Of a stretch of DNA of 64,000 nucleotides, positions 1-64,000 are shown in pieces. The stretch lies in contig CAZOYD010000011.1 of the NCBI GenBank assembly GCA_964583985.1, positions 1 through 64,000 of the forward strand, in the 5' to 3' direction. The translations under genes were made by a program, and so were the position numbers. The notes under the pieces were generated by a model. The model did no database searches. It worked only from the letters and a program-made list of their open reading frames with translations, and was not told the DNA's origin. Each line of letters opens with the position of its first letter. Position 1 is the stretch's first letter. This stretch comes from an uncultured archaeon (GTDB taxonomy: Archaea; Asgardarchaeota; Lokiarchaeia; Sigyniarchaeales; SOKP01).

Positions 1-95
1 AACTGTTCTTTCACGAAAAATTGAACTCAAATAAAATTAAAGAATAAAAGCGTCTTTTTAATACTTTTCAGAACCTTGGAAAAAAATGATTATCT

Positions 96-533
96 TTATG
101 ATTCAATATTCAATTTTTGATAAATGAAAGCAATAATAATAACAAAAACAAGTAAGATTGGAATTGAAATTACAATTGGGGACATATTTTCACCTTCAGA
201 ATTGAGTATAAGCGAGGCAGGAATGGAGAGAATTAATGGAATCAATTCAGCTATAAGTGCTAAGATAATAAGCCATTTTTTTGACATCTTTCCTTGAAGG
301 AATCTTACGATCCCATATAAAACTGCAAATCGAAAAAAATAAAATTCCACATAGTATCGCAGAGTCACGAGATATCTAAAAGAATAATAAGTTGAATAAT
401 CCCAAAGCATTGCTATAATTGAATTTGTACCAGGCCCTAAATCTATATGGTATCCATATGGAGCTAATAGTATGATTAGGATAGAAACAACAATAATAAA
501 GAGATTAATTAAATTTTTTCTTTTAAATGTCAT
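96..533 (-). CDS. Hypothetical membrane protein (about 4 TM helices)
   Basis: 145-aa ORF with several hydrophobic segments; no recognised motif. Confidence 0.7.
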   Translation of the reverse strand: MTFKRKNLINLFIIVVSILIILLAPYGYHIDLGPGTNSIIAMLWDYSTYYSFRYLVTLRYYVEFYFFRFAVLYGIVRFLQGKMSKKWLIILALIAELIPLILSIPASLILNSEGENMSPIVISIPILLVFVIIIAFIYQKLNIES

Positions 534-629
534 AACGGGAAATCAACCATATAAAATTTAATTTGTTAAGCAAGAATATTAGTAAATTTATAAATCTAAT
601 TCTCTATAAAAAGAATAGAATAAAATTGG

Positions 630-1133
630 TTAATTTTTTATGATTTTTGGAAACCATCTTGGAACCTTTTTTTTATACTCAAGAAATTCGTTTCCAAATA
701 AATTTTCCATAATTTTTTCTTCGAATTTTACCATTTTATTATATACCAGAAAGATTGGAATAAATGCTACGATGCTTATTAATGATATTGATAAAGAGAT
801 ACATGCCACATATATCAATATAATGCCAAAATACATCGGATTGCGAGTTCTCCCGAGAATTCCTTCATCAATTAGATTTGTGGGAGGTTCATGCGATTTA
901 AATAGAGTCTTATGTGAGACATATATGAAGCTATACGCTATAATTAATATTACGATGAATAAGATCAAACGTAAGATGAAAGGAACATAATTATCTAGTA
1001 CCGTCGATATTCGAAAGATATTTGTATCCAGAATCCAAATTACCATAAAGGTAATAGGTAATAAAATATGATAGAGATGCGTATAAGGCATTTCTCTTTC
1101 AAAACCAGGCTTTTTTGAACTCATTAGAATCAC
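630..1133 (-). CDS. Isoprenylcysteine carboxyl methyltransferase/PEMT-family membrane methyltransferase
   Basis: LIDEG..RTRNPMYFG and EEK.MENLFG.EFLEYKKKVPRW motifs typical of the ICMT/Ste14 family; start may be ATG 1124. Confidence 0.8.
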   Translation of the reverse strand: MILMSSKKPGFEREMPYTHLYHILLPITFMVIWILDTNIFRISTVLDNYVPFILRLILFIVILIIAYSFIYVSHKTLFKSHEPPTNLIDEGILGRTRNPMYFGIILIYVACISLSISLISIVAFIPIFLVYNKMVKFEEKIMENLFGNEFLEYKKKVPRWFPKIIKN

Positions 1134-1402
1134 TTGATTTAGTTAATATCATATTAATCTCTAATTTAATAATATTTCTAGAGACCAATTTTTAATCATC
1201 CTTTTTGAAATAAGGGATTAAGAAATTCCAATTCAAATTTGTGAATAACGCATATTATCTCTATTCAAAATCTAAAAGAGCCCGAAAGAAATCCCCTTCT
1301 TAATTACTTAATTATTATAATTTTTTTTTTCTATTATTAATTTTTTAATAGCAGAGAGTTTAATATGAAATACTAATTCTTTATAGCATTATTTTTTTAA
1401 AA

Positions 1403-2617
1403 TTGAGGAATACAAGAGTTATCATGATTAGCGAACCCAAAAAAGCAACAAAATTAGTGGATTTAATTATTTTCATCCTATATGCATTAGGACCACTAAA
1501 TGGAAATGTTATTTTAGTTTTATTTGGTGTTCTTTCTTTGGAATTTTCAGTGATTCCAAATGCGATATTGCTTGCTATTCCGGCATTCATGTTCCCTTTT
1601 GCTTTTGTTCAACTATTTTCTGGGGCTATTTCGGATGTGAAAGGACGTTTTCAAGTAATTCTCTTGGGATTATCTATCTTTGGATTAGGAATGATACTGG
1701 CATCATTTTCCTTTTCGTTGACAATTTTTATTATCGCAAATATCTTAGCTGGTATTGGTTTTGGATTTGTAAATCCTGTGTTGATCGCTCTACTTACCGA
1801 TATCACTCCAGATGCTAAAGTTCCCAAAAAATTAGGCGTATTAGGTGCTGTTGCTAATCTAGGAGTAAGTTTAGGACCATTGCTTGCTAGTCAAATAATT
1901 AATCTTGGATGGAGATATTTGTATGTGATAATTTTGGGTATTACAATTTTAGGAATGCTAATCATCTTTTTTGTAAGGAAAAATATTCCAATAACCAAAA
2001 GTAACGCAAGAATTCGAACATTTTTCTCTAATCTAACGCGAGAAATTCGTCGCACACCCGTTATTTTATTAATCTTATCGGCGTTTTTATTTTCGCACAC
2101 ATCTACTGCAAGTGTTATTTGGACATCGCGATCTTTTACTCACGTAATTCCTGAAACAATTTCTGGGGTTGTACTTGCTTCTTTTGGATTAATGGGTTTT
2201 GTATCAGGAGTTTTAACAGGATTCATTATAAAGAATAAGGGTATACGACTAGCTTTAACGATAGGAGCAATTTCATTATTGATTGGTAATATGATTTTAA
2301 TAGCATTTGGAAATATCAATCTCGTAACCCTTCCTCTCACTACGATCGGACTCATTTTTATGGGATTTGCAGGTGGAATAATGATGACATTAATCATGTT
2401 TTATAGTCAAACTTTGTCTAAAGAAAGACGCGGTGCTCTTGCTGGTTTAACGACGGCGTTTATTTTCATCGGAATTGCCTTAGTTCCCTCCACTTTAGAA
2501 CCATTTTTTACTTCTGGAGGAATTTCCATGGTTTACGTGGTCATTTTTGCATTTTCAATAGCCTTAATTTTCAGTTTAGTATTATTATATAAATTCGGAA
2601 AAAAGAGTCCCAAATAA
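1403..2617 (+). CDS. MFS transporter (about 12 TM)
   Basis: GAISDVKGR (MFS motif A) and 12 hydrophobic segments. Confidence 0.85.
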   Translation: MRNTRVIMISEPKKATKLVDLIIFILYALGPLNGNVILVLFGVLSLEFSVIPNAILLAIPAFMFPFAFVQLFSGAISDVKGRFQVILLGLSIFGLGMILASFSFSLTIFIIANILAGIGFGFVNPVLIALLTDITPDAKVPKKLGVLGAVANLGVSLGPLLASQIINLGWRYLYVIILGITILGMLIIFFVRKNIPITKSNARIRTFFSNLTREIRRTPVILLILSAFLFSHTSTASVIWTSRSFTHVIPETISGVVLASFGLMGFVSGVLTGFIIKNKGIRLALTIGAISLLIGNMILIAFGNINLVTLPLTTIGLIFMGFAGGIMMTLIMFYSQTLSKERRGALAGLTTAFIFIGIALVPSTLEPFFTSGGISMVYVVIFAFSIALIFSLVLLYKFGKKSPK

Positions 2618-2668
2618 GAAATTAGGCGAAAATAGCGACAATTTACGATTGTTTTTCAGCCATGGAAT

Positions 2669-5419
2669 TTATTCTGCATACATGTATTCTTCTGATACGT
2701 TCTTCTTGCTTTTATCAAGAAAGTATGGTTCGACTATGGATGTTATTTGCTTAAAATCATAATGGAGAGGATCAATTGCTTTTAAGCGACAAACTGTCGA
2801 GCATCTTCCACATCCTTTACAGATAGCGGGATTAATGTATGCTTTCTTCGTAGAAATGCTCACATCTTCATACTCTTGTTTTAAATCGACAAGTGTGATT
2901 GCTTTAAATTGGCAAACTTCAGCACATTTCCCGCAACCATTGCACTTTTCAATATTTACTATCATATCCTTGAAAAAGCACTCAATAGAGAGGAAAACCG
3001 ACAACATCTCTAATTTTGTGGTAGATATTTCATGGAGATTTAAAAATCTGCTGGCTCTCCCCGCTGCTGCATTTGCTTCTAAAATCGAATCTTGAACATT
3101 TTTTGGCCATTGAGCACAGCCACATATAAAAATACCATGAGAAGATAAATCTAAAGGTCTTAATTTTTTATGAGCTTCAATGAAAAAGCCATTATCATCG
3201 ATATTAACTTTTAATTTTGATGCAAGATCGGGTATATCTTCAGGAGGAATCATGGGTGTAGATAAAATAACAAGATCAGTCTCAAATGTAATAATTTCTT
3301 TATTGTTAGTGATACTAGGCACTTTTATTTCATATTTCTCAGGATTGTCGTTAATTTTAGTAACATATGGAATAGTTGTCAAATCATATTTTAGATAGTC
3401 AGCGATTTTTTTTCTTTTGCTCACATATTGTTCAAATTCCTTTTTAGCCATGTGTAATTCTCTAAAAAGGACTATAATCTTTAATTCAGGCTTTAATTTT
3501 TTTAAGATATTAATGTTTTTTATGGTATTACTGCAACATATATTAGAACAATAGGAGTATCCACCCTTCTGTCGCGCATTTACGCACATTATTATTGTGA
3601 TATGTTCAATCTTATCAAGCATGTCACTTTTCCCTTCTTTTAATCGCTCTTCTAATTCTAATTGGGTTATTACTTGCTTATTTTCCTCATTATATTGAAA
3701 TAGACCTTGAGGTTTGAATTCTTTACTCCCTGTTGCTACTATAACCGTACCTACATCAAAATTAATTTCTTTTTCTTGACTGCGTATTTTTACATGATAA
3801 TTTCCCAATGACCCTTCTAGCTTCTCTATTGAAGAGTTAAGAAAGACCCTAATCTTTTCATTGTTTGATACTAGTTCGATCTTTTCCTCCATAAATTTTG
3901 ATGCTTTTTGTTGAGTTGGATAAATCAAGTTGAGATGAGTCAAATTTCCTCCTAATTTATCTTCCCTTTCAACTAAAATAGTTTCAAATCCTTGATTTCC
4001 GATGTTTATTGCGGCAGTCATTCCTGATATGCCACCTCCAATTATTAATGTTCGAGGAATAATCTTGATTAATTCTTCCTCAGGTCTGGATTCAATCTCT
4101 TTATCAACTATTTGTGTGTATCTCGCAGGGCTCAAAAATGTAGAAATTTGAGAGGCAACCCCACTCGCATTTGAAACGGTCTCAGCAATCACCATTGGAC
4201 CTTGACAAAAGCCACATAAGTACACTCCATCTTTAGTTGATAGTGATTTGTCAAAATATGAAGAGTCTTGAAAAAAACCGAATTTATCAACATTAATACC
4301 CATAATTTCAGCTAATTCTCTTGTACCACGAGAAGGGACTAAAGGTGCTGCCAGGACCACTAAATTTGCAATATAAATCTTTCCTAGTTCCCCTGTTCTT
4401 AAATCATCATATTTAACAATTATATCATGAGAGCTTGGTACTTCTTCTATGGAATTAATGTTAGAATTGAAATAGTTTATACCATAATCTAATTGAGCTT
4501 TCTTGGTATATTCATAAAAATTTTTACCAAATACCCTAATATTATGTCGAAATATAGAAACTTGTGAGTCTTGAGCATACATTTTCGTTAAAACCGCATC
4601 CTTAGTCGTATACATGCAACATGCTCTCGAGCAATAGGGAATATCGTCACCCAAATAACTGGATCCAGCGCATTGAATAAATGCGATACTTTTTGGTTCT
4701 GTCTCATCACTGGGTCTTAGAATTTGGTTTCCAAATGGTCCTGTTGGGCTAAGAATCCTTTCATATTCTAAAGCATTCACGACGTTCTTGTATTGATAAC
4801 CCCATTTCGAAGATAATCTTTGTCCTAGCATTTCATATCCCGTCGCAATCACAATTGCACCGACGTTAAATTCAATATTTTTTGGTTTTTGTTCGAAGTC
4901 AATTGCTTCATTCTTACAGACTTTTTCACAGACTCGACATACATTCCTATTAAGATAAAGACAGAGTTCTGGATCAATCATGTACACAGGAGGAATGGCT
5001 TGGGGGAATGGTATGTAAATAGATTTTCTCTTTCCCAAGTTCATATCAAATAAATTGGGGGCTTCCACCTTGGGGCATTTTGTTGCACAATCGCCGCATC
5101 CTTTACATCTTGCTTCGTTCACGAATCGTGGATTCTTTTGGATAATAACATTAAAATCTCCTGCCTTCCCTGAAACTGTTTTAACCTCAGATAATGTATA
5201 AAGATTAATATTAGGATTTCGATATATTGCAATCATTTTTGGAGCTAATACACATAAACTACAGTCGTTTGAAGGAAACAACTTGTCAAATTGTGCCATG
5301 TGCCCTCCAATATATGCTTCTTTTTCAACAAGATGAACTTTAAATCCAAGTTCAGTGAGATCTAGTGAAACTTGGATTCCGGCTATGCCACCGCCTATTA
5401 CTAAAACAGATCCTTCCAT
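2669..5419 (-). CDS. hdrA: HdrA-like flavoprotein with two FAD modules, lacking the internal CxCG domain
   Basis: Two GGG(I/V)xG FAD motifs, DCSLC, IQCAGS..CSRACC and C-terminal 2x[4Fe-4S]; close paralog of 6115..9201; start set at ATG 5419. Confidence 0.85.
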   Translation of the reverse strand: MEGSVLVIGGGIAGIQVSLDLTELGFKVHLVEKEAYIGGHMAQFDKLFPSNDCSLCVLAPKMIAIYRNPNINLYTLSEVKTVSGKAGDFNVIIQKNPRFVNEARCKGCGDCATKCPKVEAPNLFDMNLGKRKSIYIPFPQAIPPVYMIDPELCLYLNRNVCRVCEKVCKNEAIDFEQKPKNIEFNVGAIVIATGYEMLGQRLSSKWGYQYKNVVNALEYERILSPTGPFGNQILRPSDETEPKSIAFIQCAGSSYLGDDIPYCSRACCMYTTKDAVLTKMYAQDSQVSIFRHNIRVFGKNFYEYTKKAQLDYGINYFNSNINSIEEVPSSHDIIVKYDDLRTGELGKIYIANLVVLAAPLVPSRGTRELAEIMGINVDKFGFFQDSSYFDKSLSTKDGVYLCGFCQGPMVIAETVSNASGVASQISTFLSPARYTQIVDKEIESRPEEELIKIIPRTLIIGGGISGMTAAINIGNQGFETILVEREDKLGGNLTHLNLIYPTQQKASKFMEEKIELVSNNEKIRVFLNSSIEKLEGSLGNYHVKIRSQEKEINFDVGTVIVATGSKEFKPQGLFQYNEENKQVITQLELEERLKEGKSDMLDKIEHITIIMCVNARQKGGYSYCSNICCSNTIKNINILKKLKPELKIIVLFRELHMAKKEFEQYVSKRKKIADYLKYDLTTIPYVTKINDNPEKYEIKVPSITNNKEIITFETDLVILSTPMIPPEDIPDLASKLKVNIDDNGFFIEAHKKLRPLDLSSHGIFICGCAQWPKNVQDSILEANAAAGRASRFLNLHEISTTKLEMLSVFLSIECFFKDMIVNIEKCNGCGKCAEVCQFKAITLVDLKQEYEDVSISTKKAYINPAICKGCGRCSTVCRLKAIDPLHYDFKQITSIVEPYFLDKSKKNVSEEYMYAE

Positions 5420-5660
5420 AATAATAAAATACCTCAAATTATGTTTTTATAAAATAAGCTGATTCTTAACAAATCAGTCTGATATTTTCTACTATTCTAA
5501 AAATAATGATAATCGATTATATAAATATTATCCTTACAATTTGCTAAATTTTGATCATTAGTTCATGAATTATTAATTTTTTTAGACAAATATCTAATTT
5601 TTGTTAAAAAAAGTGATCATTCAAGAATAAAATAATTGATATAGAGAACCAACTTTTGTA

Positions 5661-6098
5661 TTAGAGTACTTTTAGAGGTCCTAATTCTTTAATTTCATTT
5701 GTGAATTCTGTAATTACCTCTGCGAACCTTTTGCCCTCCGAGGCGCTAATCCATTCTAACCTGATCCTTTTTTGATTTATCCCAAGTTGTTTAATTAAAA
5801 TCTCATGTAATCTTTCAAATCTTTCCTTAGCATACTCATTTCCAGTTATATAATGACAATCTCCTATATGACAACCCGTAATTATGACCCCATCGGCTCC
5901 ATCTTTTAACGCTTTTATTACAAAAGAAGGATCGACTCTTCCAGAACACATTACCCTGACAATTCGAATATTAGGAGGATATTGAAAACGAGATACACCC
6001 GCTAAATCTGCTCCAGCATAAGAACACCAATTACAACAAAATGCTAAGATTTCTGGATTAAAACCAGGAAATTTTTCCTTCGATTTAGTTTTTGACAT
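5661..6098 (-). CDS. mvhD: MvhD [2Fe-2S] subunit, cysteine form
   Basis: [40 protein letters not shown]; ATG 6098 (TTG 6113 is an alternative). Confidence 0.93.
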
Positions 6099-6114
6099 CT
6101 TTTTTCTCTCCAAG

Positions 6115-9100
6115 TTATGTTTCTAATAAAAGTGATTCAATCATTGCTGTTATTTGATCAAAATCATACTGTTTTATAGATATCGCCCCGTTTGGGCAAG
6201 TAGCTGCACATGTACCACAACCCTTGCATAATGCAGAATTGATAAACGATTTTTTCACTATAAGATTTATGTCTTCATATTCTGTTATTGAATCTAAAAG
6301 ATCAATTGCGTTGTACGGACACACTGATGCGCACTTTCCACAGCCAATACAGTTTAGTGGATTTACTTCTGCAACAATACCCGAAGTGGTAATTTCTTTA
6401 GCGCTTAAAAATCTACTGGCTCTTCCGGCAGCACCATTTGCCTGAGATATTGTATCTTGGACATTTTTTGGCCATTGGGCACAACCACAAAGAAAAATTC
6501 CTTCGGTGGCAAAATCGAGTGGTCTTAATTTAACATGAGCTTCGAGGAAAAATCCATTTTTATCTAATGGTACCTTTAACATTTTAGCTAGATCCATCAA
6601 ATTGTCGGGTGGTACCATTGGAGTGGATAAAACGATCAAATCCGTATCAAATTCCAAAAAGTCTTGAAGGTTCGTATCATAGATTTTTATCTCATACTTT
6701 TCTGGAGATTTACTCTTTCTTTTTACAATGGGTAAGTTATCCAAGTCATAACGTAAAAAAATTGCATCTTTTCTACGTTCTCGGTAATAATCTTCATATC
6801 TTTTTTTAGCCATTTGAAGATCTCGATAAAGAACGACAAGTTCAATTTCAGGTTTGAGCTTTTTTAAAAGTCCAACATTCTTGATTGAATTACCACAACA
6901 AATATTTGAACAGTAAGTTATTCCCTCATTTTGTCTGGCATTCACGCATAAAATCGTAGTAATACGTTTGATACCATCAAGCCAAGCGGTTCCTTTTTCT
7001 TTTAATAATTGTTCTAATTCAAGTTGAGTGATAACATTCTTATTTTCCTTTTTATATTGGAAAAGATCTTTAGGTTTATGCTCTATAGCTCCAGTAGCAA
7101 CTATTATCGTTCCAATACTTAATTCTTGAGTTTTATCTTTGGAAACTTCCACGGAGACGATATAATTACCCACGTATCCTTTTACTTTCTTTATTTTAGC
7201 ATTTAAGAACGTCTGAATATTCTCATTTTTCTCGATTTTTTCAATAGTCTGATTAAGAAAATCTGATGCATTTTGTTCGATCGGGTACAAATCGTTTAGA
7301 TAATTCAAATTTCCCCCAAGAACGGGTTCTTTTTCTACAATAAAAGTTTTGAATCCTTGATTGGCAAGATTTAGAGCCGCACTCATTCCTGCAACTCCGC
7401 CACCAATAATTAGTGCTGTAGGAGTGATCTTTAACAGTTCTTCATTTAGTGGTTTTAACAATCGTGCTTTAGCAACCGCCATTCTAATTAAATCTTTAGC
7501 TTTTTGTGTTGCCGCTTCCGCATCCCCCATGTGAACCCAAGAACACTGGTCTCGAATGTTGACCATCTCAAACAAATATTTATTCAAACCCGCTTCCACG
7601 CATGTTTCTTGAAATAATGGTTCATGAGTTCGTGGAGTGCACGATGCCACGATAAATCTATTTAACTTATTATTAATAATTAATTCTTTAATCCTTGCTT
7701 GGCTATCTGAGGAACATGAGTAAAGATTGTCTTCACATTGAATTACATTTGGTAAAGCTCGTACGTATTCAGCTAATAAAGGGACGTGAACATATTTACC
7801 TATATTAATTCCACAATGGCAAATAAGAACGCCTATTCTTGGTTCATCACCGTCTTTTATACCTAAGTCGGGGATTTCTATATCTTTGGCTTTTATTTGC
7901 TCAAACCTAACTGAGCTTAAGTAAGCAGCGACTTGTCCGGCTACACCACTCGAGCCTGCAACTGTTTCTGGTATGTCCATTGGACCTTGACAAAAGCCGC
8001 ATAGAAATATGCCCTCTTTTGTTGATTTTGACTTGTTAAAATAATCTTGTTCTTTAAAAAAGTTGTATTCATCTATTTCAATTCCTAATATTTCAGATAA
8101 TTGCTCGGTTCCAGATGAATGAACCAATGGAGTAGCTAAAACCACCAAGTCGGCTTCAAAATCATCAAATTCTCCCGTTTTTAAATTTTCATAATGAATT
8201 ATCAAGTTCTTCGTTTCAGCATTTTCCGCTATCTTACTAATTTTTGTTTGGAAATATTTTACCCCATATTCTTTTTGGGCTCTCTGTATAAATTCATAAA
8301 AATTCTTTCCAAAGGCACGTATATCATGTCTGAAAACGAAGCATTTTGATTTTTCTGAGTGTTCAGAAGTTATTATTGCTTCTTTAGCCGTGTACATGCA
8401 ACACACACTGGAACAATACGAGACTCCTTCGTGTAGATCTCTTGAGCCCGCACATTGAATAAACGCAATTTTCTCCGGTTCAACGTGATCAGATGGTCTT
8501 AAGACATGACCACCAAAAGGTCCCGAGGCACATAATATTCTTTCATATTCTAAAGCGCTTACAACATTCTCAAAACAATATCCCCATCTCGATGATAATT
8601 TTTCAGCGGGCATATCGAATCCAGTAGCAACCACGATTGCGCCAACGTTGATCTTTATTTCTTGTTCTACTTGTTCAAAATTAATTGCGTCCGCTTGGCA
8701 TACCTTTGCACAAACTCCACATACGCCCTTAGTCAGTTTAAGACAAATTTCAGGATCTATGAGATAAATTGGAGGAACAGCTTGAGGAAATGGTATATAA
8801 GCAGATTTTCTTTTGCCTAAATTCATATCAAATAAGTTTGGGACTTGAATTTTAGGACATTTGGCAGCACAATCTCCACAACCCTTGCATTTCGTCTCAT
8901 CAATATAGCGAGGTTTCTTAATTATTGTTGCCATAAAATCACCTGGTTTACCAGAGATTTCCTTTACCTCATGATAGGTCATTAACTCGATATTCGGGTT
9001 TCTGAACACTTCAACCATCTTGGGAGCCAATATGCATAATGAGCAATCATTTGTGGGGAAGGTTTTGTCAAGTTGAGCCATTCGACCTCCAATAGAAGGG

Positions 9101-9201
9101 TTTCTCTCCACGAGGTAAACTTTAAACCCTAATTCTGTGAGATCAAGGCTTGTTTGAATACCAGCTATACCCCCACCTATCACTAAAACGCTTCCTTGCA
9201 T
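6115..9201 (-). CDS. hdrA: Large HdrA-like protein with two FAD modules, cysteine form
   Basis: FAD module 1 (GGGIAG, TNDCSLC, ferredoxin insert), internal [13 protein letters not shown] / ASCTPRTHE / RDQCSW domain, FAD module 2, C-terminal 2x[4Fe-4S]. Confidence 0.92.
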
Positions 9202-10469
9202 TATTTAGACTCCTTCTCCTTCTGCCTTGGTTTTTTAACCTTAATATGATTAACTAAAAATTCGGAAAAATCTAATATCTCAATGGATGCTATATCCTCA
9301 AAATCATTTTGAAGACAGCTCAAGTGAATGTTACACTTAGGACAAGAAGTAACCATTATGGTTCCTGCTTCTTTTGCTTCTAACATTCTCGTATATCTCA
9401 ACGCTTTTGATTTTTCATTACAATTCATCCAAGAATTCACTCCACAACATAATGAGTTTTTCTTGTTATGCTTCATTTCATTAAATTTATAACCTAATTT
9501 TTCCAATTCCTTAAAAATTTCTCTGGTCATCTCGGTGATGTCGTTCTCTTTGGGTAAAAATCTACTCAATCTACATGGATCGTGATAAGTGAAGGGGGTG
9601 ATTTCTTCGGATTTTTTAGGTTCTGCAAATTCAATATTTCCGTTCTTCCAATTATCATAAATATATTCTATGATATGCTTTACTTCAAACTTTGATTCAA
9701 ATTCCTCAAATATTTGAGCATAATCGATCTTAAAAGTTCTGTAACATTCAGCGCAAGCTGTTACTATCTTAGATATACCGGCCCTTTCAAATTTTTCGAT
9801 ATTCCTCTCTCCTAACTTGATGAAAGTTTTTAATTTGCCTTGCCCCCAATAAATGTCGTGTCCACAACAAGTTTCATCCTTTAAGACGACAATTGGTTCA
9901 TTTTCGACCTTACACATGATTTCCAAGGTACTTTTTGCTATTGTATCTAAACCTTCAAATTCAAAATTAAAAAATGGTAAACAACCTACATAATATAAAA
10001 TGGTTCCTTTCTCTGATATGTTACAACCTTTTGGAACCCAATCCATGTTTCTTTCGGGATTGATGTATGGTCTACTCATTATTTCTGAAAGTGTAGTGTA
10101 TATTCCTTTATGAGCTAAATATTCGTCAGCGGATTGATCCTTATGTCGCATTAAATATCGTGCAGTTCTAACAATCTCAGCAAAATTTATTTCTTCGGGG
10201 CAATCCTTCAGACATTGGTTGCAGGTCAAGCAATCCCATAAATCACCACTATCAAGAACTTTTTCTTCAAATCCCTCTAAGATAAGCTGAATTATTTTAC
10301 TTGGAGTATATTTCTGTACCTTACTCAATTGACACACGCCTGAACAACGACCACATTGATAACACCTTTTTAAAAGATCCCGTAAATTTGGATCATAAAT
10401 TTTATCAAGATATTTTAGGGTATCACCAAATAGTTTTTTCCGCTCTAAATCTCTTTTTGATTCTGTTAT
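9201..10469 (-). CDS. HdrD/GlpC-like Fe-S oxidoreductase (2x[4Fe-4S] plus two CCG domains); probable ATA start
   Basis: Frame is open upstream of the track start (10337) and encodes CYQCGRCSGVC; then CLTCNQCLKDCP, ETCCG, TACAEC, YHDPC, LCCG, TSCPKC; AGGAG lies 6 nt before ATA 10469. Confidence 0.85.
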   Translation of the reverse strand: MTESKRDLERKKLFGDTLKYLDKIYDPNLRDLLKRCYQCGRCSGVCQLSKVQKYTPSKIIQLILEGFEEKVLDSGDLWDCLTCNQCLKDCPEEINFAEIVRTARYLMRHKDQSADEYLAHKGIYTTLSEIMSRPYINPERNMDWVPKGCNISEKGTILYYVGCLPFFNFEFEGLDTIAKSTLEIMCKVENEPIVVLKDETCCGHDIYWGQGKLKTFIKLGERNIEKFERAGISKIVTACAECYRTFKIDYAQIFEEFESKFEVKHIIEYIYDNWKNGNIEFAEPKKSEEITPFTYHDPCRLSRFLPKENDITEMTREIFKELEKLGYKFNEMKHNKKNSLCCGVNSWMNCNEKSKALRYTRMLEAKEAGTIMVTSCPKCNIHLSCLQNDFEDIASIEILDFSEFLVNHIKVKKPRQKEKESK

Positions 10470-10482
10470 TGCTTTCTCCTCT

Positions 10483-11595
10483 CTAAGATATATTTTTCAT
10501 GAATCGTTCCTTTCGATTAACTTTTGATTTTGAAAATTGAGCGATAAGATTCATCATTTCTTTCTTTTTATCATCGCTAATGTCTTTTTGTCTTATTACA
10601 CCGGCGTTTAATACTTTAGTAAATAAAGCTTTTCCTTTTTTAGTTCGAGGAATAACAGTCGTATATTTTTCAGGAGAGCCTAATCCCCCAAAAGAAATGT
10701 CAGAATATATGTTCGTAAAATCAGCACAAGCATTACATGCCGCCCTCATGTATTTTTCTAAATGATTAAATGGGACATGAATTATCTTTTCTCCATTACC
10801 TTGATTTTTTAGAGTAAAAATAACATCTTCCTTGATGTTTATTTTTTTAATATCGTTAAATTTAATATTAAAATCTTTTTCGAACCTTTCAATTTGAGAT
10901 TTTTCGAAAAAGAAATTTTCATAACAAAATAATCCTAAACAAACTTCTACATTTTGTGAAGGTGTAACGCCTAAATCTTTCATGCAAGCAATTGTATATA
11001 GCTGACAGGGAGTCCCAACCACGGCCAGTTTTTTAAATTTATAATGATTTAATTTTGGAATGGAATGGGTATAAGTACAAAACTTTTGGATCTCATCCAA
11101 TTGAGGGGTAATGTCTAGTCTTACTCCCGAAGCTTTTAATAAATCATACTTGCTATCCGCATATGCAGCTTCTCTTGAAAATGGAGCCTCTGTTCTGGAA
11201 ACTACAGCACCATCAATTTGTTTACTTTCTATTAAAAAGTTAATGATTGAATTTACTACACCACCATCTGTTCCATATTCTAAGAATTCTTTATCTGTTG
11301 CCTGACAAGAATAAATATTATCGAAATTTCCTAAAGGCATGGATGTGTAATCAGAAAAATTATACGTTTTGTTTAATTCTTCATCTAAAATATGAGTTTG
11401 AGGACAAATATAATAACATATCCCACATTCCAAGCATTTATCTTTATTAATATATACTGGAGGTGAATATTGATCCTTAAATCCAATAATATTAAATTCT
11501 GCTGAGCTACAAAAACTAACACAGCCTCCACATTCTTGACAAATGCCTTTTTCATGTACTTCCTTTATTAAATCTTGAAATGATTTAGTGTTCAT
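10483..11595 (-). CDS. FrhB/FdhB-family (F420-binding-type) subunit with N-terminal ferredoxin
   Basis: CQECGGCVSFC, CLECGICYYICP, TDGGVV, VGTPCQ, GLFC, CNAC.DFT...DISFG. Confidence 0.9.
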   Translation of the reverse strand: MNTKSFQDLIKEVHEKGICQECGGCVSFCSSAEFNIIGFKDQYSPPVYINKDKCLECGICYYICPQTHILDEELNKTYNFSDYTSMPLGNFDNIYSCQATDKEFLEYGTDGGVVNSIINFLIESKQIDGAVVSRTEAPFSREAAYADSKYDLLKASGVRLDITPQLDEIQKFCTYTHSIPKLNHYKFKKLAVVGTPCQLYTIACMKDLGVTPSQNVEVCLGLFCYENFFFEKSQIERFEKDFNIKFNDIKKINIKEDVIFTLKNQGNGEKIIHVPFNHLEKYMRAACNACADFTNIYSDISFGGLGSPEKYTTVIPRTKKGKALFTKVLNAGVIRQKDISDDKKKEMMNLIAQFSKSKVNRKERFMKNIS

Positions 11596-13093
11596 CTTTA
11601 TTCTCTTTCAAATTTATTGTTTTACAACTTGTTCGTTTAGTTCCGCCTATTCTTTCTACTAAAAATAGTCCGGGCTTTACATCTTTTAAACTCTGGGATT
11701 CGATTAATCCTGCTTTAATTATTTCATTATATAATTTATCAGCTTCTTTCGATCTCGTTAATACAGAAGACCATCCATCTTGCGACCCAATCGATCCTAC
11801 AGAAATATCGGCATAATCCGAAGTCAAATCTTCACAAAAATGACAATTATGACGAGCATAGCTCTTGACATCATTTAAAGGAACGTCTAATTGTTCGCCA
11901 GATTTTATTTTAATGATGAATTTACCGCCCCCGATGTTCATTTTTGTCAATTCATTCACATCTTTATCAAATTTCTCTTTTGCTAACTTTACAATTCCAT
12001 CGTAAGGAAATGCTTCCATGCAAAATAAACCGATCTTGTATTTAATATTTTTAAAAAAGGGTAAACCACTTGGATACAGCATTCCTTTTCCCAGAGCTTT
12101 CATCATACAAGGTACTCCAATAAACGCAATTCGTTCATATTTTGTTGCTTGATCAATAATTTTCAAAGAAGGTGAATTGGCGTATTTTGTACCTCCCGTT
12201 TTATATAAATCTTTTACATCATCAATGATGACAGGTTCAGGCTTCCATAATTCTTTTGAATGCTGTACTGCAACAATGGCATCTACTAATTTGTTCTTCA
12301 GCAAATATTCGGCGATTGTCGTTACTACGCCTCCATCTTGTCGTACTTTTACAATGTCTTCATTTGTAGTGCTTCCAGTATAAGCGTTAAAATATGCTCC
12401 AATTTTATCTGACCAATTCAAATCTTTATCTAATTTCTTGATTGCTTCATTAGCTTGGTCAATAGAAAAGGAACGGGGACAAACACTAAAACACAAGCCA
12501 CACTTCATGCAAGTTTCATCATCTATATTTAAAGTATCAGCATCAACTGTAATTGCATTTACAGGACATATAGCAGAACACCATCCACATTGACAACAAA
12601 CACCCGCATCAAACACGATTGAAACGGGTTCAAAATAACTCTCCAAAAAATCATTTGGTAACTCTTTCGCTTGATAGCGATAAAAATATTCCTTGACTTC
12701 GACTTGCTTCTCTTCGCCTTTTATCTTTTTAGTGACCATTTTTGTTTTGACTTCAATCTGCTCCTCTACATACCCCTGTTCTTTCAAGTAGATTACATCA
12801 CGAATGACATTTTTGGCGGGAAATTGGGTAATTTCAGCTGCAATTTCTGAAAGGAATAATGGATTTTTCCCATGAAGTTTTTCAAGCACAATTTTCCGTT
12901 CTGTTTCAGCATCAATCATAGCATCTAAAATTTCATAAAATTCGTTTTCAGAATATTTTCCCGTCTTCAAAATTTCATCCTTTGCTTCAAAAAATGCTCT
13001 TACTTGAAAATTTGCAGAAGCAGCATAGGTTGCTTCCATCAATTCTTTAAGAGATATATCTCCAAAATTGTTGTTCTTTTCTATTGAGACCAT
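11585..13093 (-). CDS. FrhB/FdhB-family subunit with ~150-aa N-terminal helical/winged-helix-like extension
   Basis: CCQCGWCSAICP, CMKCGLCFSVCP, QDGGVVT, GTKY, GVPC, GLFCME, CHFCED...DISVG; ATG 13093. Confidence 0.9.
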   Translation of the reverse strand: MVSIEKNNNFGDISLKELMEATYAASANFQVRAFFEAKDEILKTGKYSENEFYEILDAMIDAETERKIVLEKLHGKNPLFLSEIAAEITQFPAKNVIRDVIYLKEQGYVEEQIEVKTKMVTKKIKGEEKQVEVKEYFYRYQAKELPNDFLESYFEPVSIVFDAGVCCQCGWCSAICPVNAITVDADTLNIDDETCMKCGLCFSVCPRSFSIDQANEAIKKLDKDLNWSDKIGAYFNAYTGSTTNEDIVKVRQDGGVVTTIAEYLLKNKLVDAIVAVQHSKELWKPEPVIIDDVKDLYKTGGTKYANSPSLKIIDQATKYERIAFIGVPCMMKALGKGMLYPSGLPFFKNIKYKIGLFCMEAFPYDGIVKLAKEKFDKDVNELTKMNIGGGKFIIKIKSGEQLDVPLNDVKSYARHNCHFCEDLTSDYADISVGSIGSQDGWSSVLTRSKEADKLYNEIIKAGLIESQSLKDVKPGLFLVERIGGTKRTSCKTINLKENKDEH

Positions 13094-13131
13094 GTTTTTC
13101 AAATCTTTTTTTTATTTTAAATTAAACAATA

Positions 13132-13209
13132 TAAAACCCCATCCTTGCGAGGACACGTCATCCTATAACTAATATTTTTTTATAGGATTCATTCTATGGA
13201 GTTGTTTTA
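13132..13209 (-). promoter_or_regulatory. Eukaryote-type (AUGA/GA) SECIS element
   Basis: Minus strand reads TAG-A-ATGAA-TCCTATAA-AAAAATATTAG-TTATAGGA-TGAC: AUGA..GA core (13192-13189 / 13160-13157), perfect 8-bp upper stem, A-rich loop; directly 3' of two genes with in-frame TGA. Confidence 0.85.
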
Positions 13210-13643
13210 ACCTTGGTTTTTGATAATTTTAAACCCTGAGTACTTATCGGATTGGGACCTAAACGTTGGATTTTTTCAAAAGCGTCTTCAACACTTTTAA
13301 CTAATTTCTCTGATTCTGCGCTACTACACCAATACATATTAATCCTTTGATTGCCAAAACCTCTTTTTTCTAAGATATGATTCGCAAACTCAACATGTTT
13401 TTGAGCGGTAAAATTTCCGACCTTAAATTGGCATTCATCTGGTCTTCATCCGACAACCATCACGCCATCAGCGCCATGGTTTATAGAATGAAGCATGTAT
13501 TTGACGTCCACCCTTCCAGTACATCTCACTTTTATAATTTTTACTGATGGGGTATATTTCATTCGAGAGACGCCAGCTAAATCGGCTGCTCCGTAACCTC
13601 ATTTAAGACATGCAAACATTATGATCTTGTATTTGTGTTCCAT
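13194..13643 (-). CDS. mvhD: Selenocysteine-containing MvhD/VhuD (149 aa; Sec15, Sec66); absent from the ORF track
   Basis: [27 protein letters not shown]...VRCTGRVD...GADGVMVVG-U-RPDECQF...WCSSAES...KTTP*; TGAs at 13599-13601 and 13446-13448 align with Cys of the 5661..6098 paralog; GGAGGT SD upstream. Confidence 0.93.
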
Positions 13644-13648
13644 CTTGT

Positions 13649-15592
13649 TTAACCTCCTTCCAATATTCCATTAATTTCAGCAAATAATTGATCATCCCGA
13701 TAATATCGAATATCGATTGCTTGTGTCGGGCAGCATGTTGCACAAATTCCACATCCATCGCAATTTATCTCATCCACGACAGCACCTATAGATTCAACGA
13801 CTTTAATCGCTCCTTTTGGGCATTCCTTTTCACAACGGTTACATGATATGCAGAATTCCTTTGTAACTTCCGCTACAATTAATTCCAAATCTATTTCTCC
13901 AGCAGAGGTTAACTCTGCAACCTTACTTGCTGCAGCTCTAGCTTGAGAAACGGAATAAGCTATATCTTTTGGTCCTTGAGCGAATCCTGCGATAAAAATC
14001 CCTTTTGTTTTCGTTTCTTGTGGCATTAATCCGAAATGAGATTCTGTTAAAAAGCCGTTTTTATCAGTATCCAAATTGAGAATCTTAGCAATTTGTTGAG
14101 TTCCTTTTGATGGCAATGCTGCAGTAGAAAGAATGACTAAATCGGCGTTAATTTTAATGATTTCATCAGTTAATGATGAATACACCCGAATTTTTACATC
14201 CTTCGTCTCGGGATCTTCAGAAAATTCACCTACTTTTCCGCGAATCATGCGAATGTCAGAATTCTTAGCTCGTTGATAGTATTCTTCAAATCCCTTTTCA
14301 TTCGTTCTGATATCAATATAACATATCGTGATGTTTGCATCCGGAAACTCTTCCTTGAGTAATTTTCCATTTTTAAGCGCTAACATGCAACAAACACCTG
14401 AACAATAGGTACGCTCCGTTTCCCTACTCCCTACGCACTGTATAAACACGATTTCTTTAGGTATCTTTCCATCCGATATTCTACTGACATGACCATCAAG
14501 AGGTCCATTTGGTGCAAGTATTCTTTCCAACTGAGCTTGTGTTATGACGTTTTCGAATTCTCCATAACCATATTCCCCGAAGGGCTCATATATGTCCCAA
14601 CCAGTGGCAATGATTATCGTGCCTACTTTAAAATTTACCTCCTCCGGAATTTGGCTGAAATCAATGGCATGCAATTCGCAAGCTTCAACACAATTGAAAC
14701 ATTCAACACAAGTTTCACGGTTAATATCATAAAGAAATGGGACCGCTTGTCCAAATGAAATATCTATTGTTTTCCGAGCGCCTAAATATTCATCAAAGAA
14801 ATTTGTTGTGTAGGTGGGGCACATTTCTGAACAAGCTCCGCAGCCATTACATTTTTCAGGATCGACGAATCTTGGTTTTTTCTCGACCGTTATCTCGTAA
14901 TTACCCACATATCCCTCAACGCTTTTCACTTCACTATAGCTTAAGATCTCTATGTTTTCATGGCGATTCACATCCAGCATTTTCGGTCCACAAATTCAAA
15001 TGCTACAATCATCTGTTGGGAAGGTTCGGTCCAATTGTGCCATTCTTCCTCCAATAGTTGATTTTTGCTCAACCAAATAGACTTTAATTCCTTGGTTTGC
15101 TAAATCTAACGCAGCATTCATACCAGCAATGCCTCCACCAACCACCAGAGTCGCTTTTTCAACCGGCACGGTTTTGATGGGAATTACTTCTAATCGTCTT
15201 ACTCGTTCAAGCCCACCCTTTATAAGAATTTGTGCCTTTTCAAGAGCGTCCTCATTATTTTCAGTACACCAACTACATTGCTCACGTACATTAACCATTT
15301 GGAAAAAATATGGGCTTAAGCTAGTCTGCTTTATAGACCCCCGATATACTGGTTCATGAGTTCGAGGGGTTCAAGCAGAAGCGATAATTCGATCCAGCTT
15401 TTTTTCCTCGATATCTTTTATTATCTCATTTTGACCGCTTTCAGTACATAAGAATGCATGAGTCTTTGCTACGACCACGTCATCAAATTGTTTTGCGTAT
15501 TCCACTAATTTATTGCAATCAACTTTACTTCGTATATTTATACCTCACTGACATGCATAGTATCCAATCCGATGCTTTTGGGTTTCTTCCAT
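13649..15592 (-). CDS. hdrA: Selenocysteine-containing heterodisulfide reductase subunit A (647 aa; Sec16, Sec74, Sec199)
   Basis: One frame from ATG 15592 to TAA 13649 with TGA at 15545-47 (ACQ-U-GINI), 15371-73 (SA-U-TPRTHE) and 14996-98 (DCSI-U-ICGPK); joins track ORFs 14996..15298 and 13649..14980; GAGGTGA SD upstream. Confidence 0.93.
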
Positions 15593-16140
15593 CCTTTTTT
15601 CACACTCACCTCTAATTTCTACAAAACTGTATTTTTTTTAATTTAATTATTCAAAAAATAATACTCTCAATCCTCCAAACTCAACATCAATAGTTTCGAA
15701 ATCTATTAATTTTTGAATATTTATTTTACTTTTACTTTGACTTTAAATCTATTTATATTTATATATTTATCGCATTGACCGATATTAATAATTCTTGACA
15801 ATTTAATTATCAAATTAGCAATTTTAATTCATATTGAAAAAAAAATGTTGATTTGTTAAGGAAAATAATAGAAAAAGGATTAAAAATTATGGGGTTTCCA
15901 AATTAAATTTTAATAATTAAATAATTCTTGCTGGAATAGGAAATTATTAAAATTTTTTAAATGCTTATTCTATAAATATCGAGATGTAATTGTGAAAAAA
16001 CGTTATGATTTTTCATATTGAATCAAAAATGAGTCAATATGGTTTTTTATTTTAATGGAAAGAACAGAAAAAATTTTTATAAGTTAAAGTTCTATAAGGT
16101 AAATAATTAACAAATATAATAGCATTCTTAGATTTCAGAT

Positions 16141-17745
16141 ATGTGGGAGCCAAACCTTCATCCGGAAGAAATATTTCAAAAACGAGACCAATTGGGTGCG
16201 AAAAACTCCATTAAGATGCTTACTGAACTATTAGACTCCGCTAAAGAGAAATCAAAACGAATAAGTGCAATAAAATATTTAGGTTTGGTTAGTGAAGAAA
16301 ATCCACAAATAAGCACGGAATGTTATGAATCTTTAGAAAATATCTTGATATCAGATGAAGCTATTGAGATTAAATGTGAAGCCGCAAAAGCTCTTGGAAA
16401 ATTAAACCTTGAGAAGGCATTAAAACCATTAAATTGGATCTTAGATCAAGAATCAACCGATCTAACTATAACTCTTGCAGTATTGGAAGCAATATCTAAT
16501 ATTAGATTTGAGGAGCCTGAAATCAAGCTTTTTATTAAAAATATTGCCGCGAAATATACTGATATTAAAAAATTCGCAAGAAATCAGTTACTTGATTTAA
16601 TGCCCGATGTTTTGATAAAATACCTTTTAGAATCTTTAAAAAATGAGAATTTTTCAAATGAACACAAATCTGAAATCTTTAAATTAATAGGCTATGAACT
16701 GTCCAGCATTAATATTTCGTTTGAGGATGTGAGTTATCTTAAATCCAAGTATCCAGAAGTAATAACGAATCTTATAAAACATAAAAATATTGTACTTGAT
16801 GAAATAACTCGAGTTTTAAAGGAAGAAGATTCTGAATTGATGAATTCAATAATTGCAATTTTAAAATTATTAGGGGATGAGATTAAGGACGATCTCATAA
16901 AGCTTTTACTCACTGATGATTTTATTGTCAAGAAAAACGCAATTATCATAGCAGGTAGACTTGGAATAAAAGAATCCCTAGATTCGTTATTTAATAATTT
17001 AGACAGCTTATATTCTGAAGTCACTATAGCTTCTATTGAAGCATTAGGTCAAATAGGAGACATTTCCGCTGTACCTCAACTTTTAGACATTTTAAATATT
17101 GATGATGTCAGTTTTGAATATACTGATATTGATATGAAATTTCAAATTATTGATGCCATCAAAATGATATACCTTCATAATGAAAGTGTTCCATATAACT
17201 ATTTATTCACCTATTTAGAAAAAGAAAATGATACAATAAAGGAAAGTATTGCTTTCATACTAGGAGAACTTGGAAAAGAAGAATTTAACGAAACTTTAAT
17301 TGAGTTACTCAATGAACGAAACTTGGATATTAGGAAAAATGCCATCATTGCTCTAGGAAAAATAGGACAGATAACATCATTAGAAACCTTAATATCTCTA
17401 TTAAATAACGATTCAACCTATTGGTTACTCAAGAAGGTTGCTGCTGATGCGGTTTATAATATATTTCAAAAAAATTGGTTCAGATTTAAGGCTTCTAAAA
17501 ATGAAGCATGGCGCAATCTAAATCAGTATTTTGCTCAATTGATTGAATACTTGAAATCTGGCGAAGACGAAGACTTCAAGGTTAAATTAAGCATGATTAA
17601 AATATTGGGAACTTTTGGAGATAAAAAAGCTATAAACGCGTTATTATCCCGAGTGAATGATTTCCATCGAACTGTTAGGATTCATGCTTCAAATGCAATA
17701 AAACGGATTGAGGAACGACTCGAATTAGAGGAAGAAAAGCAGTGA
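16141..17745 (+). CDS. HEAT/PBS-lyase-like repeat protein
   Basis: Repeated (I/V)x.xAxxALG.(I/L)G units (EAAKALGKL, IEALGQIG, NAIIALGKIG). Confidence 0.85.
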   Translation: MWEPNLHPEEIFQKRDQLGAKNSIKMLTELLDSAKEKSKRISAIKYLGLVSEENPQISTECYESLENILISDEAIEIKCEAAKALGKLNLEKALKPLNWILDQESTDLTITLAVLEAISNIRFEEPEIKLFIKNIAAKYTDIKKFARNQLLDLMPDVLIKYLLESLKNENFSNEHKSEIFKLIGYELSSINISFEDVSYLKSKYPEVITNLIKHKNIVLDEITRVLKEEDSELMNSIIAILKLLGDEIKDDLIKLLLTDDFIVKKNAIIIAGRLGIKESLDSLFNNLDSLYSEVTIASIEALGQIGDISAVPQLLDILNIDDVSFEYTDIDMKFQIIDAIKMIYLHNESVPYNYLFTYLEKENDTIKESIAFILGELGKEEFNETLIELLNERNLDIRKNAIIALGKIGQITSLETLISLLNNDSTYWLLKKVAADAVYNIFQKNWFRFKASKNEAWRNLNQYFAQLIEYLKSGEDEDFKVKLSMIKILGTFGDKKAINALLSRVNDFHRTVRIHASNAIKRIEERLELEEEKQ

Positions 17746-17872
17746 TTCTTGATAATTTCCCCCTCTTTCTGATTTTTTGATATTGATTTGATATCATCAA
17801 ATAATTAATTCCGTATATTTAATTTTCAATTGAAGATTAATAATTCTAACTATCAATTTGAGTTAATTAGTA

Positions 17873-19324
17873 ATGAAAGATATTGAACCAATTGTATTGA
17901 CAAAAGAAGAATTGGAACGCATTCCCGCTGGAATTAATGAGGAAGACTTATTAGAATTTGAAAAACATAGTTTAAATTCCTTTATTGAACCCTTAATTCC
18001 TATTGAAGCAAAAGAACCTGGTTCTGCCTGGGTAAAAGTAAGAGATAAGGAAGGAAAAATGAAAGAACTAATTGATGTTACATCCATGAATTGGACTCTC
18101 TCATTAGGTTTTGCTCATCCAGATATTAATTATGCGGTATATCAGCAGATGTTAAAATTGACACACGTAAGATATAACACTTTGACACCTTCAAGAGCTA
18201 AACTAATAAATAAGCTTGCTGAACTTGCTCCTGGGAAGCTTAAAGGAGGAAGGGTATCAATTAATAATGAAGGAGGAGGGATAGCAAATGAAGCAGCAAT
18301 GAAGTTAGCATTGATGACATCAAGAGGAGCAGATAATTTTGGTGTATTTTGGGGAGCATATCATGGAAATTCATTAATTACTGGCTGTGCCTCTCAACCT
18401 ATTCATTCAGTAAATCGATTTGATTATTTAGGACATGGTTTTTTTACTCGAATGCCTTATCCATATTGTTACAGGTGTTTATGGAAGTATCAAGGAGGGA
18501 TTCGAGGTAAAAAAGATCCTGACTGTAATTTAGAATGCTTTGATTTAGTTGATGGATATATCAAGGGGATGGCGCCTAAACGATTTGCAGGCATTATGAT
18601 CGAGCCAAATCAAGCAGGAGGAGGTCAAATTCCCGCACCTGTCGAATTTTTAAAGAAACTTAAAGACACTTGTGAGGAAGAAAGTGTAAATCTCATTTAT
18701 GATGAATGTCAGACATGTTTCTGGAGAACTGGAAAATATTTCACCCTTACGGAGAGATATGAGAAAGAACAGAATATCGATGTATCTCCTGACATGATTA
18801 CATACACGAAAGGAATTGGAGGTGGATTTCCTTTAGGTGTTTTAATCGCTTCCCCTAAAATTAGGAAAAGATTTGGGCCCTCTGAAGAACATACAACTTT
18901 CAGTTCCAATCCCGTATTAGCTGCTGCAGGGTTAGCTGCATTACGCGTGGCAGAGGAATCCAAATTAGGGGAAAACTGTGAAAAAATGGGACAAAAGATG
19001 ACAAAAAGATTTTTAGAAATGCAAGAAGATTATGAAGTAATTGGAGATGTTCGAGGAGAAGGATTATTCATTGGAGTAGAATTAGTAAAAGATAAAGATA
19101 CTAGAGAGCCATTTACTGAATTATCCGAAGAAATGGTTTTAATAGCTCCAGAACACGGGATGTATTTAGGAGAGTCAATGCCGATTCTCACAATGCGGGG
19201 GCAGATATTACGTAGAAATGTCATAAAGATCAAACCTCCTTTGATCATAACAGAAGAAGATGCGGATTTTATATTGGAAAGATTCGAGGATGTACTAAAG
19301 GAAGGAATCAACAAATTAAAATAA
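17873..19324 (+). CDS. Class III PLP-dependent aminotransferase
   Basis: LGFAHP, AYHG, IEPNQ, DECQT..RTG, DMITYTKGIGGG (PLP Lys), GDVRGEGL, IKIKPPL. Confidence 0.9.
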   Translation: MKDIEPIVLTKEELERIPAGINEEDLLEFEKHSLNSFIEPLIPIEAKEPGSAWVKVRDKEGKMKELIDVTSMNWTLSLGFAHPDINYAVYQQMLKLTHVRYNTLTPSRAKLINKLAELAPGKLKGGRVSINNEGGGIANEAAMKLALMTSRGADNFGVFWGAYHGNSLITGCASQPIHSVNRFDYLGHGFFTRMPYPYCYRCLWKYQGGIRGKKDPDCNLECFDLVDGYIKGMAPKRFAGIMIEPNQAGGGQIPAPVEFLKKLKDTCEEESVNLIYDECQTCFWRTGKYFTLTERYEKEQNIDVSPDMITYTKGIGGGFPLGVLIASPKIRKRFGPSEEHTTFSSNPVLAAAGLAALRVAEESKLGENCEKMGQKMTKRFLEMQEDYEVIGDVRGEGLFIGVELVKDKDTREPFTELSEEMVLIAPEHGMYLGESMPILTMRGQILRRNVIKIKPPLIITEEDADFILERFEDVLKEGINKLK

Positions 19325-19489
19325 CAAATTCTCCTTTTTTTCTTTAATTATCTTAGTATTCTTTAGATGATTCCATGAATAATTTAACATGAAGCTTAAA
19401 TTGTCCTTTCAAATTAATGTTAAGTTAAAATAAAAGACTATTTTTAATGTACATTATTTCCTCATTTAACTTCAAAAGATATATCTAAA

Positions 19490-20992
19490 ATGACAAATAT
19501 GTCTGACAATAACATTATTCATACTTTTCTCAATCCAAAATCAGTAGCGGTAATTGGAGCTTCCAAGAATCCATTAAAAGGAGGAAACAGGATTGTTAAC
19601 AACTTAGTTTCTAACAATTTTAAAGGCAACGTGTTTCCTATTAACCCAAATACGAAAGGACAAGTTTATGGGCTAGAATTTAAAAATAGCATCCTAGATA
19701 TTGAAGAAGAAGTTGATATTGCGATTTTTTACGTGCCAAATCGAATGATACCAGGTTTACTTAGGGATTGTATAAAAAAGGGAGTAAAAGGTGCAATAAT
19801 CGAAGCTTCTGGATTCGAAGAAGTGGGAGAAGCTGGGTTAGCGCTTCGGGATGAAGTTTTAATGATAACTGAGAATTTTACTAAAATCAGGATTGTAGGC
19901 CCAAATTGCATGGGTTTAACTAGGTTTGACGAGAGTAGCTCCTTAGAAAATAAGGGAGGCTTCTTTACCAGTTTTGGAGTCTTTTCTTATTATAATCGTG
20001 GAAATATCGCAATATTGAGTCAATCTGGGATGTTAAATGGAGGTTATTTAATGCATGTTTTCCATCAATATCCAAATATTGGAATTAGATATTCTTGTTC
20101 AATAGGAAATAAGATGGACATTGGAGAGAATGAATTTCTAGAGTATTTAATTGATGATCCAACAGTAAATGTTATAGCTATCTATTTAGAATCATTTAAA
20201 GATCCTCGCAAATTCATAACACTATGTAGAAGAGCCATGACAAAACAAGACAAGACTATCATCATGGTGAAAGGTGGCACAACTTCATTAGGACAAAAGG
20301 CATCACATAGCCACACTGGAACGCTTTCTGAAAGTATCAGATTGATTAAAGGAATTATGAAACAAGCAAACGTAATTCAAGCCAATAGCTTTCATGAACT
20401 ATTTCAATATGCAAGGACTTTTTCCATGATATATAATACTCATAAAACACTTCCAATCAAGGGAAATGCGACAATGGTTGCGGGTTCTGGAGGAGCAGGA
20501 ACCATAACTGCTGATCTTACACATAAACATGGATTGAATTTTCCGATTCTAAGTGATAAAACGTACGAAACACTCTTGAGTGTATTCCCGGAGTGGATGC
20601 CTCCAAACCGATTTGGATTTGTTGATATTTGGCCAGCAATGGAAAAAGCAATGATGAATAATATTCAACCAAAAGTTGTAATGGCTAAGGTTTACAGGGC
20701 ATTGATTGAGGATCCAGAAGTAGAAGGGATTTTTAACATGCTTTTTTGTTCTAAACTATATAGAGGGTTCAATGACATAGATGATATAATAGAGGAGCTT
20801 CGAAATGCACCAAAACCTTTTTTTTATTGGTTAGTCGGAGAATCAAAAGAAGTAAAACGAATGTCTAAATTTTTAAGTAAGAATGATATTCCCGATTTTC
20901 CAAGCTTGGAAGAAATGGTAAAAAATCTTGAAATTTTAGTGCTTGAAGCAAGGCACAAAAAATCTAGAAAGGAATTTACGGTTCCACTATAA
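19490..20992 (+). CDS. ADP-forming acyl-CoA synthetase alpha subunit (CoA-binding)
   Basis: NPKSVAVIGAS, GPNCMG, SQSG, GNKMD, YLES, SHTG phospho-His, SGGAG. Confidence 0.88.
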   Translation: MTNMSDNNIIHTFLNPKSVAVIGASKNPLKGGNRIVNNLVSNNFKGNVFPINPNTKGQVYGLEFKNSILDIEEEVDIAIFYVPNRMIPGLLRDCIKKGVKGAIIEASGFEEVGEAGLALRDEVLMITENFTKIRIVGPNCMGLTRFDESSSLENKGGFFTSFGVFSYYNRGNIAILSQSGMLNGGYLMHVFHQYPNIGIRYSCSIGNKMDIGENEFLEYLIDDPTVNVIAIYLESFKDPRKFITLCRRAMTKQDKTIIMVKGGTTSLGQKASHSHTGTLSESIRLIKGIMKQANVIQANSFHELFQYARTFSMIYNTHKTLPIKGNATMVAGSGGAGTITADLTHKHGLNFPILSDKTYETLLSVFPEWMPPNRFGFVDIWPAMEKAMMNNIQPKVVMAKVYRALIEDPEVEGIFNMLFCSKLYRGFNDIDDIIEELRNAPKPFFYWLVGESKEVKRMSKFLSKNDIPDFPSLEEMVKNLEILVLEARHKKSRKEFTVPL

Positions 20993-22412
20993 TTTGATTT
21001 GCAATTCTTTTACCTCTCAAAAATGAAAGAAGAGCCGCAATAAAACAAATTATTGTTGAAACAATTAATGCTATTTGCATACCCATGGTAAATTCCATTT
21101 TGACCAACGGATCGGTTATTACAGCTGGATTTGATAATATTGGATTCAATAGGGTAATAGGGATAAAATTTATCAATATTGCACTTAATAACGCTACACT
21201 TATGGATTGCCCTACAACACGCATGGTTGAGAGCGTCCCCGCAGCTATTCCATGATCTCTTGGTTCTACTGCATTCATAATTGCTGAATTATTAGGAGAT
21301 GAGAAAAATCCAACCCCCAACCCCACAATAAATTGGGTTATAATTATGAGCATTAATGGTAAAAAACCAATAACTATAATTGAAAGGATAAATCCCACCC
21401 CCATGATAATCATGCCTAATGTTGTTAAGATCCTCGTTCCATATTTATCAGAGAGTCTACCACTTATTGGCGCTACAATTGCCATTGTAATGGCTGTTGG
21501 GAGTAACAATAAAGCCGTAAAAGCAGGCGATATTCCTAATATTGATTGAAAATAAATTGACAATAAAAAACTTATCCCCGAAATCGCAATGTAGTTCAAT
21601 AAAGCTGCAAAATTAGCAAAAGAAAAGATTCTATTTACTCTAAACAAACTAAGTTTAATTAAAGGATATTTCGTTTTGCTTTCAGTATAAATAAAAAAAG
21701 TCATACTTGATATAGAAATGATAAATAATAAAAGAACTTCAAACGAAAGCCATCCCACGCTATTTGTAAAAGTTAGCGCTAAAAGAAGAGAAGATAAGAA
21801 CAATCCGAATAAAATAGTCCCCCGAATATCAAAACTTTCTCCCTTGATTCCTTGATCAACTTTTTTTAATTTAAACCAGCCAATAATAATAAGTAAGATT
21901 CCGATTGGAACATTAATAAAAAAAATGAGTCTCCAAGAAGAAAATTGGACAATAAATCCACCTAATACAGGTCCTATTACTAATCCAGCATAAATGGTCG
22001 CCACATTAATTCCTAAGGCTTTCCCGGTTTCTTCACGAGGAAAAATATCTGTTATCATCGAAGGAGCGTTTGCTGCAATAAATGAACTTCCAATTCCTTG
22101 AATTGCTCGAAAAATTACAATTATTATCCCTGAAGTTGCAAATGTAGTTAAAAAGCTTGATAAAGTAAAGAATAAGATTCCGAGGAGGAAGAAAGATTTC
22201 CTTCCTTTTAAATCTGACAACCTCCCAAATCCTATTAGAGACACAGCCATTACTAACAAATAAATAATAGGAATCCATTGCACGACTTCAAATGATGTAC
22301 CCAAATCCTTTGAAATTGAGGGAATTGCAATATTTACGATACTACCATCTAAAGAAGACATGAATACTCCAATGGTGGTTATAGCTAATACCTTCCATTT
22401 ATATTCTGCCAT
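20976..22412 (-). CDS. MFS drug:H+ antiporter (DHA2/EmrB-QacA type, about 14 TM)
   Basis: LDGSIVNIAIP, GRLSDLKGRK, FRAIQGIG, WRLIFFINVPIG. Confidence 0.9.
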   Translation of the reverse strand: MAEYKWKVLAITTIGVFMSSLDGSIVNIAIPSISKDLGTSFEVVQWIPIIYLLVMAVSLIGFGRLSDLKGRKSFFLLGILFFTLSSFLTTFATSGIIIVIFRAIQGIGSSFIAANAPSMITDIFPREETGKALGINVATIYAGLVIGPVLGGFIVQFSSWRLIFFINVPIGILLIIIGWFKLKKVDQGIKGESFDIRGTILFGLFLSSLLLALTFTNSVGWLSFEVLLLFIISISSMTFFIYTESKTKYPLIKLSLFRVNRIFSFANFAALLNYIAISGISFLLSIYFQSILGISPAFTALLLLPTAITMAIVAPISGRLSDKYGTRILTTLGMIIMGVGFILSIIVIGFLPLMLIIITQFIVGLGVGFFSSPNNSAIMNAVEPRDHGIAAGTLSTMRVVGQSISVALLSAILINFIPITLLNPILSNPAVITDPLVKMEFTMGMQIALIVSTIICFIAALLSFLRGKRIANQIIVEP

Positions 22413-22576
22413 TAGAATATGTGCTATTTTAAAGAGTTATAATATCAAGATTCTTCTTGGTTAAAAAGATTTTTATAATGAATTATTTATCGTTTACTAG
22501 AGGTAAAGCATATAGAATTAATTAATAACACCTTCCAGTAGATTTTTCATTTCTCTTCTAAAATAATAAGTCTTAT

Positions 22577-23005
22577 TTAATCGAGTGACATTTCTGCCGG
22601 AAGTATCCATACTGGAGGTTCTCGTCTAAGACCTTTACTTTTCAAGTATTCTAAATTTTTTTCATATTTTTTAAAAAATACTAATCCATACAAACATTTA
22701 CCATGATCGATAGCATCAAGAATGGATACTACTCCTTCGTAAAACATCTTTTCAAACTCATCTGGTGTGTAGCAGAAAGCGTCGATACCTAATCCTAAAT
22801 GAATATCAAAATTTTCAAGAACGATCGAAGAACGATTGATAAATTTATCTAGAAAATCACCAACAAAGATTATATCTATGTCACTATGAAGCGTGTAATC
22901 TTTCCGTGCTCTTGAACCAAAAAGAATAACACATCTTAAAGGGATTGATTTACCAACTTTATGAATTAATACGTTTAGAGCCTCTAAAATATCTTCATTG
23001 TTCAT
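22577..23005 (-). CDS. Minimal nucleotidyltransferase (MNT), putative antitoxin
   Basis: LFGSRAR.D....SDIDI motif; overlaps the HEPN gene. Confidence 0.88.
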   Translation of the reverse strand: MNNEDILEALNVLIHKVGKSIPLRCVILFGSRARKDYTLHSDIDIIFVGDFLDKFINRSSIVLENFDIHLGLGIDAFCYTPDEFEKMFYEGVVSILDAIDHGKCLYGLVFFKKYEKNLEYLKSKGLRREPPVWILPAEMSLD

Positions 23006-23408
23006 TTTTTTTACCTTTTTCTATCTCCTTCTTTACGAATTGGATTAATTTATCAGCTTGCTCGATTGCAATTTCTGCTTCTTGGTTATTATATGCGTTA
23101 TGAGGAGCTAAATCTGGAAGTGCATCTGGATATCTTGTGGTTATATAGTGCTTATCTAAATTCAATGCATAATTGCTTAAATCATCGAGATCTAACTTTT
23201 TAAGTTCTTTATATTTTTCAAGTAATGTAAAGATTGAATGCCCCCATCCATTAATGTTATTAAAGTATAATACAGCTTTTAAAGCTTTTTCTGCGGCTTG
23301 TTGTGAATGGAATACTACAGTATTATATCTCTTATTTTTAAGCAGAATTTTAGCATTTTCAAGATCCCATTCTGCTTCTTCTAGCCAATTGTTTGATTTG
23401 TTATTCAT
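22995..23408 (-). CDS. HEPN-domain protein, partner of MNT
   Basis: WLEEAEWDL, FHSQQAAEKALKA, GHS, YITTRYPD. Confidence 0.88.
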   Translation of the reverse strand: MNNKSNNWLEEAEWDLENAKILLKNKRYNTVVFHSQQAAEKALKAVLYFNNINGWGHSIFTLLEKYKELKKLDLDDLSNYALNLDKHYITTRYPDALPDLAPHNAYNNQEAEIAIEQADKLIQFVKKEIEKGKKNEQ

Positions 23409-23541
23409 AGGATAATTATTTTAGACGAATATGGTTACCTTAGATAAATATATTTTATTCTTTATAAATACTTTATAGCAAGAATTTTAATGATTTTTCT
23501 TATTATCTTAATCATTATCAAAAATAAACTTCAAATAAAAT

Positions 23542-25350
23542 TTGATGGTCAGTACCATAATGAATGACGACATAATTGAATGGGACTTAAGCGATTTTTA
23601 TGATGGACTCAATGATCCTAAGATTACGGGAGATATTCAAGAGATCACTACCCTGGCTGATACTTTCAAAATGGAAGTTAAGGGAAATCTTCAAGATCCC
23701 ATGCTTAAATCTGAAATTTTACTCGACTGGTATAAAAAATATGAGAACATTTCTGAAAAGTTATTTTACTTACAGAGTTATTCTAATTTAATTTATTCAA
23801 CCAATAATTTAAATGATGAAGTAAAAGCATTTTACTCAAAAGTAGAGGATTTTTCTGTAAAAATTCAAGAAAAATTAATTTTTTTCAATTTAGAGTTAAA
23901 TGAGATTTCTGACGAGAAATTTAGAGAACTAATAAATTCTCCCCAATTAGAAAAATACAAAAATGCTTTGAATAATAATCGTTTGAGAAAACCACATCAA
24001 CTATCGGAAAAAGAAGAGCAAGTTATTTTAATGAAAGATATAACAGGAACGAGTGGATTCTTAAAGCTTTATAATGAACTTAAAAGCAATTTTACTTACG
24101 ATTTTGAAGTTGAGGGCGTGACAAAAACACTAACAGAATCAGAATTATTCTCATACTTATACCAAGGAGACAACAATATTCGGAGGAGAGCTTTAGGAGC
24201 TATTGTTAAGAAATACAAGGAAAATGAAATGATATTTACCCATATTTTTACGAATATATTAAAAGATTGGGACTTAGGATCAAAAAAAAAGAATTTTAAA
24301 AGTCCAATTTCAAGAAGGAATTTAGCGAATGAAGTTAGTGATGATATTGTTGAAGTTTTGGGGAAAGTAACGTCTGAGAGTTATAAAGTCGTAGAAAGAT
24401 ACTATAATCTTAAAAAAAGAATTTTACAGCTCCAAGAATTACACATGTCAGATTTATATTGTCCGGTTGGTGAGATATCGAAAAAATATACATATGAAGA
24501 AGCAATGGAACTAATCAAAAAAGTTGATGAACATTTTTGTCCTGAATTTAAAGAGATCATTCAAAAGACCCATGAGCTGCAGCATATTGATGTCACTCCA
24601 AGAAAAGGAAAAAATCGGGGAGCTTTTTGTGAATTTGGAAAATTAAAAAAATATGCTTTTGTATTTGTCAATTTTACAAATACGGTTGATTCATTGCTTA
24701 CTTTAGCACACGAATTAGGTCATGCAATTCAAGCATTCTACATTCAAAGAGACCAAAACTTCATCAACTTAGGTTTGTCACTTGCAATTGCAGAAATAGC
24801 TTCGGTTTTTAATGAAATTTTAATGTTCGATCATTTAATGGAAATGGATCTGTCTAAAGATGAAAAAATCGCATTATTAGCGGTTTTTATGGAAAATAAT
24901 TTCTCCACTTCATTCAGACAAAACGCATTTTATAATTTTGAAACAAGAGTACATGAGTTGATAGAACAAAAATTACCTACGACTGAAGAGATAAAGAATA
25001 TTTTTGCTGATGAGATGGAAGCGATGTTTGGGAATTCGATGACTGATCTCCGGGAAGAATACGCAAACTATTGTTTTGTGGTTCCCCATTTCCTCCACAC
25101 TCCATTTTACGTTTATGCATATAACATGTCGAATTTACTCGTGATTTCATTATATCAATTATATCTTGAGCAAAAAGAGAAATTCGTCCCAAAATACGTA
25201 AAATTACTATCATTCGGAAGCTCCATTACTCCTGAAGAAATGCTCCAAAACTTAGATATTGATCTGAAAGATCCTAATTTCTGGAAGAAAGGAATTGCAT
25301 ATTTGGAAGAAAAGCAATCGGAATTAGAAACTTTAGTCGAAAATAAATGA
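23542..25350 (+). CDS. pepF: Oligoendopeptidase F (M3B family)
   Basis: WDLSDFY N-terminus, GKNRGAFC, TLAHELGH, AEIASVFNE, PHF.HTPFYVYAY. Confidence 0.92.
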   Translation: MMVSTIMNDDIIEWDLSDFYDGLNDPKITGDIQEITTLADTFKMEVKGNLQDPMLKSEILLDWYKKYENISEKLFYLQSYSNLIYSTNNLNDEVKAFYSKVEDFSVKIQEKLIFFNLELNEISDEKFRELINSPQLEKYKNALNNNRLRKPHQLSEKEEQVILMKDITGTSGFLKLYNELKSNFTYDFEVEGVTKTLTESELFSYLYQGDNNIRRRALGAIVKKYKENEMIFTHIFTNILKDWDLGSKKKNFKSPISRRNLANEVSDDIVEVLGKVTSESYKVVERYYNLKKRILQLQELHMSDLYCPVGEISKKYTYEEAMELIKKVDEHFCPEFKEIIQKTHELQHIDVTPRKGKNRGAFCEFGKLKKYAFVFVNFTNTVDSLLTLAHELGHAIQAFYIQRDQNFINLGLSLAIAEIASVFNEILMFDHLMEMDLSKDEKIALLAVFMENNFSTSFRQNAFYNFETRVHELIEQKLPTTEEIKNIFADEMEAMFGNSMTDLREEYANYCFVVPHFLHTPFYVYAYNMSNLLVISLYQLYLEQKEKFVPKYVKLLSFGSSITPEEMLQNLDIDLKDPNFWKKGIAYLEEKQSELETLVENK

Positions 25351-25443
25351 GATCTACTTTTTTAATAAATTTTTTTTATGGTATTCCATTTCTTTAACTT
25401 AAGTTTTCATTAAAATTCATAATTTTAAATTAAAGCAAAAAAC

Positions 25444-26934
25444 ATGACTGAAAATCAATCTGGTGAAAATAAAAAACAATATGATTATTCATTTGATTAC
25501 ATTCAAGGAAAGCTTGAAGGCAAGAAAGATTCATTCGGAATGCTCATGAAAGAGATCGTTCGTGCGGGTATATGTACGGAATGCGGAACCTGCGCGGCGG
25601 TTTGTCCCGTGCTTGAATGGGATCCACTAATCGGGCAACCCAAATTGATTGGAAAATGTACAGGATGTGGGATTTGTTACAACCAATGTCCCAGAACCAT
25701 AACAGATCCGATTCAACTCATGGGTGAATTTAAAACCGGTTATGTCGGAAATACAAATATTCCTGAAGTTATTGGGGGTCAAGATGGCGGAAGCATTACA
25801 TCACTCTTGTGTTACTTATTTGATGAACATTTAATCGATGCTGCCGTGGTTACCATGAAGGATCCTAAGAATCCTTGGCATCCAATTGCTCAAATCATTA
25901 CAACTAAAGAAGATGCAATAAAAGCTTCGGGTTCCATTTATTCTCATTCCCAAACCGTAGAAGCTTTAATGGATGCTATTAGACAAGATTATAGGTCCAT
26001 AGCTTTTGTGGGTACTCCTTGTAACATCGATGCTGTTGATAAAATGATGAGCAGCCCAGCAGGTATGTTAAAATACTTCATGAGAGCTCATGTACTAAAG
26101 ATTGGTCTCTTTTGCATGGATTCCTTCGCACCAGAAGCAATTTATTCCTTCTTTACCAAAGAAGGTATCGATTTAACCAAAGTAGAAAAGATGGATATCA
26201 GTAAAGGCAAGTTTCATATATATGAAAAAAATAAAGATGAGCCCGTGAAATCATATACCATTAAGGAGCTTGATAAGTTCAAATCATCAAGCTGTAATTT
26301 TTGCACTGATTTAACTGCTGAGAATGCAGATATTTCCGTTGGGTCCGTTGGAAGTGGTCCAAAGAAGAATACCATATTTGCTCGATCGGGAATTGGAACC
26401 GAAATTATCGAGGATGCTGCTAAAAAGGGATATCTAACCATAGAACCCTTTAATGCCATAAACTTAAATGCGGTTCTATTCTTAGCAAAACTAAAGAAAG
26501 TTTCTCAGTACAATATCCAAAAAAGGAAAGTTTTTATCGTTAGAGATTCTGAAGAAGAACCTCGAATCAAAACTGAACCCGAGTCAGATCAAACACCAGC
26601 ATCTCCAACTCTTGGAACTCGAAAAGTCTTGAGTGTATCAAAGACTTTAAATGAAGGTGAGAAAGTACTCAATATTTCTCTAACTAATAGCTTGGGTCAA
26701 GTTTTAGAAGATATAAAAATAAGGATCGTCAGTATTGAAGAATTATTTGAAAAAAGACCTTGGATTACCACGATAAAAGAATTATTTCCATATGAAACGA
26801 TCGAAATTGGATATCCTCTGGAAGTTGAAGAAGGGGAAATCAAATATGAAAATGTCTTAGTTGAAGCATCTACCGATGAGTTTGGTAAGATTTTTTCGAA
26901 AACTTTTAAATTAGAACCACCAGAAAAAAAATAA
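25444..26934 (+). CDS. Stand-alone FrhB/FdhB-family protein with ~130-aa C-terminal extension
   Basis: CTECGTCAAVCP, CTGCGICYNQCP, GQDGG, VGTPC, GLFCM, CNFCTD...DISVG. Confidence 0.88.
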   Translation: MTENQSGENKKQYDYSFDYIQGKLEGKKDSFGMLMKEIVRAGICTECGTCAAVCPVLEWDPLIGQPKLIGKCTGCGICYNQCPRTITDPIQLMGEFKTGYVGNTNIPEVIGGQDGGSITSLLCYLFDEHLIDAAVVTMKDPKNPWHPIAQIITTKEDAIKASGSIYSHSQTVEALMDAIRQDYRSIAFVGTPCNIDAVDKMMSSPAGMLKYFMRAHVLKIGLFCMDSFAPEAIYSFFTKEGIDLTKVEKMDISKGKFHIYEKNKDEPVKSYTIKELDKFKSSSCNFCTDLTAENADISVGSVGSGPKKNTIFARSGIGTEIIEDAAKKGYLTIEPFNAINLNAVLFLAKLKKVSQYNIQKRKVFIVRDSEEEPRIKTEPESDQTPASPTLGTRKVLSVSKTLNEGEKVLNISLTNSLGQVLEDIKIRIVSIEELFEKRPWITTIKELFPYETIEIGYPLEVEEGEIKYENVLVEASTDEFGKIFSKTFKLEPPEKK

Positions 26935-27005
26935 TTAAAATAAATTTTATTAAAAAATTAAATGGAATAAATTATTATAAAAAGCAATAATAACAAAATA
27001 GGTGA

Positions 27006-27920
27006 ATTAACGTTAAAATATCATTAATTGGGTTAGGAGGATGCGGAAAAACCTCACTCTATTCCGTGGCTTTTGCTGAGAAAAGCCCTGAAGATACAAA
27101 GGGCTTAAGCCCTACGATCCTTTATGAAACTCGAAGACATCCCTTTTTAGGATTACAAGTAGGCATCTTTGACTTCGGTGGGCAAGAAGAATATAGGAGA
27201 GAATACATGGATAAACCGGAAATCTTTCGCGGTACAGATATCCTTATACCCATTGTGGATCTTCACGATCCAAAGAATTTTGAACAAGCTAAGGAATACA
27301 TTAAAGGGATATTAGATATTTATCGAAAGAATAACGAAAAACCAAAAATTTTCTTGTTCTTGCACAAGTATGACACGGAGAAATATCAAAAAGAATTGCT
27401 TGATACTAATGTAAAGAAGGCAAAAGATATCTTTTTAGACATGTTTAAGGAATATGATTTCAATTACATGCTTACAAGTATTTACCTACAAGACGAGCTA
27501 GCTAAAATATTTCGAGACATTCTGATATCCTCTTATTCCAATTTGAAGGCACACGTGGAAAAAGCTGAAGCACAATTAGAAGAAATAAAAGCAAAAATCA
27601 TCATTTCAGATGTTTCAGGAAATGTAATTGTTCACAATGTTCAAGGTGTTAGTAGTGGATTGACATTAAGGGGAGATTTAAGAGATTTCATCAATGCATG
27701 CAATACTGTAAGAGAAAATATATTCATGTCCGATTCTGCAAATTTTAAAGGACGCAACGAAGAAGGTAAAGAAATTGAATTGCACATTTTCAAGTACATC
27801 ATCACAGTTTTAGTGATGAAATCTGGAGAAATCGACGGAGAATCTCAGAATAAACTCAACACGTTATTAAAAGACATGAATCTATTTGCAGATCTAATTA
27901 TAAGTGCTCATACGGATTAA
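27006..27920 (+). CDS. Rag/Gtr-like small GTPase with C-terminal roadblock/longin-like domain; non-canonical start
   Basis: P-loop KISLIGLGGCGKTS is encoded in frame upstream of the track start 27066; G2 SPT, G3 DFGGQ, IFRGTD, G4 HKYD, G5 TSIY; exact start uncertain (27006 or 27012). Confidence 0.85.
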   Translation: MNVKISLIGLGGCGKTSLYSVAFAEKSPEDTKGLSPTILYETRRHPFLGLQVGIFDFGGQEEYRREYMDKPEIFRGTDILIPIVDLHDPKNFEQAKEYIKGILDIYRKNNEKPKIFLFLHKYDTEKYQKELLDTNVKKAKDIFLDMFKEYDFNYMLTSIYLQDELAKIFRDILISSYSNLKAHVEKAEAQLEEIKAKIIISDVSGNVIVHNVQGVSSGLTLRGDLRDFINACNTVRENIFMSDSANFKGRNEEGKEIELHIFKYIITVLVMKSGEIDGESQNKLNTLLKDMNLFADLIISAHTD

Positions 27921-27925
27921 AAAAT

Positions 27926-27949
27926 TCTTTTTCATTTCTTTTTATTTTG
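27926..27949 (+). terminator. Oligo-T archaeal terminator-like tract
   Basis: TTCTTTTTCATTTCTTTTTATTTT immediately after the GTPase stop codon. Confidence 0.45.
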
Positions 27950-28137
27950 AATCTCTAAATTCGATGCTATGAGCCATTTTTTGTTGTTTGTGTTTTTTTA
28001 AAACACAATTTAAAATGGTTTCATTTGAATATTCATTCTTCTATGTTTCTCAAATTGAAAATTGGACTATAGAAAAAATATAAAGTGTCTTATTTATTTT
28101 ATTTCATAATCTGCATTCATGTAAGATATATAAGAAA

Positions 28138-28974
28138 ATGGTGAAATCTTTGCCTGATAATGATTTTTATAGATTATGGAACGAATTTGGAAGGAACATG
28201 AATCTTGTAGCCATTTTAACACTTTTGACCATTGTCACGGGCATTACTGGTTTTGTAGCAATTATTTTTGTCTTCATATCACTTGGAAATATTAGATTAA
28301 TTAATAATAATTTGAAAAGTTTGTACCTTTATGATTTTCGATCAAAAATGATTTCCTCTTTTATTTATAAGTTAATTTCTGTTTGTCTTTTAGCAGGAGG
28401 TATCGTTGGAATTGTATTTTCCTCATATTTTTGGGTTCATAACGAAAATCCTAATTACGCTGCATTGAGTGTAAATATTATTCTTAGTTGTTCTCCTGCT
28501 CTGATCGGGCTAATTCTTTTTATAATAGGTTTTTCAATTGAAATGAAATCGTGGGAAAATTTAAAATTGTACATTGTAGAAAACAAATCAATGTTTCCAG
28601 AATATATTGCACGTGAAACTATTGATGGAGCAGAAAAATTAAGAACATCAGCATTAATGTATGCACTTGGATTCTTAATAATCCCGATATTCATTGGATT
28701 CATCTTGCAAATTATAGGATTCTTTAAGTTAGCAAAATTTAATACCATGATTGGTTCAGAATATTTAGAAGTAAATATGGCCCCTCGATCACCAGTCCCC
28801 CCTCAGCCACCAGTTCCTCCTCAACCACCGAGTCTGCTACAAGTATCTTCAGTGAATACCATTTCAAATGTAAATCGAGTGGTTGGCATACGCCCTAAAT
28901 TCTGTCCTAATTGTGGCGCTGAAATTTTGGAAGAAGGCAGTTTTTGTCCTGATTGTGGTTCTTCATTCTCCTAA
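28138..28974 (+). CDS. Membrane protein with Pro-rich linker and C-terminal zinc ribbon
   Basis: Hydrophobic helices, PVPPQPPVPPQPP, FCPNCG...FCPDCG. Confidence 0.8.
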   Translation: MVKSLPDNDFYRLWNEFGRNMNLVAILTLLTIVTGITGFVAIIFVFISLGNIRLINNNLKSLYLYDFRSKMISSFIYKLISVCLLAGGIVGIVFSSYFWVHNENPNYAALSVNIILSCSPALIGLILFIIGFSIEMKSWENLKLYIVENKSMFPEYIARETIDGAEKLRTSALMYALGFLIIPIFIGFILQIIGFFKLAKFNTMIGSEYLEVNMAPRSPVPPQPPVPPQPPSLLQVSSVNTISNVNRVVGIRPKFCPNCGAEILEEGSFCPDCGSSFS

Positions 28975-29123
28975 CCTGAGATTACATTTATAACATTTTT
29001 TTAGTCTCATTTTGAAAAATCATATTTTAATGCATTTTATGAGTTCAATTATGATGAGTAAATTATAAACAAGAAGATTAGTAATTGATTTATGTGATAA
29101 AAATTTCAAAATTATGACCGATA

Positions 29124-29684
29124 ATGGAATGGTTTAAATCGCTTCTAACTAAAAGATTGGCTGAAACTCTAGATGATTTGAAAGATGATTCTAATTATTA
29201 TCAAATGAAGCTTCCCGTGAAAAAGGTAACGAGAGAATTTGAAAATAATTTAAGAAACATGGTAAGTCACGGTGTTTTACAAGCTAATATACGAATAGCT
29301 AATTTGGATGATATTGAAAGTTTTATGAAATTACATGAGGAAGCGTGGAAATCAACAAAAATGCAATACAAACCATTCTCAAGAGAATTATTAACTGAAT
29401 TAATTAATGACCAACATATTGTTTTTTTAATCGCTAAAGTGAATAACACAGATCGTGGATTTGCTATCATGTATTTCACTGGTGAGAATAAAGATATTGG
29501 AGTTATTACAGCTTTGGGGGTAGTTCCCAATTTCCAAGGAAAAGGTTTAGGTACGATGCTTGTTATTCAGATTTGGGAATACTTTAAAAAAAATGGTGCT
29601 GAAGAATTGCGATGTAGAGTGGAGAAGGATAACATAAAAGCGTACAATTTTATCAAAAGCCTTGGATTTGAGGAGGTTAATTAA
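29124..29684 (+). CDS. GNAT acetyltransferase
   Basis: V.PNFQGKGLG acetyl-CoA motif; N..AYNFIKSLGF. Confidence 0.88.
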   Translation: MEWFKSLLTKRLAETLDDLKDDSNYYQMKLPVKKVTREFENNLRNMVSHGVLQANIRIANLDDIESFMKLHEEAWKSTKMQYKPFSRELLTELINDQHIVFLIAKVNNTDRGFAIMYFTGENKDIGVITALGVVPNFQGKGLGTMLVIQIWEYFKKNGAEELRCRVEKDNIKAYNFIKSLGFEEVN

Positions 29685-29685
29685 A

Positions 29686-30270
29686 TTGGGCCGTTTTAAA
29701 TCATTTTTTATCAAAGTATATACGGATATCAAAAATCCATCACACAAAGAGCTTGATTTCATTCAAATGAGATTACCAGTTTCTAATATTTCAGAGGATT
29801 TTGAAAACAAACTAAAGGAGAAAATTGAAGGATCTCTTATTAATGCAGAAATACGTGAGGCAACGAGGGATGATATCGACCATTTAATCGAACTTCATGA
29901 TCGTGCTTGGCATTCCACTCCCATGCCTTATAGACCACTCACCAAGGAAAAGATAATTACCATGCTAGATGATGAGAATAATATATTCCTTATTGCTAAA
30001 ATAGATGGTGAAGATAAGGGTTTTGCTTTGATTTATTTTACTTCTAATAATCTGGTGGGCGTTATTGCTGGATTAGGAATAGTTCCAGAATTACAGCGAA
30101 AAGGATTGGGAACTATTTTAGGCATGGCAAGCTGGAATTTATTTAAGAAAAAAGGAGTAAAAGAGCTTCGTTGTAAGGTATATAGAGACAATAAAGCGTC
30201 TTATAACTTTATCCGCGGTCTTGGTTTTGAGGAGTATGATGAGAATTTTGTAACATGGAAATTATTGTAA
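29686..30270 (+). CDS. GNAT acetyltransferase, tandem paralog
   Basis: VPELQRKGLG, N.ASYNFIRGLGF; GGAGGT SD before TTG 29686; similar to the upstream gene. Confidence 0.88.
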   Translation: MGRFKSFFIKVYTDIKNPSHKELDFIQMRLPVSNISEDFENKLKEKIEGSLINAEIREATRDDIDHLIELHDRAWHSTPMPYRPLTKEKIITMLDDENNIFLIAKIDGEDKGFALIYFTSNNLVGVIAGLGIVPELQRKGLGTILGMASWNLFKKKGVKELRCKVYRDNKASYNFIRGLGFEEYDENFVTWKLL

Positions 30271-30444
30271 TTCCAGGATCACAAAAATCAAAATAACAGC
30301 ATCTTAATTTTAGTTATTTAAAGTTTTATATTCTCGCACTTTTTACTGTACATGTCCATGAATTTTGTCGATTTGAAAAACTTTATAATCAATTAATGAC
30401 GCTATTAACTCAGTTTAGATTACTTCCTTATTATGGTTAGTCTA

Positions 30445-30588
30445 ATGGATGATCAAGATTCCGAAAAAAAATCAGAAATATGGCTTAAATATTGCGAAGA
30501 TTGCATAAATTCTAAAATTAGAAGCGAAGATCGATCTCAATGCGATGCCTTTTGTACACACAATAAAGAAGATCCTCTCAAATCTTAA
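30445..30588 (+). CDS. Putative Cys-rich microprotein (47 aa)
   Basis: MDDQDSEKKSEIWLKYCEDCINSKIRSEDRSQCDAFCTHNKEDPLKS; followed by a T-rich tract; alternative in-frame ATG 30433. Confidence 0.5.
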   Translation: MDDQDSEKKSEIWLKYCEDCINSKIRSEDRSQCDAFCTHNKEDPLKS

Positions 30589-30624
30589 ATCTTTATATTT
30601 TTTTGATTTTTTTCGATAGTGAAT

Positions 30625-30781
30625 TTTACTTCCAATCACCTCCCTCTCATTAAAGAAAACTTAACTTTTCTAAATGATTGCTCGTTACTACCAGTTTGCA
30701 CTCCTTCTTTACTTTTAATCACCTCTCTTTCATAAATAGATAAGGTCCTATTATTTTTACTTTTAGTTACCCCTCCTATAT
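30625..30781. repeat. Three imperfect 26-nt direct repeats containing anti-SD/SD cores
   Basis: TTTACTTCCAATCACCTCCCTCTCAT (30625), TTTACTTTTAATCACCTCTCTTTCAT (30708), TTTACTTTTAGTTACCCCTCCTATAT (30756). Confidence 0.7.
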
Positions 30782-31193
30782 GAAGTAATTATTAATTTTA
30801 CAATTATGGAGGAAATTTGGATTAGGATAAGTCTATTTGCAATTCCCGAATATAAAAAAACCAAAAATGTGTATTAAAATTCCCTTTAAATGGTTTAACG
30901 AATCATAGATTGACCAAAAAATCCACTCATTCAATAAGATAAGATCAATGATTGTTCGTATATATCTCTATTTTCGCAATTTACAATAAGTTTATAAATC
31001 AGAAGTGCTATTTATGTTTAATATCTTAATTATCTAAAACTATTTTCTTATTAAGATCTAATACTATATGATAATCTATTCAGAGGAAATTTGCATAAAT
31101 AATAATAAGTGTAAATGAATATTGAGAAAATATCTTTAATTATAATTAAATATATGAAAATCCAATCCATCGCTTAAGATTAAGTACAAAATC

Positions 31194-32579
31194 ATGAAAA
31201 AGATAGAATTAGTGTTTAGGACTATAGGTGAAAGAACTTCTGATATTGCTCTTGAATTAGCTCAAAATAACATTCAACCATGGAAGACACACGTGATAAG
31301 AGATATCAAACCCTTTACAAAAGCCATGGAAGAAATAATGAAGATTGAATATGACCCTGAGACCGAATTTGTTGTTTTTGTGGATGCCGATTGCTTGATT
31401 TTTGAAGATTTAAGACCTTTTCTTGAAGAAAATGACTTAGCATATATTGACTGTTATGTCCTTGACAAATTCAGGGGTTATGTCCACATGGGAGTGCATA
31501 TTACAAGACGTGATGTGGTAGAAGAGATGAAAAAAGTCTCGCTATCAGATGAAAACTTATTATATGTTTTAAAACCGGAAACGGCTATTAGAAATGCTGC
31601 ATTTAGCAATCTAAAATTGAAGAAGAAATATAAGCGATTTAAAATATTGCACGATTTTCACCAAAATTATGAACATATTTTCATTAAGTGTGCGATTAGA
31701 GAGTTAAGAAGTAGAGAAGATTATCCTAAAGCCAAACTCCAATCTGCTATTGATAATTGGAAATATAAAGATAAAGATTTTGTTGTTGCTATTGAAGCAA
31801 TAAATTATGCAAGGAAAATGATACCCTCTGGAGAATCTTCTGTTGATATTGCAAAATTTATTGAAAATTTACCAAATGTCGCTCAATTTATGATCCAAGA
31901 TCTAGGAATTGAAGAAAAACAGCCTTTGAAAATGGAAATAGTACAAGAACTCAAAGCTGCTGCAAATATCATGGGTGTATTTGGTGATGAATCGAAAAAG
32001 GTTTTTTGTCTGGGTTTAAGCAGAACAAGCACGAAGAGTTTGACAAAAGCACTAAATATTCTCGGTATTAACGTAATCCATTATCCCGTGGATAAAATAA
32101 CTCATTTTGAATTGATTCATGGTAATTATAACTTTACAATCCTGCAAGATTATGATGGAATCTCAGACATCACTGTAGCTCCATATTATCGAGAATTAGA
32201 TCAATTGTTTTATAATAGCAAATTCATTCTAACAATCCGAGAAAAGGAAAAATGGTTGGAATCGCTTAAACGCCATTGGGAAGATAGACCTCCATACGAT
32301 GATCCTGAACAATCAGAAACACATTTAAAAATCCGTCGATTTCTCAGGGCAAGCGTGTATGGTGTGTTAACTTTCAACAAGCAGAGATTATCCAACGTGT
32401 ATGATCTTCATCATAAAAACATAATGGAATATTTTAAAGATCGACCAGATGATTTATTAGTGATAGATATTACGAAAGGTGAAGGTTGGGAAAAATTATG
32501 CCCTTTTTTTGATAAACCCAAGATAATTTCAGCATTTCCTCATGTAACTGATGAGGAAGAACTCACAGAGCTTTTATAA
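31194..32579 (+). CDS. GT-A-like domain fused to a C-terminal sulfotransferase-family domain
   Basis: N-terminal FVFVDADC-like DxD motif (VVFVDADC); C-terminal KVFCLGLSRTSTKSL, KFILTIRE..KWLES, EGWEKLCPF...FPH. Confidence 0.75.
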   Translation: MKKIELVFRTIGERTSDIALELAQNNIQPWKTHVIRDIKPFTKAMEEIMKIEYDPETEFVVFVDADCLIFEDLRPFLEENDLAYIDCYVLDKFRGYVHMGVHITRRDVVEEMKKVSLSDENLLYVLKPETAIRNAAFSNLKLKKKYKRFKILHDFHQNYEHIFIKCAIRELRSREDYPKAKLQSAIDNWKYKDKDFVVAIEAINYARKMIPSGESSVDIAKFIENLPNVAQFMIQDLGIEEKQPLKMEIVQELKAAANIMGVFGDESKKVFCLGLSRTSTKSLTKALNILGINVIHYPVDKITHFELIHGNYNFTILQDYDGISDITVAPYYRELDQLFYNSKFILTIREKEKWLESLKRHWEDRPPYDDPEQSETHLKIRRFLRASVYGVLTFNKQRLSNVYDLHHKNIMEYFKDRPDDLLVIDITKGEGWEKLCPFFDKPKIISAFPHVTDEEELTELL

Positions 32580-32586
32580 TATAATC

Positions 32587-33429
32587 ATGTTGATCTTGCA
32601 TAAAAAGGACTTAAGAGAAAAGATATGTTTCATTACTGGAGCAGCACATTCAGGTTCCACTCTGTTGGGATTAATTTTAGGAAGTCACAGTAAAACATTC
32701 TTTATGGGAGAAGCAAACAAGGTTACTTACTTTTCAGACCCAAACTTCGAACCTGAAAGAAAATATTGCCGAGTCTGCGGTAAAGAATGCAAAATTTGGA
32801 GTAAAATAGATCCAGATAAGGATAATGTATATGAACAACTGTTTAATTTAACAAAAAAATCCATTCTAATTGATTCTACAAAGAATTTGGATTGGATTAG
32901 TAGACAATTAAAAAACATAAAAAACGTCAGAATATCGTCACTTATGATTTTTCTGAAACGTGATTTAAGAGCAGTGATTAACTCAATGGCTCGTAAGTAT
33001 CCAAATAGGACTCTAGAACGCTTGATTAATGATTGGATTAATCAAATTACAGAAACGAAAAAATTTTATAATTCATTCCAAGGAAAGAAAATTGAAATCT
33101 TCTATGAGGATCTGACTCTAAATCCAGATAAGGTGATTCAAGACTTATGTCATTTTTTGGAAATTTCCTATGAACCAGGAATGAAAGAGTTTTACTACAA
33201 AGATCATCATGCAATAGGAGGAAATATTGGCACTCATTATCTACTCATTAAAGCAAGGAATTCCGAAGATAATTGGATGTTGACCGAAAGAAATGAATAC
33301 TACTATCGTGATCACCCCTTTTCAATTCAATTGGATGAGAGATGGAAAACTGAATTGGATCCTCAAGATCAAGAAAAAATAGCTTCAAAAACTAATTCCC
33401 TGTTTAAAGAATTCTCGTGGTGCTATTGA
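32587..33429 (+). CDS. Sulfotransferase-family protein
   Basis: FITGAAHSGSTLL (5'-PSB loop), LIDSTK, RDLRAVINS, YEDL..NP. Confidence 0.82.
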   Translation: MLILHKKDLREKICFITGAAHSGSTLLGLILGSHSKTFFMGEANKVTYFSDPNFEPERKYCRVCGKECKIWSKIDPDKDNVYEQLFNLTKKSILIDSTKNLDWISRQLKNIKNVRISSLMIFLKRDLRAVINSMARKYPNRTLERLINDWINQITETKKFYNSFQGKKIEIFYEDLTLNPDKVIQDLCHFLEISYEPGMKEFYYKDHHAIGGNIGTHYLLIKARNSEDNWMLTERNEYYYRDHPFSIQLDERWKTELDPQDQEKIASKTNSLFKEFSWCY

Positions 33430-33489
33430 GAATCATTATCACAATGAAATCATAAAATTATAAATATTGCAGATACTTTTTTGATAATA

Positions 33490-34662
33490 ATGAACTCAAG
33501 AGAACGAATACAAGCAGCCTTAAAATTTACTAATCCAGATAAAGTGCCTATTTTTGACATGGTTTCTGGTGATCTCATGCCACTTCCAATTGTTCATTCT
33601 AAAAAATGGAAACCAGGCTGGAATGAAGGCGAAGAAGGATTGTTTCCACACGTGAGAGGGGCATACAATTGGGATAGACCTGATTGGGCAAAGGAAAATC
33701 CGGAATGTGAAGGAAATAATTGGAAAAGAATTAAACATGAAGAGATCGATCAATGGGGATGTATTTGGAATATGAAAGGAAATGATCAAGATATGGGACA
33801 TCCCGGAAGGCCATCTCTCCCCAATTGGGATGATTTTGAGAATTATATTTCAAAATATACGCCTGATGCGACTGAAGAAACCAGGTATGAACCAGCGCTT
33901 CAACTCAGAAATATGGTGGAAAATGATAGATATTTTACTTTAAACTTGATTAGCCACGGACCATCTCAAGTTGTTGCAGCGATGCGTGGTTTTAATACTT
34001 ATCTTATAGATCATAAAAAGCACCCAAAAGAATTGAAAAGAGCATTACAAGTAGTAGCAGATTATCACGTAGATATAATGCGATATAGCAAAAAGTATGG
34101 TTTAAAAGCAGATGGTATTTGGGTTGTGGATGATTTAGGTGAACAAAAAGGTCCATTCTTTAGTGCGCGAACTTTCGAAAATTTATACGAGGATTCTTAT
34201 AGAACAATCATAAATGAAGCTCATGATTTAGATTTGGATGTCCATCTTCATTGCTGTGGTAAGATTGATCCATTGTTAGAGCCATTAATAAAATGGGGAT
34301 TAGACGCAATCGAATTAGATAGCCCACGAATGAGCGGATATAATGATTTACGACCATATCGCGGAAAGATAATGTTCTGGGGTTGCGTTAACATTCAATC
34401 TATTTATACACAAGGAACTCCAGATGAAGTAGAACGTGAAGTGTGGCACATGATGAGGAATTTGGGTACTAAAAATGGAGGATTTGGTGCTTATTTCTAT
34501 CCTACTCCACGAGATCTCAATACACCTCGGAAAAATATAAAGGCTTTTGAAAAAGGATTGCAAAAATATGGAAATTATTCTAAGATTCCAGAATCTTGGT
34601 GGGAATATCCTGTATCAGAATCCTGGGATTCCAATTTCGTCCCTTCTCTCCCTCAAAGTTAA
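33490..34662 (+). CDS. Uroporphyrinogen decarboxylase/MtaA-CmuA methyltransferase-family protein
   Basis: MNSRERI..AL....PDKVP, D.WGC.W, DDLG.Q, LHCCG, FWG.V..Q, GTPDEV. Confidence 0.82.
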   Translation: MNSRERIQAALKFTNPDKVPIFDMVSGDLMPLPIVHSKKWKPGWNEGEEGLFPHVRGAYNWDRPDWAKENPECEGNNWKRIKHEEIDQWGCIWNMKGNDQDMGHPGRPSLPNWDDFENYISKYTPDATEETRYEPALQLRNMVENDRYFTLNLISHGPSQVVAAMRGFNTYLIDHKKHPKELKRALQVVADYHVDIMRYSKKYGLKADGIWVVDDLGEQKGPFFSARTFENLYEDSYRTIINEAHDLDLDVHLHCCGKIDPLLEPLIKWGLDAIELDSPRMSGYNDLRPYRGKIMFWGCVNIQSIYTQGTPDEVEREVWHMMRNLGTKNGGFGAYFYPTPRDLNTPRKNIKAFEKGLQKYGNYSKIPESWWEYPVSESWDSNFVPSLPQS

Positions 34663-34842
34663 TAATTTTTCAATATTGTGAGGTTTAAGAATAGATAACT
34701 ATTTTTTCTAAAAAAAAATCATAATAAAAATGATCAAAAAAACACTCGTTTTCTTTTCCTAAAAATTAGGAGATGTATGTCACTAATTTTGTCGGTAGAA
34801 AGATTTAAATTCCCATTTATTATAATATGAACATAGGGCATA

Positions 34843-36180
34843 ATGAGAAATAATAAGATCTTAATCATAGTGATTTTTTCAACATTGGGGATAATCTGTT
34901 CATCCATTTTGATGGTATTGTTAAATAATTTTAATTCCTCTTGGAATTATTTTCTCACTGATGATCCAAACGAACAATATTCCACTTGTGCGATGTCTGA
35001 AAATGGTAAGTTCGTGGTGGTTGGTAGTGGTAATAACTTCCTATATTTATTCAAAGATGACATGCAAATGTCTTTATGGAGTTATAAAATGAAGGATGAT
35101 GTTGTAAGCGTGGATATTTCTGCAGATGGAAATTATATCGTTGCTTGTGATGCTGTAGGAAATGTGCTCGTGTTTACAAGACAATATCCTGTTCCGATTT
35201 GGAGCTATAAAGGATTTCAACATTCCGTAGCAAAAATATCTGCAAATGGTAAATACGTTGCCTTCTTAAATCGAGGTAACCTATATTTATATAGTAGGGA
35301 AGAAGATCTAATTCTCTGGTCATACAATTTTAATGGAATGGATTTATGCATAGATATTTCTGCTGATGGTAATGAAATTGTTACTTGTATTGATGGAATT
35401 TTATATTATTTTGAAAAATCTAGTTTTTCTCCACAATGGCAATATAAAATTGGAAATGTAATGAATGATTTGGTCATATCCCCTTCTGGAGAACTTATTG
35501 CATTAGGAGGACAAAACAATCGTGTTGATTTGTTCTCCAATACAGATCCAGTACCCATTAAGAAATATAACACTGGCTTTAATGTCCATTCAATTTCAAT
35601 TTCAGAAGAAAAATCAAGCATTGCAGTTGTATGCGCGGGGGGATGCTATTTATATAATACAAATTATGATACTTGTTTATGGAGTTATTCAATGGAACCT
35701 GATTCTTCCGAAGTAGCGCTATCTTCAGATGGTAACTTCATAGTGGGAGGAGATATGAACTATGATAAGGAACGATATTTTATTCATTGCTTAAATAAAT
35801 ACCAAAATGTTCCACTCTGGTCAATCAGAGTACAAGGAACTATAAACAAGCTTGCAATCTCTAATGATGGTGAATCCATAGGAGTTGTCACTCAAAAATA
35901 TTTTTATTTTATCGATCGTTCAAATCCAATAATTTATGATTGGTATTCATTTTTGCTTTATTTGAATTATGTGAGTCTTATTCTTTCAGTGGGATTTACA
36001 GTCGTCTCGGGATTATTGTACACGTATAATATATTAATACCTAAAAAATTAATTAAAGATATTGGGATGGATCGAAAAGAAGAATTTCAAATTACTATGA
36101 AATATTGTCCTAATTGTATGTTATCCTCAAGACAGAAAGAGCAAATTTATTGTGAATTTTGTGGTTCTAAACTTATATAA
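34843..36180 (+). CDS. Membrane-anchored WD40/PQQ-like beta-propeller with C-terminal zinc ribbon
   Basis: N-terminal TM, repeated W.Y...(V/I)DISADG.Y blades, second TM, CPNC...CEFCG. Confidence 0.82.
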   Translation: MRNNKILIIVIFSTLGIICSSILMVLLNNFNSSWNYFLTDDPNEQYSTCAMSENGKFVVVGSGNNFLYLFKDDMQMSLWSYKMKDDVVSVDISADGNYIVACDAVGNVLVFTRQYPVPIWSYKGFQHSVAKISANGKYVAFLNRGNLYLYSREEDLILWSYNFNGMDLCIDISADGNEIVTCIDGILYYFEKSSFSPQWQYKIGNVMNDLVISPSGELIALGGQNNRVDLFSNTDPVPIKKYNTGFNVHSISISEEKSSIAVVCAGGCYLYNTNYDTCLWSYSMEPDSSEVALSSDGNFIVGGDMNYDKERYFIHCLNKYQNVPLWSIRVQGTINKLAISNDGESIGVVTQKYFYFIDRSNPIIYDWYSFLLYLNYVSLILSVGFTVVSGLLYTYNILIPKKLIKDIGMDRKEEFQITMKYCPNCMLSSRQKEQIYCEFCGSKLI

Positions 36181-36244
36181 GTATTTTTTTTCTTTAGAAC
36201 TTGATTTATTATTAATTTTAAATACTTCTAAGATAATAAGAAGT

Positions 36245-38947
36245 TCAAAAAGATACTTTCCAAGATATGGGTTCAAGAGAATCTTTTCGTCCTTTAAATA
36301 TTATTGCATTGGCTTCAATTAAAGTGGCTTTAATTTTTTTTCCATTTACCTCAATTTTATTAATTGCTTCAATTTCATCTCTGGGGAGTATTAATTTAAT
36401 TTGATATTCGCCTTCTTTTTTTGGAGAGTAGCTCCCTTGATAGCAATTCAATGTCCTTTCAAAACTAATAACCGGCGACTTAATTTGGTATTCCTTTTTA
36501 GGAAACTTAGGATTCAATTCTATGCCATTTTTTGTAAATCTCAACCCTATTAGATGAAAAATGTTATATAAAGACCATGCGTGAGGATGGAGATTTAAAA
36601 CGGGGAAATCTGTCCAATTAATTCCCATTGAAAGTAATCCTTCTTGTTTGTCCTTTGGATTTTTAGTCAAATAAAATTTATCAAATAAAGTTTGCCCAGG
36701 ATATTCTGAATATGACGAATTCCACGTATCTGGTCCACTCCAAATGCCATACCATATATCAGGGTATATGGATGATTTAAGAGCAAAAGTGTTTTTCTTC
36801 CATTCATCATAAGCTAAATTACCAGAGAATTTACTTAAAGCCCATATTAAAGTACCATTGATTGATGGCCAGATTCCTGCATTAGTGGCGACTCCAGCCG
36901 TTTCTACTTGATTGTCTATTGTCTTACTAAGTATTATTGCTCCAATTGGGGAGGGTTTTCTATTTAACTCATTTATGTTCTTGATTAAAGTTTCTGCTTG
37001 AGGTAAATCCAATATTTCACTAATAAGTGCCCAAGGTTGTGGTTCCAACCATAACATGTCATTACCAACCCATCCCAGTTCCTCAGAGAGCCAGGCTCGT
37101 TTGAACCATTTTCCGTTCCAGTGATCTTTTAATGGTTTGATTAATGAAACCATAAATTCTCTAATTTCGTCTGATTTTTCTATCATTCCAATAAAGGATA
37201 GCATTTCAGAAAACTGAGAAAGAACATATATAGCCATTGCAGTGTTCAATATACTTTCTCCAACTTTTTTAACTTCGTCTTGTTTATTCTCTGGAACAAA
37301 ACCAGTTATTACCAAATCATTCCAATCACAGCTAGTAACCCTTAATAGACCGTGCTTTCCTTTTCCAATCACTTTAACAAAATAATCATAAGTTAGAAAT
37401 AGTACATCCTTTATTGTTTTTTTTTGTACTTTTCGACCATAAACGGGATACATTGAAATTTCTTCATTTATAAAATCGGAATCCCTTGTTAGGAGGATAT
37501 AATCACTAATTAGCCAAATCAACCACAATTGTAAATCACTTGGATCCCATAAGGAGGGCATTATCATTCCGTTTCCAGTGATCCCATAGGGGATTTTTCC
37601 ATCTTCTTGTATTTCTTTCAAGGTATACCTTATAATTTCTTTAACAATACGAGGCTCTATGAAGAGAAATGGCAATGCATGTTGTAATGGATCTCGAGCA
37701 GCACCTTGAAACCCAATAATGTATTGATACACGTGACCTTGAGACAGTATATGCTCGTTAAAGTAATCATCGTAAGTTAAGGCTCCTCTCAAGTAATAAT
37801 AATTCCAAAAAAGCTCTCTGTCAATCCATAAGTCCTCATTCATATCGAGTTTGATCCGGTTTTCTTTCCATTTATTGCAGGATAAATTGAAGAGATTTGG
37901 TAGATTATCTTGATATTTTTCGATTAAATCATTTAATTCAAATCCCTCGGGGACGTATCCATATGCAAAATAAATTATTTTTGAAGTCTTAGGTGGAATT
38001 TTCACCTTACGTTCTATAATTAAACAAGAGTTAAAATCACTAATTTCTTCATTAAATGCTCCGTTAAAATTAAGACCATCTGGGTTTTGATTACCTCCTT
38101 TTCCAAAGAATAAGGACCCATCATTTTGTACCGCTGTTGCCTTATCGTCTAAAGAAACCAAGAAAATTGGAGGGGGATTTTTGTCTTCAAATGAAGCTTT
38201 TTTTCTTTGGATTGGTATCCCTTTAATTCTTTCCTCAAAATTTAATTGTTCCTCCAATTTTGATGATTTTTCGTCATATTTTAGATTAACCAATCCACGA
38301 CCGTTATCTAAAACTATAGATTTATTTTTATAACTTTTTTCTAATTTTATCCGGTAATTTTTGAGTGGGTCAACTTTCTTCTCTTTAATTGCATCTAAAA
38401 CTGCTTGGAATGAAAACTGAAAATTAAAGCAGCCCCAATATTCAATCCATTTTAAATCTATAGTTTGAAGTATATTATTGTAAATTTCTATTTGAGAAAT
38501 TAAAACGGGATCATCTCCAAATGGTGCAAAAATAGTTTGATTTACTTTATAGTTTTGGTTAGAAACTCGCTTGGAAATATAACCGATACCAAATACTCGT
38601 TCAAAATTCGAGTTTTGACCATTATAATAAGTAGAAATCGAGCTCTTCCCATCAGTGAGGTAGCCAAATCCACCTGCGTATTGATTAAGCCCTGGGTCGT
38701 GGTAATTCAAATATTTTGGAGCCCCCTCATCTTGTCTTACCATAACATATCCATAATTAGAAGCTAATCCAACAATCCTGTCATTTCCTACTAGAAAAAT
38801 ATGATCGGTAGGATCTCGCCACATATCGTTCATGGGAGTAATTGCTTTAGGATCTTTGATTTGATTGCAAGTATATTTATATGCAGGCAATCCATTTTCA
38901 TCTTCAATCCATTTTCCAAAATAACCATTTCCAAATTCAGATTTCAT
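36245..38947 (-). CDS. GH94-like glycoside phosphorylase
   Basis: GAARDPLQH and catalytic-type DWND motifs, WLEPQPWA, NAGIW; 900 aa. Confidence 0.75.
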   Translation of the reverse strand: MKSEFGNGYFGKWIEDENGLPAYKYTCNQIKDPKAITPMNDMWRDPTDHIFLVGNDRIVGLASNYGYVMVRQDEGAPKYLNYHDPGLNQYAGGFGYLTDGKSSISTYYNGQNSNFERVFGIGYISKRVSNQNYKVNQTIFAPFGDDPVLISQIEIYNNILQTIDLKWIEYWGCFNFQFSFQAVLDAIKEKKVDPLKNYRIKLEKSYKNKSIVLDNGRGLVNLKYDEKSSKLEEQLNFEERIKGIPIQRKKASFEDKNPPPIFLVSLDDKATAVQNDGSLFFGKGGNQNPDGLNFNGAFNEEISDFNSCLIIERKVKIPPKTSKIIYFAYGYVPEGFELNDLIEKYQDNLPNLFNLSCNKWKENRIKLDMNEDLWIDRELFWNYYYLRGALTYDDYFNEHILSQGHVYQYIIGFQGAARDPLQHALPFLFIEPRIVKEIIRYTLKEIQEDGKIPYGITGNGMIMPSLWDPSDLQLWLIWLISDYILLTRDSDFINEEISMYPVYGRKVQKKTIKDVLFLTYDYFVKVIGKGKHGLLRVTSCDWNDLVITGFVPENKQDEVKKVGESILNTAMAIYVLSQFSEMLSFIGMIEKSDEIREFMVSLIKPLKDHWNGKWFKRAWLSEELGWVGNDMLWLEPQPWALISEILDLPQAETLIKNINELNRKPSPIGAIILSKTIDNQVETAGVATNAGIWPSINGTLIWALSKFSGNLAYDEWKKNTFALKSSIYPDIWYGIWSGPDTWNSSYSEYPGQTLFDKFYLTKNPKDKQEGLLSMGINWTDFPVLNLHPHAWSLYNIFHLIGLRFTKNGIELNPKFPKKEYQIKSPVISFERTLNCYQGSYSPKKEGEYQIKLILPRDEIEAINKIEVNGKKIKATLIEANAIIFKGRKDSLEPISWKVSF

Positions 38948-39001
38948 CTAATAATTACCTTACTTTCACAATTTAAATTTAGAATTCAATTAATATAAAA
39001 T

Positions 39002-39703
39002 TTATAAGAGAGGTAATAAATCCTTTAATTCCCCTTGATATGTTGGTGTTGGAGTAGTGGACTCTAAATTTGTATTATTACTTGGAACCAAGAATGTCTC
39101 GCATCCAAATTTACTTGCCACCATGTCTTTATTTTCATCTCCTACCATCAAGCATTCACTTGGTTTAACACCTAACATGTTAAAGATCTGGGTAAAGTAA
39201 ATCTTATTTGGTTTATTAGCTCGCATATTTTCAATGGTAGTTATAAATTTGTAATTGAAATCACCTACACCTGCCCAGTCAAGCCTTTGTTGGATTGCGG
39301 TTAGGGGAATCACTGGTGTTGTAGCAATTACCACATCATACCCGCTCTCAAAAGCTTTGGAAACTACTGATCGAGCATCTTGTTTAATTTTTGTATAGAT
39401 TTTTAATTTAATAAATTCAGTATTATAAAAATCATCAAAAAGGTAATCTACTTCTTCTCTTGAATGACCATTGAGAGGAAAAAAAATATGCTCAAAAATT
39501 TCCTCATTTGTCATCTTGCCATCATTTTGATCAATTTGATTTGAAGCTTCTAGTAATAATGATATAAATTTACTTGGACGAATAAGGTGCTTGAATTTTT
39601 CTGAAAGAAGTTCCATATAGCTAGGAATAAATCCTTTTAAATCAACATCAATAAGCGTTCCATCAAGATCAAACAAAATAGCTTTAATTTTTTTTAGAGT
39701 CAT
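39002..39703 (-). CDS. HAD-superfamily hydrolase
   Basis: FDLDGTL, KP, MVGD...D; ATG 39703. Confidence 0.9.
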   Translation of the reverse strand: MTLKKIKAILFDLDGTLIDVDLKGFIPSYMELLSEKFKHLIRPSKFISLLLEASNQIDQNDGKMTNEEIFEHIFFPLNGHSREEVDYLFDDFYNTEFIKLKIYTKIKQDARSVVSKAFESGYDVVIATTPVIPLTAIQQRLDWAGVGDFNYKFITTIENMRANKPNKIYFTQIFNMLGVKPSECLMVGDENKDMVASKFGCETFLVPSNNTNLESTTPTPTYQGELKDLLPLL

Positions 39704-39757
39704 ATATTTTATCCTTTTAATTATTTTATAACATAACTTCAATAAGAGAATATATTT

Positions 39758-41281
39758 TTAGATTTCCTTCAATAACTTCAAGATAGCTTTTCGTGTTCCT
39801 GCAACCACTCCTGCTACGCCACCACCAGATTCACTCTGTGCTCCAATATACCATAAACTTTGAATGGGGGTAAGATGCTGGGGATTTTGCTGATTCATAA
39901 TTGGGGCTAATCCTCCAAAACTATGTCGTTCAACGAATATGCGAGCTTTAAAGTCTAATGGAGTCATGATCACCTTTGTTTTAGCGTGTTCCCGAAGACC
40001 GGGAATTATTTTTTCAGCTTCTACGAGTAGTTTATCTGCAAGTTCTTCTCTGCGCGAAGCCCAATCGCCCTTGTAGAGCTCAAAAGGTGCAATGGTATAA
40101 ATAGTTATCGCATGATGATCTTGCGGAGCCATTGTGGGAGAATGCAATGAAGGAATATATATTAAAAAACCTTCTCTTCCCTCATGATAATCACCTGACC
40201 TACACCGATTGACTGCTCCTTCGATATCATAAGTCCCATAGTAATAGCATAAAGCTGCGCGTTGGTAAGGAGTTGGATCAAAATCAATACCTAAATGGAC
40301 CATCAATACAGATTCCATGTGAACTAAATTATCAACTCTTTCTACAAATTCGGAAGGTAAATTTTCCTTCCCAACTAAATTAAAAAAAGTCTTGTGAGCT
40401 CCACCACTAGCAATTACTATATCAGCTAATAATTCTTCTCCATTTTTAAGTTTAATTCCAATAGCTTTATTACGTTCTATTAAAATTTTTTCAACTAAGC
40501 TATTTGTATGAATTTCTCCACCACATTCTTTAACATAATTCGCAAAAGCACTTACTAATTGCTCGCAACCATTTTGGATGTAATGATATACAGGTAACTT
40601 TCCACCCTTAATTTCAAGTGGTATGCGCTTGTCAAACGCCGTTTCAACATTTGAAACAGGTACTCCTAGTCCTGGAAACTCACTTGGTTTTACCACAAAA
40701 TCTGCAAGGATTCCCATAAAAACTGCTTTTAATTTTGGATCCCTAAAAAAAGAATCCATTATTTCAGAAGCACTCTTATCAATATATTTCTTTATTTTCA
40801 TAAATTTTGGGAAGATCTTTATTTTCAACCAAATGGATTTTAAACCTGTTGTCCATTCTAACTGATTGCTAATAGCCATAAGTGTCATTACTTGATCATA
40901 GTAGCGATAATATCTATCTAATCCTTCACTTTCAGATGGAAATAGTTCTTTGAAGTATTCTCTTCGCCAGTACTTCCCTTTATACTCTTTTGGTTTCCAT
41001 ATCGCAAAATCTGGAAGTACTTGACCTCGATCTTCATTGATGATGCTTACTCCGTCAGAGATTCCTAATTCAGATAAAATTTTTCCCACTTTTTCGTGAG
41101 GTGCTAATCCTTCCAATAAGAGAGGTCCAATATCCCATGAATATCCATCTTTATGAATTGTAGCAGTAACCCCTCCAATTTCTGAATACTGTTCATATAT
41201 TATTACATCATGACCTTCTCGACACATATAGGAAGCGGCAGTCAGACCAGCTAAGCCGGAACCAATAACAATTACTTTCAT
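39758..41281 (-). CDS. Phytoene desaturase/CrtI-like FAD oxidoreductase
   Basis: IGSGLAGL, E....GG, GY.WD.G, YIPSLHSP.MAP, TPI.SLWYIGAQSESGGGV. Confidence 0.82.
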   Translation of the reverse strand: MKVIVIGSGLAGLTAASYMCREGHDVIIYEQYSEIGGVTATIHKDGYSWDIGPLLLEGLAPHEKVGKILSELGISDGVSIINEDRGQVLPDFAIWKPKEYKGKYWRREYFKELFPSESEGLDRYYRYYDQVMTLMAISNQLEWTTGLKSIWLKIKIFPKFMKIKKYIDKSASEIMDSFFRDPKLKAVFMGILADFVVKPSEFPGLGVPVSNVETAFDKRIPLEIKGGKLPVYHYIQNGCEQLVSAFANYVKECGGEIHTNSLVEKILIERNKAIGIKLKNGEELLADIVIASGGAHKTFFNLVGKENLPSEFVERVDNLVHMESVLMVHLGIDFDPTPYQRAALCYYYGTYDIEGAVNRCRSGDYHEGREGFLIYIPSLHSPTMAPQDHHAITIYTIAPFELYKGDWASRREELADKLLVEAEKIIPGLREHAKTKVIMTPLDFKARIFVERHSFGGLAPIMNQQNPQHLTPIQSLWYIGAQSESGGGVAGVVAGTRKAILKLLKEI

Positions 41282-41349
41282 AATTATTAGAATAAAAAAA
41301 TTTTAAGATTCAAAAAGTTTAATGGAATTAAAATATTTTTAAAATCGAT

Positions 41350-42900
41350 ATGAAAATTGTCATAATAGGATCAGGAATAGCGGGGCTTACATCTGCAGCG
41401 CTTCTTGTAAAAGAAGGACATTCTGTAACCGTATATGAACAACATGAGAAAATTGGTGGAGTAACCGCAACGATTGAGAAAGAGGGTTACAAATGGGATT
41501 GGGGACAAATGTTAATTCCGGATATGGAAAAGGGTGAACCTGGAAGAGATATTCTTGAGAAATTAGGTATTTCTGAAAAAGTGAAAACTTTCAAATCCTA
41601 TAGAGAAAACTACTTCCCTGACTTCAGGATAAGCAAACCAAAAGAGTTCCAAGGGATCTATTGGAGAAAAGAATATTTAAAAAATTTTTTTCCCGAGGAT
41701 GCTAAAGGGTTGGATAAGTATTTCAAAATTTATGAAAGAATTCACGATGTAAGTGCACTTTTTAATAAAAAAGGTTTTCTTTCTAAACTCAAATTATTTT
41801 TAACTTTCCTGCCAATCATGAGAAAAAAAGGATGGAGCGCTCAGAAATTAATGGATTATTGTTTTACAAATAAAAAACTCCAAGCAGTATTCATTGCTAT
41901 TTTAGCTGATTACGTAGCATCTCCTGAAGTATTTCCGGGTTTAATTGTGCCAACGATTAATGCAGAATCGCAATATGATGATCGGATACCCTTAGATTAC
42001 GGAGGACACCAACATAGACAATCCTGGAGTTATATAGAAAATGGTATGGAAAGCCTTGTCAATGCGCTCGCTGGATATATCAAAGATAATGGTGGAAAAA
42101 TCCTTACTAACATTAGCATAGAAAAAATCAATTTAAAAGAGGAAAGAGTTAAAAGCGTGCTCTTATCTAATAGAGAAGAAGTTGAAGTTGAACTCGTCAT
42201 TGCAAGTGGGGGCGCAAAGGAATTATATTTAGATCTCGTAGGACGTGAGCACCTTTCAAAAGAATTTATAGAGACTTTTCTAGATCCTCTTTTCATAACT
42301 GAATCAGTATTCATGGTACATCTAGGAGTAAATTATGATCCCTCTATTTATCAAAATAACGCAGCATTATGTTATTATTATTTCACCTATGATATTAATG
42401 GAAGTATAAAAGAATGTCAAAAGGGAATTTATCACGAAGGAAATGATGGTCTTTTAATATATATCCCTTCATTGCACTCTCCTGAAATGGCTCCACCAGG
42501 GCATCACGCTGTAACTATTTACACCATTGCTCCTAATAATCCTATCAATGGTAGTTGGAAAGAAAATAAGGAAGATTGGGCTGAAAAACTCTTGGATTTA
42601 GCAGAAAAATTTATTCCTGGTCTTCGGGAACATTCTCAGACAAAAATAATTCTTACTCCAGAAGACTTTAAAAAACGAACATATCTAAAACATCACGCTT
42701 TTGGAGGAACTGTTCCGCATCTTAATGTTCCACCTCCTCAACACAAGACCCCGATAAAAGGTCTTTGGTTTGTCGGAGCTCAGAGTGAAAACTTTGGTGG
42801 GGTTGTGACGGGAATGGTAGGAGCAGAAAATGCCGTAAAAATGGTATTAAAAGAAGGAGAAACAACAACTAAACAAACTTTTAAGAGTCTTTCAAAATAA
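41350..42900 (+). CDS. Phytoene desaturase/CrtI-like FAD oxidoreductase, divergent paralog
   Basis: Same motifs as 39758..41281 (IGSGIAGL, ESVFMVHLG, YIPSLHSPEMAP). Confidence 0.82.
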   Translation: MKIVIIGSGIAGLTSAALLVKEGHSVTVYEQHEKIGGVTATIEKEGYKWDWGQMLIPDMEKGEPGRDILEKLGISEKVKTFKSYRENYFPDFRISKPKEFQGIYWRKEYLKNFFPEDAKGLDKYFKIYERIHDVSALFNKKGFLSKLKLFLTFLPIMRKKGWSAQKLMDYCFTNKKLQAVFIAILADYVASPEVFPGLIVPTINAESQYDDRIPLDYGGHQHRQSWSYIENGMESLVNALAGYIKDNGGKILTNISIEKINLKEERVKSVLLSNREEVEVELVIASGGAKELYLDLVGREHLSKEFIETFLDPLFITESVFMVHLGVNYDPSIYQNNAALCYYYFTYDINGSIKECQKGIYHEGNDGLLIYIPSLHSPEMAPPGHHAVTIYTIAPNNPINGSWKENKEDWAEKLLDLAEKFIPGLREHSQTKIILTPEDFKKRTYLKHHAFGGTVPHLNVPPPQHKTPIKGLWFVGAQSENFGGVVTGMVGAENAVKMVLKEGETTTKQTFKSLSK

Positions 42901-42928
42901 AGTTTCTTATTGAAAGAGGTAATTTTTG

Positions 42929-43882
42929 ATGTACAACTTCGAATTCTATCCTGCAAAAAAACCAACTTTTTATTATATCGGAGTTACAACAACAAAATCA
43001 TCAATAATGCGAGTTTTTCCTAAATGGGCAGACTATTTAGGAATTGGAGGTACACCGATAGTTGGAATTAATTGTAAAATTCATGATGATCCTAAAATTT
43101 ACAGGAAAATCGTAGAATTTATAAAAAATGATAAGAATTCATTGGGAGCATTAGTAACTTCTCATAAAATTGATTTATATGATGCTGCAAGTGATTTATT
43201 TGATCACATAGATTTTTATACTAAATTACTTGGAGAGCTAAGTTGTATATCTAAAAGTAATGGAGAACTCTGGGCACATGCTAAAGATCCAATAACAAGT
43301 GGTTTATCTTACGAATCTTTTATCCCTAAAGATCATTGGAAAAAAAATGAAGGAGAGATTTGCATAATGGGTGCCGGTGGAGCTTCATTAGCTCTCACGA
43401 CATATCTAATAGAATCAATGGATAATAAAAATTTGCCTTCTAAAATTCATGTAACTAATAGAACCATTCCCAGACTTGAAAAAATGAAAAAATTACATTC
43501 ACAAATTAATCAAAAAGCAAAATTTGAATATCATCATTGTCCAACACCAGAAGATAATGATCAAATTGTCAGTAATTTAAAGGAGTATTCTTTAGTTATC
43601 AATGGGACAGGTGCAGGAAAGGATTTTCCAGGATCTCCTATATCCGATTCTGTTGAATTTCCAAGAAATGGATTTGCTTGGGATTTTAATTTTAGAGGTG
43701 ATTTGTTGTTCTTAAAACAAGCTCATGCTCAAGAAAGAATGAAGAATTTGCATGTGGAGGACGGATGGGTTTATTTTTTACATGGATGGCAAAGAGTTAT
43801 AGCGGAAGTTTTTCACTTAGATATCCCCACGAAAGGTCCCGAGTTTGAAAGATTATCACAAATTGCATTGCAAGTGAAATAA
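42929..43882 (+). CDS. Shikimate-dehydrogenase-like NAD(P) oxidoreductase
   Basis: GALVTSHK, MGAGGA, VTNRT, VINGTG.G, WDFNFRG, DGW.YF.HGW. Confidence 0.75.
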   Translation: MYNFEFYPAKKPTFYYIGVTTTKSSIMRVFPKWADYLGIGGTPIVGINCKIHDDPKIYRKIVEFIKNDKNSLGALVTSHKIDLYDAASDLFDHIDFYTKLLGELSCISKSNGELWAHAKDPITSGLSYESFIPKDHWKKNEGEICIMGAGGASLALTTYLIESMDNKNLPSKIHVTNRTIPRLEKMKKLHSQINQKAKFEYHHCPTPEDNDQIVSNLKEYSLVINGTGAGKDFPGSPISDSVEFPRNGFAWDFNFRGDLLFLKQAHAQERMKNLHVEDGWVYFLHGWQRVIAEVFHLDIPTKGPEFERLSQIALQVK

Positions 43883-43899
43883 AATTATTGAGGATTCTC

Positions 43900-44475
43900 A
43901 TGAAAGATTATAAGTCATTTTCAATTAAATTTAGCTTGAATGATGGGCATTCTCCAAATCGAAATCCGACAAAGAGGATGCTTTCGGATATGAAAGGCAT
44001 GTATTTAGACAATAGATCATTTGAAAAAATCCTTGAACAAGGAAACATTTGTGTTTATGAATTCTATGAACTAGAAATTCCAAGAAAATCAAGCGATTTA
44101 TCATTTGGCACAACAATAATTTATTCAGGAAAAGTTGGTACTGAATATTTTATGACTAAGGGACACTTCCATGAAAAACTTGAGACCGCTGAAGTTTATT
44201 ATTGTACAAAAGGACACGGATTTTTACTTCTTGAAGATCCTGAAGGAAATTCTGAAATACAAGAAATGACTCCAGGAATTTCTGTATATGTACCTCCTAA
44301 TTTTGCCCATAGGAGCATAAATATTTCTAATTCCGAGCCTTTTGTAATGTTTTTTGTGTTTAGAGCGGATGCCGGACATAATTATAAAACTATAGAAACA
44401 AAAGGATTTCGAAAATTAATCATTGAAAAAGATGGAAAGCCAATTATAATCGATAATCCAAAATGGAAAGATTAG
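43900..44475 (+). CDS. Cupin-type (archaeal) glucose-6-phosphate isomerase family
   Basis: G.VG.EYFMTKGHFH, EVYY...G.G, YVPP.FAHRSIN, AGHNY.TIE.KGF. Confidence 0.88.
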   Translation: MKDYKSFSIKFSLNDGHSPNRNPTKRMLSDMKGMYLDNRSFEKILEQGNICVYEFYELEIPRKSSDLSFGTTIIYSGKVGTEYFMTKGHFHEKLETAEVYYCTKGHGFLLLEDPEGNSEIQEMTPGISVYVPPNFAHRSINISNSEPFVMFFVFRADAGHNYKTIETKGFRKLIIEKDGKPIIIDNPKWKD

Positions 44476-44496
44476 TAAGATAAAGTGAGATAATTC

Positions 44497-45429
44497 GTGA
44501 GTAAAGTATATATTGGGTCAAGAACATTAACTCTTAATGGTCACCCTGCATTGCAGAGATTAAAAAATGCTGGTTTGGAATTAATTTTTGGACCTCCAGG
44601 TAAACAACCTACTGAAGAGGATCAACTAAAGACATTACCCGAATGTATTGCATATTTAGCGGGAACTGAGAAAATCTCGGAGAAAGTATTAAAGACGGCC
44701 AAGTATCTAAAGGTTATTAGTAGAAATGGCGTTGGTACGGAAAATATTGATGTTAAAATTGCTAAAGCTTTAGGCATTACAGTAACAATCACTCCAGGAT
44801 CGAATGCTCAAGGAGTAGCAGAACTAACAATTTCTTTAATGCTAGCTGCGGTTCGTTCTATTCCAAATCAAAATAGAGATTTAAAGAAGGGGCAATGGAA
44901 CCGATTCAAAGGAATAGAGATAGAAGGAAAGACTCTCGGTATTATTGGTTGCGGGAATATCGGAAAACGAGTAACAAAAATGGCATTGGGATTAGGGATG
45001 AAAGTATTAGGATTTGATCTTTGTGCAGATCAATCATTTAATCCTTCAAATGATTTTAAGTATGTAAACCTATCAGATATATTCAAATTTTCTGATATTA
45101 TCAGCCTCCACGCTCCGCCAGGCGATAAACCAATTATAGATAAGAAAGCTTTATCCATGATGAAATCTGGAGTATGCATCATCAACACCGCTCGCGGAGA
45201 AGTTGTAGATGAATTAGAATTGGTCAAAGCTTTAAATTTAAACAGAGTTCAATATTATGCCACTGATGTATATAGAAATGAACCTCCGGAAGTTGATGAT
45301 CTAATTAGTCATCCTCGTACAATATGTACCCCCCACATAGGTGCTTATACAGAAGAAAGTATAAATCGTGCAGTTGAAGCTGCAATTGATAACATTTTGA
45401 TGGAGTTAGGATTAGATGCCAAACATTAA
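44497..45429 (+). CDS. D-isomer 2-hydroxyacid dehydrogenase (PGDH-like)
   Basis: SRNGVG.ENID, VAE, GIIGCGNIG, INTARG, DVY..EPP, TPHIGA. Confidence 0.9.
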   Translation: MSKVYIGSRTLTLNGHPALQRLKNAGLELIFGPPGKQPTEEDQLKTLPECIAYLAGTEKISEKVLKTAKYLKVISRNGVGTENIDVKIAKALGITVTITPGSNAQGVAELTISLMLAAVRSIPNQNRDLKKGQWNRFKGIEIEGKTLGIIGCGNIGKRVTKMALGLGMKVLGFDLCADQSFNPSNDFKYVNLSDIFKFSDIISLHAPPGDKPIIDKKALSMMKSGVCIINTARGEVVDELELVKALNLNRVQYYATDVYRNEPPEVDDLISHPRTICTPHIGAYTEESINRAVEAAIDNILMELGLDAKH

Positions 45430-46285
45430 TATCACTACCGAATTTATTGAAAATTTAGAGTTATTTATTGAAAGTAATGCACTCTCATCACATGAAGTTC
45501 AGCTTGCTTGGATTGGTCAAGCAGGATTTATTTTTAAATTCAAAGACAAGTTATTATTAATTGATCCTTACCTTTCGGATTACTTATCAAGGAAGTATAA
45601 AGGAAAATTATTTCCACATATTAGATTAATGGAACTTCCAATAGAGCCTCAGAAAATTACAAAAGTGAATTATATCTTGTGCTCACATGCGCATTCTGAT
45701 CACATGGATCCTGAAACAATTTCAATTCTCAGTGAAAAGAATCCGGATGTAAAAATAATTGTACCTGCTGCAGAAATTGAAGAGGTCATTAAGAGAGGAG
45801 CGAAAAAACTTCAAGTCATTGGATTAAATGATGGAAATACGCTTTTATTAGAAAAAGGAATAAAAGTCATGGGAATTGCTGCAGCTCATGAAAATCTAAA
45901 AGTTAATGAAAATGGAGAGCACCATTTTTTAGGATATGTATTTGATTTTGAAGGCGTAAGAATCTATCATTCAGGAGATTGTATTCCCTATCCGGGATTA
46001 ATAAATAAGTTAAAAGATTTAGAAATTGATTTAGCTCTGTTGCCGATTAATGGTCGGGATGAATATCGGTTGAATAATAATATTGCGGGAAATTTTTTAA
46101 TTTCCGAAGTTTTAGAGATATGCAAATCTGCCAAGATTGAAGCACTCATTGTTCATCATTTCGGCATGTTCGCATATAACACGGTAACAGAAACAGAATT
46201 AGAAAATTTAAGAGCCGCTGATTTCTCGCAACTCCAAATATTTGTCCCAAAAATTAAAACTATTTATAAAGTTAAAAAGAAATAA
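45416..46285 (+). CDS. Metallo-beta-lactamase-fold hydrolase (UlaG-like lactonase family)
   Basis: WIGQAGF, IDPYLS, SHAHSDHMD, YHSGD, LPING, HHFGMF. Confidence 0.85.
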   Translation: MPNINITTEFIENLELFIESNALSSHEVQLAWIGQAGFIFKFKDKLLLIDPYLSDYLSRKYKGKLFPHIRLMELPIEPQKITKVNYILCSHAHSDHMDPETISILSEKNPDVKIIVPAAEIEEVIKRGAKKLQVIGLNDGNTLLLEKGIKVMGIAAAHENLKVNENGEHHFLGYVFDFEGVRIYHSGDCIPYPGLINKLKDLEIDLALLPINGRDEYRLNNNIAGNFLISEVLEICKSAKIEALIVHHFGMFAYNTVTETELENLRAADFSQLQIFVPKIKTIYKVKKK

Positions 46286-46301
46286 TGCATAAGGTCTAAT
46301 T

Positions 46302-46937
46302 ATGGATATAATTGATAAAATCAAAAATTTAAAAATAGTTCCAGTTGCAGTAATTGAAAACTCAAATCATGCCCTACATTTAGCAAAAGCTCTCATAGAT
46401 GCAGGTCTTCCAATAATTGAAATTACATTCAGAACTGATGCGGCGGCAAAGTCGATTTCCATTATAAAAAAGGAATATCCAGAAATGTTAGTAGGGGCAG
46501 GAACTGTTCTAAAGATCGACCAAGTTAAGGAGGCTGTTAAGTCGGGTTCTGAATTTATTGTTACTCCGGGATTTAATCCCACTGTTGTTGATTATTGTAT
46601 TGAGAATAAAATTATCATAATCCCGGGTCTTAATGCCCCCTCATTTATAGAATGGGGTTTAGAAAGAGGGCTGGATTTTTTCAAATTTTTTCCAGCAGAT
46701 TTATCTGGAGGATTTAAAATGATTAAATTGCTTTCGGGACCGTATCCCAATGTCAGATTCATGCCAACGGGTGGAATTAACGATGAAACGCTTGCAGATT
46801 ACCTTAAATTAGATAATGTTATAGCGTGTGGTGGAAGTTGGATAGTAAGTAAGAACTTAATTTCATCTGGTAATTTTGAAGAGATTAAAAGACTAACGAA
46901 AAGAGCACTATCTTTAATAAAATCTGACATGGAATAA
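46302..46937 (+). CDS. eda: KDPG/KHG aldolase
   Basis: IEITFRT, GAGTVL, FIVTPG, KFFPA, FMPTGGI, CGGSW. Confidence 0.92.
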   Translation: MDIIDKIKNLKIVPVAVIENSNHALHLAKALIDAGLPIIEITFRTDAAAKSISIIKKEYPEMLVGAGTVLKIDQVKEAVKSGSEFIVTPGFNPTVVDYCIENKIIIIPGLNAPSFIEWGLERGLDFFKFFPADLSGGFKMIKLLSGPYPNVRFMPTGGINDETLADYLKLDNVIACGGSWIVSKNLISSGNFEEIKRLTKRALSLIKSDME

Positions 46938-46970
46938 TTTCTTTTTGCTAAAAACACTAATCGAATTTAG

Positions 46971-48461
46971 GTGAGACCGTTTACAAACATTCTTGCTATT
47001 GATATAGGAACGCAAAGCATCCGAGCAGGTATTATCAATACGCACGGAAAAATTTTGGCTGTTTCACAACTCCAACAAGATGTATTCAGCCCATTTCCAA
47101 ACTGGGCTCAACAGAAACCGAAAATCTGGTGGGATTTGACAAAAAAAGTCATATCTAATCTAATTAACGAGTCAGAAATTGATGTGGATACGATTAAAGG
47201 AATAAGTACTTGTGGACAGATGCATGGTCCAGTGGGAATTGATGATAACGGCGAAATTACTACAGAATGGACTCAAATATGGATGGATAAGCGTTGTGAA
47301 GATATCTGTAATACGGTACGAAAAAATTTTGATGAATTAAAATTGAGTAAAATTACTGGTAACCCAATTACAACTGGGTGGTCAGGATTTAAAATTAAAT
47401 GGATAAAAGAGAACCAACCTGAAATATATCATAATACAAAATGGTTCCTCGTCCCAAAAGATTTCATTAATTATCAACTTACGGGTGTCGCAGGTACAGA
47501 TCCTAGTGAAGCTTCAGGAACATATCTCTATGATTTTAATACTGATAAATATTCAAATTACATGGCTGATGTTTTAGACATCGATCTTGATAAAATTCCA
47601 CCTATTCACCGTTCCTATGATATTATTGGAAAAATTCGAACAGAAATTTCAAAAGAACTAAGAATTCCCGATGACATTCCGGTTATAGCTGGTGGGGGAG
47701 ATTTCATTGTTTCTTTATTGGGAATAGGGTTAATAATGGAGGGAACTGCTGTTGATATGACGGGGACGAGTACTCTCTTTGTCGTTCAAAAAGATAATCC
47801 GATAATAAATCCCTCAGTGCAAAATTTAAGACATGTAATAAAAGGATGGATTCCATTCACTATGCTCGATACTGGTGGTTTAAGCATGAAATGGTGTAAG
47901 GATTTCTTAAATTCTGTTAATTCTGGAAAAATCTCATACGAACATATGATTAAAATGGCAGAAAAAATATCCGTTGGAAGCGAAGGTTTGATTTTTTACC
48001 CCTACTTGTTAGGTGAACGCAGGCAAGAAAATGTTACAGCAAAAGGGTGTTTTTTTGGATTAACTTTAAATCATAAAGCAGGGCATGTAGCACGATCCGT
48101 AATGGAAGGTGTTGGTTTAGCTCTAGGAAAAGATATTCAAACTTTTAAGAAGATGGGAGTAGACATCCATCAAGTATTTTGCGTGGGAGGAGCAACTCGA
48201 AATAAGTTGTTATATCAAATAAAAGCGGATATCAGCCAAATCCCCCAAATTTTAACTGAAGAACCAGAGGCTAGTTTAAGAGGTTGCGGTTTACTTGCAG
48301 CTTATGGTTTAGGATTTATAAAAAATTTCAAGGATAATATTGTTGATAGCGATAAAAATTACTCCATTATCCAACCCGATAAAACAAAGGAAATTGAATA
48401 CAATAAATTACAATTGAAATTTAATAGAATGTATGATCTTCTGTTAGGATATTGGAAATAA
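46971..48461 (+). CDS. FGGY-family sugar kinase (xylulokinase-like)
   Basis: IDIGTQS, GQMHG, W.D.R, PKDFI, GGGD, PYLLGER, VGG. Confidence 0.9.
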   Translation: MRPFTNILAIDIGTQSIRAGIINTHGKILAVSQLQQDVFSPFPNWAQQKPKIWWDLTKKVISNLINESEIDVDTIKGISTCGQMHGPVGIDDNGEITTEWTQIWMDKRCEDICNTVRKNFDELKLSKITGNPITTGWSGFKIKWIKENQPEIYHNTKWFLVPKDFINYQLTGVAGTDPSEASGTYLYDFNTDKYSNYMADVLDIDLDKIPPIHRSYDIIGKIRTEISKELRIPDDIPVIAGGGDFIVSLLGIGLIMEGTAVDMTGTSTLFVVQKDNPIINPSVQNLRHVIKGWIPFTMLDTGGLSMKWCKDFLNSVNSGKISYEHMIKMAEKISVGSEGLIFYPYLLGERRQENVTAKGCFFGLTLNHKAGHVARSVMEGVGLALGKDIQTFKKMGVDIHQVFCVGGATRNKLLYQIKADISQIPQILTEEPEASLRGCGLLAAYGLGFIKNFKDNIVDSDKNYSIIQPDKTKEIEYNKLQLKFNRMYDLLLGYWK

Positions 48462-48615
48462 ATGTTATTATTTAGTTTATTAAAAAACACAACATTCCGT
48501 ATAAACTAAGTTTTTTTTATACTGAGAATTAATGATTATATATAAGAATAAAGTTAATAACCAAATGTTAGGAAATATACATATACATTAAAAGAATATA
48601 TTGGAGTTCAATTGT

Positions 48616-51216
48616 ATGGCTGAAACTGCTACCTTGGAAATGGTTGATAACGCGAGTGATAGGATAAAACAGCTTCGCAGGAGGTATCTTGATGAAAAAC
48701 CCTTTATCTCGATCGAAAGGGCTAAATTTTTCACGGAAAAATGGAAAGAAACTGAAAACATGAATATATCTAATAATGTTCGTGTTGCTTTATCAATGAA
48801 AAATGTGTTCGAAAAAATGCATTTTAACTTTGATCCAGATGATAGAATTGCTGGTACATGGACAGAAAATTTCTTGGGGATACCAATCGACATTGAACGG
48901 GGGTTATTTAATAGAGTATTTGAGGTGGAGCTTGATATAAAGTCAATGAAAAAATTTGCTAAGGAGAGTAATAAGGCGTTCATGGCATACATGATAAATA
49001 AATATGGTTCTGAGGGATTACTAAACATTCTGGATCATTCTAAAAAGATTGGAGTTGCCATGCCTGAATTAGGGACAGATACTTTAGATAGAAGGAAGAT
49101 AAACCCTTACCAAATTAGAGAAAAAGATAAGGAATTACTACTTAAAGAATTGCTTCCTTATTGGAAGGAAAAAACAATAGCCGACAAGTTAGCAAGAGCT
49201 TTCATTGAGAATAAAATATATCCAGGAGAATTCGGAGAATTCATTCAAAATTTGCCTAGATCAACAGGTCAAGGTGATATGGTTACTTCAATTGGATCTG
49301 CTCTTGGGGTTTGGCAAGGACATCTAATCTTGAATCATGAAAAGCCAATTCAAAAAGGTCTATTATTCATGAAAAATGAAGTACAAGAATTAATCAACTC
49401 TAATAATAAATTTTCAAAATCAGAACAAGATTTTCTTGAATCCGTTAACATTGCTCTTGAAGGAGTTATGATCTTTTCGAGAAGGTTAACAGAAAAACTC
49501 GAAAATGAATTAGATAGGACTTCAGATGAATCTACAAAAGTAATACTAAGACAAATGCTTAAAACTTGTCAGAAAGTTCCGCTGTATCCTGCCGAAACAT
49601 TTAGGGAAGCCGTTCAGTCATATTGGACAATAAAAACCGCTGTTGAGATTGCGATGCCATTTAATGTCCATTCACCCGGTCGTCTTGATCAAATTTTTTA
49701 TCCCTTTTTTAAGAGAGATATTGATTATGGACGAATCAGTAATGAAGAAGCTCGAGAACTTTTAGAGGAATTATTTTTAAAAATCATGAGTCACAACATG
49801 CGTCCATATTCCAATGCTTCCAGTGATTTTAGCCAACGATATGAAGGATCTGAACCAGTTACATTAGGAGGATTAACATTTAATGGGAGAGATGCAACTA
49901 ATGAATTAACATATTTAATGCTTGAAGCAGCTGATCGATCTAAAGCTTCTTTAAATTTTGCGGTTCGTATTCATAAAAATAGTTCCGAAGAACTACTAAT
50001 GAAAATAGCAGATTTGCATTATCATGGAGTTTCTAGCGTATCTTTAATGAACGATGAGATTTGTATTCAATCTCTATTAAATAGAGGATTTACTAAAGAA
50101 GATGCGAATGGATATGCCATTACGGGGTGTGTGGATATGTGCAGCCCAGGAAAGACGGGAGGAGAAGGATTTTCTTCGATATTATTATGTCGAACACTTG
50201 ATTTAGCAATTAGAAATGGAGACTCACAAACCTTGGTCGGATTAGTAAAGAATGCAGGGCTAAAAACGGGGGATCCAGATAATTTTGCTGATTTTAATGA
50301 GTTTTTAGAAGCTTTTTTTACCCAATCTGACTTCATGATTAAAAAAATTGTTGAGGGCTCTACAATTCGCGATAAATTATTTGCTGAAATTCTCCCCGCT
50401 CCATTTATATCTGCTTTTATCGATGGATGCCTTGAGAATAAAAAGGACATTACTGAGGGAGGTGCTATTTATGATTGTGAAGGAATTCTTTTCATGACTA
50501 GTATTGCCAATTCGATTGATTCATTATATGTTATTAAAAAATTAATCTTTGAACAAAAGAAATTCACCTTTAAAGAATTGATTAATGCAATTGATAATAA
50601 TTTCAGTAATGGATATGAACACATTCATGAATTAATCTTGGATTTAGATGGAAAATGGGGTAATGGAAATCCCGAATCAGATGAACTTGCGAGAAAAGTA
50701 ACTTCTCACATGTTTAATGAGACTTACAAATATAGAACTTATAAAGATGGATTTTACGCGCCTTTTATTAATAGCATGACAACCCATACATATGATGGAA
50801 GAATTTCCATTGCAACTCCAGATGGAAGGGTTGGAGGAAAGCCATTTGCAGCTAGTTGTAATCCGTATAACGTTGAAAAACATGGTCCTACTGGAGTATT
50901 ACGCTCTGTATCAGCATTAGAATATGAACATGTGATGGGGTGTGCGGTAAATATTCGAATGCATCCATCGGGAATTGGAAAAAGCAATGAGGCCAAGAAA
51001 AAATGGATTTCATTGATAAAAACTTACTTCCAATTAGGAGGGGAACAACTCCAACCCACTGTTGTATCCACGGATGTTTTAAAAGCAGCGCAGATTAATC
51101 CTGAAAGTTATCGCAACATAATAGTCAAAGTTGGAGGTTATAGTGCATATTTTACTGACTTGGGAAGGGAGATTCAAGACGAAATAATTTCGAGAACTGA
51201 ACATACCATGGTTTAA
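48616..51216 (+). CDS. Glycyl radical enzyme, uncharacterised non-PFL type
   Basis: IS.ERA, PA.TF.EA.Q..W, SPGRLDQ, TLGG, Cys loop GCVD, ATPDGR, glycyl motif IVKVGGYSAYF; ATG 48616. Confidence 0.92.
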   Translation: MAETATLEMVDNASDRIKQLRRRYLDEKPFISIERAKFFTEKWKETENMNISNNVRVALSMKNVFEKMHFNFDPDDRIAGTWTENFLGIPIDIERGLFNRVFEVELDIKSMKKFAKESNKAFMAYMINKYGSEGLLNILDHSKKIGVAMPELGTDTLDRRKINPYQIREKDKELLLKELLPYWKEKTIADKLARAFIENKIYPGEFGEFIQNLPRSTGQGDMVTSIGSALGVWQGHLILNHEKPIQKGLLFMKNEVQELINSNNKFSKSEQDFLESVNIALEGVMIFSRRLTEKLENELDRTSDESTKVILRQMLKTCQKVPLYPAETFREAVQSYWTIKTAVEIAMPFNVHSPGRLDQIFYPFFKRDIDYGRISNEEARELLEELFLKIMSHNMRPYSNASSDFSQRYEGSEPVTLGGLTFNGRDATNELTYLMLEAADRSKASLNFAVRIHKNSSEELLMKIADLHYHGVSSVSLMNDEICIQSLLNRGFTKEDANGYAITGCVDMCSPGKTGGEGFSSILLCRTLDLAIRNGDSQTLVGLVKNAGLKTGDPDNFADFNEFLEAFFTQSDFMIKKIVEGSTIRDKLFAEILPAPFISAFIDGCLENKKDITEGGAIYDCEGILFMTSIANSIDSLYVIKKLIFEQKKFTFKELINAIDNNFSNGYEHIHELILDLDGKWGNGNPESDELARKVTSHMFNETYKYRTYKDGFYAPFINSMTTHTYDGRISIATPDGRVGGKPFAASCNPYNVEKHGPTGVLRSVSALEYEHVMGCAVNIRMHPSGIGKSNEAKKKWISLIKTYFQLGGEQLQPTVVSTDVLKAAQINPESYRNIIVKVGGYSAYFTDLGREIQDEIISRTEHTMV

Positions 51217-51224
51217 AGAGTCCA

Positions 51225-52133
51225 ATGAACGGGATTATATTTGATGTTCAAAATTATGCTATTTATGACGGTCCTGGTATTAGAACAATTATTTTCTTGA
51301 AAGGGTGCCCTCTTAGTTGTCGGTGGTGCCAGAATCCTGAATCTCAAGAATTAAACCCTCAAATGTCTTATTTCGAAGAAAAATGTGTGGGTTGTGGCAA
51401 ATGTGTCGCCGCTTGTCCGAGTAATGCTTTAACCCTAATAAATGGAAAAATAAAAAGAAATTCTAATTTGTGTACTACTTGTGCAATCTGTGTAAGGGCC
51501 TGTCCTAATGGTGTCATGGAAAAAATCGGAGCAGAACGAGAAGTGGATGAACTAGTAGAGATTATATTAAGAGATAAGCCTTTTTATGATAATTCTGGCG
51601 GGGGAGTGACCATTTCAGGAGGGGAGCCTACCATGCAAATTAATTTTCTTCTAGAACTGCTCAAGGCATTAAAACTACAAGGAATTCATACTGCAATAGA
51701 AACATGTGGATATTTTAATGAAAATTTAATTAGTGATTTAGTTAAATACGTGGATTTATTTCTATTTGATATTAAATTGATTGATACTAAAAAACATGAG
51801 CAATTTACTAACGTGAATAATGAAAAAATTCTAGCAAATTTCTCTAAAATCTTCTTTAAAGTTGGGAATGAGAGAATAATACCTCGAATACCTTTAATAC
51901 CGGGAGTTAATACAGATTTACATACGATTCAACAAATAATTAATTTTTTACACGAGATTGATTATAATGGTATAATTCATTTAATGCCATATAATAAATT
52001 AACAAAAACAAAATATGAAAAAATTGGAATGGAAGACTTGCATAAGGATTTTGGAGAATTGACTGATGGAACTCTTGAGGAAATAACACGGTTATTTCAA
52101 CAGCATTCCCATGAAGTTATTATCAATCATTAA
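51225..52133 (+). CDS. Glycyl-radical enzyme activating enzyme with ferredoxin insert
   Basis: DGPGIRT.IFLKGCPLSCRWCQNPE, two CxxCxxCxxxCP motifs, SGGEP, ETCG. Confidence 0.93.
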   Translation: MNGIIFDVQNYAIYDGPGIRTIIFLKGCPLSCRWCQNPESQELNPQMSYFEEKCVGCGKCVAACPSNALTLINGKIKRNSNLCTTCAICVRACPNGVMEKIGAEREVDELVEIILRDKPFYDNSGGGVTISGGEPTMQINFLLELLKALKLQGIHTAIETCGYFNENLISDLVKYVDLFLFDIKLIDTKKHEQFTNVNNEKILANFSKIFFKVGNERIIPRIPLIPGVNTDLHTIQQIINFLHEIDYNGIIHLMPYNKLTKTKYEKIGMEDLHKDFGELTDGTLEEITRLFQQHSHEVIINH

Positions 52134-52293
52134 ATGTGTCATTAATTGATTTTCATTGGAAAAAGAATTTCACAAATCTTTGAAGAATTATGATAATACT
52201 AAATTGTCATAAAACGTTGAGTAGTTAAAAAGATCAATAATAAATATTATTAAAATCCGTTAATTTATAGTTATAGAAACCTTCGTCAAAACC

Positions 52294-53496
52294 ATGAAAA
52301 TCGAGCTAAAAGATTTAAATAATGGTTCCGTGTATATTGGAGATAAATTAAATGTTAGTTCTAAGTTCATCTTTGAAGAAGATTCTTCTATTATGTGGAG
52401 TGGGCTTCAACTAATAACTAGTCCTCCGTGTTTAAAAGAATTACAGATTGCTAAAGCTGAGATTTTTTCCAAGGGAAATTTTGAATCAGGAGAATATATT
52501 CGGAATAGAACAATGCTCATTAAAAACAATGTGGTCCCGACCATAAAGAATCGCAAATTGGAATACCAGATCAAGCTTATCATGAGGCAACCTCATCCCA
52601 TAAATCCAGATGAGGACATTTTCATTAATCGAACTCAAAAAATAGAAATAAAATCAAAAAATCAAGGTATACAAACTAAAAAGTCGAATCCAATATCGTT
52701 TTCTTTGTCTGGATTAACCATTAACCTGTCAAAAGATGTTTTTAAACCAGGAGAAACAATCAAAATCAATTTTTCCGGAGAAGATCTTAAAGAAATAGAA
52801 ATACGACTCTTACAAGAAGCAAACTTGATATGTTATTGCGATAGCTACGGTCAAACTTGTAGAAAAGTAGAAAAGCTTCCGCCTGCCATTGCGGGAGATG
52901 CAAAAACAGCGAACATAGAAAAAGGGTTTTTATTCTTGAAAATTCCTGAGATCGCGGAATCCTCACATAATTACGTATGGGAAGCCCAAGAAAAGGAACA
53001 ATGGGGATTTAAGTATGGAGATTATACCCGTTGGTCATTAAAAGTAATTGGTAAATCCTTGGTGAGTCGTGATAAAATGAAATTTAATATCCCAATTACC
53101 ATAGTATCGAAACACGTTGATGAAGCTAAGATCGGTGTTGATCTTTTTGCTGGGCAAAGTTCAGGAGCACCCACCTTATTTGAAGGTCTCTCATCAAAAC
53201 TTCAAAAAGTATTTAAGATTGTATCAATCGATTCAGACATTGATAAATATACAGTAAAAATCAAAAATATATCAAAAGATAAACTCAATGGTGTAACAGT
53301 TAAACTCTCAGGATTACTTGAAGGCTTATTTGAAACTCCCCCGACAATAGAAGGGTTTAATAAGTGGAATCCAGGAGAAGAAAAAGAAGTGTCATACGAA
53401 ACAAAACAAAATGTCTCTAGTCTTGTCACGATTTTAGAAGATAATCAACAGAAAAATATTAGGCTCCAGACGTCTGTTTCTGCCGATTTTTTCTGA
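52294..53496 (+). CDS. Putative arrestin/VPS26-fold protein with an extra C-terminal beta domain
   Basis: GEY.....I...VVPT......YQIK (arrestin-N-like) and INLSKDVFKPGETIKINF (arrestin-C-like) patterns. Confidence 0.55.
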   Translation: MKIELKDLNNGSVYIGDKLNVSSKFIFEEDSSIMWSGLQLITSPPCLKELQIAKAEIFSKGNFESGEYIRNRTMLIKNNVVPTIKNRKLEYQIKLIMRQPHPINPDEDIFINRTQKIEIKSKNQGIQTKKSNPISFSLSGLTINLSKDVFKPGETIKINFSGEDLKEIEIRLLQEANLICYCDSYGQTCRKVEKLPPAIAGDAKTANIEKGFLFLKIPEIAESSHNYVWEAQEKEQWGFKYGDYTRWSLKVIGKSLVSRDKMKFNIPITIVSKHVDEAKIGVDLFAGQSSGAPTLFEGLSSKLQKVFKIVSIDSDIDKYTVKIKNISKDKLNGVTVKLSGLLEGLFETPPTIEGFNKWNPGEEKEVSYETKQNVSSLVTILEDNQQKNIRLQTSVSADFF

Positions 53497-53523
53497 TTTC
53501 CTTCGCAGATCTTTAAAGTAATA

Positions 53524-54141
53524 TTACTTCATTTTCATTTCTGGAAAGACTTCTGGAAACATTTCGGAATTTTTCCACATATTTAGGAAAATTAATCTTA
53601 AGATATCTTCAAAGCTACTCAATATATTCTCTCCATTAACCGCAATGGTGTGTTTTATCTCCTTATTTTTATAAGATTTGTAATGGATTTTCTTTAGGAA
53701 AACCTCAGTTCTGAATTTGTTTGCTAAATCTTGCTTATTAAACGCAATCACCAAGGGGAGATTTTCAAAATTTTCGTTAAAATATCTTTTTAACTCATTC
53801 CAAGAAACTACGTTCCGATCAAAAGCTGAAGCTTGAGAATCTGCAACAAAAATAATACCATCTACACCTTTCAAAGTTATGGGACGCGTCACAATATAGA
53901 AGTCTTGACCAGTACACGAATACAAATTAAGTTTAAGCAACCATTCTTCGTTCTGGAAAGAAATTATCCCATAATCAAAAAACAAAGTCCTCCGTACAGT
54001 ACTTTCTATACTGCATAACTCTTCCTTTTTTCCAAAGTGGTTAAATAAGTTCTTGATTGATGTCGTCTTGCCAGATAAAGCAGGACCATAGTATACAATC
54101 TTGAGTTGAATTGTCTTCTCTAATGCGTCTATTATTATAAT
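53524..54141 (-). CDS. MglA-like small GTPase; non-canonical (ATT/ATA) start
   Basis: Upstream in-frame IQLKIVYYGPALSGKTT and RTLFFDY, then YSCTGQ, GVDGIIFVADS, NKQDL, A..G. Confidence 0.87.
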   Translation of the reverse strand: MIIIDALEKTIQLKIVYYGPALSGKTTSIKNLFNHFGKKEELCSIESTVRRTLFFDYGIISFQNEEWLLKLNLYSCTGQDFYIVTRPITLKGVDGIIFVADSQASAFDRNVVSWNELKRYFNENFENLPLVIAFNKQDLANKFRTEVFLKKIHYKSYKNKEIKHTIAVNGENILSSFEDILRLIFLNMWKNSEMFPEVFPEMKMK

Positions 54142-54230
54142 TGTATCACTTTATAGCTTATTTTTAATACTTCTAAAAATAAGTTTAAAAAATCCGAGGT
54201 TTTTGATAATCGTCTTTTAGCAAACAGATT

Positions 54231-54614
54231 TTATAATTTGAGCATGTTTCCTTTAAATTCGATGGAAATGATCCCTCTTAAAACCAAGATCTCCAGCTCT
54301 CTTCTCAAGATTGGTTCTTCTAATGAAAGTTTATCCTCATGTTTCAACCGTTCGTTAAATTCTGCCACTGAAATCATCTTAGTATCTTCATTAATCGAAT
54401 TTATTCTTTTTAAGATGATTTGTTGATTATATAATGAACGTGTATTAGAATCAAGTTGATATAATTTGTGCGTTAAATTATAATCAAAATCCGAGGTCTT
54501 ATCGAGTTCTTTGAGATCATGAAGAATTTGGAGCGCTTCCTTATACTTTTCCTTCGCCATTAAATCTTGAACTTCATTCAATCTATCAGCAAATTCATTT
54601 GGTTTCATATGCAT
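54231..54614 (-). CDS. Hypothetical protein (helical N-terminus, winged-helix-like C-terminus)
   Basis: 127-aa ORF; LRRELEILVLRGII resembles a wHTH recognition helix. Confidence 0.65.
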   Translation of the reverse strand: MHMKPNEFADRLNEVQDLMAKEKYKEALQILHDLKELDKTSDFDYNLTHKLYQLDSNTRSLYNQQIILKRINSINEDTKMISVAEFNERLKHEDKLSLEEPILRRELEILVLRGIISIEFKGNMLKL

Positions 54615-54834
54615 TATTCTTTTCTTATTATGTTAATAATGAGTTTTAGATGGAAAAAATACTTTTTCATTCGATATGAATGAAAGAGCACTCATGATTA
54701 ATAACAAGCGTGTTATATTTCATAAGAAATTATAATGATTTTATAGCATTCCTCCATTTTTTATTAAGAAACGCTTTATATAGGAACTCTTACTTATTAT
54801 TATAGGAAATTATTAAAAATTCACGTGATGTAAA

Positions 54835-55065
54835 ATGGACAAAGAAAAAGTTAAACAAGTAATTGATAAAATTCGACCTCAGCTTCAAGCTGATGGGGGA
54901 GATATCGACTTAATCGAAATAACTGACGATGGAGTTGTGAAAGTACGCTTACTCGGGCACTGTGCGGGATGCATGCATGCCCAACAAACTCTAACATTCG
55001 GTGTTGAACGAACCATCAAGCAGTTTGTTCCCGATATCGTTCGAGTAGAGAACGTTCCTTATTAG
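54835..55065 (+). CDS. NifU/Nfu-domain Fe-S carrier
   Basis: IRPQLQADGGDI...LLGHCAGC. Confidence 0.92.
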   Translation: MDKEKVKQVIDKIRPQLQADGGDIDLIEITDDGVVKVRLLGHCAGCMHAQQTLTFGVERTIKQFVPDIVRVENVPY

Positions 55066-55250
55066 ATATAACCCTATCATTTTTTATTATTCTTTTTTTA
55101 GTATATAATATTCAAATTTTACTATGTATTGGTTTAAAAAACAAGTAATATCCATCATATCGCTTTTTATAAAATAATTTCAGATTTAATCAAAAAGTTA
55201 ATTATGTTTGCATAATTATTCACCATATTCTATTAATTTAATGAGAAATT

Positions 55251-56510
55251 ATGACTGAACAAGAAAATAAACCGAATGCGGATGCTGATTCTTCTGGAAA
55301 TCAAGAAAGAGAGTCGAGACGATCACGAAGACCAGCAAGAAAAACACAAGCGCAACTAATCCAAGAAGCATTAGGCATGAAACAAGTAGATATCGTTGAT
55401 ATTGAAGAGAAATTATTCATTGCTCGCTTTTTAGACTATTTTTCTGAAGAAACACTCGATTTCATTTTCAAGGATAAACAAATAAACAAGTACCTCGAGA
55501 AACTTTCTTTGAAAATCGAGAATTTAGGCATTAATGAAGATGATAAGTTATTAAAAATGAAATTCGAGGAAAGAGAAATAGATAACTTGGTACGCCAAGT
55601 AAAAGCACGAGCAGAAGAAACGGCGACCGAAAAGGGATTTAACACCTCTGCTGATAAGCGACTTCGCAAATTGAGTATGCTAATCACGATTCCTTTATTA
55701 GTTGTCATAACAATCTTAGCATTTTTACCCGCCATTGAATATACATTCATGTTTCCTATCTTATGCGTATTTTGCATGCTTCCACAATTTTTAAAAGGAT
55801 CAGTACTGAGAAAATGGAATAAATTTAAAGAGGAAAACCGTGATGATATCTATACAGAAAATCGTGATGATATCGCCGTTTTGAAAAGTTATGTTCAAGA
55901 AGTTCTTAACAATATAAGAGATAAACTTTTAGAATTAAAAGTTCCATTACAGTTGATTAAATTTGTACTCCATAGCGCTGATTATGAAAATTTAGATTTA
56001 ATCAACCAAAAAGCGTTTAAAGGATTAACGCAATACTACTATACCTTTGCCTATCCTCCAGGGATGGAACCAATACCAATTCCTGAACATTTACAGCAAC
56101 TCAATCAGCCAGTATCGCCTTTACTTAAAAAACCCGAAGAAGCTGAACAAAATTTCATAGTATTAACTGATATGAAAGCAAAACAAGGGGTAATCGAAGA
56201 ATTTACTCCGCGATTGAGTAAAAAGGTCGCAGATCAAATTAATAAAATGTTAAATGAATCTGATTTTGTGAGTGCACCAATAGATTTCACAAAAATCATC
56301 CCAACTTATGGAAAAGCCCTGAATGTTTATTGTGAATGCGGAGAAGCCGTTGAAATCATAAACGTGCAAATTTGCACTTGGAAGAAGGAATTTCAGTATT
56401 ATCTTTTTGAAAGTGCTCGATGTAATTGTGGGGAGAAAGTATACATTCTCTCAGTAATTGACGATACAGATACAGTTCCTGAAGAATTAAGAGCTATTTT
56501 TTCAAGCTAA
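55251..56510 (+). CDS. Hypothetical membrane protein with C-terminal CxCG...CxCG motif
   Basis: Two TM helices near residues 140-180; YCECGE and RCNCGE. Confidence 0.75.
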   Translation: MTEQENKPNADADSSGNQERESRRSRRPARKTQAQLIQEALGMKQVDIVDIEEKLFIARFLDYFSEETLDFIFKDKQINKYLEKLSLKIENLGINEDDKLLKMKFEEREIDNLVRQVKARAEETATEKGFNTSADKRLRKLSMLITIPLLVVITILAFLPAIEYTFMFPILCVFCMLPQFLKGSVLRKWNKFKEENRDDIYTENRDDIAVLKSYVQEVLNNIRDKLLELKVPLQLIKFVLHSADYENLDLINQKAFKGLTQYYYTFAYPPGMEPIPIPEHLQQLNQPVSPLLKKPEEAEQNFIVLTDMKAKQGVIEEFTPRLSKKVADQINKMLNESDFVSAPIDFTKIIPTYGKALNVYCECGEAVEIINVQICTWKKEFQYYLFESARCNCGEKVYILSVIDDTDTVPEELRAIFSS

Positions 56511-56578
56511 TTTCCTTTCTTTTTTCTTATTTATACAATCTCATTAACCATGTTCTGATTTCAAGATGAGCTATCTTA

Positions 56579-57928
56579 TTATTTGCCTTTAATTTTAGAA
56601 TACCAATCAAATAAAAGCTTGTAACCACGAACAGCCCTTTCTACTTCATTTTCAAAAACGGGAATCTTGAGTTCTGAGGCCGTTTTTATAACCCTTTTTG
56701 ATCCATCACGTTCAGCTTGAATTAAAACCGTTATTATCGGTTTATTTGGATAAGATTCCTTTATATTTTCAAAGATATTAAAATCAAATTCAATCTCTAC
56801 AAAGAATTCTAAGGCTAAAATCAATCCATCAACGGAATCATCTTGTAGGAGAGCATGTGATGATGTATTATAGATGCCACATATTTTGGTGCCAACAAAT
56901 CGATCTGGAGGCCAATAATCAACAGGGTTTCCCAAATTGCATGTAGATCCTCCAACTTTATCCAAAATGATTTGTTTGTTTTCATTAGTCAATTTTGCTA
57001 TTGATAATCCTTGCTTGCGCATTTCTTTAATTATAATATAAATCGCGCCAGAACTGGGTCCGATGATTCCTAAATTAGGTCCTCTTGGTTCAGGGCACCA
57101 TAAAAAAATTTTCGCAAATTCAAATAATTCCATGTAATTTTGTACCACCATTCCCCCAGCATCATTTAATTGCTTCTCTCTTGAGAGATCCTTACCCACG
57201 TAGAAAAATAACACGGGTTTAATTGGAGAAATTTGTTTAACAGCTTCAATTATTCTATCGGTAATCTCTCTGAGAAAGAGCAAGATAATTTGAGTAGATT
57301 CATCTTGTTTAAAGTACTCCAAGACATCCGCATCGTTGATATTGAATCCATACCCTAAATGAATTACTTTAGATATAGGTATGTCTTGAGAAGGCGCCCA
57401 CCAGCCCATTGCACCAGCTAATCCTCCAGATTGAGCAATAAAACTAACTCCAGCCTTAATTTTTCTATGCTTCTGCATCAAATATTGCCGTACGGGTATG
57501 ATCGACGTGGTAAAGTTATTTATGAAATTAATAATACCAATCATCGAAGGTCCCATATAAGCTACATTATATTCCAAACTTATCTTGTTTAATCGTGCTA
57601 TAAGATCTGCATCTTCGGTATCTACACGCAATTCCGATTCGATGGCTATATTTTTCACCCCAAATTTGGCTAATTTTTCAAAAAGAGACGCAACATTTTT
57701 GCTCAAGACAATAACGGCGAGTTCGGGTACTTCCGGTAATTCCTCGAGCGAATGGTACGATTTAACACCTAAAATCTCATCAGCATTTGGATTCAGTACA
57801 AATATTTTCCCCTTATAAATTACCTCTAATAAATTTTTTAGAATTGTATATGAAAAGGTATACGTCTTCCGTGATACTCCTATGATTAGAATGCTTTTGG
57901 GATGAAAAAAGGGATCCAAATTTTTCAA
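56579..57928 (-). CDS. ADP-forming acyl-CoA synthetase alpha-like protein lacking the phospho-His loop
   Basis: FFHPKSILIIGVS, GPSMIG, AQSGG, GPSSG, NPVD present; no SHTG segment. Confidence 0.8.
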   Translation of the reverse strand: MKNLDPFFHPKSILIIGVSRKTYTFSYTILKNLLEVIYKGKIFVLNPNADEILGVKSYHSLEELPEVPELAVIVLSKNVASLFEKLAKFGVKNIAIESELRVDTEDADLIARLNKISLEYNVAYMGPSMIGIINFINNFTTSIIPVRQYLMQKHRKIKAGVSFIAQSGGLAGAMGWWAPSQDIPISKVIHLGYGFNINDADVLEYFKQDESTQIILLFLREITDRIIEAVKQISPIKPVLFFYVGKDLSREKQLNDAGGMVVQNYMELFEFAKIFLWCPEPRGPNLGIIGPSSGAIYIIIKEMRKQGLSIAKLTNENKQIILDKVGGSTCNLGNPVDYWPPDRFVGTKICGIYNTSSHALLQDDSVDGLILALEFFVEIEFDFNIFENIKESYPNKPIITVLIQAERDGSKRVIKTASELKIPVFENEVERAVRGYKLLFDWYSKIKGK

Positions 57929-58079
57929 TTTATACTCTCTAATTGCATTTTTTAAGTTATATTAATAAGAAATTGCTAAGATAAAAATTATGAGGGTAAT
58001 TTACATACCATTTAAAATGAGAGTTGAGTTACCTAAGAATTTAATTTATTCCGATAAATTCAGAATCTTTTCTTGAGAA

Positions 58080-58706
58080 CTATACCGTGACTACTTCATA
58101 GATTGGGATCTCCTTCCGTTTAGCGGCATCGTACAGCGGAAGCCCCGTTCGCTTTAAAATCTCTTCAGTTTTATATTTCAATACCACCACTTGACCGCTG
58201 CAAGAAATCTTCATACTGGCGACTCTTAATCTATCTCGCACGACCTCCAAGTTTTTTAAATGCGTTCCAACATCTACAATGATGGATCCCGCTCGAACTC
58301 GAGCGCACATTCCCGTGGAACGGCCAAAACTATTACGCATACCTGATTGCACACGATCTGCGCCTGCAAATGCCAACATTCGATTTTCTCGATATTTTTG
58401 GAACGGTTTGGAGCGAACTCTCATGCGATAATTAGTTCGTCCTAATATTTTCTGCAATGGTGAATTTACAGTAATTCTTATCGCTTCCAGTGCATTAGAT
58501 GATACTTGAATCTGTTTGGCCACCCTCAGTCCTAATACAATTTCCCAATCATCCCAATCAACTTCCATATTTCCCCCCCAATAACGTGTAATTTTTGATT
58601 GAGCGCCTCCTCTTGCATATTCTCTTCGATGGTTAGCACTACGTTTATGTTGATAAGGACGCCTATTCCATTTACTATAACAGTGCCATGGTCTTTTATG
58701 AGCCAT
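58080..58706 (-). CDS. rpl10e: 50S ribosomal protein uL16 (L10e)
   Basis: MAHKRPWHCY, ALEAIRI, RENRML..AGADR.QSGMR.SFG. Confidence 0.93.
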   Translation of the reverse strand: MAHKRPWHCYSKWNRRPYQHKRSANHRREYARGGAQSKITRYWGGNMEVDWDDWEIVLGLRVAKQIQVSSNALEAIRITVNSPLQKILGRTNYRMRVRSKPFQKYRENRMLAFAGADRVQSGMRNSFGRSTGMCARVRAGSIIVDVGTHLKNLEVVRDRLRVASMKISCSGQVVVLKYKTEEILKRTGLPLYDAAKRKEIPIYEVVTV

Positions 58707-59016
58707 TCCAATTCACCAATTTATATAAAAATCTATGTTGTATCTATAAAAATAATATTGATAATTAGATGGTAAAGTATATTATTTTTAATAAACTTTA
58801 TCCTAAAGCATAAAGAAGGGGTTATAAATTAGCAAAAGCAAAGAAACACCTATGAAAATATTTACAATAATATTTAACATTAGGATTATATAAAATTAGA
58901 AGTTTTCAATAATTAGTTTATTTAAAATAAAAAGTAGAAATTTAAGAGAATCAATTCTTTATAGCAATAGAATAAGTAGAATATATTGAGAGGAATCGAT
59001 TTTTCACTTCATTGAT

Positions 59017-60153
59017 ATGGTAAAAATTAATACAATTTTTGAAAAGAAGACTGAACTTTTATGCAACGGACTATTTCTTAGTGAGAAATTAGTGGACCAT
59101 TATCTCAAACAAGGAATAGAAATTGATTTTGGAAGGAAAGGCGGGGCAGGTCCAAGCGGAGGGAGATATTTCTTATTTGAAGATAATACTTTGGTCAATG
59201 TTGCACTATGGGATGATAACAAGCGAACTCCGTTAGTCTTAGGGGAAAAAAAAGGTGAGAATTTTCAAATTATTAATAATCAAAATAAAGAGGTATTTGC
59301 AGATTTAAGGTTAGTTGCTAATCCGAAATATTATAGCCCTTCATGTGTGACCTCAGATGGGATCCCCATGAAAAAAATTGCCTTAGTACACGGAATTGAC
59401 TGCCTTTCAAGTACCATTTATCAAAAATGCGTGTATTGGGCATGCCAAGAAGCGTGCATGTTCTGTGGGTTAGAATTAAGCTTGCAAAATGATTCTACAA
59501 TACTTGAAAAAACTGCGAAACAAATGAATGAAGTTATTACTGTTGCTAAGAAAGAAAATCGCTGTTCTCACATGACATTAACGAGCGGTACTGATTTCAC
59601 GCCTGATAAAGGGGTTAATAGATATGCTGAGATGTTACGAGGAATTAAAAAGGAAAATCCTGATTTACCACTCCACGTTCAAATTGAACCATTAGAAGAT
59701 TTAACTAAAATCGACCAACTAAAGGATGCGGGTGCAGATACGATTGGAATCCATATTGAAATCCTCGACGAAAATCTTCGAAGGAAAATTACTCCCGGAA
59801 AAGCCCACATTCCTTATCGATCCTTTGAAAAAAATTGGGCACGTGCGATAGATGTTTTTGGAAAGAATCAAGTGGAATCTTTTATTCTAACTGGATTGGG
59901 TGAATCCAAAGAAGAATTAATTAAGGATATTGAAAAGATTATTTCAATTGGCGTGATCCCCTTCATAACACCGGTGAGGTCTATTCCAGGAAAAACCAAT
60001 TTTCCTAAGATGAAAGTGGCAACCCTGATCCAGATCTATAGAGAAACTGCGAAAATGATGAAAGCAATGGGAGTAAATCCCTTAGAACACAAAGCAGGAT
60101 GCGTTAAATGTGGCGGATGTTCCGCTATTAATGAAGCTTATAAAACGATGTGA
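59017..60153 (+). CDS. Radical SAM protein, MSMEG_0568-like family
   Basis: RKGGAGPS, IALVHG.D.LSST..Q.C, Cx8CxxC, LTSGT, G.HIE, C-terminal KAGCVKCGGCS. Confidence 0.8.
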   Translation: MVKINTIFEKKTELLCNGLFLSEKLVDHYLKQGIEIDFGRKGGAGPSGGRYFLFEDNTLVNVALWDDNKRTPLVLGEKKGENFQIINNQNKEVFADLRLVANPKYYSPSCVTSDGIPMKKIALVHGIDCLSSTIYQKCVYWACQEACMFCGLELSLQNDSTILEKTAKQMNEVITVAKKENRCSHMTLTSGTDFTPDKGVNRYAEMLRGIKKENPDLPLHVQIEPLEDLTKIDQLKDAGADTIGIHIEILDENLRRKITPGKAHIPYRSFEKNWARAIDVFGKNQVESFILTGLGESKEELIKDIEKIISIGVIPFITPVRSIPGKTNFPKMKVATLIQIYRETAKMMKAMGVNPLEHKAGCVKCGGCSAINEAYKTM

Positions 60154-60164
60154 GATCAGATAAC

Positions 60165-61520
60165 ATGAAACAGGCTCAATCGAAATTGCCAAACATTATT
60201 ATTATTCTCACTGACCAACAAAGGTTTGACTCACTTGGTTGTTACGGACAAAAGTTGGAAGTTTCTCCTAATTTAGATAAATTAGCAGCAGAGGGAGTTC
60301 AATTTGAATACGCTTTTACAAATCAACCGGTATGTGGTCCCGCAAGATCGATCCTTCAAACGGGGAAATACGCTACTGAGACTGGGTGTTATAGGAATGG
60401 GATTGCTTTGTCTATTGATGAACAAAGCTTAGCAAAGTCTTTTTCTCATGCAGGATATGAAGTCGGATATTTAGGAAAGTGGCATTTAGCTAGTACAACT
60501 GGAAGATCTAAAGAAATGAAACTTGAAAAAGTGAGAAACACGATTACACCCATACCAGAGAATTATAGGGGTGGGTATAAGGACTATTGGCTTGCTTCAG
60601 ATCTCTTAGAATTTACATCTAATGCATTTGAGGGTCATCTCTTTGACAAATTTAATAAACAAATCAATTTTAATGGATATCGAGTCGATTGTTTGACAGA
60701 TCTTGCGTTAGATTTCTTATCATCCCGAAATATTTCAAGACCCCTATTTTTTTTCATCTCATTTTTAGAACCTCATCAACAAAATGATCAAAATGCAATA
60801 ATTGGCCCGATTGGAAGTAATGAAAGGTTTAGTAAATATGACATTCCAGGAGATTTAAAAGGAATAGGAGGAGATTGGAAAAAATTTTATCCAGATTATT
60901 TAGGTTGTTGTAATAGCATAGATCATAATGTGGGTCGTATTGTTAGTAAAGTTAGAGAATTAAATATGGAAGAAAATACGATACTTATTTTTACCAGTGA
61001 TCATGGGTGTCACTTTAGAACAAGAAATGTGGAATATAAACGTTCATGTCACGAAGCATCAATACACATCCCACTTATTATTAATGGCATAAACTTCAAA
61101 GGAGGAAAGCGTATCAATGAGCTTGTAAGTTTAATAGATTTACCACCCACTTTGCTAGATTGTGCTAAAATTCCAATTCCAGAATTTATGAAAGGAAAAT
61201 CATTGCAATATTTATTAAATGAAAATTCAGATGAATGGTCAAAGGATGTATTTATCCAAATAAGTGAGACTCAAGTTGGAAGGGCTATACGAACTCATAG
61301 ATGGAAATACTCAGTAGAAGCTCCAAATAAAGATGGAATTCTATATTCAAAAAGCCAAATATATAGAGGAACATTTCTTTACGATTTAGAAAATGATCCT
61401 TATGAAAAACAGAATCTAATTAATTTACCAGAATATAATGAGATTAAGAAGAAATTAACTTTAAGATTAGTACAAAAAATGATAGAAGCTGGGGAAAAAC
61501 CTCCTAATATTCTTCAATAA
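60165..61520 (+). CDS. Cys-type sulfatase
   Basis: PNIIIILTDQQR, CGPAR (CxPxR), GKWHL, TSDHG, LYDLENDPYE. Confidence 0.92.
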   Translation: MKQAQSKLPNIIIILTDQQRFDSLGCYGQKLEVSPNLDKLAAEGVQFEYAFTNQPVCGPARSILQTGKYATETGCYRNGIALSIDEQSLAKSFSHAGYEVGYLGKWHLASTTGRSKEMKLEKVRNTITPIPENYRGGYKDYWLASDLLEFTSNAFEGHLFDKFNKQINFNGYRVDCLTDLALDFLSSRNISRPLFFFISFLEPHQQNDQNAIIGPIGSNERFSKYDIPGDLKGIGGDWKKFYPDYLGCCNSIDHNVGRIVSKVRELNMEENTILIFTSDHGCHFRTRNVEYKRSCHEASIHIPLIINGINFKGGKRINELVSLIDLPPTLLDCAKIPIPEFMKGKSLQYLLNENSDEWSKDVFIQISETQVGRAIRTHRWKYSVEAPNKDGILYSKSQIYRGTFLYDLENDPYEKQNLINLPEYNEIKKKLTLRLVQKMIEAGEKPPNILQ

Positions 61521-61753
61521 ATTTTCACTGAATTTACCCAATTAAGAAGTAGTTGGATTAAATATAATACGCCCTATTTTCTCTCGATCTTCTTTAGACA
61601 CAGTTAATTGGAAATTAATCTTTTTACAGGTTAAAGACAATTGTAGTTTTAGGAAAAATCCAACAGATTTAATTACTCTATCATCTTACATCATAATTTG
61701 TACAGAAATGTACATATTTATACATTCGAAATCCAAAAAGGTGGAAAAAGAAT

Positions 61754-62077
61754 ATGCCTTATATAGTAGTGACGACTTGGGCTCCACTAGCTAAAGGGAA
61801 ACAAGTCGTAGAAATTTACGCAAAGGTAAGACAGAAGATTCCCGTGGATAAGACTTTAACCAAAGAACTCATCCAAGGGATACTTAAGGTAGAAGGAGAC
61901 AAGTCAAAAAGCATATCCATCAGTAAGGTGAAGGAAGGAATGATGGATAAAGCACTCCTTCGCCAGCAGGAAGCCATGGTCATGTTCCACGACATCGAGG
62001 GATTTGAATACACGATTGACGTGTATTTTGATTTTCCCGAAACCTTTAGCATGCTTGGAATGCAAGCACCTGATTGA
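61754..62077 (+). CDS. Hypothetical protein (107 aa)
   Basis: ATG with AGGTGG SD upstream; visibly more GC-rich than its neighbours. Confidence 0.7.
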   Translation: MPYIVVTTWAPLAKGKQVVEIYAKVRQKIPVDKTLTKELIQGILKVEGDKSKSISISKVKEGMMDKALLRQQEAMVMFHDIEGFEYTIDVYFDFPETFSMLGMQAPD

Positions 62078-62228
62078 ATTGAGTCAATCTGAAACATATC
62101 AATTAAATTATAACTCTTTTTTTTTTAATTACCATATCTTACACCAATTTAAAGTTAATTCATTACTACTCCTTTTATTATTTTCTAAGCGTATCTAAGA
62201 GATTTAGTGGTTAATGCCAAAAAAAGCC

Positions 62229-62342
62229 GTACCAGAATTCATTGATATTAGAAAGGAAGTATCATCATTATTACAATAAAGGATGATAGAAGCGGGCGAA
62301 TTAGCAACAATTATCATTCCTCAAGATCCTTTAGATATTTAA
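62229..62342 (+). pseudogene. Relic of a sulfatase 3' end
   Basis: PEFIDIRKEVSSLLQ*RMIEAGE aligns without gaps to PEYNEIKKKLTLRLVQKMIEAGE of the sulfatase at 60165..61520; internal TAA at 62277-79. Confidence 0.65.
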
Positions 62343-62448
62343 ATTCATCAATGGAAAAAGATTAATAACTTTCTAACCTTAACAAAAAGTAGAATAGCTC
62401 AATTATTTAGAGAAATAATAATAAATTTAACTGAGTTGAGTCAAATTA

Positions 62449-64000
62449 ATGACTGAAATTGATGAACAAAAAACGTTAAAACCAAAGAAAGGAGAACGTT
62501 TAGAGTCATTTAGAAATTTATCAGATATCGAAACTAAACGTTTATACACTCCTGAAGACATTAAAGATTTGAACTATGAGTTGGATTTAGGAGAACCGGG
62601 AAAATTTCCATTTACGCGAGGAGTATATAGAAACATGTATCGGGGTAGATTATGGACGATGCGACAATTTGCAGGTTTTGGTACTGCTGCACAAACCAAT
62701 GAACGTTATAAATTTCTTTTGGAACATGGACAAACTGGTTTAAGTGTTGCTTTCAGCTTGCATACTATTTATGGCTATGAAGCAGATAATGAACATGCTT
62801 TGGGGGAAGTAGGAAAAGAAGGAGTAAGCATAGATACTTTAAAAGACATGGAGACTTTATTCAAGTCCATTGATTTATCTAAGATATCAACTTCAATGAC
62901 TATCAATGCACCTGCATCAATTTTACTTGCAATGTATATAGTAACAGCAGAGAAACAAGGTCATACTCCCGATTTATTAAGAGGAACCATACAAAATGAC
63001 ATACTGAAAGAATACATTGCCCAAAAGTCTTGGATATTTCCTCCTGAACAATCGATGCGTTTAATTGTAGACACTATAGAATATTGTACAAAACACGTGC
63101 CCCAGTGGTACACGATTTCCATAAGCGGATATCACATTAGGGAAGCAGGTTCTACAGCAGTTCAAGAACTCGCTTTCACTCTTGCTGATGGTTTTGCTTA
63201 TGTTGAAGCCGCAATGGATAGAGGGCTCAATGTTGATGATTTTGCTCCACGATTATCCTTTTTCTTTAATGCTCACAATAATTTTTTTGAAGAAATATGC
63301 AAATATAGAGCTGCAAGAAGAATATGGGCCAAACGGATGAAAAATAAATACGGTGCTAAAAAACAAGAATCCCTGCGAATGCGATTCCACACTCAAACTG
63401 CGGGCGTCTCTTTAACAGCTCAAGAGCCAGAAAATAACATTGTGAGAGTAACTTTACAAGGATTAGCGGCGGTATTAGGAGGAACGCAATCACTTCACAC
63501 CAATTCTTTTGATGAAGCTTTATGTTTACCGACTGAAAAAGCAGTAAAAATTGCATTGAGAACACAACAGATAATTGCACACGAATCAGGAGTTGCAGAT
63601 ACGGTTGATCCACTCGCTGGTTCCTATTATGTTGAATCGTTAACAAACAGAATGGAAGAAGAAGCAGAAGCATATTTCGAACAAATTGAGGAACTTGGAG
63701 GAGTAATTCCGGCCATAAAAGCAAACTTCTTTCAAAAGGAAATTGCAAATGCGTCCTACAAGTACCAACAAGAAATTGAAAAAAACCAAAGGATTATTGT
63801 CGGAGTTAATGATTTCCAGTTGCGAGAATCTTGTTCTACCCCACTCTTAAAGATCGATGAACAAGTCTCAAAAGAGCAAATCGATCTCTTAAATAAAATT
63901 AGGAAAGATCGAGATAATGAGATGGTAAAAGCAAAGCTATCGAAATTAAAGATTGCTGCAAAAGGTTCAGAAAACTTAATGCCATATATTATCGAATCTG
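62449..64000 (+). CDS. B12-dependent acyl-CoA mutase large subunit with isobutyryl-CoA mutase signature (partial, runs off the window)
   Basis: Absent from the track because no stop lies in the window; PG.FPFTRG, WTMRQFAGFG, TSMTIN, GTIQNDILKEYIAQK, ISISGYHIREAG, FHTQT, GGTQSLHTN, ALRTQQ. Confidence 0.92.
   Translation, partial: MTEIDEQKTLKPKKGERLESFRNLSDIETKRLYTPEDIKDLNYELDLGEPGKFPFTRGVYRNMYRGRLWTMRQFAGFGTAAQTNERYKFLLEHGQTGLSVAFSLHTIYGYEADNEHALGEVGKEGVSIDTLKDMETLFKSIDLSKISTSMTINAPASILLAMYIVTAEKQGHTPDLLRGTIQNDILKEYIAQKSWIFPPEQSMRLIVDTIEYCTKHVPQWYTISISGYHIREAGSTAVQELAFTLADGFAYVEAAMDRGLNVDDFAPRLSFFFNAHNNFFEEICKYRAARRIWAKRMKNKYGAKKQESLRMRFHTQTAGVSLTAQEPENNIVRVTLQGLAAVLGGTQSLHTNSFDEALCLPTEKAVKIALRTQQIIAHESGVADTVDPLAGSYYVESLTNRMEEEAEAYFEQIEELGGVIPAIKANFFQKEIANASYKYQQEIEKNQRIIVGVNDFQLRESCSTPLLKIDEQVSKEQIDLLNKIRKDRDNEMVKAKLSKLKIAAKGSENLMPYIIES

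Follow-up and report, generated by a model that had tools for sequence, protein, structure and literature searches.

An hdrA-mvhD gene pair with five in-frame UGA codons and one downstream lokiSECIS in a Loki-type Asgard archaeon

The DNA analysed here is a 64-kb stretch of an archaeal genome (the window), and on its minus strand lie two closely spaced genes, hdrA and mvhD (vhuD), whose reading frames are open when TGA is read as selenocysteine (Sec, U). The first, of 647 residues including three U (Sec16, Sec74, and Sec199), encodes by homology to solved HdrA structures a heterodisulfide-reductase subunit A-type flavo-iron-sulfur protein. Its residues 8–645 align, over the full length, with 9sfi_A (E 1e-202) and 5odc_A (E 1.5e-194). 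The alignment takes in the MvhD-like Fe-S domain at the N-terminus, the thioredoxin-reductase-like domain that binds FAD, and both the inserted and the C-terminal ferredoxin domains, and Pfam identifies Pyr_redox_2, NAD_binding_8, and Fer4 (FAD/NAD Rossmann and 4Fe-4S). The second matches the Pfam family FlpD (PF02662) over the whole profile (positions 1–123 of 123, E 4e-43, 146.8 bits against a gathering cut-off of 22.3) and the VhuD of M. maripaludis (9sfi_K, E 2e-38). A first-pass annotation of this DNA had named the pair HdrA and MvhD/VhuD, as 9sfi_A and FlpD bear out, and had placed 5 nt between the genes, which is the distance found in the sequence from the hdrA TAA (13651–13649) to the mvhD ATG (13643). 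The GGAGG motif upstream of that ATG probably acts, to judge from its sequence, as the ribosome-binding signal of mvhD. No hdrB or hdrC adjoins hdrA, as judged by Pfam among the neighbours at the locus, and FrhB-like genes are present there instead.

Table 1. Positions of the genes, UGA codons, and RNA elements at the locus, numbered as in the window.
Feature	Positions	Strand	Details
hdrA	13649..15592	-	647 codons plus TAA stop; open with TGA read as U
UGA for Sec16 of HdrA (C-Q-U)	15545..15547	-	Second Cys of C-Y-C in 9sfi_A; CHC, CNC, and similar in Cys paralogues
UGA for Sec74 of HdrA (A-U-T-P)	15371..15373	-	Cys of A-C-T-P in 9sfi_A and paralogues
UGA for Sec199 of HdrA (D-C-S-I-U)	14996..14998	-	X (Sec197) of M. 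maripaludis HdrA 9sfi_A; canonical HdrA Sec position
GGAGG, Shine-Dalgarno-like motif for mvhD	13653..13657	-	Within last hdrA codons, 9 nt ahead of mvhD ATG
mvhD/vhuD	13194..13643	-	149 codons plus TAG stop; Sec15, Sec66
UGA for Sec15 of MvhD (C-L-K-U)	13599..13601	-	X of 9sfi_K; Cys of MvhD 9sw2_D
UGA for Sec66 of MvhD (V-G-U-R)	13446..13448	-	Second X of 9sfi_K
lokiSECIS core	13158..13192	-	AUGA 13192-13189, 9-bp stem, 11-nt loop, GA 13159-13158
Extended SECIS fold, three-way junction	13135..13203	-	Unconstrained MFE fold and covariation
TATA-like TTTATATT	13135-13128		Counted, with the conserved frhB-like gene, against a defined transcript 3′ end
FrhB-family gene	11585..13093	-	Pfam FrhB_FdhB_N/C; ~100 nt past mvhD

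The five in-frame TGAs that the first-pass annotation had listed in the two frames, each by the lowest coordinate of its codon, are all present, and its observation that they fall on Cys positions holds as well. The paralogue motifs that it quoted are all found, in Cys-type paralogues inside the window (CHC, SCTP, and DCSLC in ORF 9201..6115; CNWC and GCH in ORF 6053..5676), and the solved structures agree. Sec16 and Sec74 both lie in the N-terminal Fe-S domain of HdrA, and the third site is the counterpart of Sec197, where methanococcal HdrA is known to carry Sec, next to the FAD (PMC13518236). In MvhD, U15 and U66 coincide with both X residues of 9sfi_K, as in a two-Sec VhuD.

Orthologues in 21 congeneric genomes, 79–91% identical, keep all five TGAs, with three to five TGAs in hdrA and two in mvhD at the same codons; the relatives that carry orthologous loci are labelled Promethearchaeota MAGs, and the same TGA codons also occur on two JGI metagenome contigs. 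Each of the three hdrA codons is U in 22/22 orthologues, Sec15 of MvhD is U in all orthologues, and Sec66 in all full-length ones. Because the 21 orthologues keep TGA at all five positions, the codons are not there by chance. The alignment of orthologues that the first-pass annotation had proposed also showed Sec and Cys replacing one another at position 49, where 16 orthologues have U and 6, the present locus among them, have C, and one sister species (G012) carries 5+2 = 7 UGAs per SECIS. In 22/22 orthologues hdrA ends in TAA or TAG, while in 12/21 mvhD ends in a UGA embedded in the AUGA motif of the element described below. That the hdrA stop is never UGA and the mvhD stop often is would be consistent with a SECIS that recodes remote UGAs and spares those next to it.

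In the public JGI calls hdrA appears as three fragments (44, 100, and 443 aa) and mvhD as a 47-aa ORF without a Pfam match, much as the first-pass annotation had predicted in stating that gene callers lose mvhD. Because automated annotation destroys such genes, Asgard MAGs are systematically credited with less energy metabolism than they encode.

A search for Sec machinery, which the first-pass annotation had also recommended, found a tRNA-Sec (C27:19492-19584), SepSecS (466.7 bits), a PSTK-like protein (158 bits across its full length, under the curated NCBIfam cut-off), a SelB-like factor on the same contig as the tRNA (232.6 bits over profile positions 1–293 of 581, again under the curated NCBIfam cut-off), and a SelD that itself contains Sec, with one TGA. 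All five are encoded in the same genome as the hdrA-mvhD pair.

Directly after mvhD, beginning 2 nt past its TAG, lies a lokiSECIS. Its stem pairs perfectly (13188–13180 with 13168–13160), all nine stem pairs show double changes, and its loop (13179–13169, AAAAAUAUUAG) is A-rich in the first five bases and ends in a G after an A, in keeping with the definition of Mariotti et al. (2016). This is the hairpin (13192–13158) that the first-pass annotation had noticed some 2.35 kb from the first UGA; the distances to the UGAs are 2355, 2181, and 1806 nt in hdrA and 409 and 256 nt in mvhD. When both strands of the 64 kb were searched, with filters off, with a covariance model of the core (R1), which detects lokiSECIS-type elements only, this element was the sole lokiSECIS match (59.9 bits, E 4e-11), the next hit scoring 12.6 bits. 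No separate SECIS within or upstream of hdrA, which the first-pass annotation had named as evidence against a single element, was accepted. Its description of the element as eukaryote-type stands as a resemblance and goes no further, as no Rfam family, SECIS included, reached its gathering score in the whole window or was matched at E ≤ 10 in 12800–15900.

Several other candidates were considered. A loose SECIS pattern scan gave 405 matches genome-wide. One within hdrA (14248–14214) was rejected, having one mismatch and three G-U pairs and not being recovered in the window by the covariance model at E ≤ 10, and another, inside an acyl-CoA-dehydrogenase-like ORF on contig C37, was rejected when the model did not retrieve it genome-wide at E ≤ 1; neither has an A-rich loop with AG at its end, a lower helix, or a side hairpin. 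A match of model R2 upstream of hdrA (15924–15973, 14 bits, E 0.73) is AT-rich, has no AUGA, and was likewise set aside.

The 35-nt core belongs to a conserved three-way junction, of which it forms the apical arm. In helix I of this extended fold, AACUCC (13203–13198), from the final mvhD codons, pairs with GGGGUU (13140–13135); G13194, with which the UAG stop ends, lies opposite C13157, a G-C that is invariant (82/82); and the loop of the side hairpin (13154–13141), here CGCA, keeps a GCA motif. In an alignment of 88 elements (A5), helix I is 95.7% paired, with double changes in 5/5 pairs, and the side hairpin is 87.3% paired. A shuffle test on 40 clusters gave a Fisher p of 8e-13, and model R3 scores the present element at 82.5 bits. 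The fold recurs with unrelated helix sequences at hdrA-mvhD, vhuU, and small-selenoprotein genes, in at least three Asgard families. An energy comparison with swapped flanks, made on 11 coarse clusters, had too little power (Wilcoxon p 0.087); the shuffle test and the model-based alignment took its place. A second helix obtained with MAFFT and RNAalifold was discarded, the flanks being out of register and the prediction wrong.

The extended fold does not appear in the main texts of Mariotti et al. 2016 (PMC4989117) or Huang et al. 2024 (PMC11227280). It is possible, at somewhat less than even odds in our estimation, that a k-junction-like three-way junction of ~70 nt, and not the published 35-nt stem-loop, is the functional unit by which one signal would serve five to seven UGAs in two cistrons. 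If the ~70-nt fold is required, it would define the binding surface for a putative archaeal SECIS-binding factor, and a helix I-like element would predate eukaryotes. Backed by covariation, the fold gives reporter, probing, and protein-binding work a definite construct to use. A small membrane selenoprotein family with GGGUxC, aligned here from 12 members, may be a further new family; a homology search with the protein returned a truncated 47-aa call from the same genome alone, with no annotation found, and its one Pfam match was sub-threshold and meaningless.

The FrhB-family gene is kept at its place after mvhD in all orthologous loci (tblastn matches, 20 loci). Because this gene is conserved downstream of mvhD, the SECIS may be intercistronic rather than part of a terminal 3′ UTR.

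We suggest, with a probability of roughly 0.85, that both hdrA and mvhD of this Loki-type Asgard archaeon are genuine selenoprotein genes and that one lokiSECIS is common to the two. The two genes are most likely transcribed together, and Sec would be inserted at the UGAs. On this model the SECIS would recruit, in the archaeal/eukaryotic mode, a Sec-specific elongation factor loaded with Sec-tRNASec, which is presumably the SelB/EFSec homologue on C27, and the factor would deliver its Sec-tRNASec to whichever ribosome had paused at a UGA, provided that the codon lay far enough upstream in that mRNA. Because a SECIS works at the level of the mRNA rather than of a single reading frame, one signal could serve both cistrons; the three UGAs of hdrA and the two of mvhD would be served alike, with the hdrA stop and re-initiation at the GGAGG and ATG of mvhD posing no obstacle. 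The product would be a flavin-based electron-bifurcating HdrA-MvhD module.

The alternative that bears most directly on a shared element is that hdrA has a hidden recoding signal of its own, such as a SECIS of another type in its coding region or 5′ UTR, and that the element after mvhD serves mvhD only. Such an arrangement has precedents: in a more distant relative (G030, locus L040) a SECIS follows hdrA directly (L040:3494-3570) and mvhD, with a second SECIS, lies ~700 nt beyond it, and a SECIS in a 5′ UTR has been documented once in methanogens, according to work cited in PMC4989117. Because the G030 hdrA has its own SECIS, sharing is not universal. The covariance model, moreover, sees the lokiSECIS type only, which leaves room for another kind of signal in hdrA, where the loose pattern did find its match at 14248–14214, or in the 550 nt upstream. 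However, neither that match nor the one at 15924–15973 survived scrutiny, Rfam was empty, the 5-nt intergenic gap is too small for an element, and the RNAz screen of Mariotti et al. (PMC4989117) yielded none, and we consider a separate hdrA signal unlikely.

It is very improbable that the hdrA UGAs simply terminate translation, leaving a pseudogene or fragments and only the Cys paralogues functional. Gene callers do yield fragments only, and the window also contains Cys-type paralogues of hdrA and mvhD, but the frame runs through all three UGAs with its homology to HdrA intact (9sfi_A, E 1e-202) and contains no further stop or frameshift, the entire frame with the same UGAs is preserved in 21 genomes at 79–91% identity, and Sec199 is the established methanococcal HdrA Sec site. 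Stop-codon recoding reportedly occurs in some Asgard lineages, which would favour reading the TGAs as a genome-wide reassignment to a standard amino acid, and assembly error might be invoked instead. We give these explanations even less credence, as 21 genomes, each assembled independently, and two JGI contigs share the codons, TGA ends 6/39 long ORFs in the window and 12/21 mvhD orthologues, the in-frame TGAs fall on Cys positions only, and a complete Sec pathway is present.

The preferred reading, a single lokiSECIS shared by both genes, is not a new phenomenon. HdrA with several Sec, obligatory HdrA-VhuD tandems, and a single SECIS for up to six UGAs over ~2 kb have been described (PMC4989117, PMC11227280). 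The first-pass inference of one SECIS for both cistrons is thus supported by the single element in the window, but it had already been published in 2016 and 2024. The one-SECIS, two-cistron arrangement has been known since 2016 and the locus is another instance of it, if a clean and well-conserved case of the most extreme SECIS reach known in prokaryotes. Because the phenomenon is published, the locus opens no new question; its possible value lies in the extended SECIS fold and the candidate small selenoprotein family.

The likeness to the Lokiarchaeota tandems (PMC4989117, PMC11227280) extends to a multi-Sec HdrA that always includes the canonical position near residue 200, a two-Sec VhuD directly downstream on the same strand after a tiny gap, an hdrA stop that is never UGA, UGAs spanning ~2 kb, and one AUGA / 9-bp / 11-nt / GA element right after VhuD. 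Nothing essential differs, though one element would serve five UGAs in two cistrons here and seven in the G012 sister species, against the published maximum of six. The Hdr-Vhu system of Methanococcales (9sfi, 5odc; PMC13518236) shares hdrA-vhuD synteny, the Sec199 site (their Sec197), both MvhD Sec sites, and Cys isoforms in the same organism. It differs in that its HdrA has one Sec, with Cys at positions 16 and 74, where the present HdrA has three, in that its SECIS is the archaeal type with a GAA_A bulge and not a lokiSECIS, and in that no hydrogenase genes flank the present locus, where FrhB-like genes follow.

Eukaryotic type I SECIS elements resemble the present one in the AUGA...GA core expected to form a kink-turn, in the A-rich apical loop and lower helix, and, as in selenoprotein P, in lying downstream of the coding region and serving several UGAs at kilobase distance. 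Selenoprotein P, however, carries two SECIS elements where the present pair has one. The present upper stem is also shorter (9 bp against ~12–14 bp), a side hairpin is inserted on its 3′ side, and the element starts 2 nt after a stop, overlaps coding sequence in its extended form, and would serve two cistrons. The Lokiarchaeota group has no known SBP2 (PMC4989117).

The extended fold may be closest in kind to the k-junction of the TPP riboswitch, in which a three-way junction is built on a k-turn (Wang et al. 2014, PMC4005666), a likeness suggested by sequence and covariation. Several unpaired nucleotides separate helix I from the G-C pair in the present fold, unlike in the k-junction. In secondary structure and invariant positions (G-C 82/82, R-A-U loop, GA/GA) the predicted fold would fit a k-junction, with a tandem G-A/A-G core after a 3-nt loop and an invariant G-C, and a third helix on the non-bulged strand. 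This helix runs on into the lower helix's 3′ strand across a linker of 0–4 nt, which would allow the third and lower helices to stack coaxially.

Reading TGA as selenocysteine (U) opens two adjacent minus-strand frames, hdrA and mvhD (Table), in a region that translation table 11 breaks into fragments. The first-pass annotation had proposed these frames with five in-frame TGAs, and both were confirmed, its positions being the lowest coordinate of each codon. HdrA combines FAD/NAD Rossmann and 4Fe-4S ferredoxin domains, and its residues 8–645 align with the HdrA subunits of two solved structures (9sfi_A, E 1e-202; 5odc_A, E 1.5e-194), while MvhD spans the whole Pfam FlpD/MvhD domain (E 4e-43) and also matches VhuD/MvhD chains. 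As had been noted, only 5 nt separate the hdrA stop (TAA, 13651-13649) from the mvhD ATG at 13643. A GGAGG stands within the final hdrA codons, 9 nt upstream of that ATG. The predicted loss of mvhD by gene callers is also borne out, the automated annotation giving mvhD as a 47-aa ORF and hdrA in three pieces; genes of this type are thus still broken by automated annotation.

Every UGA coincides with a Cys or Sec of homologues. The counterpart of HdrA Sec199 in Methanococcus maripaludis HdrA is an X (Sec197), which sits between FAD and an Fe-S cluster in the structure (PMC13518236); that protein has Cys where Sec16 and Sec74 stand here. For the two U of MvhD, the counterparts are both X residues in M. 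maripaludis VhuD and Cys in MvhD. The Cys motifs that the first pass quoted from paralogues in the window (CHC, SCTP, DCSLC, CNWC and GCH) are all present, and four Sec-type hdrA-mvhD pairs occur in the organism's own genome, along with several of the Cys type. A search of 40 related genomes, labelled Promethearchaeota MAGs (the name now in use for the phylum), gave 21 congeneric orthologues, 79–91% identical, with 3–5 TGAs in hdrA. All keep U at HdrA positions 16, 74 and 199 and at MvhD positions 15 and 66, and the suggested check for TGA/Cys interchange found it at HdrA position 49 (codon at 15445-15447), which is U in 16 sequences and C in 6, including the window, a recent Sec/Cys interchange inside one genus. 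One orthologue (L033, G012:C5) has five Sec in HdrA (16, 49, 74, 199 and 300) and two in MvhD, with one SECIS for seven UGAs; its Sec300 takes the place of the last Cys in a CxxCxxC ferredoxin motif, implying a Sec-ligated 4Fe-4S cluster.

The machinery for Sec is encoded in the same genome, as the first pass had asked to be checked: tRNA-Sec, SepSecS, a SelB-like factor, a full-length PSTK homologue (158 bits) and SelD, which itself carries one in-frame TGA. Machinery genes are clustered at C27:14433-20957. TGA also serves as an ordinary stop, ending 6 of the window's 39 long ORFs and 12 of the 21 mvhD orthologues. Together, the Cys/Sec alignment, the conservation, the Sec machinery and the TGA stops elsewhere rule out, for practical purposes, sequence errors, pseudogenisation and genome-wide recoding as explanations of the hdrA-mvhD UGAs.

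Features of the hdrA-mvhD locus, its Cys-type paralogues and the Sec machinery (window positions unless a contig is named)
Feature	Position	Strand	Details
hdrA frame	13649-15592	minus	647 aa, three U, uninterrupted when TGA = U
mvhD frame	13194-13643	minus	149 aa, two U, uninterrupted when TGA = U
Five TGA codons	15547-15545, 15373-15371, 14998-14996, 13601-13599, 13448-13446	minus	
lokiSECIS AUGA	13192-13189	minus	
lokiSECIS stem	13188-13180 with 13168-13160	minus	perfect, 9 bp
lokiSECIS loop		minus	11 nt, AAAAAUAUUAG
lokiSECIS GA	13159-13158	minus	
Helix I	13203-13198 with 13140-13135	minus	AACUCC (final mvhD codons) with GGGGUU
Side hairpin	13154-13141	minus	loop CGCA; between GA and helix I 3' strand
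TATA-box-like motif	13128-13135	minus	TTTATATT; directly past helix I 3' strand, 35 nt before frhB-like ATG
Cys-type HdrA-like protein	9201..6115	minus	permuted domain order
Cys-type HdrA-like protein	5419..2669	minus	permuted domain order
Cys-type mvhD	6053..5676	minus	
tRNA-Sec	C27:19492-19584		71 nt upstream of SepSecS
SepSecS	C27:19656-20957		466.7 bits
SelB-like factor	C27:14433-15320	minus	232.6 bits; ~4 kb from tRNA-Sec/SepSecS

Beginning 2 nt past the mvhD TAG is an element with every feature by which Mariotti et al. (2016) define the lokiSECIS, including the loop-terminal AG. No Rfam family matches it. In a covariance model of the core, built from 24 lokiSECIS elements, 9/9 stem pairs show compensatory changes, and a scan of both strands of the 64-kb window with filters off fitted the claim of a single SECIS, the sole match scoring 59.9 bits (E 4e-11) and the runner-up 12.6 bits. 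In 22/22 orthologues hdrA ends in TAA or TAG, and mvhD commonly stops at the UGA inside AUGA; UGAs far from the element are recoded, those next to it terminate, a pattern noted by Mariotti et al. (PMC4989117).

The first-pass reading, that one SECIS recodes five UGAs across two cistrons, is correct and already published: Lokiarchaeota have a two-Sec VhuD, with HdrA and VhuD invariably in tandem and very short spacers between them (Mariotti et al., 2016, PMC4989117). Multi-Sec HdrA and one SECIS shared by up to six UGAs over ~2 kb are likewise on record for the group (PMC4989117; Huang et al., 2024, PMC11227280). The finding is real, correctly read and ordinary for the lineage, and we adopt the published shared-SECIS model as its best explanation. 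The mRNA would be bicistronic or longer, and the SECIS would act on it as a whole, bringing the Sec-specific elongation factor and Sec-tRNASec to ribosomes at the upstream UGAs, so that the intervening hdrA stop and the re-initiation at mvhD would be immaterial; co-transcription, the transcript 3' end and Sec insertion are what we infer. As a conserved frhB-like gene begins ~100 nt past mvhD in all orthologous loci, with the TATA-like motif in the intervening stretch, the SECIS may be intercistronic rather than at the transcript end. In a relative from another family (locus L040, G030:C209), one SECIS with the three-way fold described below lies directly behind hdrA, and mvhD, ~700 nt beyond, has a second (3494-3570 and 4572-4645). 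This exception to the published rule of constant tandem with one shared SECIS may represent the ancestral state.

Six or seven lokiSECIS-type elements are present in the organism's own genome, four of them downstream of hdrA-mvhD pairs. Another follows a single-Sec small [NiFe]-hydrogenase subunit of the vhuU type (C43:2152-2335, L049), located downstream of vhuG and vhuA. This vhuU-type gene ends on the UGA within AUGA, as described for Loki VhuU.1. A weaker GUGA variant (C7:63424-63501, minus strand; 43 bits with the extended model, which includes helix I and the side hairpin) has a side hairpin and pairs AUAGCC with GGCUAU in helix I; upstream of it there is no obvious selenoprotein ORF, only a small CxxC...CxxC ORF ending UGA-UAA ~50 nt before. 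The remaining element (C52:8163-8197) follows a small selenoprotein candidate (C52:7962-8159, plus strand; L050:1963-2163), a single-pass membrane protein of 61–68 aa with an invariant G-G-G-U-x-C past the helix. Of the 24 genomes of the genus, 13 carry its gene, always with one in-frame TGA only and with a lokiSECIS directly behind every copy. Since it has no Pfam match, no homologue among 5.8 billion proteins besides its own genome's truncated 47-aa call, and is not listed as a selenoprotein family by Mariotti 2016 (PMC4989117) or Huang 2024 (PMC11227280), it may constitute a new family of selenoproteins.

Sec and Cys isoforms share one cluster in the window, the Cys-type genes lying at 2669-9201 (minus strand). 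The Cys-type HdrA-like proteins have the FAD domain first and an MvhD-like CHC/SCTP domain near residue 460–520, and the juxtaposition of isoforms is reminiscent of the Methanococcus Vhu/Vhc switch.

Around the lokiSECIS core lies a larger conserved structure. Unconstrained minimum-free-energy folding yields a three-way junction for the window and for most of the orthologues and paralogues, and helix I differs wholly in sequence between gene classes while its complementarity is kept (ACUCC/GGGGU; CUCUC/GAGAG; GUUGGCUU/AAGCUAAC; AAUCCGAAG/UUUCGGAUU; CCACCAC/GUGGUGG). A shuffle test that preserves composition, applied to 40 sequence clusters, gave a combined p of 8e-13, which overstates independence because the clusters are related; 14 were below 0.05 singly. 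Across 88 elements, in an alignment that was fitted to the model and so favours structure, helix I is 95.7% paired with double changes in 5/5 pairs and the side hairpin, whose loop retains a GC(A) motif, is 87.3% paired; sliding the partner columns by 1–3 positions reduced pairing to 38–50%. A G-C pair is formed in 82/82 by the G two bases before AUGA (13194, in the window the last base of UAG) and the C that follows GA (13157). Full-length matches to the extended model occur in 24/24 genomes of the organism's own family (six genera), 5/5 of a second family, where the element behind Sec-MvhD folds to the same junction (helix I CUGCUGC/GCGGCAG), and 1/3 of family f15; the fold is also present in a third family (G030).

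The main texts of Mariotti 2016 and Huang 2024 describe neither a lower helix nor a side hairpin for lokiSECIS; the generic model of Huang et al. (2024) permits a 'lower stem' and 'internal loop' (PMC11227280). Only the extended fold and the side observations of this analysis may go beyond the literature. Judged from sequence, the fold may be a k-junction (PMC4005666): it has a closing G-C pair, a 3-nt loop and tandem G-A pairs, and its third helix branches from the non-bulged strand and adjoins the lower helix.

Follow-up and report, generated by a model that had tools for sequence, protein, structure and literature searches.

In the Asgard archaea, heterodisulfide reductase subunit A (HdrA) and FrhD/VhuD represent the most abundant selenoproteins (ISME J 2024, PMC11227280). 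In particular, the Lokiarchaeota encode HdrA proteins with up to four selenocysteine (Sec) residues, distributed over five positions and served by one shared SECIS element. Their genes are arranged in hdrA-vhuD tandems, in which the single SECIS is located after vhuD and UGA is absent as the stop codon of hdrA (Mariotti et al. 2016, PMC4989117). From the text of that paper, taken together with the survey presented here, we infer that the five positions correspond to residues 16, 49, 74 and 199 of the HdrA described below, plus a C-terminal site. The same study, which predates any HdrA structure, considered that the extra Sec positions are not cluster ligands and proposed for these proteins an unusual redox chemistry, with 'multiple catalytic Cys residues'. 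HdrA entries carrying Sec at YACQX-GINI, SAX-TPRTHEP, FLX-TESG and DCSIX-ICGP (Sec being written as X, and not as U) are also contained in the supplement of the more recent ISME J study (PMC11227280). In the literature searched, no experiment was found that demonstrates the insertion of Sec into an Asgard HdrA.

The DNA analysed here, henceforth the window, is a stretch of 64,000 nucleotides from a genome of 3.8 Mb (138 contigs, 31.7% GC), whose closest named relatives are metagenome-assembled genomes (MAGs) of the Promethearchaeota/Promethearchaeia (Lokiarchaeia). It contains what we read, with a probability of roughly 70%, as a hdrA-vhuD selenoprotein bicistron typical of Lokiarchaeia, in which five UGA codons would be decoded as Sec with the help of one SECIS, and in which two of the resulting residues, Sec16 and Sec74 of HdrA, would sit on the iron-sulfur cluster HA3. 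All the features by which the Lokiarchaeial multi-Sec HdrA-VhuD pair can be recognized in a sequence, namely the UGAs, the downstream vhuD, the Loki-type SECIS and the Sec machinery, are found in this genome.

The hdrA-vhuD genes and the predicted decoding of their UGA codons

The hdrA gene occupies positions 13649-15592 on the minus strand and consists of 647 codons followed by a TAA stop. When TGA is read as U, exactly three TGAs are enclosed in this single 647-residue frame. Its best solved relatives are 9sfi_A of M. maripaludis (E 1e-202, residues 8-645 aligned with 5-651) and 5odc_A of M. thermolithotrophicus (E 1.5e-194, residues 6-644 aligned with 3-650), both matched end-to-end. This full-length similarity, N-terminal domain included, assigns the protein to the four-domain HdrA type that associates with MvhD, made up of an N-terminal domain, a FAD-binding thioredoxin-reductase fold, an inserted ferredoxin domain and another ferredoxin domain at the C-terminus. 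FAD/NAD-binding (FAD/Rossmann) and 4Fe-4S domains are detected by Pfam at 148-198, 243-306 and 573-627. Moreover, every set of Cys and Sec residues of this type is complete: 14, 16(U), 49 and 74(U) in the N-terminal domain, the pair 196 and 199(U) near the FAD, the C...C-x-x-x-C-C set at 386, 397, 401 and 402, and all four motifs of the CxxCxxCxxxC type (248-258, 295-305, 581-591 and 611-621).

Specifically, UGA codon 16 (15545-15547, minus strand; the CQU motif of ACQ-U-GINI) lies just past strand beta1 of the N-terminal domain and aligns with Cys13 of 5odc_A, while UGA codon 74 (15371-15373, minus strand; SA-U-TPRTHE) is found at the end of strand beta3 and aligns with Cys73 of the same chain. 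UGA codon 199 (14996-14998, minus strand; DCSI-U-ICG) aligns with the X (Sec197) of 9sfi_A and with Cys197 of 5odc_A, and represents the canonical HdrA Sec, the partner of the Cys/Sec pair that would stand beside the bifurcating FAD. A first-pass annotation of the window had pointed to the interval 15371-15547, which is bounded by the U74 and U16 codons, as the seat of two Sec sites additional to the canonical methanococcal one. The alignment to solved HdrAs agrees with it on both counts, since it places codons 16 and 74 inside the N-terminal Fe-S domain and the Sec of the M. maripaludis enzyme opposite codon 199.

In principle, the three TGAs might be true stops, sequencing errors, or Trp or Gly codons of an alternative code, in which case no selenoprotein would be made from the N-terminal part of hdrA. 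Gene callers that apply translation table 11 do split the gene, leaving 13649-14980 (443 aa) as the longest piece. The TGAs, on the other hand, all fall on columns that are invariantly Cys in the five solved HdrAs, with X (Sec) at 199 in the M. maripaludis entry, and Trp never occurs at the recoded columns of the solved homologues. By rough arithmetic, three random codons out of 647 would all hit the approximately 26 invariant-Cys columns with a chance of about 6e-5. In addition, TGA terminates six of the 34 long open frames of the window, which indicates a standard code with Sec as its one exception.

Two further UGAs are found in the adjacent gene, vhuD/mvhD of the FlpD family (13194-13643, minus strand; 149 codons, stop TAG; Pfam PF02662, E 4e-43), which lies on the same strand as hdrA after a gap of only 5 nt, the TAA of hdrA ending at 13649 and the ATG of vhuD being at 13643. 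UGA codon 15 (13599-13601, minus strand) aligns with Cys16 of the MvhD of M. marburgensis, and UGA codon 66 (13446-13448, minus strand) with Cys67 of the same protein. In the M. maripaludis VhuD, 9sfi_K, both positions (Sec15 and Sec66) are matched by its two X (Sec), and in the VhuD proteins of relatives they are occupied by U in 63 of 63 and 62 of 62 cases, respectively.

The vhuD stop codon is followed, beginning 1 nt past it, by a SECIS element of the Loki type, which is eukaryote-like (13158-13192, minus strand). The element is composed of AUGA, a 9-bp stem free of mismatches, an A-rich apical loop of 11 nt that starts with AAAAA, and GA, and a pattern search identified it as the sole element of this kind in the hdrA-vhuD bicistron. 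The same architecture is present after vhuD in 63 of 66 related loci, 57 of which also share the 9-bp stem and the 11-nt loop, and compensatory changes keep stem positions 2-9 paired across relatives. A search of the whole window, SECIS included, against Rfam at gathering thresholds gave no match. Within hdrA itself, near 14248, another hairpin resembling a SECIS contains one mismatch and was rejected as a chance occurrence, comparable patterns being present in just 5 of 70 orthologues. Under the scheme that Mariotti et al. (2016) put forward, the element after vhuD would presumably direct the decoding of all five UGAs, three in hdrA and two in vhuD, from a position 1.8-2.35 kb downstream of those of hdrA.

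The genome also encodes Sec machinery of the archaeal/eukaryal kind. The search covered tRNA-Sec, SepSecS and SelD. A tRNA-Sec with anticodon tca was found on contig C27 (19492-19584), about 70 nt upstream of a SepSecS gene (C27:19656-20957) scoring 466.7 bits, above the cut-off. SelD, of the Sec type, is likewise above its cut-off, and its gene contains one TGA.

Conservation of the multi-Sec HdrA in Lokiarchaeia

The three UGA codons of hdrA are retained across species. In a set of 30 orthologues from as many genomes, U16, U74 and U199 are present without exception (30/30 each) and U49 in 14 of 30; among 76 related HdrAs from named MAGs, U16 is found in 72/74, U74 in 68/74 and U199 in 76/76, with a fourth Sec at position 49 in 45/74. 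When 399 genomes of the phylum were searched, the best 99 matches all proved to belong to the family of the window HdrA (f1), and each of these contains three or four TGAs within residues 1-215, except for two shorter matches, which have two. Taken as a whole, the multi-Sec form of HdrA is present in about a hundred genomes of Lokiarchaeia. The stop codon of the complete related hdrA genes is never TGA: TAA is used in 56 and TAG in 13 of the 69.

Some database translations of orthologues show Trp at these codons, an observation which could speak for TGA as a sense codon of an alternative code. Specifically, W is recorded in public protein databases at positions 16, 74 and 199 of 15 out of 15 close orthologues (P0003-P0017), and at position 49 of six of them. 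These entries are evidently a gene-calling artefact, in which selenoproteins encoded on short contigs were mistranslated under a code where TGA equals Trp, and the W at 16, 74 and 199 means that independent metagenome contigs bear the same TGAs. The codons are in fact kept at the same Cys columns in at least about 70 species-level genomes, in a frame that is otherwise intact, and they are accompanied by a conserved SECIS with compensatory changes and by a genome provided with tRNA-Sec, SepSecS and a Sec-type SelD. In view of this evidence, the explanation by stops, sequencing errors or an alternative code is effectively refuted, and we regard it as extremely improbable. The intact single frame, the Cys columns and the conservation across species uphold the proposal that the three TGAs are Sec codons. 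A practical warning follows for users of public databases, where the products of multi-Sec hdrA genes are stored truncated or with Trp at the Sec codons.

The first-pass annotation had also left to a check of the literature whether the two extra sites were already described. Triple- and quadruple-Sec HdrAs turn out to be catalogued already (Mariotti et al. 2016; ISME J 2024 supplement), and the window hdrA is one more orthologue of this known form, already recorded at the same positions. The two extra Sec sites are real and conserved, but they add nothing new to the selenoprotein catalogue.

Within its own genome, the window gene is one of four HdrA paralogues that use Sec, all of which possess the C-x-U of the Sec16 site and the canonical Sec. 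Sec74 is confined to the window copy, and the other three (C13:36629-38542, C60:15697-17631 and C23:21273-23210) have Cys at 74. Two more full-length paralogues are all-Cys. The paralogue on C23 is visibly trailed by a Sec-type VhuD.

Two further observations concern the family at large. Some orthologues contain an extra in-frame TGA on a Cys of a ferredoxin motif, at column 298 (L067, L106 and L107), 301 (L086 and L090) or 614 (L072 and L094), in the numbering of the window HdrA. These orthologues have five to six Sec per HdrA, and the TGAs concerned map to the inserted or C-terminal ferredoxin domain (CxxCxxCxxxC), at columns that are unambiguous [4Fe-4S] ligand positions. Moreover, Loki-type Sec-HdrA loci are found on contigs titled Maribacter sp. 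(L104), Thermoproteota archaeon (L116) and Deltaproteobacteria bacterium (L122). Mis-binning is the likely origin of these off-lineage titles, or else, in the case of L122, the contig carries a Sec-HdrA that is truly bacterial and has Cys at position 16.

Candidate ligands of the HA3 cluster

According to the structural literature on HdrA, the HA3 cluster of the N-terminal domain acts as a shuttle. The electron that it takes up is the most reducing one of flavin-based bifurcation, and the cluster itself moves with this electron from one site to another. The list of HA3 ligands does not appear in the text of the 2025 Nature, 2026 Nature and 2026 Sci Adv papers. In an alignment of the five solved HdrAs, the only columns of the N-terminal domain that are always Cys are 14, 16, 49 and 74, equivalent to Cys11, Cys13, Cys46 and Cys73 in the numbering of 5ODC, and the N-terminal domain of the M. 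hungatei HdrA has exactly four Cys, aligned with these same columns, which by elimination points to the four positions as the ligands of HA3. The remaining candidates are variable: column 26 reads C/V/C/I and column 106 C/D/D/N in the solved HdrAs, and the Cys of position 87 is missing both from the M. hungatei protein and from the window HdrA. Furthermore, an AF2 model of residues 1-135 (pLDDT 87) superimposes on the solved N-terminal domains with Z 20-22 and an rmsd of 1.4-1.6 A, values reached even with one stray reference in the underlying alignment A1 (the L002 stretch, 18% identity). In the model, Cys14 and Sec16 come after beta1, Cys49 after beta2 and Sec74 after beta3, along one shared edge of the sheet.

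Sec16 and Sec74 would thus represent two of the four universal Cys positions of a flavodoxin-like N-terminal domain. Judging from this alignment, the HA3 [4Fe-4S] cluster of the window HdrA is probably bound by Cys14, Sec16, Cys49 and Sec74, that is, by two thiolates and two selenolates, and in the four-Sec orthologues the balance would shift to one thiolate and three selenolates. The two extra residues differ in strength of assignment, Sec74 being very likely a ligand of HA3, and Sec16 being predicted to act as a ligand or to alternate between ligand and relay. For the fuller picture of a natural, mobile and low-potential [4Fe-4S] shuttle carrying two selenolates here and three in the four-Sec orthologues, with the partner Sec199 as a possible exchangeable fifth ligand or relay, the odds seem to us evenly balanced.

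These considerations bear on what the first-pass annotation had suggested, namely a cluster ligated by two selenolates, which might retune its redox potential, with the cysteines of the CxC, C-TP and CSW motifs as candidate ligands. Elimination over the five solved HdrAs and the fold match lend support to the first idea, with iron ligation itself staying at the level of a prediction. The list of ligands, by contrast, is off: the CSW cysteine (106) cannot be obligatory for ligation, three of the four solved species having D, D or N in its place, and the list had missed Cys49 (FLC-TES), the position that is Sec in the 45 of 74 relatives mentioned above.

A separate observation concerns position 106. 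In about 96 HdrA-like proteins of the bacterial type (P0020-P0122, approximately 564 aa), the Cys196/Cys199 pair is absent, with E and K in its place, and Cys is kept at 14, 16, 49, 74 and 106 in 96 of 96. In the archaeal HdrAs that have the 196/199 pair, D, N or A is frequent at position 106. It may be that the Cys of position 106 and the 196/199 Cys/Sec pair substitute for each other.

VhuD offers a point of comparison. In the MvhD of M. marburgensis, Cys16 is a conserved additional cysteine which is not a ligand (PMC13580544). Members of the family possess five Cys/Sec, and once Cys16 is set apart as additional, elimination predicts that the second Sec of VhuD is a ligand of the [2Fe-2S] cluster. 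If so, the same complex would already offer one case of an Fe-S cluster bound by a selenolate.

A different function can be envisaged for the extra residues, in which Sec16 and/or Sec74 do not bind iron and operate as redox-active selenols engaged in selenylsulfide exchange, for example between Cys14-Sec16 and Cys196/Sec199 near the FAD. Unusual redox chemistry at these sites was indeed what Mariotti et al. (2016) proposed, and for the canonical Cys/Sec pair as well as for MvhD Cys16, the residue with which VhuD Sec15 aligns, the cryo-EM papers of 2026 suggest a relay or unknown-ligand role; one of them (2026 Sci Adv) describes Cys202 and Cys205, equivalent to 196/199 here, as 'additional' cysteines that bind a density of their own. 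Moreover, the crystal structure has been read as showing Cys197 of the partner HdrA as one of the HA3 ligands (Chadwick et al. 2022), which would leave one N-domain position free in that state. A weak local hhalign alignment (E 0.029, probability 1.7%) sets HdrA Sec16 opposite VhuD Sec15/MvhD Cys16, and Sec16 could on this basis be a redox relay. This likeness between the HdrA N-terminal domain and MvhD is, however, non-specific: in fold searches the MvhD chains are recovered with E 7e-3 to 1.6e-2 and TM of about 0.45, and none ranks among the first 50 by Z. A relay is also opposed by the N-terminal domain of M. hungatei, which has no more than four Cys with which to hold a [4Fe-4S] cluster, one that departs from the partner subunit as it moves. 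On balance, a relay function of this kind appears rather unlikely; a hybrid form, with Sec74 as a ligand and Sec16 toggling between ligand and relay, is possible.

Homology between the HdrA N-terminal domain and MvhD/VhuD, from which ligand roles might have been transferred, was retained as a lead only. BLASTP aligned no more than 10 residues (E 1.3), the local hhalign gave the E of 0.029 reported above, and Foldseek placed the MvhD chains among generic alpha/beta folds.

Returning to the proposed selenolate-ligated HA3, what may be new in this locus is that both extra Sec sites fall on likely ligands of a mobile cluster. To our knowledge, natural Fe-S clusters with selenolate ligands have rarely been documented, and no discussion of this reading of HA3 was found in the literature searched. 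If true, it would correct the 2016 statement that the extra Sec residues are not cluster ligands, a view formulated before the structures whose alignment now suggests the opposite. In addition, orthologues with Sec or Cys at 49, paralogues with Cys74 and all-Cys paralogues provide a ready series in which the effect of selenium on potential, stability and ligand exchange could be studied.

Comparison with methanogen enzymes and with the Lokiarchaeota pair

The gene neighbourhood sets the locus apart from the HdrABC-MvhAGD of methanogens. Downstream of the SECIS, all on the minus strand, lie two FrhB/FdhB-like genes (11585-13102 and 10483-11595), a CCG-domain gene (9201-10337), a fused double HdrA of 1028 aa (6115-9201), an all-Cys MvhD (5661-6113) and an HdrA-like gene of 922 aa (2669-5437). 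Genes for hydrogenase subunits were looked for in this cluster (2669-13102) and none is present.

At the level of the proteins, the closest solved counterpart is the methanococcal HdrA, 9sfi_A, which is similarly four-domain and similar over its full length, houses the A3/HA3 cluster in its N-terminal domain and carries its Sec at the canonical site, residue 197, with Cys194 as the other member of the pair. It differs from the window HdrA in having this Sec only, with Cys at columns 16, 49 and 74 and Asp at 106. The methanococcal VhuD (9sfi_K) has two Sec at the same positions as the VhuD of the window; its cluster, in contrast to that of the HdrA N-terminal domain, is [2Fe-2S] and not [4Fe-4S], and its likeness to that domain is weakly supported. 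The HdrAs of the M. thermolithotrophicus HdrABC-MvhAGD complex (5ODC) and of the M. hungatei and M. marburgensis cryo-EM complexes (7BKB and 8RVU) share with the window HdrA the domain order and the Fe-S motifs, including the C-x-G-S-R...C-S-x-x-C-C motif, located here at 386-402. Unlike the window HdrA, these methanogen enzymes are all-Cys.

With the multi-Sec HdrA-VhuD pair of Lokiarchaeota, finally, the correspondence extends to every feature compared. The order of hdrA and vhuD is the same, with a short gap and a common strand, vhuD has two Sec and the hdrA stop is not UGA. A single SECIS of the Loki type follows vhuD, with the 9-bp stem, the 11-nt loop and the AUGA/GA core, and HdrA contains several Sec, with the canonical one always among them. 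There is no structural difference between the two, and the variation concerns the number of Sec residues, the window copy being a three-Sec form with Cys49, and 45 of the 74 relatives four-Sec forms.
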